Positions 1-64,000 of a stretch of DNA of 64,000 bases are shown one piece after another. The stretch is taken from IMG/VR virus record IMGVR_UViG_3300030523_000005. The stretch is one strand, 5' to 3'. Position 1 is the first letter of the stretch. Each line of letters opens with the position of its first letter. Under the pieces are notes generated by a model. The model searched no databases. It had not been told where the DNA came from and saw nothing but the letters and a program-made list of their open reading frames with translations. Source of the stretch: a virus. Made by a program: the position numbers and the translations under genes.

Positions 1-1305
1 CGCGCCGCGGCCGAGTCGGGCACGTTCATGGGGCCGACGCCGCGGCTAGGCTACACGCGCCTGTATCCGGCCTGGACCGGCGCCGGCAAGCGCCCCGCCG
101 GCGAGCTTGTTGTCGACGAGGCCACCGCCTGGATCGTGCGCGCGCTCTACGCCCGCTATGACCCCCTGCACGAGGGCCATGCACGGGGCGCGGCGGTATC
201 GTGTCGCTCGTTGGCGCGCTGGATGAATACTGATCCACGCGTACCCGCGCCGCGTGAGTGCGCCGCCTGGGCCGATCATCATGTCCGGGCCGTGCTGCGT
301 TCCGTGGTCTATAAAGGGTGGGTCAGCTACGACAAAACGCCGCAGGGAGCCTACGAACGCGCGGCTCTGGACGGCAGTGATTACTACGCGGGACCGGGCC
401 GGCATGAGGCGCTCATCGATCCCGCGCAGTGGCAGCGGGTGCAAGAGCGTATGGACACGATCGGTCACGCGCCCGGTCAGGCGCGCCGGCGGCATGTCTG
501 GCTGGGGGCCGACCTGCTGCGGTGCGCCGGCTGCGGCGCGGTGATGCGCGCGAACGTCCCGGCCACGATCCCGCACCACAAGGGCTCCTATTTGTGCCGC
601 ACGCGTGGGCGCGGAACGGGCGCCTGCGCCACCCCTGGCTATCGCATGGACCTGGCCGACGCGGCGCTCGTGGCCCAGGTGGCGCGGCTGCGGGGACGCC
701 CCTGGACCCGTGAGGCGGCGCGGCGCCTGGGCGAGGCCCGGCCCGGCCAGCGTCCCGCCGATGTGAGCCGCATCCAGCGTGATATCACCGCGACGCGCCT
801 GACGCTGCGTGACCAGGCGGCGGCGCTGGCCGCCCTGGGCGCGGACATCGACCCCGCCGCCATCAGCGCGTTCCGCGCCCTCGCCGCCGAGACGGGCGCC
901 CGTCTGGCCGCGCTCGACGAGCAACGGGCGCTGGCGACGCGGAGCGCGCCGCCGCTGGCCGATCTGCGCGCCCTCTATACCGAGGTCACGCGGCAGGATT
1001 TGACGGTCGGGCTCGCGCGCCTCGACTACGCGCACGATCCGGAGGACCGGGCGCTGGTGCGGCGCCTGCTCACCCGCCTGGTGGCCTCCGCCGTGGTCGT
1101 GGAGCGGCGGCCGGAGCGCCATGCACGCTGGCTGCGCGTGGAGGTGACGTGGACCGAAGGCGTGCGCGATCTGCTCGACGCGGGGCTGCTCACGCTGGAC
1201 CCGGCGCCGGAGCCGCCCGTGTTCGCGACACCGATGGAGCTGCGGACAGCGGCACAGCGGCGCTGGCGTGAGCGGAAACAGACAGGCGCTATTGCTGAGG
1301 AATGA
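1..1305 (+). CDS. Large serine recombinase (integrase), recombinase and zinc-ribbon domains, 5' part outside window
   Basis: Frame open from base 1 (RAAAESGTFMGPTPRLGY); motifs GRHEALID..QWQRVQ, LLRCAGCG, YLC..C; coiled-coil C-terminus. Confidence 0.88.
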   Translation, partial: RAAAESGTFMGPTPRLGYTRLYPAWTGAGKRPAGELVVDEATAWIVRALYARYDPLHEGHARGAAVSCRSLARWMNTDPRVPAPRECAAWADHHVRAVLRSVVYKGWVSYDKTPQGAYERAALDGSDYYAGPGRHEALIDPAQWQRVQERMDTIGHAPGQARRRHVWLGADLLRCAGCGAVMRANVPATIPHHKGSYLCRTRGRGTGACATPGYRMDLADAALVAQVARLRGRPWTREAARRLGEARPGQRPADVSRIQRDITATRLTLRDQAAALAALGADIDPAAISAFRALAAETGARLAALDEQRALATRSAPPLADLRALYTEVTRQDLTVGLARLDYAHDPEDRALVRRLLTRLVASAVVVERRPERHARWLRVEVTWTEGVRDLLDAGLLTLDPAPEPPVFATPMELRTAAQRRWRERKQTGAIAEE

Positions 1306-2266
1306 TAGGCGCGATGTCCTTGAGATTCACGTTAAGGGTGACCGCCTCACCAGCCAAAGGAATCGCAGCCGCGTCTGACGCTCCCTGTGCAGCCGACAAT
1401 TGGTTGCGTACCTCGGCAGCATCGGCCACGTCAGTTGGATCGTTGAGTACCTTCATGGCCGCGCCCCACGCGTGTCCTTCATCATCAGCCCACGCTGACA
1501 ACGCGTTCTGTGTATCATCCATGTGCGCGCTGGAGAGGCTTCCGGGAATGCTCTCTATAGCTATCGTGCCGTTTGCTTGCTCGCACACATCATGCGCGGT
1601 TGAGGCGTCCTGGTAGGCCGTTACGCTATCGCCGCCATTCGCCGCCGCCTGGATAGACGACGCGGCGGTTTTGGATGCGTCCGCGCAGTTTTGTTGATCG
1701 CCGATAAGATGAGCATAGAACCCCTTAAAGTCGATAGTCTGCTGTGTGGTTTGTGCGGTCTGCGTCGCCTGAGCAGACGCTTTAGCGGCCGCTTTAGCGG
1801 CAGCGGCCTGAACCCGTGCCTGCGCGGCCTGAGCCCTCGATCTCGCCGCTTGAGCGTCTGCCTCACGTCGTGCCGTCGCCGTCGCGACGACGGATATATG
1901 CCGAGCCGTCCGTGTCGCGACCACACGCTGATGCGCTGAGAGAGGGCGAGGTATTGGCGCCGCTATTAGGGCAACTGTTGGAACGACGGTTCGCGCGATG
2001 CGTGGCGCGACGGGAGCCGCCGCCGCGGACGGTGCGGGTGTCGCCGAATTCGATACAGCATTTCCGACCGCACTCAGCAGCAAAAACCCTCCAAACCCAA
2101 TCGCCGCGACTTTTAGGAGACCCTTTCCGCGTGACCGTTCCTTCGGACGTGGAGCCGTCGCCGGCGTAGGTGGCCGCACTGCGGCTTTGAGGAGCGCTGC
2201 GCCGCAGTGCGCGCAAAACTGGCCGGTGGGAGGATTGGGAGCGCCACATTTGCCGCAGTACATCAA
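1289..2266 (-). CDS. Zinc-ribbon membrane protein (immunity-region accessory gene)
   Basis: N-terminal YCGKCG..FCAHCG double CxxC, one TM helix, Ala-rich linker, helical C-terminal domain. Confidence 0.7.
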   Translation of the reverse strand: MMYCGKCGAPNPPTGQFCAHCGAALLKAAVRPPTPATAPRPKERSRGKGLLKVAAIGFGGFLLLSAVGNAVSNSATPAPSAAAAPVAPRIARTVVPTVALIAAPIPRPLSAHQRVVATRTARHISVVATATARREADAQAARSRAQAAQARVQAAAAKAAAKASAQATQTAQTTQQTIDFKGFYAHLIGDQQNCADASKTAASSIQAAANGGDSVTAYQDASTAHDVCEQANGTIAIESIPGSLSSAHMDDTQNALSAWADDEGHAWGAAMKVLNDPTDVADAAEVRNQLSAAQGASDAAAIPLAGEAVTLNVNLKDIAPIIPQQ

Positions 2267-2405
2267 TTATCACCTTTCGCGTATTCTTTGCATTCCCTCT
2301 CTCTATCGGCCCATACCCCTGGCGCCCGCACCCACCGAACGGCTATAAAAGAGGTAGCTACTCGTCTACCCCTGACAAAAACTGTCAGCTATCCACGCGT
2401 GTTTG

Positions 2406-2434
2406 TTGACGAACCAGGCAAAGCGTGGTAGGTT
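2406..2434 (+). promoter_or_regulatory. Sigma70-like promoter pointing toward the repressor 3' end
   Basis: TTGACG-17 nt-TAGGTT with TG just upstream of the -10 element. Confidence 0.4.
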
Positions 2435-2605
2435 TATGGGACAAGCGTTCTATTACAAAAGGCGTCGCCCAGCCCAGCGATGCGGAAAAGGGTGGTTAGA
2501 TCGTGTCTGAGGATGAACTTAGCGCGCTGGAACAAGTCCTTGATCGCCCCGATGTGTTTCAGTCGTTGGTTGACCGTTTACCGGACCCGCAAGCAATTAA
2601 GGGCC

Positions 2606-3040
2606 TTAAGGCTTGGGGGCTTCGCCGGGGTTTATATTCAACAGACCCGCGCGAAGTCCCTGCGCGATCCACGTCGTCAACTCATCAATCGCACCCGTAG
2701 ACGCTCCCTCAAAAAGGTCGAGCACCTGGCGTTGCTGGTCACTAAGTGACACACGTTCGCCGTTGGTTATATCTTCATCGCGCAACACATCAAGCGCCAT
2801 GAGCATCTTCACCATCGGTATGTCTGCCTTGTCGCGCAACGTAAAGAGCGTTCGCCATGCCGGTAATGTATCACCGCGTCTAAACATGGCCGTGAGCGTG
2901 ACGACATCTAGCCCAATCGACTCCGCGAGGCCGCGATAGTACGGCTCTTGACCACGCATCGTGCCAAGGCGTCGACACGCGTCGTCAATCAGGCGCTTCA
3001 TATAGAGCCTGTTGGGCGCCACATCTTCCGCATCAGCCAT
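2606..3040 (-). CDS. CI-like XRE HTH repressor
   Basis: HTH-like YRGLAESIGLDVVTLTAMFRRGDTLP; divergent from a cro-like gene; start chosen from GGGGTG RBS. Confidence 0.65.
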   Translation of the reverse strand: MADAEDVAPNRLYMKRLIDDACRRLGTMRGQEPYYRGLAESIGLDVVTLTAMFRRGDTLPAWRTLFTLRDKADIPMVKMLMALDVLRDEDITNGERVSLSDQQRQVLDLFEGASTGAIDELTTWIAQGLRAGLLNINPGEAPKP

Positions 3041-3089
3041 AACTATCACCCCGCGCATCATCCTCCCAAAACTTCCCCTCATTAGTCTA

Positions 3090-3150
3090 TTGCAATCATG
3101 CTCGCATTAGTGCTATCATGTTTGTATGAACGTAATCGCGTTCGTACAAA
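3090..3150 (+). promoter_or_regulatory. Lytic (PR-like) promoter and operator palindrome
   Basis: TTGCAA(3090)-18 nt-TATCAT(3114); inverted repeat tttgtatgaacg/cgttcgtacaaa at 3121-3150 with one mismatch. Confidence 0.55.
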
Positions 3151-3172
3151 CCTAATGGCTCTGGAGGTGAGC

Positions 3173-3430
3173 ATGAACAAACCACCCCATCTACGCCGCT
3201 GGATGGAAGAGCGCGGGCAGAGATCCGATGTGATCGCGCGTGAGATAGGCATGACATACGCCACATTCTCCCGACGACTCAAAGGCGACAGCGCTTTTCG
3301 TCTCGCTGAAGCGCATAAAATCTGTGCGTTCCTCAACGTGCCCTACGGCGTGTTATTCCCCGACAACGATGGCATTGACCCCCGCGACATCGAGGCGCTC
3401 CAGTACGCGTCGTTAGTCGGTGTGGCATGA
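3173..3430 (+). CDS. Cro-like HTH regulator
   Basis: IAREIGMTYATFSRRLKGDSAFRLAEAHKICAFLNV; GGAGGTG RBS. Confidence 0.8.
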   Translation: MNKPPHLRRWMEERGQRSDVIAREIGMTYATFSRRLKGDSAFRLAEAHKICAFLNVPYGVLFPDNDGIDPRDIEALQYASLVGVA

Positions 3431-4158
3431 CCACGCCGATGACAGACCCCACTACCAATATCGACACACACGCGCCAGCCGTGGAGTTGACGCCAGCCGC
3501 GCAAGAGATGCTCGACTTCCTGAGCGGCTGGATGCATGACTGTGTGCGGCGCCAGTGGGAGAAGAAAGCACGAGAGGAGGAGCAGAGGAGACAACAAGAG
3601 GCAACTGCCCGACCTGAACACGAAACTACACCAGGTCGCCAAATCCCTCTACTTGCCGAGGACAATCAAACGATACGAGCATTCGCTATCGTTGACGCTG
3701 ATGATTTCGATGCGCTTAACCAGCATGTATGGCGACTCCATTCATGTGGTTACGCCGTACGATGCGATAACGGAACGCATATTTTCATGCATCGCATCAT
3801 CATGGACGCTGACCCAGCCCTGGACGTGGATCACCGTAACCGTGATCGCCTCGACAACCGCAGATCAAACCTACGGATGGCTAGTCGATCACAAAACAAC
3901 GCGAATCGTGCGCACAGCGGTAAGGGCAAGAGCATCTATCAAGGTGTCGCGTGGTCGAAACGCCACAGTAAATGGATAGCTCAAATCCAACAGAACGGCC
4001 AACGGGTTCAGGTCGGAACCTTCACAACAGAGGATGACGCCGCGAGAGCGTACAACGACGCGGCTATAGCGCGGTTTGGAGAGTTCGCGCGACTCAACAC
4101 GGTAAACACAAAGAGGCAACCGCCTAACCCTTCCACAGATGTAGCAGTTGCCTCGTAG
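3427..4158 (+). CDS. HNH endonuclease with C-terminal AP2 DNA-binding domain
   Basis: MHRIIM..VDHRNRDRLDNRRSNLR (HNH) and YQGVAWSKRHSKWIAQI..VGTFTTEDDAARAYNDAA..FGEFARLN (AP2). Confidence 0.92.
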   Translation: MTTPMTDPTTNIDTHAPAVELTPAAQEMLDFLSGWMHDCVRRQWEKKAREEEQRRQQEATARPEHETTPGRQIPLLAEDNQTIRAFAIVDADDFDALNQHVWRLHSCGYAVRCDNGTHIFMHRIIMDADPALDVDHRNRDRLDNRRSNLRMASRSQNNANRAHSGKGKSIYQGVAWSKRHSKWIAQIQQNGQRVQVGTFTTEDDAARAYNDAAIARFGEFARLNTVNTKRQPPNPSTDVAVAS

Positions 4159-4220
4159 CCCCACATCATCAAATGTCAGAGCTGCTTCCAGTGTAGCAGC
4201 ATCCCATGAGGAGTCTCGCG

Positions 4221-4700
4221 ATGCATACCCACACGACCCCCTTTCGCGGTCAGCAGACCACACCCCCGACCCACCCACTCATCCGCTTGCCCCAAGCCGC
4301 GCTGCCCCATTGGACGCGGCCTATGATCCGGCCCACCGGCGACCGGCCGCGCGTCTATGCTGTGCGCTCGGCGTCACGCGCCGACCTCACCCATAAAGTC
4401 GATATGGTGGTGCAACGGTGCGATTGTGAGGACTATGAGTACCGAAATCGCGACACGTTTCCGCTCGGTCATGAGTTGCGCGCGTGCAGCCATATCCTCG
4501 ACGTCGAGGACTACGAGCGGGAGCAGTCCGGCCTTGAGCTGACGGCGACGGCTGAGGCGGCGCGCTGCGTGGTATGCGGAGCTCCAGCCGTGCCGGGCGG
4601 CATCCACTGCCGCGTGACGAGCTGGGGCCGTGGCTACTGCGCCCAAACGACGACGCGGGCCAGGCAGGCGGTCGATGAGCTGTGCGGGGAGGCGATGTGA
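4221..4700 (+). CDS. SWIM zinc-finger protein
   Basis: CDCEDYEYR..CSH motif plus a second CxxC..C. Confidence 0.65.
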   Translation: MHTHTTPFRGQQTTPPTHPLIRLPQAALPHWTRPMIRPTGDRPRVYAVRSASRADLTHKVDMVVQRCDCEDYEYRNRDTFPLGHELRACSHILDVEDYEREQSGLELTATAEAARCVVCGAPAVPGGIHCRVTSWGRGYCAQTTTRARQAVDELCGEAM

Positions 4701-6013
4701 TGAGCGACACATCAACCCGCGCCGTCACGCTCACGCAACCCCACGCCGACCTACCCAGCGCCTCCGAGTTCGAAGTTATGCAGCGCATGTCGCGCATGTT
4801 CCAGGAATCAGGTCTCTACAAAAACGTCGCCAATGTGGCCCAGACCATCGCCATTGTTCAGACGGGCCGCGAGTTGGGTATCGGCCCGTCGATGGCGCTC
4901 CGCGAGATGTACATCATCCCTGGTCAGGGCCGGCCGACTCTCTCGGCGGCGCTGCTGGGCGCGCTCGTGCAGCGCGACCATGGCGACGGCGCGATTCGCG
5001 TCGTCGAGAGTACGAACGACGTCTGTCGCGTGCAGTATCGGCGGCGCTCCTGGGAGAAGCCGCAGGAGATCATGTTCACAATGGAGGACGCCCGCCGCGC
5101 CGAACTAGTCAAGGCCAAATCGAATTGGGAGAAGTACCCGCGCGCCATGTTACGTTCGCGAGCCGTGAGCGAGGCGTGTCGCGCGGGGTTCTCTGATTCG
5201 ATCATGGGGCTCTACAGCACGGAGGAACTCGCTCCCGATAGCGTGACGGTGACACCGGACGGCGAGATCGTCTACGAAGCAAGCGCCACCGCTGATAGCG
5301 AGATCATCGAAGGTGAGCAGGTCGTTGAGCAGCAGCCCCACGCTGTGCCAGACCCACCGGCCGACGAGCAGGCCGCCGCGAAAGAACAGGCGCGCCAGTT
5401 AGCCACGCGCATCAACGGGCTGTGCGACGCGCTCTCGCGCGCACGACCACAGGGCACCCAGGGCCTGGCCCAACTCGGCACGGCCCTGGGCCTGCACGCG
5501 CCAGAGGACGGCCGTTTTTCGGTCGAATGGCGTGAGCAAGTCATCGTGCGCCTCGAGCACAAACTGGCCGAGCGGCGCGCCGCCGAGTTGGCGCCGCCTA
5601 TCGTGACAGGTCCGCCGACCGCGGACACCGAGACAACGCCGGCGCCGTCCGGGGAGCCGTGGGGCGAGCCCGACGTCCTCAACGCCCTGGCCGCCGCCAA
5701 TGCCGAGGACATAGAGGGCATCGCGCTCGCGATCATCGACGCGCATGGCGCCGGCACACTCACCGACGACACGGCCAGCGCGCTCGCGGCGTGCGTGGAC
5801 CTGGCCGAACGTGCGTTTAAGGCGACGACGGCGGGCCAAATCGCCCAAGTAGAGATCGACGCCAAAGCAAGCACTCTGCTCAACGTTGACCAGTATGAGG
5901 CCGTTGTGGCGCTCACGCGGCGCGTGCGGGCCTTGCGCGGCTGGGCGGGTACGAACGGGACCACTAGCCGGCAAGCGGCTGTGGCGGCGACAGCGGGAAC
6001 AGGGGGACGCTAA
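4700..6013 (+). CDS. recT: RecT/Red-beta-like single-strand annealing protein with long C-terminal extension
   Basis: GRELGIGPSMAL..IIPGQGRPTLSA, FTMEDARRAEL..NWEKYPRAMLRSRAVSEACRAGF..GLYSTEEL. Confidence 0.75.
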   Translation: MSDTSTRAVTLTQPHADLPSASEFEVMQRMSRMFQESGLYKNVANVAQTIAIVQTGRELGIGPSMALREMYIIPGQGRPTLSAALLGALVQRDHGDGAIRVVESTNDVCRVQYRRRSWEKPQEIMFTMEDARRAELVKAKSNWEKYPRAMLRSRAVSEACRAGFSDSIMGLYSTEELAPDSVTVTPDGEIVYEASATADSEIIEGEQVVEQQPHAVPDPPADEQAAAKEQARQLATRINGLCDALSRARPQGTQGLAQLGTALGLHAPEDGRFSVEWREQVIVRLEHKLAERRAAELAPPIVTGPPTADTETTPAPSGEPWGEPDVLNALAAANAEDIEGIALAIIDAHGAGTLTDDTASALAACVDLAERAFKATTAGQIAQVEIDAKASTLLNVDQYEAVVALTRRVRALRGWAGTNGTTSRQAAVAATAGTGGR

Positions 6014-6456
6014 TGGCGAAAATCTATCTGGCCGCGCGCTACGCACGCCGCGAGGAGTTGCTTACCTACCGCGCTGACCTGGAGGCGATGGGCCACACCG
6101 TGACCAGCCGCTGGCTCAACGGCAGCCATCAGATCAGCGATGAGGGTTTGAGCGCGGAGGGCACGCGGGAGGAACGCGAGCGGTTCGCGCTGGAGGACTG
6201 GAACGACCTCTCCGAGGCGTCCCACTGCATCACGTTCACGGAGGAGCCACGCGTCAGCAACAGCCGGGGCGGAAGGCACGTCGAGGCGGGCGCGGCGCTG
6301 GCTTGGCGTAAACAATTGACCGTCGTCGGTCCGCTCGAAAATGTCTTTTATTGTCTCGGAGATGTCGAGCACTTCGACGACTGGGCGGCGTTGTTGGACG
6401 TGTACGGCTGGGCGCACTTCGAGCCCCTGCCGCCGTCGTTAGAGGTGACCGCATGA
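6013..6456 (+). CDS. Nucleoside 2-deoxyribosyltransferase-like protein
   Basis: KIYLAARY..GHTVTSRW..D..GGRHVEAGAALA..VVGP.ENVFY pattern. Confidence 0.55.
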   Translation: MAKIYLAARYARREELLTYRADLEAMGHTVTSRWLNGSHQISDEGLSAEGTREERERFALEDWNDLSEASHCITFTEEPRVSNSRGGRHVEAGAALAWRKQLTVVGPLENVFYCLGDVEHFDDWAALLDVYGWAHFEPLPPSLEVTA

Positions 6457-6755
6457 GCAACCTGAAACGCCCGATCATTCTCCGGCCCGAGGATTACCAA
6501 CCCATCAGCTTTCCCCAGGGGACCGCACGCCCGGTGCGCCGCTCGTCGCCCTACCGCCGCCCGCGGCGGACCGTGGCCGCCGAGATGTGGCTCCGTCGTC
6601 GTTCACTGGCCCGCCGCGCCTGGCGTCGGAGGGTCAAACCATTGGAGGCGCTGGGCGCGCTCCTGATCGTCGTGCCCGGCGTGGGGTTCTACGCCTGGGC
6701 GCTCTGGCAAAGCGTGCCCGTCGTGGCCGACTGGCTCACCCACATCCATCTCTAA
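6453..6755 (+). CDS. Hypothetical membrane protein
   Basis: Coupled ATGA start; basic N-terminus and one C-terminal TM helix. Confidence 0.55.
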   Translation: MSNLKRPIILRPEDYQPISFPQGTARPVRRSSPYRRPRRTVAAEMWLRRRSLARRAWRRRVKPLEALGALLIVVPGVGFYAWALWQSVPVVADWLTHIHL

Positions 6756-6768
6756 TCGACGGCATAGA

Positions 6769-6809
6769 CCAGGGGCCGGACACGCGGGCTGTACGCATCC
6801 GGCCCCTGG
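6769..6809. repeat. 12-bp perfect inverted repeat (hairpin)
   Basis: ccaggggccgga / tccggcccctgg in an intergenic gap. Confidence 0.6.
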
Positions 6810-6827
6810 GAAAGGTGACATAACATC

Positions 6828-7331
6828 ATGATACAGGATCATGAGGGAAACGCGCCTCAAAACGCGCACAATCGCATAGAAAACCCCCAATTTGTCTGCG
6901 ATTATTCTTTGAATCGTGCGACGCGCTACGGGCCGGGCGAGGTGTCGCTCACGCCCAACGCGCTCACGACGCGCAACCTGCCCTATTTCCTCCTGGACAT
7001 CGACCGTGAGGCAGCCGTCGCGTACGCCGTGCTGGCGCGCGACGCCGGCGTGCGCCTGGCGCACGCGATCCCGACCGACCCGGAGATCGTCGTGTGTCCG
7101 TCGCCGCTGCCCGACTGGACAACACCGCGCCTGAACAGTGACCTCCAACGTGGCCTACGTGACCTGCTCGTACAGGGGCTGGCCTGGAGTCTCCAACCGC
7201 ATGCGTTAGACGGTCTCGTGCCTCCGCTGAGGCCGCCCTACGCGTTGTATTGGTCCCATGTTATCCCGACGGCGGAGATCCTCGCGGCGCTCCAGAACCA
7301 GTCGCGGGAAGAAGGAGCGGGGTTGCGCTGA
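6828..7331 (+). CDS. Hypothetical protein
   Basis: 167-aa ORF with AAGGTG RBS; stop overlaps the primase start. Confidence 0.55.
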   Translation: MIQDHEGNAPQNAHNRIENPQFVCDYSLNRATRYGPGEVSLTPNALTTRNLPYFLLDIDREAAVAYAVLARDAGVRLAHAIPTDPEIVVCPSPLPDWTTPRLNSDLQRGLRDLLVQGLAWSLQPHALDGLVPPLRPPYALYWSHVIPTAEILAALQNQSREEGAGLR

Positions 7332-8260
7332 TGACACCCTTTGAGACCATGACGGCGCGGGGCATCACACCGGCGACGCTCGCGGCGTTCGGCGTCGTGG
7401 CGACGACACACCACGGCCGGCCCGCGCTACGCTATCCCATTCGGTTACCCGATGGGACGCCCGTGGGCCGGCGCGTCAAGTACACCGACGGCCGTGAACC
7501 CAAGGCTTTCTGGCCGGGTGGGTGCGCCGAGGGCGACATCGCAACCCAGGCACTCTACGGGGCCGACCTGATCATGGCAAACCTGGCCCATCCCCGGACA
7601 CTCTTCGTCGTCGAGGGGGAGCCCGACGCGTGGTTGATGCACAGCTTAGGGTTGCCGGCGGTCTCGCTGCTGCGCGGAGCGGGTGGCGCCGTATCCGACC
7701 ACGCGCGCTACGCCCTGGATCTCCTGGCGCCCGCGCGCGTCTACGTGGTCTACGACACCGATCAACCAGGACGACGCGGCGGCGTGCGTGTCGCGCGTGA
7801 CCTTATGACGCCAGGCCGTGCGGTCCAGGCGCTGCGCCTCCCCGACGGCCTTGGCGAGGGTGGTGACGTGACCGACCTCTACGCCTGGTGCGGTCACAAT
7901 CGCGCGCGCTTCGTCGCGGCGCTGGCGTCGCTCTCACCGCTGCCGATTCCAGCCGAACGGCGCCTCAGCGGAGGCCGATCGCCACGGCCAGCCTCGCCGC
8001 CACCAGGACATGACGACTACGCGGACTACAAGCACACGCACCCCCTGGAGCGTTTTGTCGAAGAGTTGACGGGACGAGAGGGCAAGCCCTGCGGGCACGA
8101 GCTCGTGTGGCGCTGCATGCTACCCGGCCACGACGACCGGACGCCCAGTTTCTCCGTCAACCCTGAGAAGGGGCTCTACTTTTGTTATGGCTGCGGCCGT
8201 GGAGGCGACATCATCACGCTTATGACCATGCTCGGCCGGGATGCGCGGGTGAGCGCATGA
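7331..8260 (+). CDS. TOPRIM (DnaG-like) primase with C-terminal CHC2 zinc finger
   Basis: LFVVEGEPDAW, VYVVYDTDQPG..GG, GGDVTD; C-terminal CMLPGHDDRTPSFSV..YFCYGCGRGGDII. Confidence 0.88.
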   Translation: MTPFETMTARGITPATLAAFGVVATTHHGRPALRYPIRLPDGTPVGRRVKYTDGREPKAFWPGGCAEGDIATQALYGADLIMANLAHPRTLFVVEGEPDAWLMHSLGLPAVSLLRGAGGAVSDHARYALDLLAPARVYVVYDTDQPGRRGGVRVARDLMTPGRAVQALRLPDGLGEGGDVTDLYAWCGHNRARFVAALASLSPLPIPAERRLSGGRSPRPASPPPGHDDYADYKHTHPLERFVEELTGREGKPCGHELVWRCMLPGHDDRTPSFSVNPEKGLYFCYGCGRGGDIITLMTMLGRDARVSA

Positions 8261-9264
8261 CGGTCGATTCCTATCTCCACGACTTTGACGAGATCCGCCG
8301 GCGCAAAGAGAGCGAGCGCCAGGCGCAACAGCCATCCAGCCGTTTTTCATATATGAGTATCGACGATCTGCTCGACCTGCCCGAACCCACACACCGTTTC
8401 CTGCTCGGGGACATCCTGCCGGCGGCGGGATCGAGCCTACTCATCGCCAAGCCCAAGGTCGGCAAGTCGACCCTGGCCCAACAGTTGGCGGTCTCGGTGG
8501 CGCGCGGCGGAAAGTTTTTTGGCAAGGGTGTGCGCCAGGGGGTGGTTCTGTACCACGCCTTCGAGGAGCAGAATACCGAGGTCGCGCGCGCTTTCCGCAT
8601 GGCGATGGTCGAACGCGGCTTACCCGGCTACTTCCACTTTGGGGACATGCCGGAGGACCGCTGGGACGCGCTGAACGCCGCCGTGGCGAGCTACAAGCCC
8701 ACCCTGGTCATCATTGACACACTGGCCTACTGGATGGCGATCAAGGACTTCAACGACTACGCCCAGGTCGGCGACGCGCTTAAGCCCCTCCATCGTTTCG
8801 CGCGGACACATGACACCCATGTGATGGCCGTGCATCACATGGGCAAAAACGGTGAGTCGCCCCTGGGCAGCACGGCGCTCTCCGCGAACGTCGACACGAT
8901 CATGATGCTCTCTGAGACCGAGCAAGGCCGCGTGCTGGATACCAGACAACGCTACGGCGACGCGCTACCTAAGACGCTCCTGGCGTTCGACAAGGCCACA
9001 CGCACCCTTTCGCTGGCGGGGACTGTTCAGGATGTCAAGCGCGTGTCGTTCGAGGATGAGGTGCTCGGCGCCATTGGACGGCGCACGATGCTGGAGACTG
9101 AACTGCGTGGCATCCTGGAGTGCGACAAATCACGCCTCACCTCCACCCTTAACGCGCTCGTCGGGGCCAACATTATCGTACGCACGGGGTCCGGGGTACG
9201 CAACAGCCCTTACATGTACCAGGTCGTGCAGGCCCCGAATGAAAACGATGATTACGCATTTTAA
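8257..9264 (+). CDS. RepA/AAA_25-family replicative helicase
   Basis: Walker A AKPKVGKS, Walker B LVIIDTL, VHHMGK..GSTAL. Confidence 0.88.
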   Translation: MTVDSYLHDFDEIRRRKESERQAQQPSSRFSYMSIDDLLDLPEPTHRFLLGDILPAAGSSLLIAKPKVGKSTLAQQLAVSVARGGKFFGKGVRQGVVLYHAFEEQNTEVARAFRMAMVERGLPGYFHFGDMPEDRWDALNAAVASYKPTLVIIDTLAYWMAIKDFNDYAQVGDALKPLHRFARTHDTHVMAVHHMGKNGESPLGSTALSANVDTIMMLSETEQGRVLDTRQRYGDALPKTLLAFDKATRTLSLAGTVQDVKRVSFEDEVLGAIGRRTMLETELRGILECDKSRLTSTLNALVGANIIVRTGSGVRNSPYMYQVVQAPNENDDYAF

Positions 9265-9272
9265 AGGGTCCG

Positions 9273-9339
9273 CTTTCACCGTTTCTGTTTTGGCTGATTA
9301 TAGTCTAGCAAAACAGAAACAGAAACAAGAAGTGAAAAG
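9273..9339. repeat. AT-rich inverted and direct repeats downstream of the helicase (candidate ori)
   Basis: gtttctgttttg(9281-9292)/caaaacagaaac(9309-9320) perfect IR; repeated cagaaa; outer ctttcac/gtgaaa arms. Confidence 0.45.
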
Positions 9340-9353
9340 GGAGGTTGCACTTT

Positions 9354-9656
9354 ATGATCACATCAACCGACGATACCACAACACAGAATGACGCCGTAGC
9401 CGCGCCCTCTCTTGTGCTCCATGCCGGCGGCGTGTGCCGCGAGAGTTGGGAGTTTAGCTGCTATGAGTGCGGCGACCTCATCGCGCAGAGTTGTACAGCG
9501 ACCGGCCACATCACGCTCGACGACGCGATCGAGCACGCCAAAGAGGCCGGGTGGCGCTTCAAAGACGACAACCCCCAGCGCGGCTGGCGCTGTCCCTATC
9601 ACGCGCTGTGGGATCTCCAGCCACCCATCATGCCTCAATTACGGAGGGTTTCATAA
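9354..9656 (+). CDS. Small Cys-rich (zinc-binding) phage protein
   Basis: CYECG..CPYH; GGGAGG RBS. Confidence 0.6.
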   Translation: MITSTDDTTTQNDAVAAPSLVLHAGGVCRESWEFSCYECGDLIAQSCTATGHITLDDAIEHAKEAGWRFKDDNPQRGWRCPYHALWDLQPPIMPQLRRVS

Positions 9657-9925
9657 TGGCAACCGTTAAAACCACGTCAACCACCTTCACGCGCGAATAC
9701 AGCCTCGACGACGGCGACGACAAAGCCGCGATCAAGCTGCGCTTGTCGGTGCCGTTCGACCTGGCGCCGGAGCGGGTCACGGCGATCCTCGACGACCTAG
9801 TGCAGGGGCTGGAGATCGAGCGCGATGAGTACCTGGAGCGGCGGGGCCTGGGCCGGCAACAGCGGCTCGTGCCGCTGACCGAGGGGCGCGGCTTCGTATC
9901 GACCCGGGGAGGGTACGAGTCATGA
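9656..9925 (+). CDS. Hypothetical protein
   Basis: GGAGG RBS; coupled to neighbours. Confidence 0.55.
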   Translation: MATVKTTSTTFTREYSLDDGDDKAAIKLRLSVPFDLAPERVTAILDDLVQGLEIERDEYLERRGLGRQQRLVPLTEGRGFVSTRGGYES

Positions 9926-10155
9926 GCCGCGCCTATCGCTGCGACGGCCCTTGCCAGCAGACCATCGCCCGCGACCGGGACGTGACAATCCTGAAGGCGC
10001 ACAAGCTGGGCAGCGACGATCAGTCGCCCTGGCTCGGCGTCAAGATCAAAGGGCGGACGTACGTGCACCTATGCGCGGAGTGCCTGGAGCGGGTGGCGGC
10101 CGTCGCGGTCTACGAGGAGCCGACGGGGGAGTCGAAAGAGGCGGTGGCCCCATGA
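9922..10155 (+). CDS. Small zinc-binding hypothetical protein
   Basis: CDGPC..HLCAECL; ATGA coupling. Confidence 0.6.
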   Translation: MSRAYRCDGPCQQTIARDRDVTILKAHKLGSDDQSPWLGVKIKGRTYVHLCAECLERVAAVAVYEEPTGESKEAVAP

Positions 10156-10556
10156 GAACCACGACCCGCGCCGCCCTCGCGGCTTTCATGTACGACGCGC
10201 TCTATGCGCTTGGGGTAGGGGCTGTCGTGCCTGTCTCGGTGTATATCAGTGACTACAAGGATGGGACGGTCCCACGCTGGACCGTCGTGGCGCGGGAGGA
10301 TGCCGGGCCAACGGGTGTTCTCCTGGAACTCGAAGACCCTGAGAGCGGGGCCGGTGCCAGGGCGTGTCAGCTTGTGCTCTTCGCTGAGGACAAGGGGCAT
10401 GTGCGGACGTGCGTCCTGGCTTTTCCGACGAAGGTCTTGCGCGGACCGCATTACATGAGCAGCGGAGATTGCCGCATGAACGCGCTGTGCGATCTGGTGC
10501 AGAACGCGGAGAAGGCCGGCCGGGGGCTGGCCGTCGCGGAAAGAGGGGTGGCCTGA
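10152..10556 (+). CDS. Hypothetical protein
   Basis: ATGA-coupled ORF in the operon. Confidence 0.5.
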   Translation: MRTTTRAALAAFMYDALYALGVGAVVPVSVYISDYKDGTVPRWTVVAREDAGPTGVLLELEDPESGAGARACQLVLFAEDKGHVRTCVLAFPTKVLRGPHYMSSGDCRMNALCDLVQNAEKAGRGLAVAERGVA

Positions 10557-10885
10557 TGACAACCGAAAAAGCAGTCCTGCCGCTGACGCCCTCAGCCCAG
10601 CCGGAGCCGATCACCCGCGCCGCCCTGGAGGGCCGTATCGCCGCGCAGGGCCACGAACTACGCCTCGTGCGCACGATCACGTACATGGATAGCGAGTTTC
10701 GCGGCGTCGAGGGCCGGCTGCCGTCGTACGCGACGTACCTGTCGTGCGCGACGTGCGGAGCGTCGGTGGATAAGGACACGGAGGGGATGGACGTGGACGC
10801 GCGGCTGCTCGCGGCGTGCCAGGAGCCGGTGTGGGTGAGCTACCAATGGGAAGGCGATGAGAACGACGAGGAGGGGGATGTATGA
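10556..10885 (+). CDS. Hypothetical protein with CxxC
   Basis: TGATG coupling; LSCATCG. Confidence 0.5.
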   Translation: MTTEKAVLPLTPSAQPEPITRAALEGRIAAQGHELRLVRTITYMDSEFRGVEGRLPSYATYLSCATCGASVDKDTEGMDVDARLLAACQEPVWVSYQWEGDENDEEGDV

Positions 10886-11916
10886 GCGCCGCCGAGAAGC
10901 CGCTACGTTCGCCCTTAACGTGGTTCGGGGGGAAGGGCGTCATCGCGCACAAGATCATTCCGCTGTTGCCGCCCCACGCGTGCTACGTCGAGCCCTTCTT
11001 CGGCGGCGGGTCGATCTTCTGGCACAAGGGGCATGTGCCGGTCGAAACCATCAACGACGTTGATGACGGTGTGATCCACTTCTACCGCGTGTTGCGCGAC
11101 CCGGCCCAGTTCGGGGAGTTCCGGCGCCTGTGCGCACTCACGCCCTACGCCCGGGCGGAGTTCGAGGACTGTCGTCGGCTCGTCGCGGAGAGCACAGACC
11201 CAGTGGAGCGCGCCTGGGCCTGGTTCGTGTGCGTGCGGCAGGCCTTCGCCGGCGGGACCGGCACGGGCGCGCGCTCCGGTTGGAAGTACAGCGTATCGCG
11301 CCAAAGCGGCGTGGAGGCGCGCGGCCAGGAGGCGATGGGAAAAGCGTACTGGGGCTACCGCACGGGCAACGTCGGCAACAGCGCCGGCAACCGCTGGCTC
11401 TCCACCGTGGCGGGGCTGCCCGAGGTCCACGCGCGGCTGCAGGGCGTGCAGATCGAGCACGGCGACTGGACGCGGGTCATGGACGCCTATGCCAAGCCCG
11501 ACGTCTGTTGCTACCTCGACCCTCCCTATGTGATGGAGACACGCGGACGCTACAGCAAGCGCTACGCCTACGAGTTGGCCGACGCGATGAATGAGGGCGG
11601 CCGGATCTGGACCGTGACACCGACACAAATGGAGGCCGACGTCGTGGCGCACCACGCGCTGGTCGATTACCTGCTGGCGTGCCCGGCCATGATCGTCCTC
11701 TCGGGGTATCGTTTCCGGCCGGTCCACGATCGGTTAGAGGAGCGTGGCTGGCAGCGTATCGACCTGGACGTGGCCCTGTCGAGCCCACGCCAACGGACCG
11801 GTGTGCGGCGCGTCGAGTCGGTGTGGCGTAACCCGAGCGCCGTGGCGGCGTGGATGCAGGCCCGTCAGCAACAGCCGTTGTTTCGCGAAGAGAGCGGGAC
11901 AGAGGGGGACAGATGA
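10882..11916 (+). CDS. dam: DNA adenine methyltransferase (Dam/D12 class)
   Basis: LTWFGGKG, YVEPFFGGGS, NDVD, YLDPPY, VLSGY motifs. Confidence 0.93.
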   Translation: MSAAEKPLRSPLTWFGGKGVIAHKIIPLLPPHACYVEPFFGGGSIFWHKGHVPVETINDVDDGVIHFYRVLRDPAQFGEFRRLCALTPYARAEFEDCRRLVAESTDPVERAWAWFVCVRQAFAGGTGTGARSGWKYSVSRQSGVEARGQEAMGKAYWGYRTGNVGNSAGNRWLSTVAGLPEVHARLQGVQIEHGDWTRVMDAYAKPDVCCYLDPPYVMETRGRYSKRYAYELADAMNEGGRIWTVTPTQMEADVVAHHALVDYLLACPAMIVLSGYRFRPVHDRLEERGWQRIDLDVALSSPRQRTGVRRVESVWRNPSAVAAWMQARQQQPLFREESGTEGDR

Positions 11917-12206
11917 TCACCGTGAGCCGTACCAACCCGCCACCGTGGATCGTGCACGTCGGTGAGAACGACCACGAGATGACCTGGCCCTTCACCACCC
12001 AGGCCGACGCGGAGGCGGCCTACCGTGTGGCCGTCGCGTCCGGCCAATTCGCGCATCAGCTCAGGACGGGCGCCACGCTGACGCTGGTGAGCCTCTGGCG
12101 GCGGGTGGATACGACCACGATCAGCGGTGAGCCGCATATGCATTACGTCGGCGTCGACGTGACGGACACACCACCGACAGGAGGGCCAACCAATGACACC
12201 CCTTGA
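11913..12206 (+). CDS. Hypothetical protein
   Basis: RBS and ATGA coupling. Confidence 0.5.
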   Translation: MITVSRTNPPPWIVHVGENDHEMTWPFTTQADAEAAYRVAVASGQFAHQLRTGATLTLVSLWRRVDTTTISGEPHMHYVGVDVTDTPPTGGPTNDTP

Positions 12207-12405
12207 GATGCGCTACGAGGCGCGGCCCGACCGATTTGGCACGCGCCTGTGGGACACACGCCACGGCTGCTGGATGAGCGCCGCGCACCCCAATGCCGCC
12301 TGGCTGCACGAGCTGGCCGTCATGCTCTCCATCCAGAGCAATGTTAGGGATGAGATGCGGGCTGAACGCCTGGCGTGGGAGGAGGTGTACGGCTCAGTAG
12401 CGTAG
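12193..12405 (+). CDS. Hypothetical protein
   Basis: GGAG RBS; overlaps the upstream gene end. Confidence 0.5.
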   Translation: MTPLEMRYEARPDRFGTRLWDTRHGCWMSAAHPNAAWLHELAVMLSIQSNVRDEMRAERLAWEEVYGSVA

Positions 12406-12415
12406 ATGCTTTTAC

Positions 12416-12435
12416 TGTGGATAAGGTGTGGATAG
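12416..12435 (-). promoter_or_regulatory. Two tandem DnaA-box-like 9-mers
   Basis: TGTGGATAA (perfect reverse complement of TTATCCACA) and TGTGGATAG, 2 nt apart, in an intergenic gap. Confidence 0.35.
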
Positions 12436-12458
12436 ATTGCGAGAGGAGAAAGAGGGAG

Positions 12459-12896
12459 ATGGACATTGAGCGGATCGCGCGGACATGCCACGAAGCCAAC
12501 CGGGCGCTGTGCCTGGCGTACGGCGACACGTCGCAGGTGGCGTGGGAAGACGCGCCCGCCGACATCAAGGCGTCGGCCATCGACGGCGTGGGCCACGCCG
12601 TTGACCACCCTGAAGCCACACCGGAAGATTCGCATCTGAACTGGTGCGCCTTCAAGGTGGCTGATGGCTGGGTCTACGGCCCGGAGAAGGACGCCGACAG
12701 GAAGACGCATCCCTGCCTGGTGGACTACGACAAGCTGCCAGCGGAGCAGCGAGCTAAGGACTATGTGTTTCAAGCCATTGTTCAGGCGCTGGTCTCGACG
12801 TGCGCGTCGCACGAGTGGCACAACGCGGGCTTCGACGGTATGGGCTGCCTGCGGCTGTATTGCCGGCAGTGTGGCGCGACAAAGAAAGAGTGTTAG
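12459..12896 (+). CDS. RyR-repeat-domain phage protein
   Basis: IARTCHEANR..SHLNW..K.ADGWVYGPEKD..KTHPCLVDYDKLP.EQRAKD. Confidence 0.85.
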   Translation: MDIERIARTCHEANRALCLAYGDTSQVAWEDAPADIKASAIDGVGHAVDHPEATPEDSHLNWCAFKVADGWVYGPEKDADRKTHPCLVDYDKLPAEQRAKDYVFQAIVQALVSTCASHEWHNAGFDGMGCLRLYCRQCGATKKEC

Positions 12897-12909
12897 GGGA
12901 GAGAACAGC

Positions 12910-13149
12910 ATGAGCAAGGATACGACGGTCACCATCGACAAGACCGCGCAGATCGCGCACGCCTTTACCTACCATCCTCCAAAAGAGGGCCAACCGGAAA
13001 AGTACACGCAGCTCCGCGAGAAGGCTAAAGAGTTGGCGCTGCTCATTGCTGAACTGACGCCGAGCAGCCGCGAGCAGTCCGTCGCGTTGACCGAGGTAGA
13101 AACGGCGGTGTTCTGGGCCAACGCGGCGATCGCGCGGCATGGCTCATGA
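12910..13149 (+). CDS. acb2: Acb2/Tad1-family nucleotide-signal sponge (anti-CBASS/Thoeris)
   Basis: FTYHPPKEGQPEKYTQLRE..LIAELTPSSREQSVALTEVETAVFWANAAIAR matches the family pattern. Confidence 0.8.
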   Translation: MSKDTTVTIDKTAQIAHAFTYHPPKEGQPEKYTQLREKAKELALLIAELTPSSREQSVALTEVETAVFWANAAIARHGS

Positions 13150-13541
13150 CGGACACGCGACGAGAGCGGTTAGCGGCGCTGGAGCACGAGCAATGGACTA
13201 TGTGGGCCGGCGACATCGCGTGCACGGAGGCGATCACGCCCGCGCGCCTCGCACGGTGGGAGCGGCTCATCGCGACGCCCTACGCGGACCTGACCGAGGC
13301 CGAGAAGGATCAGGATCGGGAGTGGGCCGACCGCGCGCTAGCGCTCCTCGACGTGGAGGGACAGATCGCCGCCGCCCCGTCGTTGGCGCTGCACCTGGTC
13401 GGGCGTGCGCTCGACACGCGGGCCGACGCGCTCGGCCGGGGCCAGGAGGCGCGGATGTGCCGCACGCTGGCGACGGAGGCGTACCGGCTGCGGCTCGCCG
13501 TCGTCGGCGCGGAGTACATCGAGAGCGAGGGATTGGAGTGA
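13146..13541 (+). CDS. RyR-like helical protein
   Basis: LAALEHEQW..W..PYADLTEAEKDQDREWA resembles the RyR repeat core. Confidence 0.55.
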   Translation: MTDTRRERLAALEHEQWTMWAGDIACTEAITPARLARWERLIATPYADLTEAEKDQDREWADRALALLDVEGQIAAAPSLALHLVGRALDTRADALGRGQEARMCRTLATEAYRLRLAVVGAEYIESEGLE

Positions 13542-13804
13542 TGGCTAAATACCGCAAGCGCCCGATCGTGATCGAGGCCGTGCCGTTCGACCCGCACGCC
13601 GCCGTGTGGCCGGCCGGCGTCACGCCCTGGCCCGATGAGCACGGCCGACAGCCCCGCGACATGAGTTGGGGCTACATCGACACGCACGACGGCCGGATGT
13701 CTGTGCAGGTCGGTGAATACATCGTGACGGATGCCGACGGCGACGTGTATCCATGCCCCGCGTCGGCCTTCAAGGCGCGCTACGAACGCGTGGAGGGCAC
13801 ATGA
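13541..13804 (+). CDS. Conserved phage protein of the KYRK(K/R)P.VIEA family
   Basis: KYRKRPIVIEAV..IDTHDG.M.V.VGEYIV.DADGDVYPC..F..RYE. Confidence 0.75.
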   Translation: MAKYRKRPIVIEAVPFDPHAAVWPAGVTPWPDEHGRQPRDMSWGYIDTHDGRMSVQVGEYIVTDADGDVYPCPASAFKARYERVEGT

Positions 13805-14037
13805 TGGCTTGGCGTTTCGTGCGGCCCTGGCGCAGGCGACGCCTCCCGGCCGTGGCAACGACAACGGACCGTGAGGCGAAGTTGTACCCCTTGCGCATAC
13901 GGACCACCATCGCCCATGACGTCCTGGAGCGCACCACGCGGGGGCGCTTCCCGTGCGCGGGCAGGGACGATGCCCGGATGCTGGCCGAGGTTCTGACCTG
14001 GCCGGCGGTGGGGCCAGGGCCGGGGGTACGCCGATGA
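13801..14037 (+). CDS. Hypothetical protein
   Basis: ATGA-coupled ORF. Confidence 0.4.
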   Translation: MMAWRFVRPWRRRRLPAVATTTDREAKLYPLRIRTTIAHDVLERTTRGRFPCAGRDDARMLAEVLTWPAVGPGPGVRR

Positions 14038-14148
14038 CGCGGGCACGACGGCGCCCGCTGCTGCGTGGCCGGGGCGGCCTGATTTGGCTCGACGATGAGT
14101 GGCATACGTGGTGTCTGGTGGTGCGCCGACGACCGTGGAGGAGATGGC

Positions 14149-14401
14149 GATGAGCCGCGCCGACGTGTTGGAGCGGCGACCATCCCGGCCGAGTAAGCGC
14201 GTGCACGCCGACGCCCGCCGGGCGGCCTGGGAGCCAGACGCGCGGGACCGCGAGATCGTGCGCCTGCGTGACGAGGAGGGCTGGACCGTCGCGCGGATTG
14301 GGACGCAGGTGGGGGTGTCCGGGCAACGGGTGAGTTACCTCTATTTGCGCTACAAGATCAGGATGGGGGAGCGCCACGCCGAAGGGGAGGATCGGGGATG
14401 A
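14149..14401 (+). CDS. Small HTH (sigma region 4-like) protein
   Basis: RDREIVRLRDEEGWTVARIGTQVGVSGQRVSYLY. Confidence 0.65.
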
Positions 14402-14643
14402 GAGGCGGGTGGTATCGCCGCTGGCGGGAGCGCGCGCGGGGTGAACGCTGCTGTGTGTGCGGTCAGCTGCTGGCTGGCCGCACGAGCAAGCCCGTGGCGC
14501 GCGGGTGGGACAGCGCGGGGGCGGAGACCTCAGCGGAGGCCGGGGACCGCCGCCGGCGCTGTGCCTCATGCGACGCGGCCTACTGGGCGGCATGGAGGAC
14601 GCGCCGGGAGGACGTCGGGCGGGACAGCCCTGAGCGGCCCTGA
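14398..14643 (+). CDS. Small zinc-finger-like protein
   Basis: CCVCG..CASCD; ATGA coupling. Confidence 0.45.
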   Translation: MRGGWYRRWRERARGERCCVCGQLLAGRTSKPVARGWDSAGAETSAEAGDRRRRCASCDAAYWAAWRTRREDVGRDSPERP

Positions 14644-14667
14644 GCGGCCACGGTGGCAAGAGACACG

Positions 14668-14703
14668 ACGAGGGCCTGCACCGCTATGGTGGCAGGCCCT
14701 CGT
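14668..14703. terminator. Hairpin between convergent genes (likely bidirectional terminator)
   Basis: acgagggcctgcacc / ggtggcaggccctcgt. Confidence 0.55.
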
Positions 14704-14725
14704 GCGTTGCCAGTGACAGGCTAGA

Positions 14726-14929
14726 TTATGGAATAGTCGTACGGGGCAGCACGGGCGCGGGACGGTTAACGGTTTTGGCGAAAACGCCGTAGACATGCCC
14801 GCACTGATTGCAATGCGCGACATTAAACCATGGGTCGCCGTCCTCAGACGTTTCGGTACTTGGCGTGGATACGATGTACTCTATGCCCTTGATGTCGCAA
14901 TCGGGGCATATTGGTCGTGCGTCAGCCAT
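14726..14929 (-). CDS. Small zinc-ribbon protein
   Basis: CPDC..CNQCGHVYG; AGGAG RBS. Confidence 0.65.
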   Translation of the reverse strand: MADARPICPDCDIKGIEYIVSTPSTETSEDGDPWFNVAHCNQCGHVYGVFAKTVNRPAPVLPRTTIP

Positions 14930-14969
14930 AGCTTACGTTCTCCTGTGATGTATGAACCGCCGTGCGGGG

Positions 14970-15206
14970 TTAGGCGGGGGTGTCGTCGTCGCGCATGGGG
15001 TTGGGGCGCTGTCTCGTGCTACGACTGGCGAGGTACGCGTCGAGCCACGCCTGGGTCGTCAGGTGTACGATGCGCGGTCCTGACATTTTGGTCACCGTCT
15101 TGAGGCGGCCGGATTGCACCGCTGCCGCGATGGTTTTGTTGCTCCTCATGCCCGCGCGCCTCTTGGCCTCAGTGACTGTGAAGTATTCCTGGTCATCATC
15201 GGGCAT
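14970..15206 (-). CDS. Excisionase/MerR-like HTH protein
   Basis: YFTVTEAKRRAG..TIAAAVQSGRLK..TTQAWLDAYL. Confidence 0.7.
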   Translation of the reverse strand: MPDDDQEYFTVTEAKRRAGMRSNKTIAAAVQSGRLKTVTKMSGPRIVHLTTQAWLDAYLASRSTRQRPNPMRDDDTPA

Positions 15207-15230
15207 GAGTCGCCGCTATCTCTCCCTACA

Positions 15231-15395
15231 TCATCCGTCTTCATCGTGGTGCTCCTCAAACCAACGTGGCTCCTCTTTCAAGAGATTATCCATCGCCCAC
15301 TGGCGCAAGAGGACCGCCGCCGGCGTACGCTTCTTTTTCGCGACATGCTCCAGGAGGGCGTGATCCTCGGGGGATAAGCGAACCGTGACTTTCAT
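15231..15395 (-). CDS. Ribbon-helix-helix (CopG-like) regulator
   Basis: KVTVRLSPEDHALLEHVAKKKRTPAAVLLRQWA. Confidence 0.75.
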   Translation of the reverse strand: MKVTVRLSPEDHALLEHVAKKKRTPAAVLLRQWAMDNLLKEEPRWFEEHHDEDG

Positions 15396-15492
15396 GGTGT
15401 GCTGCACTTCCCTTCGTCGTTTGTCTACCAACCTATTTCACCCCCTCATCGTTATAGAGCATGCCATAGGCTACTATACGACGACTAAGGGC

Positions 15493-15522
15493 TTGCCATG
15501 AGCCACTAAAAGCGGCTACTAT
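15493..15522 (+). promoter_or_regulatory. Sigma70-like promoter for the conjugation operon
   Basis: TTGCCA-18 nt-TACTAT in an AT-richer divergent intergenic region. Confidence 0.5.
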
Positions 15523-15610
15523 TAGTATACGGTAGACGGCTTAGAGCTATCTGTTAGCCGCTCATATCGCCTAACAGCCCCTGTCATAGCAACAGAAAGG
15601 GAGTTCACCC

Positions 15611-15862
15611 ATGTATCTGTCCACCATCATCGTCGGCCTGGCGCAAGCCGCGTGCGTCACGGGAGATCCCGTTTGCGAGAAGCTCAAAACCTACGCCGGC
15701 TGGATGCCCAGCTGGCTGCAATACGCGTGGGTCATCGGTATCGTGATCGCCGTCGTGATGGGCGTCATCGGCCATCGCCGCGGCTGGGACCACATGCGCG
15801 AGGTGATCACCGCGCTGATCATCGCGTCCGTCCTCATCAGCGGCGCGGCCACGTTCGTCTAG
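15611..15862 (+). CDS. VirB2/TrbC-like pilin
   Basis: 83 aa, two hydrophobic helices separated by GHRRGWDHMRE; first gene before VirB4; AGAAAGGGAG RBS. Confidence 0.65.
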   Translation: MYLSTIIVGLAQAACVTGDPVCEKLKTYAGWMPSWLQYAWVIGIVIAVVMGVIGHRRGWDHMREVITALIIASVLISGAATFV

Positions 15863-15884
15863 CATGGGGGAAGGGAGCACTCAC

Positions 15885-18800
15885 ATGGCCTATGGATGTC
15901 GGACTCTCGCTTTCGCGGACGACAAGACGCGCGTGCTCTTCGGCTTGACGGTACCGCAGACCGTTGCCGTCGTCGGCTCCTGGCAGGGCGTGCTGCATCT
16001 GGAGCCGCACCTGCTCGGCGGGTTCGGCGGCGTCGCGGCCGGCGGTCTCGTGATGGGGGTCTGCAAGCTCACCGACGGCGTGCGCCGGGAGGCGCGTCTG
16101 GCTCATCTCGGCGGCTACCTCGTGCGCCTCGTCCTTGGGGCCGGGAAAATCACGACGACGCGGCACATCATCCTGGAGGTGGACGGCTACACACGCGACG
16201 CGCTGACGGAGGATGAACAGGACACGCGTCTGGCCAACCGTCTGCAGACGATCATCGCGTCGATTGGGCCGGGTGGCGCCGCGCAAATCCTGGTCACCAA
16301 CAACGCGCGCGATCACCGCGCGCTCATCGAGGAGGCGCGCGCCAGCCAGCGTCCCCTCGGCCGAAACCTGGCCGAGCTGGGCGACCGCGCCGTGGAGCGG
16401 CTGGCGGCGCGCGGGATGCGCGAGACCGACATCCGGTTCTACCTCGTGCTCTACGAGCCCAAGGTGGCCCGCCGCGCGCCCTGGTGCCCGCGCCTAATGC
16501 GCCGGCTGCCGCTCCTCTCCCTCGTCGCGCGCCGTCTGTTCGGCGCGGGCACATCCTCTCAGCTGCTGCTGACGAATGTGGCCGCCGAGACACACACGCG
16601 CCTGCGCGCCATGGGGCTCTCCTCGCGCGTCGTGCCGGCGGTGACGGGTGACGACGCCACGGGGACCGCCCGTCCGCTGACAACCGGCGAGATGGGCAAC
16701 GCCTGCCGCCTCTCCGATGGGCGCTATGCGGCGAGCTTCTCGCTGCTGACGCCGCCCGCGCGCACCGATCCGGGGTGGCTTGATCGTCTGGTCAACCTTC
16801 CCGGACCGTATCGCCTGGCGGTGTGGGCACACGGCACCGACCCCAACCGGGAGCGCACGCGCCTCTCCACGCGCAACCGGCAGACGGGCTTACATCTGCT
16901 GACTGCGAGCGCCGGCGTGGGCGAGAAAAGCGCGCAGTTCACGGAAGCGGAAGAGGCCATGATGCGCCTCCGGCAGCCGAACCAGGCGATGATCAAGGCC
17001 GGGGTCTATGTGACCTGTATCGCGGATACGGCCGAGGACGCCATCGCCAAAGCCCAGCAGGGCGTGCTCGTGATGGCGTCGCCGGCGCCCGGCGTGTTCC
17101 ATCAATACCCGCTGGCGGCATCGACGCTGCCGGGGCATGACGCGGCGCGCTGCTGCTGGCGCATGGACGCCGAGACCGTCGCCAATATGTATCCGTTCAA
17201 CCGCACGAACCCCTCGACCGTCGCCGGGCTGACGCTGGGCGAGACCGACCGCGGCGAGCTCGTCAGGCTCGATCCTGGCGATGAGAGCCTGCGCAACTCC
17301 CTGGCCGTGATCTTCGGTCTTTCTGGCATGGGCAAATGCGTGACGCCGGACACCCTTGTGTGGGCGAAAGGGTTGCGGCGATTCGGGGACGTGTGGGGTG
17401 AGTCGTCGATCCAGGGGCCGCATACTGTTGACCATATCATCGGCTGGTACGACGATGGCGAGCGGGACGGCTACCGGGTCGAAACGGAGTCGGGCTTCGC
17501 GATTGACGGGACGCCCGCCCACCGCGTGTGGGTGCGCGACGACGATGGGTATGAGGGATGGCGACGCCTGGGTGAGTTGACGGGGCGCGAGTTCGTTGGC
17601 CTGGCCCGTGGCATGGCCGACTGGGGCGACGACGACATGCCGCTCGACGAGGCGTATGCGCTGGGAGTCGTCATCGCCGATGGGTGTTTCTCCGTGACCG
17701 GGCGGCGTCAGGCCCTCCAGGTGGACAAGCATCCCGTGGTGCTCGACGCCATCGCGCCCGTGCTGGGGCGCTGGCGCCACTGCGGCGGTAATCCGAGCGA
17801 CGCGGCGGTGACGATCACTCTGCATAACGATCGCCACGGGACAGCCAGTATCGGCGCGCCGCGCCTGCATACCTGGCTCGCCGACACGTACGGCCTATCG
17901 CCGGCCCACAGCCACGATAAGCACGTTCCTTCGTCCGTCTTGCGCGGCACGCGCCCCGTCGTGCGCGCTTTCCTGCGAGGCTACTTCGACGGGGATGGCT
18001 ACTGTAACACCCACGGTGGCCTACCGATTAACGTCGCGGTCAGCACCGCCAGCCCTGCCCTCGCCGCGCAGATACAGCACCTGCTCTTGGGCCTGGGGGT
18101 CTACGTCGCGCTGCGCTCCAAGACTGTCCCTAACCATCGGCCGGCGCACATCGTCGCCGTGCGTGACAGCGAGGCCTTCGCCCGCGAGGTAGGGTTCACG
18201 CGCTACGGCCTGCGCAAAGACCAGACCTTCCTAGCTCTCCTAGAGAGGCCGCGCAACACGAACGCTGATACCGTGCCGGGGATGCGCCCCCTTTTGCGCG
18301 CGGCGCGCGCCCAGGTCGATCGTTCCCATCCCGACGCCGCGGTGTGGGTCACGGCCGGGAGCGCTTACTGCGCCCCCAGCAGTACCTGCAACCCCAGTTA
18401 CGCAATGCTGCGCCGGCTCCTGCCCACGCTCACTCCAAGCTCCGAGCGATCCGAGATTGCGCGCATTATCGGCGAGCACCGGGCATGGACGCGCATTGCG
18501 CGGATCACGCCGTCCCTACAACGCCGGATCGACTGCGAGGTGGAAGGGTCACACGCCTTCGTGGGCAATGGGATGATCAACCACAACACCCTGGCCACGC
18601 AGAAGGTTATTTTGCAATGGCGGCTGCGTGGTGGGCCGGTCACGATCCTGGACCGCTCGGGGCACTACCAGTGGCTCGCGGACGTGATCGGCGGTGTGAC
18701 GGTCAGGACCGCCGACGAGATGGCGGCGCTTCCTCTAACCACGCCGTTCGTGATCGTGGACCTCACGACCAACGACTTCAACCCGGCGTTGCGCGCCGCC

Positions 18801-26373: not shown

Positions 26374-27036
26374 ATGCCAACACATGAAGAGGTCATCACC
26401 GGGCTGCGCGCGGAGCGCGATGCGCTTTACGCCGACCGGAACCGTGCCGTGCAATTGGCGGCGGCGCTGGCTCAACAGCTGGGCCAACGGGTGGGCGTGC
26501 GCACGGACCCCGACGAACCTGACTGGCCGGTGCTCATGATCGACCTGCCAGACCAGTGGGGACAGCGGCAACAGGTGGCGTGGCATCTCGCGCGTGAGGA
26601 CATGCTCGCGGGCCAGTGGGACGCCTATCCCGATCCGTGGGACGGTCACAGCGACGAGGAGAAGGCCACGCGCATCCGGCGCTACGTGTACAGCCCGCCA
26701 CCCACCGGGCACGAGGTGATGACCGACCGGACCTTCCTGGCGCGCGTGTTCCACATGGCCCACAACGATGAGCGCCTGAGCGACCTCATCCCCGCTGACA
26801 CCGACGACGATCCCCTGACGCGTGAGGAGTTGGCGCTGCGCATGGCGATGATGGCCCTGATGCTGGCGATGTACGAGGTGCGCGGCCTGCAAGATGACAC
26901 GATTGACGCCACGAATCCGGGCCGGCGCATCTACAAAGTGGTCAACAGCATCCATGACGACTGGGAGCGCCTCTCGCGGTCGTTCGACGAGATGCGCGTG
27001 GCGCGCGGTGCGGAGCCGTGGTTGGCGCGGTGGTGA
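26374..27036 (+). CDS. Phage protein with WDGH-motif domain
   Basis: LYADRN..WPVLMIDLP..QVAWH..WDGHSDEEKATR. Confidence 0.65.
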   Translation: MPTHEEVITGLRAERDALYADRNRAVQLAAALAQQLGQRVGVRTDPDEPDWPVLMIDLPDQWGQRQQVAWHLAREDMLAGQWDAYPDPWDGHSDEEKATRIRRYVYSPPPTGHEVMTDRTFLARVFHMAHNDERLSDLIPADTDDDPLTREELALRMAMMALMLAMYEVRGLQDDTIDATNPGRRIYKVVNSIHDDWERLSRSFDEMRVARGAEPWLARW

Positions 27037-27053
27037 GCGCGCCTCGGCGGAGG

Positions 27054-27725
27054 TTAGGCGGCGATGTCGTCGGTGAGCAACCCCTGGGCCAGCACGCAGG
27101 CGACCAACTCCGGGTCGAACTGCGACCCGGCCCCCTGCGCGATCTCCCGCAGCGCCGCCGCCGGCGTCAGCCCCGCGCGGTAGGGCCGATCCTCGCTCAT
27201 CGCATCGAACGCGTCGACCACGCTGACCAGGCGCGCGATCGCCGGGATCTCCATCCCCGCCAACCGGCGTGGGTAGCCTGTCCCGTCCCAGCGCTCGTGA
27301 TGCCCCCAGGCCGCCGCGCGCACGAGGGGCGACGCGCCGCCGCGCGCCAGGATGGCGCGGCTATGCGAGGGGTGATACGTCACGCAGGTCCACTCATCTG
27401 GCGAGAGGGCGCGTGGCGCCGCCAGGATGGCGACCGGGACCAGGAGCTTCCCGATGTCGTGCAGCGCCGCCGCCGCGTACACCTCGGCGATGCGTCCATG
27501 GTAGGGCTCGCCGGGGAGGTGCGGCGCGATCCCCGCGACGAGGCGAGCCACGCGCAGCGCATGGGCCACGGTCGCGGGGTGGTGCGCCCTCAGGGTGACG
27601 AGCAGCGTGGCGGCCAGGGCCAGCGACGCCGCGCCGACAGTGTCAGGGGACACGGGCGCCGTGGAGAGAGCGCGTGGTCCTGAGACAAAATCGCTATGGG
27701 GTCTATCGCATGTATCACTGATCAT
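27054..27725 (-). CDS. Stand-alone HD-GYP phosphohydrolase (start uncertain)
   Basis: HALRVA, ALHDIGK, HHERWDGTGYP, IARLVSVVDAFDAM..RPYR, GSQFDP. Confidence 0.92.
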   Translation of the reverse strand: MISDTCDRPHSDFVSGPRALSTAPVSPDTVGAASLALAATLLVTLRAHHPATVAHALRVARLVAGIAPHLPGEPYHGRIAEVYAAAALHDIGKLLVPVAILAAPRALSPDEWTCVTYHPSHSRAILARGGASPLVRAAAWGHHERWDGTGYPRRLAGMEIPAIARLVSVVDAFDAMSEDRPYRAGLTPAAALREIAQGAGSQFDPELVACVLAQGLLTDDIAA

Positions 27726-27866
27726 ACACTCACGATAGCACGCACACCTGTTCTAGCTAAGGGGCCGGGCGCGTGCCTTCTCCCTGGATGGCGTGGCGGA
27801 CCCAGCCCGTCGCCGCGCCGCCTATGTGGCCGTCTTGCGCGCGCATTAGTGCGTCAAACGGCGGAA

Positions 27867-28241
27867 ATGGACAGCTCCATGGATGACACGAACGGGCGGG
27901 ATGAGGCCGTCTCCGCTGAGACGGCGGACACGGCGGATGCGGGAAACGCGCTGACGGAACGCATGATGGTGATGTTGGAGCTGGCCTACCACGGCCACAC
28001 CAACGGCGAGATCGGCACGCTGCTCGGCGTCAGTGGGCACGCCGTCAAGAATCGGCTCGCGCTGATCTATAAGCGCGTGGGTCTGGACCAGCGGCCGGGG
28101 CCGGGGGGGCGTCTGGCCGCCCTCCGTTGGTGGCACGCGGAGCGCCGCCACAATCGCCGGGTGGTGGCCCGCGTCGCTATCCTACGGGCGCATCATCCGC
28201 GCGTCCGGGTAGACACAGAGAGAGAGGAGCGGGCGTCTTGA
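27867..28241 (+). CDS. LuxR-type HTH regulator
   Basis: LTERMMVMLELAYHGHTNGEIGTLLGVSGHAVKNRLALIYKRVG. Confidence 0.8.
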   Translation: MDSSMDDTNGRDEAVSAETADTADAGNALTERMMVMLELAYHGHTNGEIGTLLGVSGHAVKNRLALIYKRVGLDQRPGPGGRLAALRWWHAERRHNRRVVARVAILRAHHPRVRVDTEREERAS

Positions 28242-28543
28242 TGGACACGGCGGACCCGCCGACAGTGGCGGCGGAGACGGAGGCGGCCCGCGCGTTGCGC
28301 TCCTGTGTGGGGCCGCGCCGGGCGGAGGTGCTCGACCTGGTCGCGCGCGGGGCGACGACCAAGGAGATAGCGGCCGCGCTGGGCATCTCGCCGGAGACCG
28401 CGCACGACCATGTGACCCTGCTGCTGCACGGGTTCGGTGTGCGCAACCGGACCGCGCTGGCCTGCCTCTATCACGGCGGGACGCCCGTCCACGGCGGCCG
28501 TCCCCCGCGCGCCTTCTGGCGGCGGATCGCGCGGGAGGATTAG
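28241..28543 (+). CDS. LuxR-type HTH regulator
   Basis: EVLDLVARGATTKEIAAALGISPETAHDHVTLLLHGFGVRNRTAL. Confidence 0.85.
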   Translation: MDTADPPTVAAETEAARALRSCVGPRRAEVLDLVARGATTKEIAAALGISPETAHDHVTLLLHGFGVRNRTALACLYHGGTPVHGGRPPRAFWRRIARED

Positions 28544-28545
28544 CC

Positions 28546-28890
28546 GTGTCGACGGGAGGGAGACCGGAGACGCCGCGCTGTCCGCCGGCCATTCCTGAGC
28601 GCGCCATTCAGGCCGCGTGCATAGAGTATTTGCGGTATCGGGGCTACTACGTCCAGCGGCTCAACAGCGGGGGCATCCGCGACGCGCGCCATAACCTCGT
28701 GACGCTCGCGGCGGCGGGCACCCCCGATGTGTTGGCGATTAAGGATGGCTGGGCGCTTTTTGTCGAGGTCAAACGACCGGGTAACAAGCCGACCGCGCGG
28801 CAAGAGGCCATGATGGAGACCCTGCGGAGCTATGGCGCGCGCTGCCTCGTCGCAACGTCGGTGGAGGACCTCCAGGCAGCCGGGATCTAA
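28546..28890 (+). CDS. VRR-NUC family nuclease (Holliday-junction resolvase-like)
   Basis: ERAIQ..GTPDVLAI..LFVEVKRPGNKPTARQ. Confidence 0.85.
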   Translation: MSTGGRPETPRCPPAIPERAIQAACIEYLRYRGYYVQRLNSGGIRDARHNLVTLAAAGTPDVLAIKDGWALFVEVKRPGNKPTARQEAMMETLRSYGARCLVATSVEDLQAAGI

Positions 28891-29032
28891 CCTCGCTCAT
28901 GCGCCCGGCCCCTTGGTCCCAGCCCGCGCGTCGCGTACCGTTGAGCCAACAGCAGACAGAGCGCGTATCCACGCGGATCACACCAACGGTCCACGCCAGG
29001 CGGCGACAGAGCGAAGCGAAGGGAGGGACACG

Positions 29033-29257
29033 ATGACAGAGGGAGAACCCTACATCTACCTGGCGCTGACCCGCGCCGAGGTCGAATATTTGAGTGACCA
29101 GACCAGCGCGCAGAAACCACTGACACGCGACCTGTCCGTGCGCCTGGCCGGCGCGTTGGTCGAACTCGCGGCCGTCGATGCCCTCCGGGTAGCGCACGGG
29201 TTGACCGTGACGATCCCGGCGTCCGCCGCCGAGGCGTCCGCTGCTGAGGCCGCTTGA
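29033..29257 (+). CDS. Hypothetical protein
   Basis: GGGAGG RBS. Confidence 0.5.
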   Translation: MTEGEPYIYLALTRAEVEYLSDQTSAQKPLTRDLSVRLAGALVELAAVDALRVAHGLTVTIPASAAEASAAEAA

Positions 29258-29649
29258 TGGGTATCACCCCCCGGCCTGCCCGTTTACCGCGGCACGCCTG
29301 TGCGTCGTGTGCGGTTCTCGCCGTGGCGCCGGTGCAGCCGGACCGACCCGCGCGGTTGACCATGCGGGAGGCGCGGGTGCGCTGTGTGGAGCGCGACGGA
29401 CGGCTGCTGATCGCTTGGCGCACGGAGCGACCAGCGGACCAGCGGGCGCTGCGCGACGACTTCCGCGCGACATTTCGGACCCACGGAGAATCGACCTGGC
29501 GCGCCAAGGAGAGTGTGTGGAGCGTGCCGCTCCGGCTGCGGGATCGGCTCGCTGAGTGGGTCTCGGCGCGCTTCGAGCTGGGCTGCGAGCTGGGCTATCT
29601 GCCGTGGGATGAGACCGCGCGGCCCGCCTACATGACTGAGGCGGGCTAA
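29257..29649 (+). CDS. Hypothetical protein
   Basis: TGATG coupling; CASC. Confidence 0.45.
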   Translation: MGITPRPARLPRHACASCAVLAVAPVQPDRPARLTMREARVRCVERDGRLLIAWRTERPADQRALRDDFRATFRTHGESTWRAKESVWSVPLRLRDRLAEWVSARFELGCELGYLPWDETARPAYMTEAG

Positions 29650-29907
29650 CCACCCTTGCCCGGCCCCTTGTCTCCCCGCACGATGTCGCCTAGCCTACAC
29701 GCGCATGAGGCGAGCTGGCAGGTCATCTCTGGACACCGCCCCTGACTGTGTGGGGTCGTTGCGCGCTGTAGGTGCGCGCTTACAGGTGATCTGTTGACGC
29801 CTCGTTTCGTGTGTGTCCGGGGCGTGGTCCACGTCTTATCGCCGCGCGCCCGGACACTCCATTGTCCGTATCCAACGTCCGTGATCCGAAAGGGCACCCG
29901 CACATCT

Positions 29908-30438
29908 ATGGGCCGCAGTAGTGATCCTGAACGCGAGGTCCGCCGCGCCAACGTCTATCGCCTGTTCGTCGCCGGCCAGAGTTACCGCGCCATCGCAGCC
30001 GAACTGGGCATCGACAAGGACACGGTGACCGATGACGTGCGCGCCCTGACGGGCCGCCTGGACACCTGGGCCCTGGGCCAGAAAAAGCGGGCCCTGGCCT
30101 ACGTCGTCGCCACGTATCAGCGCGTGATCGACGAGGCCTGGGCCGCCTATGACGACGAGTGTGCGCGTGAAAAGGACTGGCTCGACGGCAAGTATGACCG
30201 TGAGCACCAGGTCCCGGACCCCGACGGCGGCGTGCATAAGGAACTCAAAGCGCCTCCGTTCAAGAGCTTGAAGGTGGCGTGGCTCAATACGATCCGTGAG
30301 ACCTGTATGGCGTACAGCAAACTTGCCGGCGTCGACGCGCCACAAAAGGTCGCGCTCACGGATACGGACGGCAAAAACGCCCCGCTTACCTTCACCATCT
30401 CTATAGATCGGACGCGTGAGGGAGGCCCGGACCTATGA
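29908..30438 (+). CDS. terS: Terminase small subunit
   Basis: N-terminal HTH (QSYRAIAAELGIDKDTV), C-terminal GVDAPQKVALTDTDG; directly precedes terL. Confidence 0.75.
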   Translation: MGRSSDPEREVRRANVYRLFVAGQSYRAIAAELGIDKDTVTDDVRALTGRLDTWALGQKKRALAYVVATYQRVIDEAWAAYDDECAREKDWLDGKYDREHQVPDPDGGVHKELKAPPFKSLKVAWLNTIRETCMAYSKLAGVDAPQKVALTDTDGKNAPLTFTISIDRTREGGPDL

Positions 30439-31799
30439 CAGCCGCGACACGGACACGACCTGTTCCCCGGACCACGCCCCCGCCGGCGGCCCCGTCGACG
30501 TCGGCGGCCCCGGCCTCCCCCGCGCGCGCTCTGGTCTACGAGCGGCCATGGATGTATCCGAAGCAGACCGAGGCCTTCTTCTGTCCCGAGCGCTACAGCG
30601 TGATCGAGGGCAGCACCAAATCGGGAAAAACCGTGTCGTGCATGTGCTGGCTGGCCGAGCAGGCCATGGCCTGTACGGTCCCCGGCCGCAACTATTGGTG
30701 GGTCGCGCCGATCTATCCGCAGGCGCGCATCGCGTTCCGTCGCCTCAAGCGTGGCCTGCCCCCGGAGGTGTACACCGCCAACGAGACCGAGCTCACGCTC
30801 ACGCTGGCCAACGGGGCGGTGTTGTGGTTTAAGGGTGGTGATAAGACGGATAGTCTGTACGGCGAGGATGTGTACGCGGCGGTGATCGACGAGGCCAGCC
30901 GCGTCAAGGAGGACGCCTTCCACGCCGTGCGCTCCACGCTGACCCAGACGCGCGGCCCGTTGCGCATCATCGGCAACGTGAAGGGGCGGCGCAACTGGGC
31001 CTATCAGCTGGCGCGTCGCGCGGAGTCGGGTGAGCCCGGCATGCGCTACACCAAGATCACCGCGCGCGACGCCGTGGCCGCCGGCGTGCTCGACGCCGAG
31101 GAGATCGAGGATGCCCGCCGCACGTTGCCCGACGCCGTGTTCCGTGAACTCTACCTGTGCGAGCCGAGCGACGACGGTGGCAACCCCTTCGGCCTCTCGG
31201 CCATCCGCACGTGCGTGGCGCCCCTGTCGTCGCTCGCGCCGGCGGCGTGGGGCATCGACCTGGCCAAGAGCGTCGACTATACCGCCTGCGTCGCGCTCGA
31301 CGCGCAGGGTCACACCTGCCGCGTGGAGCGGTGGCAGTCCCCCTGGCGCGAGACCATCGCGCGCATCGAGGACCTGGTGGGTTACACGCCGGCGCTTGTC
31401 GACTCGACCGGCGTGGGCGATCCCATCGTGGAGGCCTTGCAGCGGCCGTACGCCCAGGCGACCGGGGGGCGGCCAGGCGCGACGGCCGTCGCGCCTGGCC
31501 GCCCCAACTACGAGGGTTTCAAGTTCACCGCGCAGAGTAAGCAGCAACTGATGGAGGGGCTAGCCGTGGCCATCCAGCGGAGTGGGATCACCTATCCCGC
31601 GGGAGTCATCGTGGACGAACTTGAGACCTTCGAGTTTGAGTACACGCGGACGGGCGTGCGCTATCGCACGCCGGAGGGCCTGCACGACGACACGGTGTGC
31701 GCGCTGGCCCTGGCCACAGCCAAGCTGGGCGAGCCGAAGGTCGCGGCGCTGCCATTTACGGCTGGTCGGGTCATCGCCGGCGCCGGCGCGCGCCGCTAG
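30435..31799 (+). CDS. terL: Terminase large subunit
   Basis: Walker A GSTKSGKT, Walker B AVIDEA, GIDLAKSVD, VDSTGVGD, HDDTVCALALA. Confidence 0.93.
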   Translation: MTAATRTRPVPRTTPPPAAPSTSAAPASPARALVYERPWMYPKQTEAFFCPERYSVIEGSTKSGKTVSCMCWLAEQAMACTVPGRNYWWVAPIYPQARIAFRRLKRGLPPEVYTANETELTLTLANGAVLWFKGGDKTDSLYGEDVYAAVIDEASRVKEDAFHAVRSTLTQTRGPLRIIGNVKGRRNWAYQLARRAESGEPGMRYTKITARDAVAAGVLDAEEIEDARRTLPDAVFRELYLCEPSDDGGNPFGLSAIRTCVAPLSSLAPAAWGIDLAKSVDYTACVALDAQGHTCRVERWQSPWRETIARIEDLVGYTPALVDSTGVGDPIVEALQRPYAQATGGRPGATAVAPGRPNYEGFKFTAQSKQQLMEGLAVAIQRSGITYPAGVIVDELETFEFEYTRTGVRYRTPEGLHDDTVCALALATAKLGEPKVAALPFTAGRVIAGAGARR

Positions 31800-31826
31800 A
31801 GAAAAGGACGGGGGACGCGGGACATC

Positions 31827-33410
31827 ATGGCACGAGCGACATGGCGCGAACGGTTGAACGAGGCGGCCAGAGCCCTACGCGGGCGACGGCCGGTCTCGCG
31901 TCCCCTCGCGCGTCCAGCCAGGCCCACTCCTCTCCCCGCCCAGGGACAGACGCGCGCCTCAGCGGAGGGCGCGGCCCCGCTCTCGCTGGGGGGTATCGCC
32001 ACGCCGGGCGGCGCCGCGCCCGCGGTCACCACGAACAAAGACACGGGCACGATGACGAGCCCGCCGGCGCTGGCGGGCGGACGACAGACGCAGCCCGTCA
32101 ACCTCAATCCGTTCGGCCTGGGGTCGTTTAGCTTCATCTACCGCCGCGAGTACCAGGCCCTCGACCTCGCCAGCATCGATACAAGCCAGTTCGAGGCGGG
32201 GCAGCTCCTGACCCTGCTCGCCGACCTGAACCCCGACGTGTCGCTGGCCCTGTGGAACGTGCTACGTGTCAGCGGGACTGACCTGACCTTCAAGATCACC
32301 ACGGTCGGCGGGGCCGACGACGCGCGGGGCCAGGCGCTGCTGGAGGCCGTGGTCGGACGCCTCAACCGCCGGCAGGGCGGCTTCCCCGCGCTCGTCGTAC
32401 AACTCCTGTCCTCCGCTTTCATCCAGGGGGCCGTGGCGCTGGACATCGCGCCGACGGACGCGCTCGACGACGTGGAGGACATCTTCGCCGTCAACCCGAA
32501 CACGATCTGGTTCCAGCGCGACGAGAACCAGGTCCCCGTGCCGTTCCAGAAACAACAATGGGCCTGGGGGTCGGGCGTCCTGCCCTACCGCCGGCTGAAC
32601 CAGGAGCTGTTCGGGTATACCCCCATCGACGCCTACGTGGACGATGTGTACGGCCGGCCGCCGGCCGCGCCTGTGCTGCAAAACGTATTCTTCCAGGCGC
32701 AGGTCTACCGCGACCTGCAACGGGTGATCCACGCCCAGGGCTGGCCCAAGATCGACATCTCGCTCTTGATGGAGGTCATCCTGAACGTCGCGCCGCAGGA
32801 CGTGCGGCAGGACCCCGACCAGTTCGCGCTGTTCGTGCAGGCGCGCCTCGACGACATCATCGGCGCCTATAACTCCATGAACCCCGACGATGCCTATGTC
32901 CATCCCGACTACGTGGCGGTCAACTCGACGAACGCGGCCGCCGGTTCCCAGCTCTTCGACGTGTCGAAGCTGCTGGCCGCGATCCGCATGCAGGTCATCG
33001 CCGGCTGCAAGACCTTGCCGGTGCTGATGGGCGAGCATGTGGGCTCGACGGAGACGTACGCCCAGGTCGAGCTCAACATCTACGCCGCGACGATCGACGT
33101 GTTCCGCGAGGCGACGGGCAACGCGCTGGCGTGGGCACTGGGCGTCGCGCTCCAACTCCTGGGGCACGCGGCCCTGGTCGCGCCGGTGTGGGCGCCGGTG
33201 GAGATCCACAACCGGCTCCTGCAGGCGCAGGCCATCGCGCAGGAGCAGGCCAACTGGGCCTACAGCCGCGACCAGGGCTGGGTTAGCCAAGACCAGGCAA
33301 GCGAGGCAATCACGGGGTCGAAGGCGGTCAGCCCAACGCCAATCGCGCCCCAGGGCAGCGTGCCCGATCAGAAACCGGCCGCGCCGGCCGGGCCGCCGGC
33401 GACGCCCTAA
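31827..33410 (+). CDS. Portal protein
   Basis: 527 aa, between terL and the protease; helical content. Confidence 0.75.
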   Translation: MARATWRERLNEAARALRGRRPVSRPLARPARPTPLPAQGQTRASAEGAAPLSLGGIATPGGAAPAVTTNKDTGTMTSPPALAGGRQTQPVNLNPFGLGSFSFIYRREYQALDLASIDTSQFEAGQLLTLLADLNPDVSLALWNVLRVSGTDLTFKITTVGGADDARGQALLEAVVGRLNRRQGGFPALVVQLLSSAFIQGAVALDIAPTDALDDVEDIFAVNPNTIWFQRDENQVPVPFQKQQWAWGSGVLPYRRLNQELFGYTPIDAYVDDVYGRPPAAPVLQNVFFQAQVYRDLQRVIHAQGWPKIDISLLMEVILNVAPQDVRQDPDQFALFVQARLDDIIGAYNSMNPDDAYVHPDYVAVNSTNAAAGSQLFDVSKLLAAIRMQVIAGCKTLPVLMGEHVGSTETYAQVELNIYAATIDVFREATGNALAWALGVALQLLGHAALVAPVWAPVEIHNRLLQAQAIAQEQANWAYSRDQGWVSQDQASEAITGSKAVSPTPIAPQGSVPDQKPAAPAGPPATP

Positions 33411-33421
33411 CGCGCGAGGAG

Positions 33422-33655
33422 ATGACGACGATGAATGGACAACCGTGGAAGGACACGATGACGATGACCTGTTCCCAGTGCGGCCGTGACGTGCCGCTGT
33501 TACCGACCGAGGACGCGCGCCTATGCCCCTACTGCGGCCAGGGCAAGATCGTCCGGTCCGACCAGAACGCGCCGGGCGTTCTCCCGACCTCCCGCCCGGA
33601 GCGCGGAGATGACAGGCCAGGACGGACGCAAAGGAGGGACGTCAATGGCGGGTAA
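33422..33655 (+). CDS. Small zinc-ribbon protein
   Basis: CSQCG..CPYCG; GAGGAG RBS. Confidence 0.55.
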   Translation: MTTMNGQPWKDTMTMTCSQCGRDVPLLPTEDARLCPYCGQGKIVRSDQNAPGVLPTSRPERGDDRPGRTQRRDVNGG

Positions 33656-35279
33656 TGCACAGGACTTCGATGAACGGGAGGACGTTCTCCTCGACGGCGG
33701 GGCCACGCGCGGAGACATCGTGTCCCTGGGCGAGCCGAGCGACGACGAACTCGACATCATCAACCGGCGCAGCCCCAAGACGCTGACGCGCGGCGATATC
33801 TACGTGGCCGACGCGCGCCCCAGCGACACGTCGCTCGACTCCTATTTCACGCATATGGACCCGGGCACGACGCTGGCCAACTTCGCCGAGGACGCGGCGG
33901 CTGGCGTGCCGATCCTGAACAACCACGGCTCGACGCGCGGGATGTTCGCGGGCGACCTGCCCATCGGCCGCTCGATCACCGGTCAGGTCATCCACGACAC
34001 CCTGGTGACGCCGCGCGGATACCACATCAAGGCGTCGAAGACGAAGCCGGCCTTCGCCAGTTCGTTTTACCTGCCGCGCGGATTGACGACGAGCACGACG
34101 TCGAACGACGACATCATTCGCGCCATCGAGTCGGCGGTCCTGACCGACCTCTCGGTGACGTTCGGCGACGCGCCCGGGCGCGTGCGCGGGGCGGGCTACT
34201 GGTACAAGTGCGACGAGTGCGGGGAGGACCTTATGCGCTCGCGGGAGTGTACGCACTTTCCCGGCATGATGGTCACCACGAACGAGGGCAAGGACAAGCA
34301 TCGCGCCACGGCCACGGTGATGGACGCGGGGCTCAAGGAGTACAGCCCGGTGTGGCGCGGGGCCAACCCAGGCGGGACGATCCCGGCGCGCATGGTGGAC
34401 AAGGGCCAGCAGCTCGTCGCCGCCGGCGTCCTCTCGGAGGCTGATGTGCGGGATATCGACCGCATGACGGGGCGCCACATGGCGCGGCACATCGACTGGC
34501 AGGCCGCCCTGGGCGGCAGGAGGACGTTCGACATGGCAGGAAGCACGAGGCAAGACGGCGGCGGCGCGCCGGTCGGCGAGGCGGAGAGTGCGCCGTCGAC
34601 GGAGGCGCCGGATGCCACACGGACGGACGCGCTCGACGAGGCGCTCAATGGTCCACAGGACGACGATGACGCCGGGCGTGATGTCAACCCGCCCGACGCG
34701 GGCAACACCGGCGATGCGGGCCGGGAGCACGCGAGCGGGACGTTCGCTGGCCTGTCGGCGGAAGCCTCGGCGGAGATCGGGCGCGCCCTGGCGGCGGCCG
34801 GGATCACCCTCTCCGGCGCGCAGTCGCCCGCCGACGCGATCAGGACGGTCGTCACGGAGCGCGACGAGCTCAAGCCGCGCGCCGACGACGGCGACGCTTT
34901 CCGGCGCTACCTGGTCGAGCTCAACCACAAGTCGGGCGTGCGCGCGATGGGCGCGAGCTACGGCCGCGCGGTCAACGACCGCATGCTCGGCGCGCTCTCC
35001 GTGGCCGACCTGCAAGACGAACTGGAGCGACGCAACCTGGCGGCGCGCGAGCGGTTCGGCGCGCGCGACAATCCGGCCACGGACGCGGATGAGCTGCGCG
35101 CGCGGTTCCGCGCGGGACCGGGCGGGCGGCAGACGCAGCCCGCGGGCGGCCCGCTGGGCGGCAGCGGGGGGACGGCCCCTGTGACGGGGGCAACGGCAGG
35201 CGCGGCCGCCGGGGCGCGCCGCAATTCGTCGAGTTTCAAGGCCGGCGGCACGCGCGGGGCGCGCGGCAACAGCAAGTAA
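33645..35279 (+). CDS. Prohead protease/scaffold fusion
   Basis: PILNNHG..LPIGRS, DLSVTF, CDECG..CTHFPG, EYSPVWRGA; acidic/helical scaffold-like C-terminal half; AAGGAGG RBS. Confidence 0.78.
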   Translation: MAGNAQDFDEREDVLLDGGATRGDIVSLGEPSDDELDIINRRSPKTLTRGDIYVADARPSDTSLDSYFTHMDPGTTLANFAEDAAAGVPILNNHGSTRGMFAGDLPIGRSITGQVIHDTLVTPRGYHIKASKTKPAFASSFYLPRGLTTSTTSNDDIIRAIESAVLTDLSVTFGDAPGRVRGAGYWYKCDECGEDLMRSRECTHFPGMMVTTNEGKDKHRATATVMDAGLKEYSPVWRGANPGGTIPARMVDKGQQLVAAGVLSEADVRDIDRMTGRHMARHIDWQAALGGRRTFDMAGSTRQDGGGAPVGEAESAPSTEAPDATRTDALDEALNGPQDDDDAGRDVNPPDAGNTGDAGREHASGTFAGLSAEASAEIGRALAAAGITLSGAQSPADAIRTVVTERDELKPRADDGDAFRRYLVELNHKSGVRAMGASYGRAVNDRMLGALSVADLQDELERRNLAARERFGARDNPATDADELRARFRAGPGGRQTQPAGGPLGGSGGTAPVTGATAGAAAGARRNSSSFKAGGTRGARGNSK

Positions 35280-35334
35280 GACGTGTCCCGCGCGCGGCGT
35301 CGGGACGTGGACATACCAATGGAGGGGCAAAGCA

Positions 35335-35790
35335 ATGGCAAGCGTACGCAAGGTCTACAAGTTCAACCGGGTCGCGGCCAAGTACATCACGTACCCCGGC
35401 GACGGGACCATCGTCCCGCCGGCGCTGACGGCCAACGGATTCGCGCCGGGGATGTCGGCGCAGGTGGGGCTGGCCGCGACGAACGTCGCGACCGGGCAGG
35501 GCGGACCCGTCGCCGGACTGGGCGCGGCCGGGGGCTACCTGCTGGGCCAGATCCGCGTCGTGGAGCCGGACGGGGCGGTGGGCGTTCAGCACACCGGGTA
35601 CATGCACCTGCCGTTCGTGACCGGCGTGAACGTGCCGCTAATTGGCAAGCCCGTGGCCGTGGATGGCGCGGGCAATGTGCAGGTATCGACCACGTTCCTG
35701 GGTGCGATGTGCGAGGGCTTCGAACTCGACCCCGAGCCGGTGCAGCCCGGCGCCGTTGCCGTCCTCAAGTGTATCGTCCGTAAATACTAG
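35335..35790 (+). CDS. Capsid decoration/cement protein
   Basis: 151 aa beta-rich ORF between scaffold and MCP. Confidence 0.6.
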   Translation: MASVRKVYKFNRVAAKYITYPGDGTIVPPALTANGFAPGMSAQVGLAATNVATGQGGPVAGLGAAGGYLLGQIRVVEPDGAVGVQHTGYMHLPFVTGVNVPLIGKPVAVDGAGNVQVSTTFLGAMCEGFELDPEPVQPGAVAVLKCIVRKY

Positions 35791-35871
35791 GCGTCCCATT
35801 CGACGCCTATCCGCCTGTTCGACCCGCCGCGCCCCCCGGGGTGTGAGCCACCTAGAAGGAGCACGAGACCA

Positions 35872-37125
35872 ATGGCAGAAATCGAGATTCAGACCGCGGA
35901 TCGGTTAGCCGATCCGCGCGAGGCGCCGGTCGGCATCGACATGGTGCGCCGCGCGCGCGCCGCCGGCCTGACCGTGAGCGCCTACCTCAACGAGGTCCAG
36001 CCCGGCGACCCCGACGACGAGTTGGACGCCTACGAGCGCCAGCTCGCGCGCTTCAACATCCGCACCGAGGACGACCACCGCAGCGGCCTGCCCGCCTCGA
36101 CGGTGGGCGAGTTCTGGAAGCCCAAGACCAACGACGGCAAGCGCGACCTACCCCGCGAGCAGTGGGCTACGGAGCGTTTCGAGTCGAACCAGCCGCAGTC
36201 CTGGGCCTTGTTCCCCGAGTTCATCAACCGCATCCTGCGCGTGCAGCCGCTCGCCGACGACGTGCTCGCCGACCTCATCGCCGTCATGACCGGTGTCGAC
36301 GAGCCCGTGTATCAGTCCATCTACCTGAAGGACACGGTGCAGGGCCGCCGGCTCTCGCGCGTGGCCGAGGGCGAGGAATTGCCGCGCCTGTTCGGCAAGA
36401 TCGTCTCCCAGTCGGTGACGCTACCCAAGTACGGCGGCGCGCTGGAGATGACGTACGAGATCCTGCGGCGTATCCGCATCCCCTTGTTCACCGTCATCAC
36501 CGAGCGCGTGCGCGCGCAGGTGCGCCAGGACCAGGCCGCCGACGCGGTCGACGTCCTCGTGAACGGCGACGGCAACAACAACGCGGCCACGAACTACAAC
36601 GTGACCACGCTGGACAGCGCCGCCGCGGCCGGCCCCGGCACGGTGACCGACCCGTACCTCGCGCAGCAGGGCGACCCGGCGGCGACGTCGACCATCGCCA
36701 AGAAACTCACCTACCAGGCGTGGCTGCAGTGGCGCGCGAGCATGTACCCGCTCGGCATGACCGCCGTCGTGGGCCGCATGAACGAGATCTTGCAGGTGCT
36801 CACGCTGCAGATGCCGACCATCAACCCGACCCTGCTCCTGGGCCTGCTGGAGGGCGGCAACGGGCAGGTCAAGATGGGGCGCGTGGAGTTGCCCGACAGC
36901 GAGATCTGGAGCGATGTCAAGCTGATCTATTTGCCGTACGCGCCGGGCGGGATGCTCGTGGGCCTGAACAAGAGCCAGGCGCTCGAGATGTTGATGGAGA
37001 ACGACAGCGAGATCGCCGAGAACGACGCCGACATTCTGCATCAGCGCCGTTATCTCACCATGTCGCAGAACGTCGGGTTCTCGAAGATCATCACCAGCGC
37101 CTCTACCACGTTGTCGCTACAGTAG
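35872..37125 (+). CDS. Major capsid protein (HK97-like)
   Basis: 417 aa; VAEGEELP..KYGGALEMTYE..DAVDVLVNGDG. Confidence 0.82.
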   Translation: MAEIEIQTADRLADPREAPVGIDMVRRARAAGLTVSAYLNEVQPGDPDDELDAYERQLARFNIRTEDDHRSGLPASTVGEFWKPKTNDGKRDLPREQWATERFESNQPQSWALFPEFINRILRVQPLADDVLADLIAVMTGVDEPVYQSIYLKDTVQGRRLSRVAEGEELPRLFGKIVSQSVTLPKYGGALEMTYEILRRIRIPLFTVITERVRAQVRQDQAADAVDVLVNGDGNNNAATNYNVTTLDSAAAAGPGTVTDPYLAQQGDPAATSTIAKKLTYQAWLQWRASMYPLGMTAVVGRMNEILQVLTLQMPTINPTLLLGLLEGGNGQVKMGRVELPDSEIWSDVKLIYLPYAPGGMLVGLNKSQALEMLMENDSEIAENDADILHQRRYLTMSQNVGFSKIITSASTTLSLQ

Positions 37126-37286
37126 ACGCGGACACACGGGCGGGACAAGAGGCGGCGGGGCGTGACCGGATCAAACCAACACGGCGTGCCGGCGTTGTGA
37201 GGATCTGTAGCGGTCACAGGGGACGTGCGGCGGGTGTACAGGGGCGGCGTCCCACTGAACAGTAGAGAGGACGGAGGGCATAGACC

Positions 37287-37340
37287 ATGGCCGGAACAAT
37301 CGCGGTTCGCACGACGCACAGCCACGGGAAGCAAGGGTAA
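37287..37340 (+). pseudogene. Orphaned original 5' end of the gene now at 38028 (MAGTIAVRTTHSHG then KQG-stop)
   Basis: GGAGG RBS; first 14 codons encode the same peptide as 38028-38069. Confidence 0.85.
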
Positions 37341-37348
37341 TCCCTGTG

Positions 37349-37954
37349 TTATTCGCGCCACCGTTTGCCCGTGCGTATCTGGCTGACATGGGTCGGGGAG
37401 ATGCCAAAGTGGCGCCCGATCTCGGGGCAATTTCCTGTGTCGGCGCGAATAGCTCTCACCATGTCCCACGTCAGTTTCGCGCGTGCGCCACGCCGAGAGT
37501 TGGTCGCATTATCGACGGGCTCTGTGTGGTCTGGATTGCAACAGTCGTGCTGGCGGCAAAGATGGTCGAGTTGCTTGCCGGCGGGGATAGGACCACGCAA
37601 CTGTTCGTACATGGCACGGTGAGCCAATACCCCGCCCGGCCGTATATCCGGGGCGCTGTACACTCCATAGCCGTCTTTATTCAGCCGACCTTGCCAGATC
37701 CAACACAGTGTCTTAAAGCCTCTATTGACGAGCGCATACCCTTCCTGGTAGCGCTTTTTATGGTGGCCTTGAAGATAAAGCAGCGGTTGGCCTTTGATGC
37801 GACCAGGGGCGGGACCAGTACGGCGGGATACGGGCGTTTGCTTCCCACAGCCGCAGTGGCAATAGCCGTGCGGAACGTTGTCCATAGAGGAAAGCCTCCT
37901 TGTGGCTGGGCGCTCTTGCTGAGGGAGACACCACATATAGCCACGCGGAGGCAT
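37349..37954 (-). CDS. Free-standing HNH homing endonuclease (antisense insertion)
   Basis: CHCGCG N-terminus; CWIWQG..GYG..LAHRAMYE..LDHLC..CCNPDHTEPV..N..R; C-terminal HTH. Confidence 0.9.
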   Translation of the reverse strand: MPPRGYMWCLPQQERPATRRLSSMDNVPHGYCHCGCGKQTPVSRRTGPAPGRIKGQPLLYLQGHHKKRYQEGYALVNRGFKTLCWIWQGRLNKDGYGVYSAPDIRPGGVLAHRAMYEQLRGPIPAGKQLDHLCRQHDCCNPDHTEPVDNATNSRRGARAKLTWDMVRAIRADTGNCPEIGRHFGISPTHVSQIRTGKRWRE

Positions 37955-38027
37955 GAAAAAACGCCCCTATGGTCCAGTCCCCCTCAGCACTTTCACTATA
38001 GCACCTCAAGAGAAAGGATCGTTCACA

Positions 38028-38468
38028 ATGGCTGGAACAATTGCAGTCAGGACAACACACAGTCATGGTGTGTACAAAGAACACCACATCGACGGAGCGG
38101 AACACCACGACATCCACGTCACGGGCTTCGACTCCGAGGACGGTCAGGTCATCCGCGATGAGGACGGGCAGATACTCACGCCCGTCCAGGACGTACCGCG
38201 CACGGCGGGCGTGTCCGCCGCCATCGCCGAGGGTCGGCTCATCGACGTGTTCGATGAGCGGGAACGCGCGCGCATCGACGGCGCCGTGGAGGGCGCCCGC
38301 GCGCGGCGTAAGACGGCGAAAACAGCGGCCCCGTCCAGCGCGACGGCCACGCAGGTGGCCGTCGCCGGCGGCGTCTCGGAACCGAGCGGCGTGGGCGAGG
38401 CCACCGGCGCCGAGGGCGCCCAGAAAGCTACCGAGCAGGCCGCGGCCGAGGGCTCGAAGGGTAAGTAG
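38028..38468 (+). CDS. Virion head-associated hypothetical protein with recoded 5' end
   Basis: AGAAAGGA RBS; follows the MCP position; first codons AT-richer than the rest. Confidence 0.7.
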   Translation: MAGTIAVRTTHSHGVYKEHHIDGAEHHDIHVTGFDSEDGQVIRDEDGQILTPVQDVPRTAGVSAAIAEGRLIDVFDERERARIDGAVEGARARRKTAKTAAPSSATATQVAVAGGVSEPSGVGEATGAEGAQKATEQAAAEGSKGK

Positions 38469-38521
38469 CGTCGACGGACCGATTGGGATAGACACGAGAA
38501 AGAAAAAGGGAGAAACGCGCC

Positions 38522-39091
38522 ATGCCGTTGCCGGTGTATCAGCCACGGATCTTCACGAGCGCGGACGCCTACGCCCAGGTGCGTAGTCTCTGCCTGCCGC
38601 TCGTGCCGCCGGCGCGCGCCCTGGCGCTTGTCCCCGACGCCACCATCGCGTCGTTCGGGGTGCTGGGGCGCGCCGAGGCGACCGTACTAACGCGCGTCGC
38701 CTCGGCGGCGGACCTCGCGGCCATCCTGGCCGGGGCCGCTGTCCCGGCGCTCTACGCGGGCGGCAATGGCGCGCAGGCCCAGGCCTTCGTGATCGCCGCC
38801 GCCCTCAGTTTCACCTGCGCGCACCTCGTGCCACTCCTACAGCAGCTCATCGCTACGCAGGAGCGCACCGAGATCATTTCCGTCACGCGCAGGATCGACT
38901 GGGCGGCGACGCAGCAGGAGTACATGCGCCAGGGCTACGAGTCTTTGGGCCGGCTGCGCCCGGCCGCCGCGTGGCCGTCGCTCTCCATGGCGCCGGCCGG
39001 CGCGTCGCCGTTCGACCCCGACAGCCCGACCTACGGACAGGGCTGGCCGGGGACCAACGCGCCGATCGGGCGCGGACGGGGCTGGTGGTAG
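38522..39091 (+). CDS. Head-tail adaptor (putative)
   Basis: Position and size after the capsid genes. Confidence 0.55.
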   Translation: MPLPVYQPRIFTSADAYAQVRSLCLPLVPPARALALVPDATIASFGVLGRAEATVLTRVASAADLAAILAGAAVPALYAGGNGAQAQAFVIAAALSFTCAHLVPLLQQLIATQERTEIISVTRRIDWAATQQEYMRQGYESLGRLRPAAAWPSLSMAPAGASPFDPDSPTYGQGWPGTNAPIGRGRGWW

Positions 39092-39981
39092 TTGTGTCGT
39101 CCGTGTACGATATGTTGCTGTCCGATCCCGCGAACGCCGCGACGCTGATGGATAACGCCGGGCTCAACCCGTTGGAGTCTAGCCTGATCCTCTCCAACGC
39201 GGCCGCCCTCAAGAGCCTGCGCAATAGCGCCGACTTCACGACGGGCGTGCTCGACGCGGGCACGGCGATCGCGCCCGGTCAGTTGATCGACCGCGGGGGT
39301 GAGTGGTACCTGGTGGCGAAGGTCCTGAACCTGAGCGCCGTAACCCTCGCCCCGTTCATTCCGGTACGGGTCCAATTGCAGCACCTGTTGCCGCCTTTCG
39401 CCGGCACACGCGGGGTCGGCGGCGCGACCGTCACGATCAGGATGGTGGTACGCGAGGACAAGGAGTCACAGGATACGACCACGGCCAGGGATCGCCTCGA
39501 CGGCCTTGTGCCAGCCGGAATGGCCGTCGAGATTGGCGATCTCTACACCTACGGGCTGTGGGTCTACCGCGTCGACGACGTGCAACCGGCCGCCATCGAC
39601 GGTCATCAGTATGGGCAGGACGTGCATATGACCAAGTACGGACCCGCCTCGGGCAACGCCGCGCAGTACATGCTCATTAACGCGACGGTGAGCGTTAGCC
39701 GCAACGGTCAGCACAGCGTGCCCGCCTACACGAATCGGCGTGTGGGGCTACGCTACCCCAGCACGGACGAGCAAATCGCCGCGGGCATGGGCGCGCTCGA
39801 TCCGGCGCATATCGTGGATGCGCCGGACGCGGACTACAAGCGGGGCGACGTGGTGACGATCGTCGCCCTGGACGGCTCGACGGCCGCGCCCGACCCGGCG
39901 CAGTACCGCGTGGGCCGCGTCACGCGCCAGCCCGACCCGCTCGGTCTGGTGGATGTGCAGCTCATCGGAGGCCCGTCGTGA
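39085..39981 (+). CDS. Head-closure/stopper-like protein (putative)
   Basis: Position; beta-rich with GD..T..YRV motifs. Confidence 0.5.
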   Translation: MVVVSSVYDMLLSDPANAATLMDNAGLNPLESSLILSNAAALKSLRNSADFTTGVLDAGTAIAPGQLIDRGGEWYLVAKVLNLSAVTLAPFIPVRVQLQHLLPPFAGTRGVGGATVTIRMVVREDKESQDTTTARDRLDGLVPAGMAVEIGDLYTYGLWVYRVDDVQPAAIDGHQYGQDVHMTKYGPASGNAAQYMLINATVSVSRNGQHSVPAYTNRRVGLRYPSTDEQIAAGMGALDPAHIVDAPDADYKRGDVVTIVALDGSTAAPDPAQYRVGRVTRQPDPLGLVDVQLIGGPS

Positions 39982-40511
39982 GCGCGTCCCTCACCGTCGA
40001 CACCCGCCAACTGACCGCCGCGGCGGCCATCATCCGGCATGAGCAGGGGCGCCTGGGTCCGGAGGTGCGCCTGGTCGTCCAGCGCATCCTCGCGGACGCG
40101 AAGGCGGCGATGCAACAGGCGACGCCGCGCGGTCAGGACACGCCCGCGACGCCGACGAACAAAGTCCATGCTCAGGATCAGTGGCACGCGACCATCAACA
40201 CCGACGACGGTGGCCAGTTGACCAACGACGCGCCCTATCTGCCGTTTCAGTTCCTCGGGACCCAGGCCCACTTCATCGCCCCGATCGCCGGGCGCGTGGG
40301 CGCCAACGGACGCCCCGCCGCGCTCGCTTTTAGTGTGGGTGGTTCCTTCGCCTTTAGTAAGGGCCACGAGGTCGGCGGCGTTCAGATCAATCAGCGCCTG
40401 GTCGATACACTGGACGCCTCGCGCGTCATGGCCGAGCGGCGCGTCGCGGCGACGGGCGAGGCCGTGCTGGTACGGACGCATGTGGCGTTGGAGACGGTGG
40501 AAAAACCATGA
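39978..40511 (+). CDS. HK97 gp10-like neck protein
   Basis: AMQQATP..W..NDAPYLPFQFLGTQAH.I.P. Confidence 0.65.
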   Translation: MSASLTVDTRQLTAAAAIIRHEQGRLGPEVRLVVQRILADAKAAMQQATPRGQDTPATPTNKVHAQDQWHATINTDDGGQLTNDAPYLPFQFLGTQAHFIAPIAGRVGANGRPAALAFSVGGSFAFSKGHEVGGVQINQRLVDTLDASRVMAERRVAATGEAVLVRTHVALETVEKP

Positions 40512-41002
40512 GCTTTATCGACACGCTCGACCGCCTGGTGGCGACACTCGCGCCGCTCGTGCCCGGCGTCACGCTGCTGGATCGACCCGTGGACATCTAC
40601 GCGCCGGTCCTCCCGAGCATCAACCTGTTTCCGTACACCCTGCGCACGACCCAGGTGTGGCCGGGCGAGCGCGGCCAGGCCGACGGCGACCCGGCCAGCC
40701 AGCAGAACATCTACGGCTACGTGTACCTGCACGCGCCGGCGGACGTGGCCGGCGAGACCAAGCAGGCGGCCGTGTCCGACATGTATACCGCCGTGGCGGC
40801 GCTCGATGCCGCCTTCGCCCGGCGTTCCGTGCGCGTGCTGAGGGACGCCCAGGGCCTGGATTGGGCCATGTCCGTCGGCGATCTCTTCGAGGTCACGTTC
40901 GACCCTCAGGGGCCGTATATCCGCTATCTGGATCAACTGTTTATCGGCTGCTACGGGCGCGTGAGCGTCCGCGAACTTTTCACCCCGGAGGTCTACGACT
41001 GA
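40508..41002 (+). CDS. Tail terminator (putative)
   Basis: 164 aa directly before the tail tube region. Confidence 0.55.
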   Translation: MSFIDTLDRLVATLAPLVPGVTLLDRPVDIYAPVLPSINLFPYTLRTTQVWPGERGQADGDPASQQNIYGYVYLHAPADVAGETKQAAVSDMYTAVAALDAAFARRSVRVLRDAQGLDWAMSVGDLFEVTFDPQGPYIRYLDQLFIGCYGRVSVRELFTPEVYD

Positions 41003-41283
41003 TGAAAGTAACGAACACCGCCGGCGCCGTCATGCGCACGCCGACCATCCAGCCGGAGGAATGGCAACCCGGCGAGAGCCGCGACCTGGCCGAGGCCGAG
41101 GCCCGCGCCCTCGCCACGAGCAGCACGTTTACCCTCGCCGCGGCGGAGGACGCGCAACCGACGCCCGTGCAGCCTGCCCAAGCCGCGCCCGTTGAGGCGC
41201 AACCGCAACCGGAGCCCACGCCCGCGCCGGCCGATCCGTCGCCCGGCGCCTCCGCTGAGGCGCCGGCGCAACCTGCGCTCTAA
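41002..41283 (+). CDS. Small Pro/Ala-rich virion-region protein
   Basis: TGATG coupling; W.PGE motif. Confidence 0.5.
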   Translation: MKVTNTAGAVMRTPTIQPEEWQPGESRDLAEAEARALATSSTFTLAAAEDAQPTPVQPAQAAPVEAQPQPEPTPAPADPSPGASAEAPAQPAL

Positions 41284-41315
41284 CGCTCTAACCACGACAG
41301 AGGAGGACAGAGGAT

Positions 41316-42269
41316 ATGACTGTATTCGCACCGAGCGTTGGCTCACAGGTCATCGTCGCGTATGGGCTAGAGGTCACGCCCGGCGTGGCCGTCCCCGCGA
41401 CCGACTACGTGCGCGTCGAGGAGATGCCCACGCTCAAGTGGGACCCCAAGCGCCAGAACCTGGAGACCGCCGGCGGCTCCTTGATCGCCGGCCAGGAGAT
41501 GGTCGAGCTCGACGGCTCGGTCAAGGGCGACGTGATCCTGCCCGTGCGTGGCGACGCCGGCTGGAAACTGCTGGCCACGCTCATGCTGGACGCCGTGACC
41601 GGCAGCGCGGCGCCGTACACGCATACGCTGACGCCGCGCGCGCCCAAGACGTTTACCTTGTACATTCAGCGTGGCGGGAACTGCCTGTCCTACGCCGGCT
41701 GCACGCCCGAGAAGCTCGTGCTCATGCTCAACCACACGACCCCCTTCAAGGGGACCTTGTCGGTGACGGGGTTGGGCATCCCCACCCCGGCGGCGCTCCT
41801 CACGCCGGTGTTTACGGTCGATCAGGTCTTCACCTTCTCGCACCTGCAGCCGATGCTCCTGCTCGGCAACGGAGCCACGGCGCAGAAGGACGTCGACGAC
41901 ATCGAGGTGACGATCACGTTCGGCAACGTCGATCGGTACGGCGCGGGCGGGGCCGGCTTGCCCACCACGATCGTGCCGGGCGTCGAGAGCGTCGAGTGGA
42001 AGTTCTCGCGGCTCTTCCGCGACGACGTGGAGCAGGCGCTCTTTTTGACGCGCATGATGGCGCCGGGGATCATCCAAGCGCAGCTCGTCAACGGGACGAA
42101 GCAGCTCACCCTCAAGTCGGGGGCGGCCTATTACGACATGCAAAGCCACAAGGCGGCGATCAAAGACGCGATCACCGAGGACTACCAGTGCAAGACGCTG
42201 CCGGACGCCTCAGGCAATCTCATTGGCCTGACGCTGGTCAACAGCGTGGCGGCCGCGTACAGCAGCTAA
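41316..42269 (+). CDS. Major tail tube protein
   Basis: YGLEVTPGV..PKTFTLYIQRG..YAGC; AGAGGAGG RBS. Confidence 0.8.
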   Translation: MTVFAPSVGSQVIVAYGLEVTPGVAVPATDYVRVEEMPTLKWDPKRQNLETAGGSLIAGQEMVELDGSVKGDVILPVRGDAGWKLLATLMLDAVTGSAAPYTHTLTPRAPKTFTLYIQRGGNCLSYAGCTPEKLVLMLNHTTPFKGTLSVTGLGIPTPAALLTPVFTVDQVFTFSHLQPMLLLGNGATAQKDVDDIEVTITFGNVDRYGAGGAGLPTTIVPGVESVEWKFSRLFRDDVEQALFLTRMMAPGIIQAQLVNGTKQLTLKSGAAYYDMQSHKAAIKDAITEDYQCKTLPDASGNLIGLTLVNSVAAAYSS

Positions 42270-42284
42270 AGGAGAGAGTGAGAC

Positions 42285-42794
42285 ATGCCGAAGTTCTACC
42301 GCGCCGACCAGCCCGCGCAAGGCGAGCCGGTCAAGCGCGACACCTGGGAAGCGGGCGACGTCGTGTACATGCGCTCCGCGTTCACGGTGGCGATGCAGCG
42401 GGAGTTGGCCCGCTCCACGCCGCTGCCCGCGGGCATGACCAAGGCCCAGTTCGTCGCCTTGCCGGAGGACGAGCGGCGCCAGATCGTCGAGGCGCAGACC
42501 GACGACATCAGCATGGGCATTGCCCTCGTCCGCATGATGGTCACGGGCTGGACGTTCCGCTATCCGCCCACCGACGAGCAGACGGCGGCCGGTCAGCCCG
42601 GCGACCTCGTGCCGGTCACGGACGAGACTATTGGCGAGCTCGACGACGACGACTTCCAGTTCCTCACCGATGAGGTGCAGAAGCGCATGAAAAGCGTGAC
42701 AAGTCCCACCGACGTGGCCGCGGAGGTCCCGCTGGCGCCGGAGACGTTTCCGCCGGCACCTGCTCCTGACGATCAAGGGCAAGTTCCTACATGA
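42285..42794 (+). CDS. Tail assembly chaperone (gpG-like)
   Basis: MVTGWTF..VPVTDETIGELDDDDF; between tail tube and tape measure. Confidence 0.8.
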   Translation: MPKFYRADQPAQGEPVKRDTWEAGDVVYMRSAFTVAMQRELARSTPLPAGMTKAQFVALPEDERRQIVEAQTDDISMGIALVRMMVTGWTFRYPPTDEQTAAGQPGDLVPVTDETIGELDDDDFQFLTDEVQKRMKSVTSPTDVAAEVPLAPETFPPAPAPDDQGQVPT

Positions 42795-42954
42795 GGTTGA
42801 TCCGCGCGTCCTGGCCCTGGCCGAGACGTGCGAGATCGTTGCCGCCAGTGGCTGGACGCTGGCGTATATCGACGCCCAGCCAGCCGGACGTATGACCGAC
42901 ATGGCCGCCTATTGGACCGCCAAAAACGCGTATCGAGATAGCCAGAGAGGGTAA
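42748..42954 (+). CDS. Frameshift extension of the tail chaperone (gpT-like), +1 frame
   Basis: Frame open 42700-42954 with high GC3 and no early ATG (FRRHLLTIKGKFLHEVDPRVLALAETCEIVAASGWTLAYIDAQ..); the -1 frame is not protein-like. Confidence 0.65.
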   Translation, partial: FRRHLLLTIKGKFLHEVDPRVLALAETCEIVAASGWTLAYIDAQPAGRMTDMAAYWTAKNAYRDSQRG

Positions 42955-42960
42955 GGAACA

Positions 42961-45900
42961 GTGTCGGATCTCACGTCCAACCTCTATCTGGCTATCCATG
43001 CGCGTGACCTGACCGGCCCCGGCCTGCTGGGGGCGTCCGCGCGCCTCCGGTCGTTCGGTGCTATCGGCGCGCTCGCACTGACGGGCGTCGTCGCCGGCTC
43101 CATCAAGGCCGCATCACAATTTCAAGGCATGACCCAATCCATCGCCAACAACACGACGATGGGGCAGGGTGGGCTCGACCGGATGCGCAAGACAATCCTG
43201 GCGTTGGGCAACGACTCCAATGTGCCGCTCGACCAGCTCGGGCAGGGCTACATGCGCGCCACGAACCTGGGCTACGGCGCCAGGGACGCGACGGACATCC
43301 TGACGTCGGCGATGAAGAGCGCGGCGTCGACGGGTTCCAACACAGCCGATACCACGAACACGCTCGCCTCCGTGATGCACGAGTTCAACCTCCAGGGCGC
43401 CGCCGCGGCGAAGACGATGGACATCCTGCACCTCGCCAGCGCGCAGGGCAACACCACGCTTGAGCAATTCACCACCGGGGGCAACAAGGCCATCGCCATG
43501 GCCGCTAACCTGGGCGTGCCGCTCGACCAGGTAACGGCCGCGCTCTCGGCGATGACGCGCCACGGCAACATCGCCAACGCCTCAACGACGATCGTTGGCA
43601 TGCTCTCCAAGATCGTGAACCCGGCGAAGTCGGCGCAGAAGGAATTGGCGAAGCTCACGCTCTCGAGCGGCGTCGACCTGCTTGGTGACTTCACCCCTGC
43701 CGGCCTCAAGGCGAAGGGCCTCACAGGCATCCTGGCCGACCTCAAAGCGGCGACGGGCGGCAACACACAGGAGATCTTCAGGATCATCCCCGCGCTGCGC
43801 GGCGGCCAGGCCGCGATGATCCTGACCGGCAACGGCGCGAAGGACTACACAGGCATTCTGAGCAGCCTCAACGGCGTTACGGCCAAAAGCGGGATCACGG
43901 CGAAAGCCTACGCGGCGACACAGCAGACAGCCCAGTACGCCTTCGGAGCGCTCGGCAACAAGGTGCACATCTTGGCGATCCAGCTGGGGACGCAGCTGCT
44001 GCCCTACGCGACGATGGCCGCGCAGTGGCTGGGGTCCCACCTGACGAGGGCCGTGTCCCTCGTGACCTCCCACGTCGGCCAGTTAGGGCACGCGGTCCAG
44101 ACGGTGAGCGGTGTCATCCAACATCACACCGCGCTGATTGGTCTTCTGGCTCATGGGCTCACGCTCGCGGCGTCGATCATCGGTCCCATGGTTCTCGCGT
44201 ACAAAGGCTATACGCTCGCGGTCAAACTGGCCGCGGCTGAACAGGGCGCGCTCAATTTTGTCATGAACATGAACCCCATGGTGCGCGTCGCCCTCGTCGC
44301 GGCAGGGCTCGCCGGCGCCGTTATCTACCTGTATACCCATGTCAAGGGCTTCCACGACCTGGTGGATCAGGTCTGGTCGTTCCTGTCGTCGAACTTTGGC
44401 CCCATCCTGACCTCCATCGCCGGGACGCTTAAGACCGCGCTGGCGGCGGCCGTCGATTATGTCCACGATCATAGCAAGCAATGGCTCGACATGCTCAAGA
44501 ACGTGTGGAGCTTCCTGTCTACGACCTTCGGGCCAATTCTCAAGACCGTCGCGGGCATCCTAACCACGGTCCTGGTCGTTGAGATCCAGGCCACGATTGA
44601 TGTGGTCAAAGCACTGTGGAGCTGGGGCGGGACGCTGGTTAATTTCTGGAAAGGGTCACTCCAACCGGCCATTGGGACGGTAGCCGGCGCGTTCTCCGGC
44701 GTGCTGAAAAAGGCCGTGACGGATATCACCACCACCATCGGGAGCCTGTGGCAAAAGGCGCACGACCTGTGGGATATGCTCGCCAACGTGCTCAAGCCGG
44801 CCATCAAGCCCGTCGCCGATGTGTTCACCAACGTCTTCGGCAAGGCCTTGAGTGGCATCGCCGACAAGATTGGCGGGCTCATCTCGTCGTTCGGTAGCCT
44901 GCTCAGGATGCTGGGTCAGAAAGTCTCCACGTACGGCCTCGACCAGATCAAGAAGACGGTCGATAGCATCAAGGCGGGCGACACCGGCCGAGGCGGCTCC
45001 GGCGCCTGGGGAAGCGGCACGACGGGAGTGGGCGCCGGCGCGCATCATGGCGCGGCGGGTATTCCATTCCTTGGCCCATTGCGTGGGTTGGTCGAAGGAC
45101 GCTTGCGCGCCCTGTCCGGCGACGGCGGCGCGATCGCCCCCAGCCAGCAGGTGTTGGGCTACCACGCAGGGTCCGGCCATCATGGACTGACGGCGGCGCA
45201 ACGCACGCGTGCCTGGGACGCGCTCCACCCTCCGAGTAAGCCCAAGAAAGGCATCGTCGGCGGGCACAATTACAACACCGACCTGACCACGGCGATGAAC
45301 ACGTACAGCGACGATATGAAGCTATACCGTCAGGGTCTCATCTCGCAGACGAAGATCCTGTCGGACATCGCCGCTATCGGCAAGACTGAGCACGCCGGCC
45401 GCCTGACGGACACGACCGCACGGCTACGCAACGACGTGAACACTGCTAATAAGCTAACGACGCATCACGCCACCGTCGCGGCTGGGATCAAAGCCAGAGC
45501 CGCGCAAACCAAGCAGCACCATCAGCAGGGCATTGACCTGGGTGCGCTCTACCAGCGCGATAGCATGACGCTGCAAACCGACATGAGGGACCGGAACTTC
45601 ACTGCCGCGCGCCAGGTGGTCGCCGCCATGACCTCCATCAAGGCGGCGCTGGAGATCCAGTACGGGGTGAGCAAGAACCAGGCGGCAGAGAACGCGCGGG
45701 CGTGGTCGGACGATCAACTCTCCAAAATACATAGTGTGGCCACGAAGCCAGCCCGCGCCGATCTCTCCACCCTCTCGGGCTGGGTGAAGCACTGGCGCGA
45801 CCTGTTCATGGCCGATAAGAAAGCCGGAAACACGGGCGGGGAACTGGCCGACCTCGCCAAGTTCAAGGTCGCGGACCTGGCCTACCAGAAGGCCCTGCGG

Positions 45901-46326
45901 CCGAAGAATGGCGCGCTGGCCGTAACCCTAGCGAATGACGACTGGAACAAGCTGGGCGGCGCGCTCTCTAACGGCCTGAAGAAGCTTACGGCTCACCCCA
46001 TGGGCTCCGGCTTTCACCGCTCCGTCTACGGCTACACGAGCCGCCAGCAGGTCGGCCAGGGCGTCGGCCTCGGTGAAACGCTCGTCACGTTCGGCGGCCG
46101 CGTCGGCAAAGACCCAGCCCAGCAAATGATCGAGAAGCTGGACGCGCAGGTGCACCAGTTGACGCAGCAGAACGCGGCTCTCACTGCGCTGCTCTCCGTC
46201 GCTGAGGAGGGGCGCGACGCCACCATGCGCGTCGGCGACCTGCTCGCGCGGCCACCCCGGTCCACGCCCGGTTCGGGCATCGGCAACCCCCTGCGCGTGC
46301 AGGGCCTCGCCACGGCGGTGCGTTAG
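42961..46326 (+). CDS. Tape measure protein (TP901-like)
   Basis: 1121 aa Ala/Gly-rich; TP901-type core (LGQGYMRATNLGY..NLGVPLDQVTAAL..IVNPA); hydrophobic middle. Confidence 0.92.
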   Translation: MSDLTSNLYLAIHARDLTGPGLLGASARLRSFGAIGALALTGVVAGSIKAASQFQGMTQSIANNTTMGQGGLDRMRKTILALGNDSNVPLDQLGQGYMRATNLGYGARDATDILTSAMKSAASTGSNTADTTNTLASVMHEFNLQGAAAAKTMDILHLASAQGNTTLEQFTTGGNKAIAMAANLGVPLDQVTAALSAMTRHGNIANASTTIVGMLSKIVNPAKSAQKELAKLTLSSGVDLLGDFTPAGLKAKGLTGILADLKAATGGNTQEIFRIIPALRGGQAAMILTGNGAKDYTGILSSLNGVTAKSGITAKAYAATQQTAQYAFGALGNKVHILAIQLGTQLLPYATMAAQWLGSHLTRAVSLVTSHVGQLGHAVQTVSGVIQHHTALIGLLAHGLTLAASIIGPMVLAYKGYTLAVKLAAAEQGALNFVMNMNPMVRVALVAAGLAGAVIYLYTHVKGFHDLVDQVWSFLSSNFGPILTSIAGTLKTALAAAVDYVHDHSKQWLDMLKNVWSFLSTTFGPILKTVAGILTTVLVVEIQATIDVVKALWSWGGTLVNFWKGSLQPAIGTVAGAFSGVLKKAVTDITTTIGSLWQKAHDLWDMLANVLKPAIKPVADVFTNVFGKALSGIADKIGGLISSFGSLLRMLGQKVSTYGLDQIKKTVDSIKAGDTGRGGSGAWGSGTTGVGAGAHHGAAGIPFLGPLRGLVEGRLRALSGDGGAIAPSQQVLGYHAGSGHHGLTAAQRTRAWDALHPPSKPKKGIVGGHNYNTDLTTAMNTYSDDMKLYRQGLISQTKILSDIAAIGKTEHAGRLTDTTARLRNDVNTANKLTTHHATVAAGIKARAAQTKQHHQQGIDLGALYQRDSMTLQTDMRDRNFTAARQVVAAMTSIKAALEIQYGVSKNQAAENARAWSDDQLSKIHSVATKPARADLSTLSGWVKHWRDLFMADKKAGNTGGELADLAKFKVADLAYQKALRPKNGALAVTLANDDWNKLGGALSNGLKKLTAHPMGSGFHRSVYGYTSRQQVGQGVGLGETLVTFGGRVGKDPAQQMIEKLDAQVHQLTQQNAALTALLSVAEEGRDATMRVGDLLARPPRSTPGSGIGNPLRVQGLATAVR

Positions 46327-47283
46327 ATGACCGCTCTCTATCCTGGCGACAGGGTTACCCAGTTCGGTGGCCTAGCCTTCTCAGGACGCGGCACGCCCCT
46401 GTCCGCGATCGGGCTGGAGCAGGCCGCGGACACGGCGCTCATCCCCTCGATGTCGTACCCGTATGACGTCCGAGGAGGGCAGCCCGGTCCCCTCAAGGAC
46501 TCATCGTTCTCGACGAGCGTGCTCCTAAAGGCCGGAGCGGCTCATGTCGGTCTCGCCGCCTACAGCGATGTCGAGAGTCAATTCGCTGCTATTCTCTCGG
46601 CGCTACAGGGCACATACACCTACGCGGGCGGACAGGTCTCGGGGCAGGTCGGCCAGCTCGTCGTGTTGCGCGCCGACGGCGTGAGCTACGCCGGGGCCTG
46701 GGCCAGGATCGCCAAGGTCGAACTGGCCCTGTTGCCGGGTCAGCATACGTACCACTACCTCTTGCCGTTGACCTGGACGCTGCTCTCGGACTTCACCGCC
46801 CTGGGGAGCGCGCCCGCGTTGCCCGCCTCGACGCCGGCCTCCGTCGTCGTGCCGTTCGGGCGCGTGGTGTCGCACGCCGTCGTCACGCTTGGCGGCGACG
46901 GGCTGCCGGTCAAGAGCATGACCTGGGAATGGCAGGGACAATACAACGTGCGGGCCGGAGCCGGGCGCTACCCCTTCGACCTACGTGGTGTCAGCCCATG
47001 TCAGCTTAAGACACCGACGGCGACGTGGGAAACCAGCATCGACGCCACGGCGGGAACGTACGGCCGCGCCGCGTACACCAGCGTCGAGAATCAGCTCAAC
47101 ACGATCCTGTCGGGTCTGGCCGCGACGCCACAGGGCGCTTTGGTCGTGCGACGCGCCGACAACGCAACGACGATGCAGTGTACGGCGCGGCTCACCAAGC
47201 CCGAGCTCGGGCTGAAGCCGGGCGCGAACACGCATAGCGTCACGCTTCCGTTGACGCTCAGTCTGTTGTCATCATTCGGTTAA
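46327..47283 (+). CDS. Distal tail (Dit)-like protein made of two tandem homologous domains
   Basis: Follows the tape measure; internal ~155-aa duplication. Confidence 0.6.
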   Translation: MTALYPGDRVTQFGGLAFSGRGTPLSAIGLEQAADTALIPSMSYPYDVRGGQPGPLKDSSFSTSVLLKAGAAHVGLAAYSDVESQFAAILSALQGTYTYAGGQVSGQVGQLVVLRADGVSYAGAWARIAKVELALLPGQHTYHYLLPLTWTLLSDFTALGSAPALPASTPASVVVPFGRVVSHAVVTLGGDGLPVKSMTWEWQGQYNVRAGAGRYPFDLRGVSPCQLKTPTATWETSIDATAGTYGRAAYTSVENQLNTILSGLAATPQGALVVRRADNATTMQCTARLTKPELGLKPGANTHSVTLPLTLSLLSSFG

Positions 47284-47308
47284 AGAAACGGAGAGGAAAA
47301 ACCAGACT

Positions 47309-48250
47309 ATGGGCAAAATCGCGGAGATCACCGTCCCGACCGGCGGGCAGGCCACCATTGACTTTACGGCTATCCCGGCGACCTATAAACACCTCGTGTT
47401 CACGCTATCGGCGCGGACGAATGGTGCGTATATCGATACGGACCTCGCGCTGACCGTCAATGGCGACACAAGCGCGAGCTATGACGACCAATATCTCTCG
47501 ACGACGGGCGCGTCCGGAGGCGGCAGCGCGGCGACAGGGGCCACGTCCGCGCGGGCGGGATTGACGGCCGGCGCGAACGCCGTGGCCGGTGTCTTTGCCG
47601 AAACGTCTATCGAAATCCTCAACTATGCCTCGACCACGTTCCGCAAGACGTGGCAGGTGGAAACGTTCGACCATGGGAACGACGCCGGCAATGGGTTCAA
47701 AATCATCGAGTCGGGTCAATGGCGCAACACCGCCGCGATCACACGTCTGACGCTGACGCCCCCATCCGGCTCTTTTGTCGTCGGGACCGTCGCCACGCTC
47801 TACGGCGTGGATCCGCTCACCGCCCCCGGCGCCGGCTTCCTCCTCGCGCACAACACCAACGCGGCCAGTGGCGTCATCCAGGTTGGCGCCGACACGACCG
47901 AGACGATCATCACCGGCCTGGACGTGACCCTCGCCGGGGCGGCTACCGCCGCGCCCATCCCCCTCAACTGGAATGTGTGGATATCGCAGAGCCATAGCGG
48001 CGTCGTCAAAGGCTGCGCGCTGCGGCTGCGGCGCACCAACGCCGCCGGCGCGCTGCTGGCGTCGCTGGCGCTGGGCGATCCCGGCGGTGATAGCGTGGCG
48101 GGACATCAGCAGCAGTGGAGGGACACGCTGTTCGATGATAGCCCGACCGATGGGCACTATGTGATGACAATCCAGAACACGCAAGCGGTCGGCTCGACGT
48201 TCTACAGCGACACGCATCAGCTATGGCTGTTCGCGGCGAGCGCGTCGTAA
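47309..48250 (+). CDS. Minor tail protein
   Basis: IDFTAIPATYKHL..GQWRNTAAITRLTL..ATLYGV domain typical of phage tail proteins. Confidence 0.6.
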   Translation: MGKIAEITVPTGGQATIDFTAIPATYKHLVFTLSARTNGAYIDTDLALTVNGDTSASYDDQYLSTTGASGGGSAATGATSARAGLTAGANAVAGVFAETSIEILNYASTTFRKTWQVETFDHGNDAGNGFKIIESGQWRNTAAITRLTLTPPSGSFVVGTVATLYGVDPLTAPGAGFLLAHNTNAASGVIQVGADTTETIITGLDVTLAGAATAAPIPLNWNVWISQSHSGVVKGCALRLRRTNAAGALLASLALGDPGGDSVAGHQQQWRDTLFDDSPTDGHYVMTIQNTQAVGSTFYSDTHQLWLFAASAS

Positions 48251-48256
48251 CCGCGC

Positions 48257-51200
48257 ATGTCCTCTCTGCTGCTGCTCCTCGCCACGGAGCGCGCCGCGTC
48301 GACCGCCGCGCCGCCGCCGGTGTCTATCGGCCACCTCGTCGCTACGCCCGCGTCTGTCACGTTCGCGGCGACGCAAACCGGGGCGGCCGCGCCCGACCAA
48401 ACGCTCACGCTCTCCAACACGGGGACGGCGGCGCTCGCTCTCTCTGGCGTCACTATTGGCGGCACGAACGCGGCCGACTTCTCGCTGGGCGTTCTGCCCG
48501 CGACCATCGCGGCCGGGGCCAGCGCCACCCTGACGATCCACTGTACGCCGGCGGCGACCGGCGCCCGATCAGCGGCGCTCTCCATCGCGCATAATGGCGA
48601 CAACTCACCGACGGCCGTCCCGCTCGCGGCCACGGGCGTCGCGCCGGCCTACCTCACCGTCGCCCCGGCGGCGCTCACCTTCCCCACCACGCGCCTGCCG
48701 GGTACGTCTACGCTGACCCTGACGCTGACCAACACCGGCGGCGAGCCGCTGACCTACAGCACGGCGCTCTCGGGCCTGGCCGCGTCCGATTACACCATCC
48801 CCACGGCGGGGAGCGGGACCATCGCGGCCGGCGCGCTGACGACGCTCCCCGTCGCCTTCACCCCCACGCAGGCCGGATCACGCCCGGCCACGCTGACCAT
48901 CACGGACAACGCGTCGGACGGCCCCACGACGGCTGTCTCCCTGACAGGGACAGGGCAGCTCCCCGCCGGCGCGTTCGCGCCCTACGCGCGGCTGATCGAC
49001 ATCCGCTCCGGCGCCGTCGTCGCGACCACCACGCATGTGGCCGGCTTCAGTCGCACGATGACTCTGGACGCGCCGCTCACCGGCACGCTCTCCGTGCCCG
49101 CCTCCGACCCCGGCGCGGCGACCGCATCGAGCGGCACGAGCTTCGGCCAGGCGGCGCTGCAAGCGGCCGGGACCGACGATGGGACCGCGCCTGTCCCCAC
49201 CATCGTCGAGGTCGGCGTGTCCGGCCCCAGCGGCGCCATCGCCATGCGGCTCAGAGTAACCGCCGTCACGCGCTCCTACAAAGACGGCGCGCCCCTGATC
49301 GACATCACCGGCGAAGGCCCCTTGGCGGGCTACGCCGGCGTCGTGATCGCGCACGCCTACTACCCCGGCTGCCAGCTCTCGGATGTCCTGGACGCGACGC
49401 CCGGTACGATTGTGCCCGTCGCCGCGGGGACCGCCGGCTTTCTCTCGCCGAACGGGGCCATTCCCTACCTCGGTGGCCTCTTTGCGCGCGCGCCCGGCCT
49501 GCCGGGGTGGGCGGGCAAGGCGCTACTCGCCGTCACGCCGTCCGTGGACGCGTCGATCGCGGGGATCTCGACCAACCTGGAGACGCGGGGCGACACCACG
49601 CTCCGCGCGCTGGAGGCGGCGACGAAGCGCATGGCCGGCGACTACATCGCCGGCGACGCCTACCCCATCGGCTACCGCGGTCATTACTACGAGGACGCGG
49701 CCAGCCTCTCAGCGGCGAGCAACGGCGTCGTCGTCGGGACCATCGGCGGTAGCCCGGCGTCAGGCTTCACCCTGGACGGCAACGGCTCGACGGCGGTCGA
49801 TGAGACGGTGATGGCGCGCATCGTCGAGGCGTCGATCGAGACCAACAACGCTGACACCTACGGCCAGGCCCTCTTCACCGGCGGCAAGAGCAACGCCGGT
49901 TTGCCCGATGGCGCGACGATCACCGGCCTGGGGCTGCTCAATCCCATCGGTAGCGGCGACCGGACCGACTACACGACCTGCCTGCCCATTATCAGCTACC
50001 AGACGGAGGATAAGACCGGCGGCGTCGCGTTCTTCAACAACGACGGCGTACTCAGGCCGCTCTTGACCGGCGCCGGGCCGGTCTATAGCCTGTACGTGGA
50101 CACGACCGGGTCGACGATCTACATTGGGACCGCCGACGGCGTGCTCTCCCGGAGCAGTGACGTGCGGGCCGTGCACGCGTGGACGCCGGTGGGGACGCTG
50201 CACGCACGGGTGGTGCGCCTGGCCGTGCAGCGCGACAACGCCGCCGGCGTGCACCTGTTCGCGCAGGCCCAACCGAAGGATCTCAACCTGCACGGCATCT
50301 ACAGCTACATTGCCGGCGCACCGGGACTGCAGGGCGGGGGCTACGACGGCTGGGCGCCGGCCGTGGTCGGCGCGCATGTCCAATCCTTCGTGATGACGGA
50401 CTACCGGACTGCCTGGGTCCTGCTCGACAACGACCAGGGCCGCATCCACCAGGTCGGCCTGGGCGGCGGCTCGTCCACGCCCATGACGCCCTATGCCCTC
50501 CCGGCCGGGGTGCGGGCCTTCGCGCTCGACCGTGTGATCACCGCCGGCGACGGGTCACACCCGCCCCAGGATAGTATTTGGGCGATGACGAAAGGCGATA
50601 GCCAGAGCGCCTACATGCTGGTACGCAACGGCACGACGTGGGGGCCGTTCGCCCCGGCCGACGCCGACGGCTCGCTCGCCGCGGCGGCCGGGGGCGCGGA
50701 GCCCACCATCAATGGCGCCGTGGGCCTGGGTGTCACCGTCGGCGGTCAGTACACCAGTGTCTTCGTCTCGACGAGTCAGGGATTGTACTGGAGCCCCACG
50801 CTCGACGGGAAGGGCTGGAAAAGCGCCTGCGGCCTGAACGGCCTGGCGGGCGTGTCCATCGCGGGCGTCGCGGCCGGGCAGTACCAGGCGCTCCAGGGCG
50901 CGCTTGAGACACGCTTCTTCGCCTACAACCCCAAGCAGTTCTTCTACTCGAGCTCCGACGCGCGCTACTGGCGCGATCTGACCAAGGAGGAGGTGTCGCT
51001 GGGCGTCTGGTTCGCGGACCTGGCGCGGCGGGCCAGCGGCGATCTGCCCTCGAACGCCGTGATCACGATTGGCCCGATGGCGTCCTCGCCCATCGGCAAC
51101 CCGGCCAACACGCACATCCAGGCCACCGGGGCAAACCAGGACCTGCCCGCTGACTGGTACTGGCAACGCACGCTCGACGACTGCCTCGACTGGCAGTACC

Positions 51201-51685
51201 GCCTGGTCAACCCGGACGCCTCGACCGACGCCTGCCTCGCCTCCGGCCTCTCTGACTTACAGACCAATACGGCCGTGACACCGCTCCGGGCCTCGGGCGA
51301 CGTGGCCCGCGTGGCCCGCCGCTGGCTCTCCGAGAACAGCGTGCCCGGCCGCACGCTCAAGGCCAGGTGCCCGCTGACGCGCCAGGAGGCGGCGCTGTGG
51401 GCCGTGCGGCCGGGCATGCTGCTGCCCGTCAACCTCCAGGACACGATCAATCAGCTAGCGGCCGACGGGGCGAGCATCGTGGGGACACAGGTCGTGCACA
51501 TGGTCAACGCCTTGTGGTGGGTCATCGAGGCCACGATCACGCTCGACGAGTCGGGAGGGAGTTTGGCCTACGCCGACCTCACGCTCTCGACCGTGCTCAG
51601 GAAGGACAAGACGACGCCCCAGGATATAGCGGCCGGATTGCAAGACCAGATCAAGTCGCTCAACTCATTCGGCGCGAAAGGGTAA
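48257..51685 (+). CDS. Baseplate/tail-tip protein: two Ig-like (choice-of-anchor D-like) repeats, hub-like region, beta-propeller-like insert
   Basis: Repeated LTLSNTGTAAL..DF/Y..IAAG..F.P..G.R.A.L.I..N; Gly/Trp/Ser-rich propeller-like blades. Confidence 0.7.
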   Translation: MSSLLLLLATERAASTAAPPPVSIGHLVATPASVTFAATQTGAAAPDQTLTLSNTGTAALALSGVTIGGTNAADFSLGVLPATIAAGASATLTIHCTPAATGARSAALSIAHNGDNSPTAVPLAATGVAPAYLTVAPAALTFPTTRLPGTSTLTLTLTNTGGEPLTYSTALSGLAASDYTIPTAGSGTIAAGALTTLPVAFTPTQAGSRPATLTITDNASDGPTTAVSLTGTGQLPAGAFAPYARLIDIRSGAVVATTTHVAGFSRTMTLDAPLTGTLSVPASDPGAATASSGTSFGQAALQAAGTDDGTAPVPTIVEVGVSGPSGAIAMRLRVTAVTRSYKDGAPLIDITGEGPLAGYAGVVIAHAYYPGCQLSDVLDATPGTIVPVAAGTAGFLSPNGAIPYLGGLFARAPGLPGWAGKALLAVTPSVDASIAGISTNLETRGDTTLRALEAATKRMAGDYIAGDAYPIGYRGHYYEDAASLSAASNGVVVGTIGGSPASGFTLDGNGSTAVDETVMARIVEASIETNNADTYGQALFTGGKSNAGLPDGATITGLGLLNPIGSGDRTDYTTCLPIISYQTEDKTGGVAFFNNDGVLRPLLTGAGPVYSLYVDTTGSTIYIGTADGVLSRSSDVRAVHAWTPVGTLHARVVRLAVQRDNAAGVHLFAQAQPKDLNLHGIYSYIAGAPGLQGGGYDGWAPAVVGAHVQSFVMTDYRTAWVLLDNDQGRIHQVGLGGGSSTPMTPYALPAGVRAFALDRVITAGDGSHPPQDSIWAMTKGDSQSAYMLVRNGTTWGPFAPADADGSLAAAAGGAEPTINGAVGLGVTVGGQYTSVFVSTSQGLYWSPTLDGKGWKSACGLNGLAGVSIAGVAAGQYQALQGALETRFFAYNPKQFFYSSSDARYWRDLTKEEVSLGVWFADLARRASGDLPSNAVITIGPMASSPIGNPANTHIQATGANQDLPADWYWQRTLDDCLDWQYRLVNPDASTDACLASGLSDLQTNTAVTPLRASGDVARVARRWLSENSVPGRTLKARCPLTRQEAALWAVRPGMLLPVNLQDTINQLAADGASIVGTQVVHMVNALWWVIEATITLDESGGSLAYADLTLSTVLRKDKTTPQDIAAGLQDQIKSLNSFGAKG

Positions 51686-51692
51686 CGGACGC

Positions 51693-52844
51693 ATGGCAAC
51701 CACCATCATCCAGACGTTCGCCTTGTCCGGGCATATCATCGAGGACACCGGCAACCTTGTGCGGGTGGGGCCGGAGAGCGCCGCCCAGTTTTTGCGCGTG
51801 CGCGACGCCACGGTGACATACCAGGTTACGACCGGCGGGCCGATCTACACCGATACCGTACCGGGCCTGCAAGCGGCCGTCGTCTACGGCTCATCGCCAG
51901 CGGTGACGACGGTGGACGCGCGGGTGGCGCGCTACGTCACGTTCATCGTGCCCGCGTATGGCGGCACAGCGCCTTTGCAGGTGGCGACCGAGGGGGCGTA
52001 CAACTACATCGCGCAGCAGGGGTACGTCATCCCGCTGGATATCTGTTTTTTGCAGCACTGGCACTATTATCAGAATACGGGCGGCGTGGTGTTGCCACCG
52101 CCGGGCGGATCATGGCTCGGCGGGGCCAGCCTGGGCGCGTTCGATACACGGAGTTGGCAAGGAGGAGGCAGCGTGTCAGGGATCGCCATCAGCTACGGCA
52201 CCAATAACGTCGATAGGCACGGTCTGGCCGCCGGCGTTTTCTTTAAGTTCCCCAGCGCCCCAACGGGAGACATGACCCTGCTCGACTTCAACACGGGCGC
52301 GAATGGCTTTCTGCGCGTGAAACTGGGCACGACCCTCGCCGTGACGATGGAGTTGAGCATAACGAGTCTGGGGGCCGGGTCGGTCGCTGCCGTGCAGCCC
52401 AACATCCTCCTGCCTAACACCTGGTACTGGCTGGCGGTGGGCATGGATAAGACCAGCAACGCGCCAGGTAACCCCGCCTGCCAGGTGACGGGTCCGGGCG
52501 GGACCATCATGGGCAACGGCGAGATCGCCGTGAGCAACTACTTTGTCGCCTACACCAGCGTCGTCGCGGTGGGCGTGCCCTCGTCCAGCGCGTACCTGGC
52601 CTGGCCCAATGCGAGCGGATGGGCCATGAGCAAGTTCCGCATGAGCGGGAATACGCCCTTTACATCACCCACCTATCTGCCCGTGTCGAGCGCGGATATC
52701 GCGGGCGACACGATAGACCTGATGGGGCGGGACGGTATCGGCGCGCAGACCCAACTCCTTGACACAAGCGGGTCATCTCCCGCGAACAACCTGAGCGCCG
52801 GCGCTCAGGGCCTGACCGTCCTCGCGGCTGGACCGTACGCCTAA
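51693..52844 (+). CDS. Receptor-binding/tail fibre protein with LamG-like domain
   Basis: Last tail gene; LLPNTWYWLAVG resembles the concanavalin-like fold. Confidence 0.55.
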   Translation: MATTIIQTFALSGHIIEDTGNLVRVGPESAAQFLRVRDATVTYQVTTGGPIYTDTVPGLQAAVVYGSSPAVTTVDARVARYVTFIVPAYGGTAPLQVATEGAYNYIAQQGYVIPLDICFLQHWHYYQNTGGVVLPPPGGSWLGGASLGAFDTRSWQGGGSVSGIAISYGTNNVDRHGLAAGVFFKFPSAPTGDMTLLDFNTGANGFLRVKLGTTLAVTMELSITSLGAGSVAAVQPNILLPNTWYWLAVGMDKTSNAPGNPACQVTGPGGTIMGNGEIAVSNYFVAYTSVVAVGVPSSSAYLAWPNASGWAMSKFRMSGNTPFTSPTYLPVSSADIAGDTIDLMGRDGIGAQTQLLDTSGSSPANNLSAGAQGLTVLAAGPYA

Positions 52845-54195
52845 CGCCCCGGCCATCGCACAGGGGGCCGCAGCCTCCGCTGAGGCTGTCACGCTCCACG
52901 CCCGGCCCGCCCTGGCCGCCGCTCACGGTCGATCCGGCAGCCGGTTCGTATGATCTCCAGTACCTGTGCCGCGACGGGCTGGGCACGGAAGCCAATCTGG
53001 TAGATTTGGGCAAACCCGGTCTCAATCTGCCGGCGTCGTCCGTTGGGCTGACGGTGGTGGCGGCGGGGCCGTACGCGTGACGGAGAGGGATAAGGAAGCC
53101 AAGGGGAAAGTGACGGCGTTTAAGACGCATGAAGGGGGCTTCCACATAGCGCCAACTGAGCACGGCGAATGGCACGGTCACGACGATGCTGGCGACGGCC
53201 AGAGGGACAGGGCCAAGGCGCGCGACGCCGACGAGGACCAGGATCTGCATGACGGGCCACCCGTAGATATATAAACCGTAGCTGATGTCACCATAGCGCT
53301 CGATATGCCGTAGGGGTAACCGCAGCGCCAGCCACAGAACCGTGTAGGGGACGGCAAGGGGCAGCACGAGCAATGGTGCCCCCACCAAAGACGCGAAGAG
53401 GACGCCAAGCGTCGCACACACAAAGAAGGCGGGCCGCACGACGATGCGGCGGCGATACGCGTAATACGTCGCGCCGGCGAAGAAATAAGAAGCTTGCAGC
53501 ATGAAAACATCAGGCCCGAACCACCAGCGAACGGCCGCGACGAGCGGGATCGCATCCATCTGGTGTGGCGCATTGATGTAGAGGAGCAGGATCACGAACG
53601 CAAAAGGGTAGATCAACGGGGCGCGTAGACGACGGACGCACCAGCCCAGGACGGCAAGGAGGATATAGCACTTGCCTTCGTTCGCCAACGTCCAGAGCGC
53701 CCCGTTGACGAAAAACCCTTCGGGCAGGTGCGCGAAGATACCGGCGATACCCGTTTGCCGCATATCTAGCCAGGCGTTAGATGTGAGATACGAGAGGGGA
53801 CGGTCAACCGGATACGTGACATACCCAGCGAGCGACCAGCGCTCGATGATCCAGACGAGCGGCCCAACACCGCACACCATAACAACGAGGCAGATCCAGA
53901 AGCCGGGCATGATGCGCAGGGCGCGGTGCCAGAGGAAGTGCAGGGGATTGTCCGTGCGCTCGTAGCTACGCGTGACAAGGAAGCCGCTCAGAAAAAAGAA
54001 CATCGCGACGGCGAGGGCTCCCAGGTTGTCGCGTAGAGCGCGCGTGATAGGATCGAAACCAAAACCGCCGAGGGGGTAGGCGTGCGTGTAGATGACGACA
54101 AGGGCGCATGTAAGGCGCAGGAAGCCTACCGCGTTGTTGCGTGCGTCTAGCTCATTGTCGTCGATGCCCTTTTTTACTGACATACCCCTCCCCAT
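52660..54195 (-). CDS. Acyltransferase-3 family (OafA-like) O-acyltransferase moron with read-through C-terminal tail
   Basis: LRLTCALVV..H, AVAMFFFLSGFLV, RALRIMP, NGALWTLANE, GDISYGLYIY, SWRYVEAPF; about 10 TMs. Confidence 0.88.
   Translation of the reverse strand: MGRGMSVKKGIDDNELDARNNAVGFLRLTCALVVIYTHAYPLGGFGFDPITRALRDNLGALAVAMFFFLSGFLVTRSYERTDNPLHFLWHRALRIMPGFWICLVVMVCGVGPLVWIIERWSLAGYVTYPVDRPLSYLTSNAWLDMRQTGIAGIFAHLPEGFFVNGALWTLANEGKCYILLAVLGWCVRRLRAPLIYPFAFVILLLYINAPHQMDAIPLVAAVRWWFGPDVFMLQASYFFAGATYYAYRRRIVVRPAFFVCATLGVLFASLVGAPLLVLPLAVPYTVLWLALRLPLRHIERYGDISYGLYIYGWPVMQILVLVGVARLGPVPLAVASIVVTVPFAVLSWRYVEAPFMRLKRRHFPLGFLIPLRHAYGPAATTVSPTDDAGRLRPGLPKSTRLASVPSPSRHRYWRSYEPAAGSTVSGGQGGPGVERDSLSGGCGPLCDGRGVRRTVQPRGRSGPERRRSGCSREMTRLCQGVGSARRYRPAPSGLSCRPRYPRSTRADRWVM
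52880..53080 (+). pseudogene. Relic C-terminus of an alternative allele of the 51693 tail protein
   Basis: Translates LRLSRSTP..LCRDGLGTEANLVD..GLTVVAAGPYA-stop versus FRMSGNTP..MGRDGIGAQTQLLD..GLTVLAAGPYA-stop; no start codon. Confidence 0.75.
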
Positions 54196-54536
54196 GGTGA
54201 TCCTCACTCCTGTCCTATCCTCGTCTATTCGCCTTCCACCCACTACCCCCGAACAGCTACTCTCGCCACCCCCAACCGGCTACTCTCCACGCCTGACCCC
54301 TTGCCCCGCGCGCCCGCCTGGCCGACCATCAGCCTGACGCTCTATCAGTGGACAGCGCTGACGAGAGCGCCCGGCCCCTTGCCCGCGCCCCTGTCCTGAC
54401 CGATCATGGGCCTGGACAGGGGCGCGCCTCACGCCCCTGTCCCCTGGCAGGCGTGAGCGCGCCCCGCGCCTCTGTTCTCTCACCGCCCGGCGTGTCGCGC
54501 GGCACGGCCCCGCGCAGGAAGGATCGCTTTCCCCTC

Positions 54537-54947
54537 ATGGCTCATCTCTATGTCACCATCGCCGTGTACGGCTTCATCTACGGCATCATCACGCGCCTGA
54601 CCAGGCTGCACTATCAGCACGGCCCGGCCGTGATCAGCTTCTACACGTTTACCTCGATCAGCGTGTACATCCTGGCCTGGTCCCACGTCGCCGGGAACGA
54701 CCCCTATGCCCGCGTGTGGGTCCATGACGCGCCCCTGGGGGTCATCACGGCGGCCGTCCTGAGCGTCTTCATGTGGCTCGGCAAGACGGCGACCCGCGTC
54801 ACGCTCTATGGGTGGGCGCATCGGCACAGCGCCGGCTCGCTGCGCCTCGAACTCGACCTTGGCCCGGAGCGCGCGCGCGGCGCCGCCGCGCGCGCGCTCC
54901 GGGCCCACGGCGACCACAACGAGCGCGCGCGGCCAGGGGTGGACTAA
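54537..54947 (+). CDS. Membrane protein (lysis region, holin-like)
   Basis: Three TM segments; AGGAAGG RBS. Confidence 0.5.
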   Translation: MAHLYVTIAVYGFIYGIITRLTRLHYQHGPAVISFYTFTSISVYILAWSHVAGNDPYARVWVHDAPLGVITAAVLSVFMWLGKTATRVTLYGWAHRHSAGSLRLELDLGPERARGAAARALRAHGDHNERARPGVD

Positions 54948-54949
54948 CT

Positions 54950-55330
54950 ATGCACGTCCCCCTCACTATCACGACGCCGTCCAGTGCGCTGGCCACCATT
55001 GGCGCGCTCGCCGGAACGGCCACGGCCATCGTCGGCCTGATCTCCACGATTATCGTCAACCAACGCAAGACGGCCACGAAACTGGACGCGATCCACGTCC
55101 TGGTCAACGGCAACCTCTCTCAGGTCAAGGACGAACTGAAAGAGGCGCTGACGAGGATCGAGGCCCTGCAGGGCAACATGGAGGGCGTGCACGAGACCAC
55201 CGATGCACGCCACAACGTTACGGACGCTCAGGCGCACGCGTCGGTCGAGATGGTCCATGCCCGCACGGATAGCCCGCGGGATACGCGGGACACGCAGGAC
55301 ACGCGGTTGACGGCAGACACAGACACCTGA
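54950..55330 (+). CDS. Single-TM coiled-coil protein (lysis region)
   Basis: N-terminal TM then KLDAIHVLVNGNL coiled coil. Confidence 0.55.
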   Translation: MHVPLTITTPSSALATIGALAGTATAIVGLISTIIVNQRKTATKLDAIHVLVNGNLSQVKDELKEALTRIEALQGNMEGVHETTDARHNVTDAQAHASVEMVHARTDSPRDTRDTQDTRLTADTDT

Positions 55331-55348
55331 GAACGGACTGAGGACGGC

Positions 55349-56002
55349 ATGAAAAGGAACGCAACGATGACACCACCACCCGCGCCTGCGGCGCCCACGC
55401 CCGCGTCCACGCCCGGTACGACCGAGACAGGCCGTGAGCTGACGATGGACCGTGTCCGCGCCACGGGTGATATCGTCCGGGCCCAGGGCGACACCGCGCG
55501 CTCGATCTACGACGCGGAGCGCATGCAGGGGGACTCAGAGCGCGCGCGCCTGGACGCCCTGCGCGCCAGCACCGACGCCCTGCGCGAGGCGGCCGACGCC
55601 CTGCGCCTGGGCGCGGACAGCACCCGCGACAAGGCCAGTACGCTGCGCATGGCCGAGATGGACCGCTCCATTAGCGCGCTAATGGGCCTGGCGGACCGGT
55701 TGGAACACGGGCGACGCCTGCTGGTGTACCGCCTGCTGGCCATCGTGTTCGTGGTCATCCTGATCGCGCGCGGCATAGCGATCCTGTACAGCCCCACGGC
55801 TGCCAATTACAGTTCCGAGGTGATTTACGGGGCGTTCCTGGTCCTGATCGCGCTTGGCTACGCGCTCGAATCCTACGCGCCGCGGCCCCGTCACAGGCTC
55901 CAGCCCCAGGGGCGCCCCCCGGATCGGCCGGATCGACATCAAGAGCGGGAGGGGGGCGTCGATACCATCCCGCCACCGCCCGACGGCCCGCGCGTCCCCT
56001 GA
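55349..56002 (+). CDS. Coiled-coil plus two-TM protein (lysis region)
   Basis: GAGGA RBS; two C-terminal TMs. Confidence 0.5.
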   Translation: MKRNATMTPPPAPAAPTPASTPGTTETGRELTMDRVRATGDIVRAQGDTARSIYDAERMQGDSERARLDALRASTDALREAADALRLGADSTRDKASTLRMAEMDRSISALMGLADRLEHGRRLLVYRLLAIVFVVILIARGIAILYSPTAANYSSEVIYGAFLVLIALGYALESYAPRPRHRLQPQGRPPDRPDRHQEREGGVDTIPPPPDGPRVP

Positions 56003-56036
56003 TGGACAAAGACAGTAGGTTCCCAGGAGTATCGTC

Positions 56037-56753
56037 ATGAATCCGACCGCGCTCACCCTCACCCTCGCCCCCTCCGCCCAGGCCAGTCTCCACGTCCTAA
56101 CGGTCATCCTCGTCACACTGCTCAACAACCTTGGCCCGCTGCTGCTAGCCGGCCTCGTGGCCTACACGCTCGCGGCGCTCCACCGCGCCATCCCCGCTCT
56201 CGTGGCGCTCACCAATCGCACGCTCGGGCTGCACCTCTCGGCGGCGCGCGAGGCGGACCTGGCGGCGTCCGTGGATCGCGCCGTCTATGCCGTGCAGGGG
56301 AGCATGAGCCTCCCCGCCGACCGCCGCGACGCCGTGGTCCAGGACATCGCCGGACGCTTCCCCGGCGTTGACCAGGCGCACCTCGATACCCTCATCGACG
56401 CGTCTATCACGGCGGCCAAGTTGCAGCACGGCCCCGACGCTTGGCGCGGACTGGCCCCGGCCTCTCCCACGACGGCCGGCCCGGACGATGTGTCCGTGCT
56501 CATACGCGACGCCTTCGCCGCCGGCCAGCAGGCGGTCCTGTCCGGTTTCGACGCCTTACGCGCCCAGGCGGCGATCGCGCCATCCGCGCCGCCCGTCGCG
56601 CCATCCGCGCCGCCCGTCGCGCCGCCCGCGTCGACCATCGACGGCGCGGTCACGCCGGCCGGACACTCCGACGAACTCCACATTATCGACCCCACGACCC
56701 ATGAGACCGTTGGCGTCCTGACGCCCGCCGGCGTCGCCCAGGCAACCGCCTAA
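56037..56753 (+). CDS. Holin, LL-H-like
   Basis: N-terminal TM; AVYAVQ..RRDAV..LDTLIDASI; immediately before the endolysin. Confidence 0.65.
   Translation: MNPTALTLTLAPSAQASLHVLTVILVTLLNNLGPLLLAGLVAYTLAALHRAIPALVALTNRTLGLHLSAAREADLAASVDRAVYAVQGSMSLPADRRDAVVQDIAGRFPGVDQAHLDTLIDASITAAKLQHGPDAWRGLAPASPTTAGPDDVSVLIRDAFAAGQQAVLSGFDALRAQAAIAPSAPPVAPSAPPVAPPASTIDGAVTPAGHSDELHIIDPTTHETVGVLTPAGVAQATA
56575..56623 (+). repeat. 21-bp in-frame tandem repeat (x2.3), encodes APSAPPV
   Basis: tcgcgccatccgcgccgcccg repeated. Confidence 0.8.
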
Positions 56754-56762
56754 GGAGCACTC

Positions 56763-58046
56763 ATGCCCATCACCGATTACGCGCCGGCCTCCTGGAGGCC
56801 CAGCCCAAACTATTGGCAGGGTGACGCGCGGGACCACCCGCGCGGGCGCATCACGGGGATCGTGCTGCACGCGACCGCCGGCCTAGAGCCCGGCCCGGTG
56901 GAGTGGTTCCAAAGCGCGGCGTCGCAGGTCTCCGCGCACTACATCGTCAACCGCGACGGGTCCGTCTACCAATGCGTGAGGGAGCCTGATAGCGCCTGGC
57001 ACGCCGGCGAGATGACGCCGACAAGTCGATTCTACGGCCACGGCAACAAAAATCTGGACACCATTGGCATCGAACATGAGCGCTCCTCCTCCAACACCTC
57101 ACCCCTGACGCCCGCGCAGTTGTACGCGAGCCTGGCGCTGGTGCGCTCCATCATCCGCCGGCATGGTCCGCTGGAGATCATCACGCACGACGAGATCGAC
57201 GTCGGCCGCGTCTGCCCCGGCCCCGGCTTCCCGCTCCAGGTGTTCCGCGACGCCGTTGGTAGCCCGAAGGAGACACACCCCGTGAAAAACTTCCCGGACC
57301 TCTACGCGCAGCGCGATCCGCGCTGGGCCGGCCAGCGCCTCGGCACGACCAACGGCATCACCCTCGGCCAGTACGGCTGCTACGTGACAAGCATGGCCAT
57401 GCTCGCGTGCTACTACGGCCACACGATCACCCCGGCCGCGCTCGACGACCTGTACACCGCGCGCGGGATCTACGTCAACGGCGACATGATGCCCGACGAC
57501 GCGCTCCACCGCGCCTACCCCGACCTGGAGCTCGTCGCCGTCCATGACTATAGCAACGGCCCGGCGGACCTGGGCTTGCTGCGCTCCATCGCCGCCGATC
57601 CATCCCTGACGGCGGTGATCGGCCTGGATTTTGACCACAATCCGGCCGACGGGGTGCAGACGCACTTCTCGCCGCTCGCGGGCTGCGATGGAGTCCACGT
57701 CCAACTCGCCGATACATGGTACGGCGGCGTCATAGCTGACATGACCGTGAACTACGGCCCCGACCCCGCGACGACGATAATAAAAGCGGTGGTTTATCGG
57801 GGGCCGGTCCCGGCGACCCCCGTGGCCCCCGCGACGCCGGCGACAACGGCGCCGATCCATTACCGCGTGCTCTATGATGGAGCGCTGCACAGTGGCCCCT
57901 CGCTCACGGCGCCGACAACATACAAGATCAAGCAGGGTTGGCGGCTCACCGCCGTCGGCGGCGATAGCGCACCCTGGGTCAGTGTCACGACGGATAACGG
58001 ACAATGGGGATGGACCACGCGCCAGGAGCTTGTGAGGGTCGCCTAA
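56763..58046 (+). CDS. Modular endolysin: Amidase_2 + C39-like peptidase + SH3b-like binding domain
   Basis: IVLHATA, VSAHYIV, AWHAG, TIGIEHE, THDE..CPG; YAQRDPRW..GCYVTSMAML..THF; W..V..GQWGW. Confidence 0.9.
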   Translation: MPITDYAPASWRPSPNYWQGDARDHPRGRITGIVLHATAGLEPGPVEWFQSAASQVSAHYIVNRDGSVYQCVREPDSAWHAGEMTPTSRFYGHGNKNLDTIGIEHERSSSNTSPLTPAQLYASLALVRSIIRRHGPLEIITHDEIDVGRVCPGPGFPLQVFRDAVGSPKETHPVKNFPDLYAQRDPRWAGQRLGTTNGITLGQYGCYVTSMAMLACYYGHTITPAALDDLYTARGIYVNGDMMPDDALHRAYPDLELVAVHDYSNGPADLGLLRSIAADPSLTAVIGLDFDHNPADGVQTHFSPLAGCDGVHVQLADTWYGGVIADMTVNYGPDPATTIIKAVVYRGPVPATPVAPATPATTAPIHYRVLYDGALHSGPSLTAPTTYKIKQGWRLTAVGGDSAPWVSVTTDNGQWGWTTRQELVRVA

Positions 58047-58050
58047 CGAT

Positions 58051-58088
58051 GAGAGGGCCGTCTCCCCCCCCAGGGAGACGGCCCTCTC
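58051..58088. terminator. 15-bp perfect hairpin between convergent genes
   Basis: gagagggccgtctcc / ggagacggccctctc. Confidence 0.7.
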
Positions 58089-58108
58089 CACGCCCTGACG
58101 CGCGCGCG

Positions 58109-58567
58109 TCAGGGCGTCGACGCGGACGCGGCCGCCGGGGTCGGCGGTGTGACGGGCGCATGATAGATATGCCAGAGCCCACCGCCTTGCCCGTCGCCCC
58201 TGGCGTCCCCCGGCGCCGTGTCGCCGGCGTAGTAGTACAGCGGCTTGCCCTCCGGCGTCTTGTCCGGCGCGAGCGGCCACGTCGCCGCGTCGACGGTGGT
58301 CGGGTCACCATCGAACGTGTACTCTGTCCGCGCCACGGTCTCGACGGGCGATGGTGAGGGAACCGTGGGTGCAACGGGCGCGGCGGGCAGAGCGGCCTGC
58401 ACCTTGCCCGAGAGGTCCTTGAGCTCCTGGACCTGCGCCGGCGAGGGGCCGGACGGCGGCAAGCTCTGGATCTTCGTGTTGAGATCACCGAAGTCGGTGA
58501 TGAGCGTCCCCACCGCTGACGAGAGATCCGAAAACGCCTGGTCAAAATCCGTTTGTTGAGCGGTCAT
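58109..58567 (-). CDS. Hypothetical protein (coiled-coil N-terminus, Pro-rich linker)
   Basis: GGGAG RBS; high GC3. Confidence 0.55.
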   Translation of the reverse strand: MTAQQTDFDQAFSDLSSAVGTLITDFGDLNTKIQSLPPSGPSPAQVQELKDLSGKVQAALPAAPVAPTVPSPSPVETVARTEYTFDGDPTTVDAATWPLAPDKTPEGKPLYYYAGDTAPGDARGDGQGGGLWHIYHAPVTPPTPAAASASTP

Positions 58568-58749
58568 GTCGATAATTCTCCCTAACGCGTAATCAAGGCC
58601 CTGCCGCAAGCGGATGATCGCGGCCCAGGCGCGTTCGTCGCCCTGGCTGGCCTGTCTCCCCGTCATCCTCTGCCTCCTCGACGACGATACGGGCTAACAG
58701 TCCGCTAGCCCGCTCCCAGTGTACGGGAACGCGCGTTCTTATGACACAC

Positions 58750-58791
58750 ACAAGCGCCCCTCACCGGTGGTACAGGGTGAGGGGCGCTTGT
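58750..58791 (-). terminator. Intrinsic terminator
   Basis: 16-bp IR acaagcgcccctcacc/ggtgaggggcgcttgt with a TG/T tract on the minus strand. Confidence 0.65.
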
Positions 58792-58817
58792 GCAGGCTGA
58801 TGAATGGTAACGGGCTG

Positions 58818-59108
58818 CTACGTCGGCGAGGATCTCCCCAGCCCCCCGACGTCGAAGCCTTTCTCGACGCCGCCCTTATTGAGCAGCGCGTCGGGCGTCC
58901 CGTCGTCTTCGTCCGCGTCGAGGACCGCCGTCGTCAGTGGCTGGCGCTGCAAGGCTTGCTGCTCCTGCCACTCGACATCCGACATCCCGCCCGGCCGTGT
59001 CAGAGGGACGCCGGGCGAGCGCTCCCGCATCGTATTTTTGGTGATACCGGCCCCCTGTGTGCCCTGTGCGCCGGTTTTGATCTGGTCTCCCCTGTCGATC
59101 GGGTCCAT
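58818..59108 (-). CDS. Small acidic hypothetical protein
   Basis: GGGAGG RBS; upstream TTGACG..CACACT promoter-like element. Confidence 0.5.
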   Translation of the reverse strand: MDPIDRGDQIKTGAQGTQGAGITKNTMRERSPGVPLTRPGGMSDVEWQEQQALQRQPLTTAVLDADEDDGTPDALLNKGGVEKGFDVGGLGRSSPT

Positions 59109-59236
59109 AAGGCGAACCTCCCGTACGTTGGTCTGACCCGCCTGCCCACAAAGCGCGGGCGGCTTAGACTGAGTGTGGCACGAATCGGGTTCGGCGTCAA
59201 GCCCTTGTGCGATGAAAGAGGGCTGATCGTCGCATC

Positions 59237-59611
59237 TTACGCGACCAGCGCCAACGCACACGCCCGCGGCCTGCGATCATCCCCGCGCACGTCGCCCGCC
59301 TCCTCGGGGCCGTCGTACGTGCCGCGCGTGGGCTCGCCGCGCGCCATCAGCCGCCGCTCACCTGCGACTACCGACGCCGGGGCCGGTCCCGCCGCCTGGC
59401 AAATCGCCCGCTGGAGCGCGGCGTAGGTGCAGCCGACCGCGGCCTCGACGGCCGTCAGGTAGGCCGTGCGGTCTTCCGTGGTCTCCATCGGCCGCGTCGC
59501 CGCCAGCCGCGCCGCCGTGGCGACCCACAACGCTTTGCGTGCCGCGATCTCCTCGGTGGTCCATGTCGTCTGCTCTGTCGTCGCCGTCGTGATCGTGAGT
59601 GTCTGTGCCAT
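59237..59611 (-). CDS. Hypothetical protein
   Basis: AGGAGG RBS. Confidence 0.55.
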   Translation of the reverse strand: MAQTLTITTATTEQTTWTTEEIAARKALWVATAARLAATRPMETTEDRTAYLTAVEAAVGCTYAALQRAICQAAGPAPASVVAGERRLMARGEPTRGTYDGPEEAGDVRGDDRRPRACALALVA

Positions 59612-59701
59612 AATAGTTAAGCCTCCTAAAAGGTGGTGGCCGGCGCGTCAACTTGTCTAGGGGAGGCGCGCCGGTCTTGTTTTGTTATCTTATGACTACA
59701 A

Positions 59702-60151
59702 TTACGCCGCGACCGGGAACGCCCCGGCCGCCTCCGCTGCTTGCCGGCGTTGCTGTGCCCGCACGGCGTAGCGCATCCGCAGCAGCGCGTCATGCACCTG
59801 CGCGGCGATGAAAATATGCTTGCAGGGCTTCGTGGCCGGGCACGAGCAGTGATCGAGCAGCGGGTCGACTCGGTAGAACTCACCGCGGAACCGCTCCGAC
59901 TCCACCAGGTACGTCCCGTACACCGCCGCCGCTTTCACATGCGGCCGGTACATCTCCTTCGTCACCTTCTCCACCGGCGCCGGCTCGACCGTCACGCCGA
60001 GCCGGCCAGCCTCGCCGGCGATGTAGCCGACCAGCTCCGCTTTGCGGTAGTGGGACAGATGCAGCATACGGATGCCGTGGCCAGCCGCCCAGCGGGCGAT
60101 CTCGCGCCGGGTCATCGCCGTAAGCGTGGTCTCGATCTGTGGTGTCGTCAT
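59702..60151 (-). CDS. Rho-N/HeH-like plus SWIM zinc-finger protein
   Basis: MTRREIARWAAGHGI..YRKAELV; CSCPATKPCKH. Confidence 0.65.
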   Translation of the reverse strand: MTTPQIETTLTAMTRREIARWAAGHGIRMLHLSHYRKAELVGYIAGEAGRLGVTVEPAPVEKVTKEMYRPHVKAAAVYGTYLVESERFRGEFYRVDPLLDHCSCPATKPCKHIFIAAQVHDALLRMRYAVRAQQRRQAAEAAGAFPVAA

Positions 60152-60273
60152 CGTCGTGCCCTCCGTCTGTTCTCTTCTATCTGTTGTAAGTATATACCGT
60201 TATCGTGATACACTGCAAGTAGATAAACGGGCTAGCACGACACGCAAACGTGACAACGTGATATTTTATAGAG

Positions 60274-60492
60274 GTGGATGAGTATATGACGCTCGAAGAG
60301 GCTGCCGCGAAGATCGGCTATAAAGATACCAGTGGATTGCGCCACGCAATCCGGCGCGGAGTGTTGCACGCTGTGCAGAGGGGCAAGATGTACTTCACGA
60401 CGCAGGACTGGCTCGACGCCTACATGGCCCACGTCGAGGCCAGCCGCGGTGGTAGGGGAAAGACGCGCGGGCCACGCCCGCCGAAGGATTAA
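60274..60492 (+). CDS. Excisionase/MerR-like HTH protein
   Basis: YMTLEEAAAKIG..LRHAIRRGVLHA..FTTQDWLDAYM. Confidence 0.75.
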   Translation: MDEYMTLEEAAAKIGYKDTSGLRHAIRRGVLHAVQRGKMYFTTQDWLDAYMAHVEASRGGRGKTRGPRPPKD

Positions 60493-60497
60493 TCCGG

Positions 60498-61202
60498 ATG
60501 ACGCTTAGTCCTGGGTGGGCGCTTGTGCTTGGAGCGCTTATCGCTGCAGCTAGCGCAATACTTAGCGCAGTACTGACTAATGTGCTGCAAGGGCGACGCG
60601 CTGCACAGGATCAATTAGCCCAACTGGCGCGCGACAAGCAAGCGCAGTTCGCCGCGGCTCAGCAAGAGAATGTAGCCCGCACCGCCACGAGGATCAGAGA
60701 ACATAGAGAGTTAGTCGCGGCTCTCTATACATCGGTTCTTGAACCATGCTATGAAACCCTTAGGTTGATACGAGCAGATTTGGATGAGTCACTAACAGTG
60801 GGTTTGCCCGACGCAGCTGAAACACATGAAGCCCGTAACAGGCAATTCTTCTCACAAGCAACCAACATCCTTATGCAATTCATGCGAAGTTTAATACCTC
60901 TCAATCTGCAAACCGCGGCTATAACAGTGACCCCCTCAGTCGCGTCGGTACAAAACAAAATGACTCTACTGCTTATAGACTATGCAAAATGGCGAACCAC
61001 GCGTGCAAATAATGAGATATGGTCGGAGTGGGATGAGCGAGTGGAAAAGGTCCTTAAGGACATCATAGATCTCGTGAACACTATGAGGAACAACTTGGAC
61101 GCCATCGAAAAACTTCCGATTGCCGATGAGCAAAAATCCACAAATGCGCTAATGGAAATCACCAAGTTGAGAGGGCTATCGACAAGTGAGGAAAGACCAT
61201 GA
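60498..61202 (+). CDS. Low-GC membrane-anchored hypothetical protein (moron)
   Basis: N-terminal TM, helical body, AT-rich codons. Confidence 0.6.
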   Translation: MTLSPGWALVLGALIAAASAILSAVLTNVLQGRRAAQDQLAQLARDKQAQFAAAQQENVARTATRIREHRELVAALYTSVLEPCYETLRLIRADLDESLTVGLPDAAETHEARNRQFFSQATNILMQFMRSLIPLNLQTAAITVTPSVASVQNKMTLLLIDYAKWRTTRANNEIWSEWDERVEKVLKDIIDLVNTMRNNLDAIEKLPIADEQKSTNALMEITKLRGLSTSEERP

Positions 61203-61414
61203 GGGTTATCATCGCCGGGAGCCGCTCCATCGTCAGCGCCGCCGCCGTCGAGCGCGCCCTCGCGCATGCCGAGGGCCACGGCCTCGACGTGCCGACTGAG
61301 GCGAACGAGCCACGGCCGTTAGAGGACCGGGTGACGGATAACGGGGACGGGACGTACACGCACGTCCTGGAGTTCGCCTGGTCGCGCTTGGTACGCGATG
61401 AGGAGCCGTCGTGA
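61199..61414 (+). pseudogene. Truncated SLOG/DUF2493-like N-terminus fused to unrelated sequence
   Basis: MRVIIAGSRSI start typical of that family, but only 71 aa. Confidence 0.4.
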
Positions 61415-62155
61415 GCGCTATGGAGGGGGATATTGTATGGGGGTCGGCAAACGACACGTTCCGACTCGTGCGCCTGACGCTAGGCTCCGTCACGATGCAT
61501 CTTATTTTCACCAGGTGGGTGGTGGGGAGTGGCGCAAACTAGAAGCCCCAACTCCGTTGGTGTTAGGTGCGCTGGCCGAAGCCTGGGCCGAATCTCTGCA
61601 TAAGGACGCGTAGTGCCGGCAGACCCCTTATTCCAAGCTCAAGAATCGGCCAAATCTGAAAATAGCCCGGCCGCTATCTCACAAACTGACAATAGCCCGA
61701 CCTGCGTCGAGTGCGGCGGCCCGCTCGAGCCCGGCCGCCTCTATCGCTGCCTGGCCGCTGAGTGGATCGCGTTGGAGGAGCGCTACGGACGGGAATGGGC
61801 GGCGCGGCATCGGGGGCAAGAGTGAGCCATGAACACCGCGTGCTCTAGTGGCGCTTGCGCGGCTTGTCGGCTGGTTTCGGCGGCATCTCGAAGAAGGACG
61901 GCTGCACGGGTTCACCGGCCGCACGCGCTCGTACCGCTTTCTTATGCGTGACGTTCGTTTGCGCTGATGGCGGATACGATAGACCCCGGCCCGCGAACAG
62001 ATGTGAACGCTACTCAATTTACGGCCACTTGATACGATAACCGCCGCCATGCTCGTCCGGCTATCTATCGGCTCTACAACGACATCAGCGAATTATTTTT
62101 TCCAAGCAGCAAGGACTACGACATGAGCATCGGAAATGGTGCCCCAGCGTGGCCG

Positions 62156-63751
62156 TCAGTTATCGTATCGAATGGCCGGATTTCGCGTAGCGAACACAAA
62201 CAGATCGGCGACCGTGACAATCTGTAGGCGTTGGTGGCTTGTGTGCCAGCCCGGCGAGGTGTAAACGCCGGCGGCGAGGGCCTCACGTCGCATCGCCGGC
62301 GTCGGCTCGTGGAGTGTGAGCAGCGCCGCCATCTCAGCGCCTTCGCGCTCCATGACGCCACGCAGCTCGCGCACGTAGGCCGGCTGCAGGTGGCCCGCCT
62401 TCACCGAGAGGACGATTTGCTTCGTCGCGCCCGTATGGTCGTCATGGAAGTACAGGCGGCCGTCGATGCCACGATCCGCGCCCTTCTTGTGGGCCAAGCG
62501 CAGCGTGGGTCCATTGAGGGGCCGCACGCTCTGGGCGTCGGCCAGGGCGCAGATCCAATCTTGAAAGCCGTGGGGGTCGGTCCGGGCAAGTTCGCACGCG
62601 CCGTCGACCGTCGTCGGCTCCCCCACGACGCGCGGCACGGGCAGATCCGGGTAGCGAGCGCGCAGCCGCTTCTTGATGAGGTTGATCGCCAGATGCGTCA
62701 CGTCGATGCCAATCCATCTCCTGCCCGTCCCTTGTGCGGCGTCAACGGTTGTGCCACAGCCGCAGAACGGGTCGAGCACGACATCGCCGGGGTTACTACT
62801 CGTTCGAATGATGCGGTCCAGGAGCGAGAGCGGCTTTTGCGTCGGATACCCCAGTCGTTCGGCGGCTTGGGATGAGAGTGGGGCGAGATCACTCCACATG
62901 TCTTGCAAGGCAACGCCGGGCATCTCGTCGAGGTAGCGTTTGTATGTCGGCATACCGCTTTTTGTGTAGATGAGCCGCCCGTCACGCTCAAACTGCTCCA
63001 TCTTGTGGCGAGAATAGGCCCAGTAGCGGCCCTTATAGGGGCGCACACCGTGCCAGTCATAGGACGTGTCGCCACCGGGCTTAGAAGCGGTAAGATTGTC
63101 TGTCCTGTAGCGCCGGCTCGTGCCGGGCTCGACGTGGCGGTAGAAGCGATCGAGATAGTCCGGATCATAGGGCGTATACTGCGGATTCCACGTCCATGCA
63201 GGACCTTTGGTGTAGAAGAGCAGCGTGTCATGGATGTGCCCGTATTGCTTGCGGCCTTGCGCCGTGTCGTTGTGCGCGGAACTGCGTTTCCATATGATTT
63301 CCGCACGATAATGCTCCGGCCTAAAAATGGCGTCGAGGAGCACTTTCAGATAGTGGCTCGCCGTGGGGTCGCAGTGCAGGTACAGGCTGCCGGTCGGCGT
63401 CAGAACGCGGCGCAGCTCGACGAGCCGCGGGGCCATCATCGCGAGATAGGCCATCATATCGCTATCGCCGAGCAGCATGTGCAAGGCGCGCATACACTCG
63501 GCCATGGAGCCGCCCAAGGACAGCATCTCGTGGTAGGCCATCACGGCCGCTTCGTCCCAGCGCCAGGTGTCGTCAAACGCCTGGAGCTGCGCCGGCGCGC
63601 GCCGTCCGTCTTGCGCGGCAAAGAGAAGATTGTAGGCGGCGTTGCTCTGGAATGGGGGGTCCAAATAGATGAGGTTAACGCTCTCCGACGGGATATATTC
63701 CCGCAAAATGGTCAGGTTGTCGCCGAAGTAGAGCTGGTTTGGCAGTGTCAT
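62156..63751 (-). CDS. N4/N6 DNA methyltransferase fused to an Mrr-like restriction endonuclease domain
   Basis: LYFGDNL, LIYLDPPF, GYPTQKP, VLDPFCGCGTT; C-terminal GADRGIDG..VLSVKAG. Confidence 0.9.
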   Translation of the reverse strand: MTLPNQLYFGDNLTILREYIPSESVNLIYLDPPFQSNAAYNLLFAAQDGRRAPAQLQAFDDTWRWDEAAVMAYHEMLSLGGSMAECMRALHMLLGDSDMMAYLAMMAPRLVELRRVLTPTGSLYLHCDPTASHYLKVLLDAIFRPEHYRAEIIWKRSSAHNDTAQGRKQYGHIHDTLLFYTKGPAWTWNPQYTPYDPDYLDRFYRHVEPGTSRRYRTDNLTASKPGGDTSYDWHGVRPYKGRYWAYSRHKMEQFERDGRLIYTKSGMPTYKRYLDEMPGVALQDMWSDLAPLSSQAAERLGYPTQKPLSLLDRIIRTSSNPGDVVLDPFCGCGTTVDAAQGTGRRWIGIDVTHLAINLIKKRLRARYPDLPVPRVVGEPTTVDGACELARTDPHGFQDWICALADAQSVRPLNGPTLRLAHKKGADRGIDGRLYFHDDHTGATKQIVLSVKAGHLQPAYVRELRGVMEREGAEMAALLTLHEPTPAMRREALAAGVYTSPGWHTSHQRLQIVTVADLFVFATRNPAIRYDN

Positions 63752-63906
63752 GGGGCTGTTATAGCCCAATAGGACAGGCGGGCGCAGTAGCCAATTGGCT
63801 ACTCTCCTCACCTCCATTCGGCTAGAAAAGGGCCGACGCCGTGTGTTCCGCATGCGACGCCCTAAGAACGTGTGTCGTTGCCCCCGCATAAAGACACACA
63901 ACACAA

Positions 63907-63937
63907 GCCGGCGCGGGGGAGTAGACCCGCGCCGGCT
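63907..63937 (-). terminator. Intrinsic terminator of a minus-strand gene beyond the window
   Basis: agccggcgcggg/cccgcgccggct followed on the minus strand by a TG-rich tract. Confidence 0.5.
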
Positions 63938-64000
63938 CACCGAGGGCGGCCTCCACTGAGGCAGCAGACGCGCGGGCGGGCCGGGGTGACGTCCAATACT

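Follow-up and report, generated by a model that had tools for sequence, protein, structure and literature searches.

We propose that the four small genes at positions 12,459 to 13,804 of the window (the whole 64,000-nucleotide stretch of viral DNA analysed here) are carried as cargo in an anti-signalling hotspot of modular design, in which ORF1 and ORF2 would cover two bacterial signalling systems whilst ORF3 and ORF4 would be exchangeable modules. We assign this reading a probability of about 0.7. The evidence is drawn from the variable content of the slot that holds the block, the close resemblance of ORF1 and ORF2 to experimentally characterised sponges, and the domain make-up and fusion partners of the families to which ORF3 and ORF4 belong.

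Organisation and authenticity of the block

The block comprises the following features.

12459-12896, + strand: ORF1, 145 aa
12459..12794, + strand: ORF1 residues 1-112, predicted RyR-domain sponge of the RyR Tad/RyDEP family (PF02026, gp68 alignment, dN/dS)
12795..12896, + strand: ORF1 C-terminal tail of 33 aa, Cys/His-rich and optional, no Pfam match
12910-13149 (12910..13149), + strand: ORF2, 79 aa, Acb2-family sponge and predicted 3'3'-cGAMP binder (PF24729, homologue 4, family profile, dN/dS)
13146-13541, + strand: ORF3, 131 aa
13146..13355, + strand: ORF3 residues 1-70, truncated three-helix RyR repeat ('mini-RyR'; profile and model)
13356..13541, + strand: ORF3 residues 71-131, conserved helical tail (93-96% aa identity; no Pfam match)
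13541-13804 (13541..13804), + strand: ORF4, 87 aa, small beta-rich protein of a phage family distantly related to PGDYG, candidate nucleotide-binding anti-defence domain

The tight coupling noted in the preliminary description is confirmed: all four ORFs lie on one strand, with a gap of 13 nt carrying a purine-rich ribosome-binding site between ORF1 and ORF2, followed by overlaps of 4 nt (ORF2/ORF3) and 1 nt (ORF3/ORF4). Around the four genes, neither a sigma-70 promoter nor a terminator was detected. Identical gene calls of the block were found on 13 contigs, and three loci fetched from other assemblies are base-identical to it across the available length; the block is therefore not an assembly artefact. 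Compared with diverged relatives, dN/dS ranges from 0.07 to 0.20 (0.13-0.16 for the RyR domain of ORF1, 0.07-0.10 for ORF2, 0.12-0.19 for the ORF3 tail and 0.17-0.20 for ORF4), and these parts of the block are under purifying selection; the figures exclude the N-terminal domain of ORF3, for which no diverged close relative was available.

A variable slot in a temperate phage

The window encodes a serine integrase, RecT, primase, terminase, portal, major capsid, tape measure and amidase, and to judge from these proteins it is a temperate tailed phage that also carries a conjugation module. The conjugation-like module, at 15611-26341 in a region common to L002, L033 and L035, encodes a VirD4-type coupling protein (PF02534, 23245-25170), a small pilin-like ORF and, at 15864-19400, a large ORF that is ATPase-like, contains a LAGLIDADG intein and is presumptively VirB4 (no Pfam match). 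Two further genes on the minus strand of the window are of note: a stand-alone HD-domain protein at 27054-27725 (PF13487 HD_5, 108 bits, HD-GYP-like), which could be another cyclic-dinucleotide antagonist, and a fusion of an N6/N4 DNA methyltransferase with an Mrr-like nuclease domain at 62156-63940.

The block is preceded by a DNA methyltransferase gene and followed by a conserved ORF and a sigma-region-4-like HTH gene. In relatives, the slot holds the following.

L002, L116: RyR only
L127: Acb2 only
L119: RyR-Acb2 fusion
L120, L124: RyR fused to the ORF3 tail, then ORF4
L033, L034: ORF3 tail on an unrelated N-terminus, then ORF4
L035: unrelated genes and ORF4

Since the content between the same flanks varies in this way, the four genes represent one filling of a hotspot and not a fixed four-part system. 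The RyR gene of L002 and L116 starts with the first residues of the window's ORF2, which suggests that parts are shuffled within the slot. The order RyR then Acb2 is also seen in two unrelated phages (L003 and L172). In the same region, relatives carry a YAcAr (PF10686) or DUF488 gene (L035:3332-3772, L033:376-876), possible further nucleotide-related accessory genes.

ORF1 and the RyR sponges

Two preprints of 2026 showed that RyR domains of phages antagonise Thoeris, acting either as sponges for cADPR or as glycosidases (PMC13232231; 10.64898/2026.06.04.730250). The sponge RyR Tad, gp68 of Pectobacterium phage vB_PatP_CB1, binds 3'cADPR at 43 nM, and mutagenesis identified H129, W132, K147, H154, K170 and D171 as its binding residues (10.64898/2026.06.04.730250). 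ORF1 matches the RyR family PF02026 with 47 bits (cutoff 27.4), is identical to gp68 at 55 of 110 positions (50% over 110 aa), and places H59, W62, K77, H84, K100 and D101 one-to-one on the six gp68 residues; all six are conserved at 98-100% in an alignment of 121 rows. The domain match and the retention of 6/6 tested binding residues bear out the description of ORF1 as an RyR-domain sponge. We consider it very probably a sponge for cADPR isomers on the strength of this alignment, and probably an anti-Thoeris sponge rather than an enzyme. Fusion to other sponges occurs in 6 of 119 canonical RyR relatives (five to Acb4, one to Acb2). ORF1 differs from gp68 in lacking the beta-rich N-domain and in having a short Cys-rich tail, which is kept in L116 (86%), is replaced or absent in L002, L119, L120 and L124, and is possibly zinc-binding.

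ORF2 and the Acb2 sponges

The preliminary description had also recognised an Acb2/Tad1-pattern protein in ORF2, and here the agreement is close: ORF2 matches the Acb2/Tad1 hairpin (PF24729) with 78 bits and shares 41 of 64 residues (64%) with the active Acb2 homologue 4. In the study of Hadary et al. (10.1101/2025.08.24.671296), homologue 4 was active against E. albertii 3'3'-cGAMP CBASS but not against Thoeris I/II/IV, cUA CBASS or either of two Pycsar systems; the similar homologues 20, 33 and 35 likewise blocked E. albertii CBASS. Ligand choice nevertheless differs between Acb2 proteins: within the same motif clade, homologue 27 inhibited type I Thoeris and cUA CBASS, and Acb2_43 (PDB 9PTQ), the nearest solved structure to the ORF2 family profile (E 2.7e-6), is a 3'cADPR binder (10.1101/2025.08.24.671296). 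3'3'-cGAMP is therefore our best guess for the ligand of ORF2 and is not certain.

Tad1 was considered as an identity for ORF2 and rejected, since ORF2 has 79 aa compared with the approximately 125 aa of Tad1 chains and the match of its profile to Tad1 spans no more than 20 residues (E 0.008). Tad1 proteins carry an additional N-terminal domain ahead of the hairpin.

ORF4, its family and its partners

ORF4 carries the KYRKRP.VIEA motif, as had been stated, and matches PHROG 419/1810/4502, whose function is unassigned. The family occurs in 316 GenBank records of phages, among them the SBSphiJ model phages, and comprises at least 2,354 long-form proteins; its Atlas clusters are without Pfam. The viral structure matches of ORF4 are named 'PGDYG protein', and its relatives have weak matches to PF14083 PGDYG that fall below cutoff (E 4e-5 to 7e-3); ORF4 itself does not match PGDYG, for which no function was found in the literature searched. 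The residues K6, T48, Y70, C72, F77 and Y81 are invariant. More than 10 conserved positions of ORF4 deviate from the family consensus (e.g. L49H, G64D, K73P, D75S and T80R), and most of these changes are common to the copies in L033, L120 and L124, which are themselves under selection.

The kinship with Acb4-type sponges that the preliminary description suggested fails, because ORF4 has no match to PF13876 at E<=0.1 and the profile comparison stays at background (hhalign probability 0.6%). Identity with Tad2 was rejected at the sequence level, as there is no PF11195 match and hhalign equals the reversed control (PF13876 is Acb4 and PF11195 is Tad2; 10.1101/2025.07.12.664507). PDB sequence searches with ORF4 and with its profile returned no match. 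The structural model (pLDDT 86) has no clear PDB match by Foldseek or VIA-align (best Z 3.2), and solved Acb4 and Tad2 chains are absent among the matches listed; the missing match does not prove a new fold. Homodimer prediction (score 0.25 against a mark of 0.42) gave no verdict and is not counted as evidence.

The beta-rich N-domain of gp68 shows motif patterns parallel to those of the ORF4 family, and hhalign gives 16% over 19 columns compared with 0.1% for the reversed control; this kinship is no more than a lead. Phage CB1 has an ORF4-like gene near 74.5 kb, outside the CB1 hotspot. The gp68 N-domain forms a small family of its own (L126:6143-6352, L293-L302), whose members often bear the wrong label 'decoration protein'; it occurs in fusions with RyR, Tad2 and Acb4 and, to judge from sequence patterns, with Sequestin-like and Acb2-like domains.

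The most informative property of the ORF4 family is the company it keeps. Among its 120 best long members, 17 are fused to sponges, namely Tad2 (12), the Acb2/Tad1 hairpin (3, of which the one rescanned falls below cutoff), Acb4 (1) and Sequestin (1). Sponges thereby account for 17 of the 36 Pfam-labelled partners and form the largest single class, drawn from four unrelated families. Recurrent fusion to known sponges was the criterion that led to Sequestin (10.1101/2025.07.12.664507), and the same recurrence is found in the ORF4 family. Of 83 dereplicated viral loci of the family, 8 also have a known sponge no more than 1 kb away (4 of them fused), compared with none at 1-3 kb, a zone holding 1.8 times more DNA (binomial p about 2.5e-4, for loci that are not phylogenetically independent, of which 1 of the 8 with a sponge seeded the Tad2 profile, and with no size-matched control family). 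The earlier supposition that ORF4 is a further sponge gains independent support from both the fusions and the neighbourhoods. Tentatively, the likeliest role for ORF4 would be to bind an immune nucleotide signal or to assist sponges.

The best-surviving alternative to an antagonist role, which we hold to be a serious contender somewhat short of even odds, is that ORF3 and ORF4 are ordinary accessory genes with no part in signalling, that the domain of the ORF4 family is small and promiscuous, joining many partners in variable regions of phages, and that only ORF1 and ORF2 are antagonists. ORF4, and in some cases the ORF3 tail, persists without both sponges in L033, L034 and L035; 19 of the 36 labelled partners are not sponges (YopX, PF04448, WDGH, MazG and others); the immediate neighbours at the 83 loci are a mixture of head, lysis and metabolic genes; and the gp68 N-domain, itself sponge-fused, had no anti-Thoeris activity alone (10.64898/2026.06.04.730250). 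Against this stand the prominence and diversity of sponges among the fusion partners and the confinement of nearby sponges to the first kilobase. The WDGH domain (PF25311) occurs fused with both an ORF4-family domain and Tad2 (P0289, P0332, P0335) and near an Acb2 gene (L150), and is another candidate sponge-associated module. Of the 58 families assigned to 150 ORFs that flank ORF4-family genes, the 25 listed include neither TIR nor SLATT. Literature searches on PGDYG or WDGH with phage, and on new fusion-derived sponges, found nothing new.

ORF3, a truncated RyR repeat on a mobile tail

ORF3 reads as a chimera of a truncated RyR repeat and an unrelated tail, such that its description as a second RyR-like protein holds for residues 1-70, whose family profile matches RyR structures at E 1e-9, and not for residues 71-131. 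ORF3 alone falls below the cutoff for PF02026 (E 0.057), which is matched at E<=1e-3 by 49 of 80 long mini-RyR relatives; the mini-RyR family amounts to 2653 related clusters, and the truncated variant is apparently undescribed. The mini-RyR model consists of three helices (pLDDT 94). In Foldseek all 50 PDB rows are RyR, none reaching E 0.001, and VIA-align to 3nrt gives Z 6.1 (rmsd 3.4, 66 aligned), tied with an HMG box. The tail shows its 93-96% aa identity to the copies in L120, L124 and L033, and these 62 aa are reused behind three different N-terminal domains, i.e. the mini-RyR, the full RyR domain of L120/L124, for which the mini-RyR stands in on the same tail, and an unrelated domain in L033.

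The pocket of the mini-RyR is partly retained. H14, W17 and D57 are kept and are conserved at 94-97% among 150 relatives, whereas equivalents of gp68 K147, H154 and K170 are lacking, so that 3 of 6 binding residues remain; in place of the hairpin loop, on which the counterparts of K147 and H154 would sit, there is a helix containing a conserved Arg-Trp, and the residue aligned to K170 is Q56. The first RyR helix, which serves dimerisation in RyDEP and RyR Tad (PMC13232231; 10.64898/2026.06.04.730250), is also missing, leaving three helices instead of the four-helix dimer architecture. Sponge fusions were found neither in 80 long members by Pfam nor in 150 members by local profiles. No known sponge was found within 1 kb in 70 viral mini-RyR loci, an insensitive test because the ORF2-family positive control scored only 1 of 68. 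The missing residues, the missing helix and the lack of fusions weaken the earlier suggestion that ORF3 is a further sponge. A sponge role, perhaps for another ligand, seems doubtful on these comparisons, and it is equally doubtful that the mini-RyR works as a cADPR sponge.

The same observations bear on the broader proposal, put forward in the preliminary description, that all four genes are signal antagonists, with the mini-RyR and ORF4 sponging further signals such as canonical cADPR or other ADPR derivatives. The replacement of a full RyR domain by the mini-RyR on one tail, the retention of H14, W17 and D57 together with tandem repeats in 9 of 150 members, and the fusion of the ORF4 family to four kinds of sponge would accord with it. 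We nevertheless judge it unlikely, in view of the three lost pocket residues, the rate of sponge fusion in the mini-RyR family compared with canonical RyR (0/80 vs 6/119), the absence of nearby sponges, insensitive as that test is, and the many conserved positions at which ORF4 is off its family consensus.

Proposed mechanism

In the modular hotspot that we favour, the block closes the run of replication-region genes in a temperate tailed phage, and its coupled genes would probably be made together during lytic growth. By extension from the tested protein with which it is 50% identical, an ORF1 dimer would trap 3'cADPR and 2'cADPR uncut in its RyR pocket and the Thoeris effector would be off. 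ORF2 would form a hexamer of the Acb2 type, sequester 3'3'-cGAMP and thereby silence CBASS, as extrapolated from its 64%-identical tested homologue. With ORF1 removing the cADPR isomers and ORF2 removing cGAMP, the Thoeris and CBASS effectors would stay off, such that two known sponge families would provide cover against both systems; any widening of the signal range by ORF3 and ORF4 is speculative. It is improbable that ORF1 is instead a glycosidase that destroys cADPR isomers, like the RyDEP of phage DyoEdafos, which hydrolyses 2'/3'cADPR (PMC13232231): equivalents of the catalytic dyad are present (H59, D101), but the non-catalytic sponge gp68 has this dyad equally, ORF1 aligns with 110 residues of gp68 at 50% compared with only 57 residues of the probable RyDEP chain (35TM), the eight RyDEP homologues tested included six that bound cADPR isomers, two that did not and none that cut them (PMC13232231), and no NARP1 genes were seen in a non-exhaustive scan of window proteins. 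The preliminary description had expected the neighbours to be sponges or signal-degrading enzymes; the expectation of sponges is partly supported, being right for ORF1 and ORF2 but weak for ORF3, and the block shows no sign of a signal-degrading enzyme.

Comparison with known systems

The sponge-and-module arrangement proposed here is plausibly a known kind of anti-signalling hotspot, directed against Thoeris and CBASS, with one plausible new sponge-family candidate. By sequence, ORF1 and ORF2 are ordinary new members of published families. The ORF4 family could, tentatively, be a new and widespread sponge family with a fold unlike that of solved sponges; that the mini-RyR is a second antagonist with a shifted ligand is less likely. 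If these readings were true, the block would counter three or four signals. The value of the block lies in two well-defined candidates, the ORF4 family with its Sequestin-like record of fusions and the large truncated RyR subfamily; the latter (2,653 clusters) could reveal how ligand choice depends on the different parts of the RyR pocket. The discovery of new sponges has helped to find hitherto undiscovered immune signals, and the ORF4 family, having no Pfam model of its own, could escape Pfam-based fusion screens.

Amongst the individual proteins, ORF1 shares with RyR Tad/RyDEP the domain, half of its residues over 110 aa and the six binding residues, whereas ORF3 lacks three of these residues together with the hairpin loop and the initial helix. 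ORF2 has the helical hairpin in common with Acb2 homologue 4, which is active on 3'3'-cGAMP CBASS; the Acb2 of PaMx33/T4 is remote and is absent from the PDB matches of the ORF2 family profile. Acb4 (PF13876; 10.1101/2024.12.30.630793) and ORF4 are both small phage proteins, and Acb4 is fused to an ORF4-family domain in P0373; it is a fusion partner of the ORF4 family, of which ORF4 is a member without being an Acb4. PGDYG (PF14083) is a label borne by relatives that match it weakly, whereas ORF4 itself does not match. As a whole, the block most resembles the anti-signalling hotspot of N4-like phages (10.64898/2026.06.04.730250), which is likewise a variable slot near replication genes with changing sponge sets and fusions; in contrast, the hotspot described here belongs to an unrelated temperate siphophage-like element with conjugation genes, and it adds two candidate domain types.
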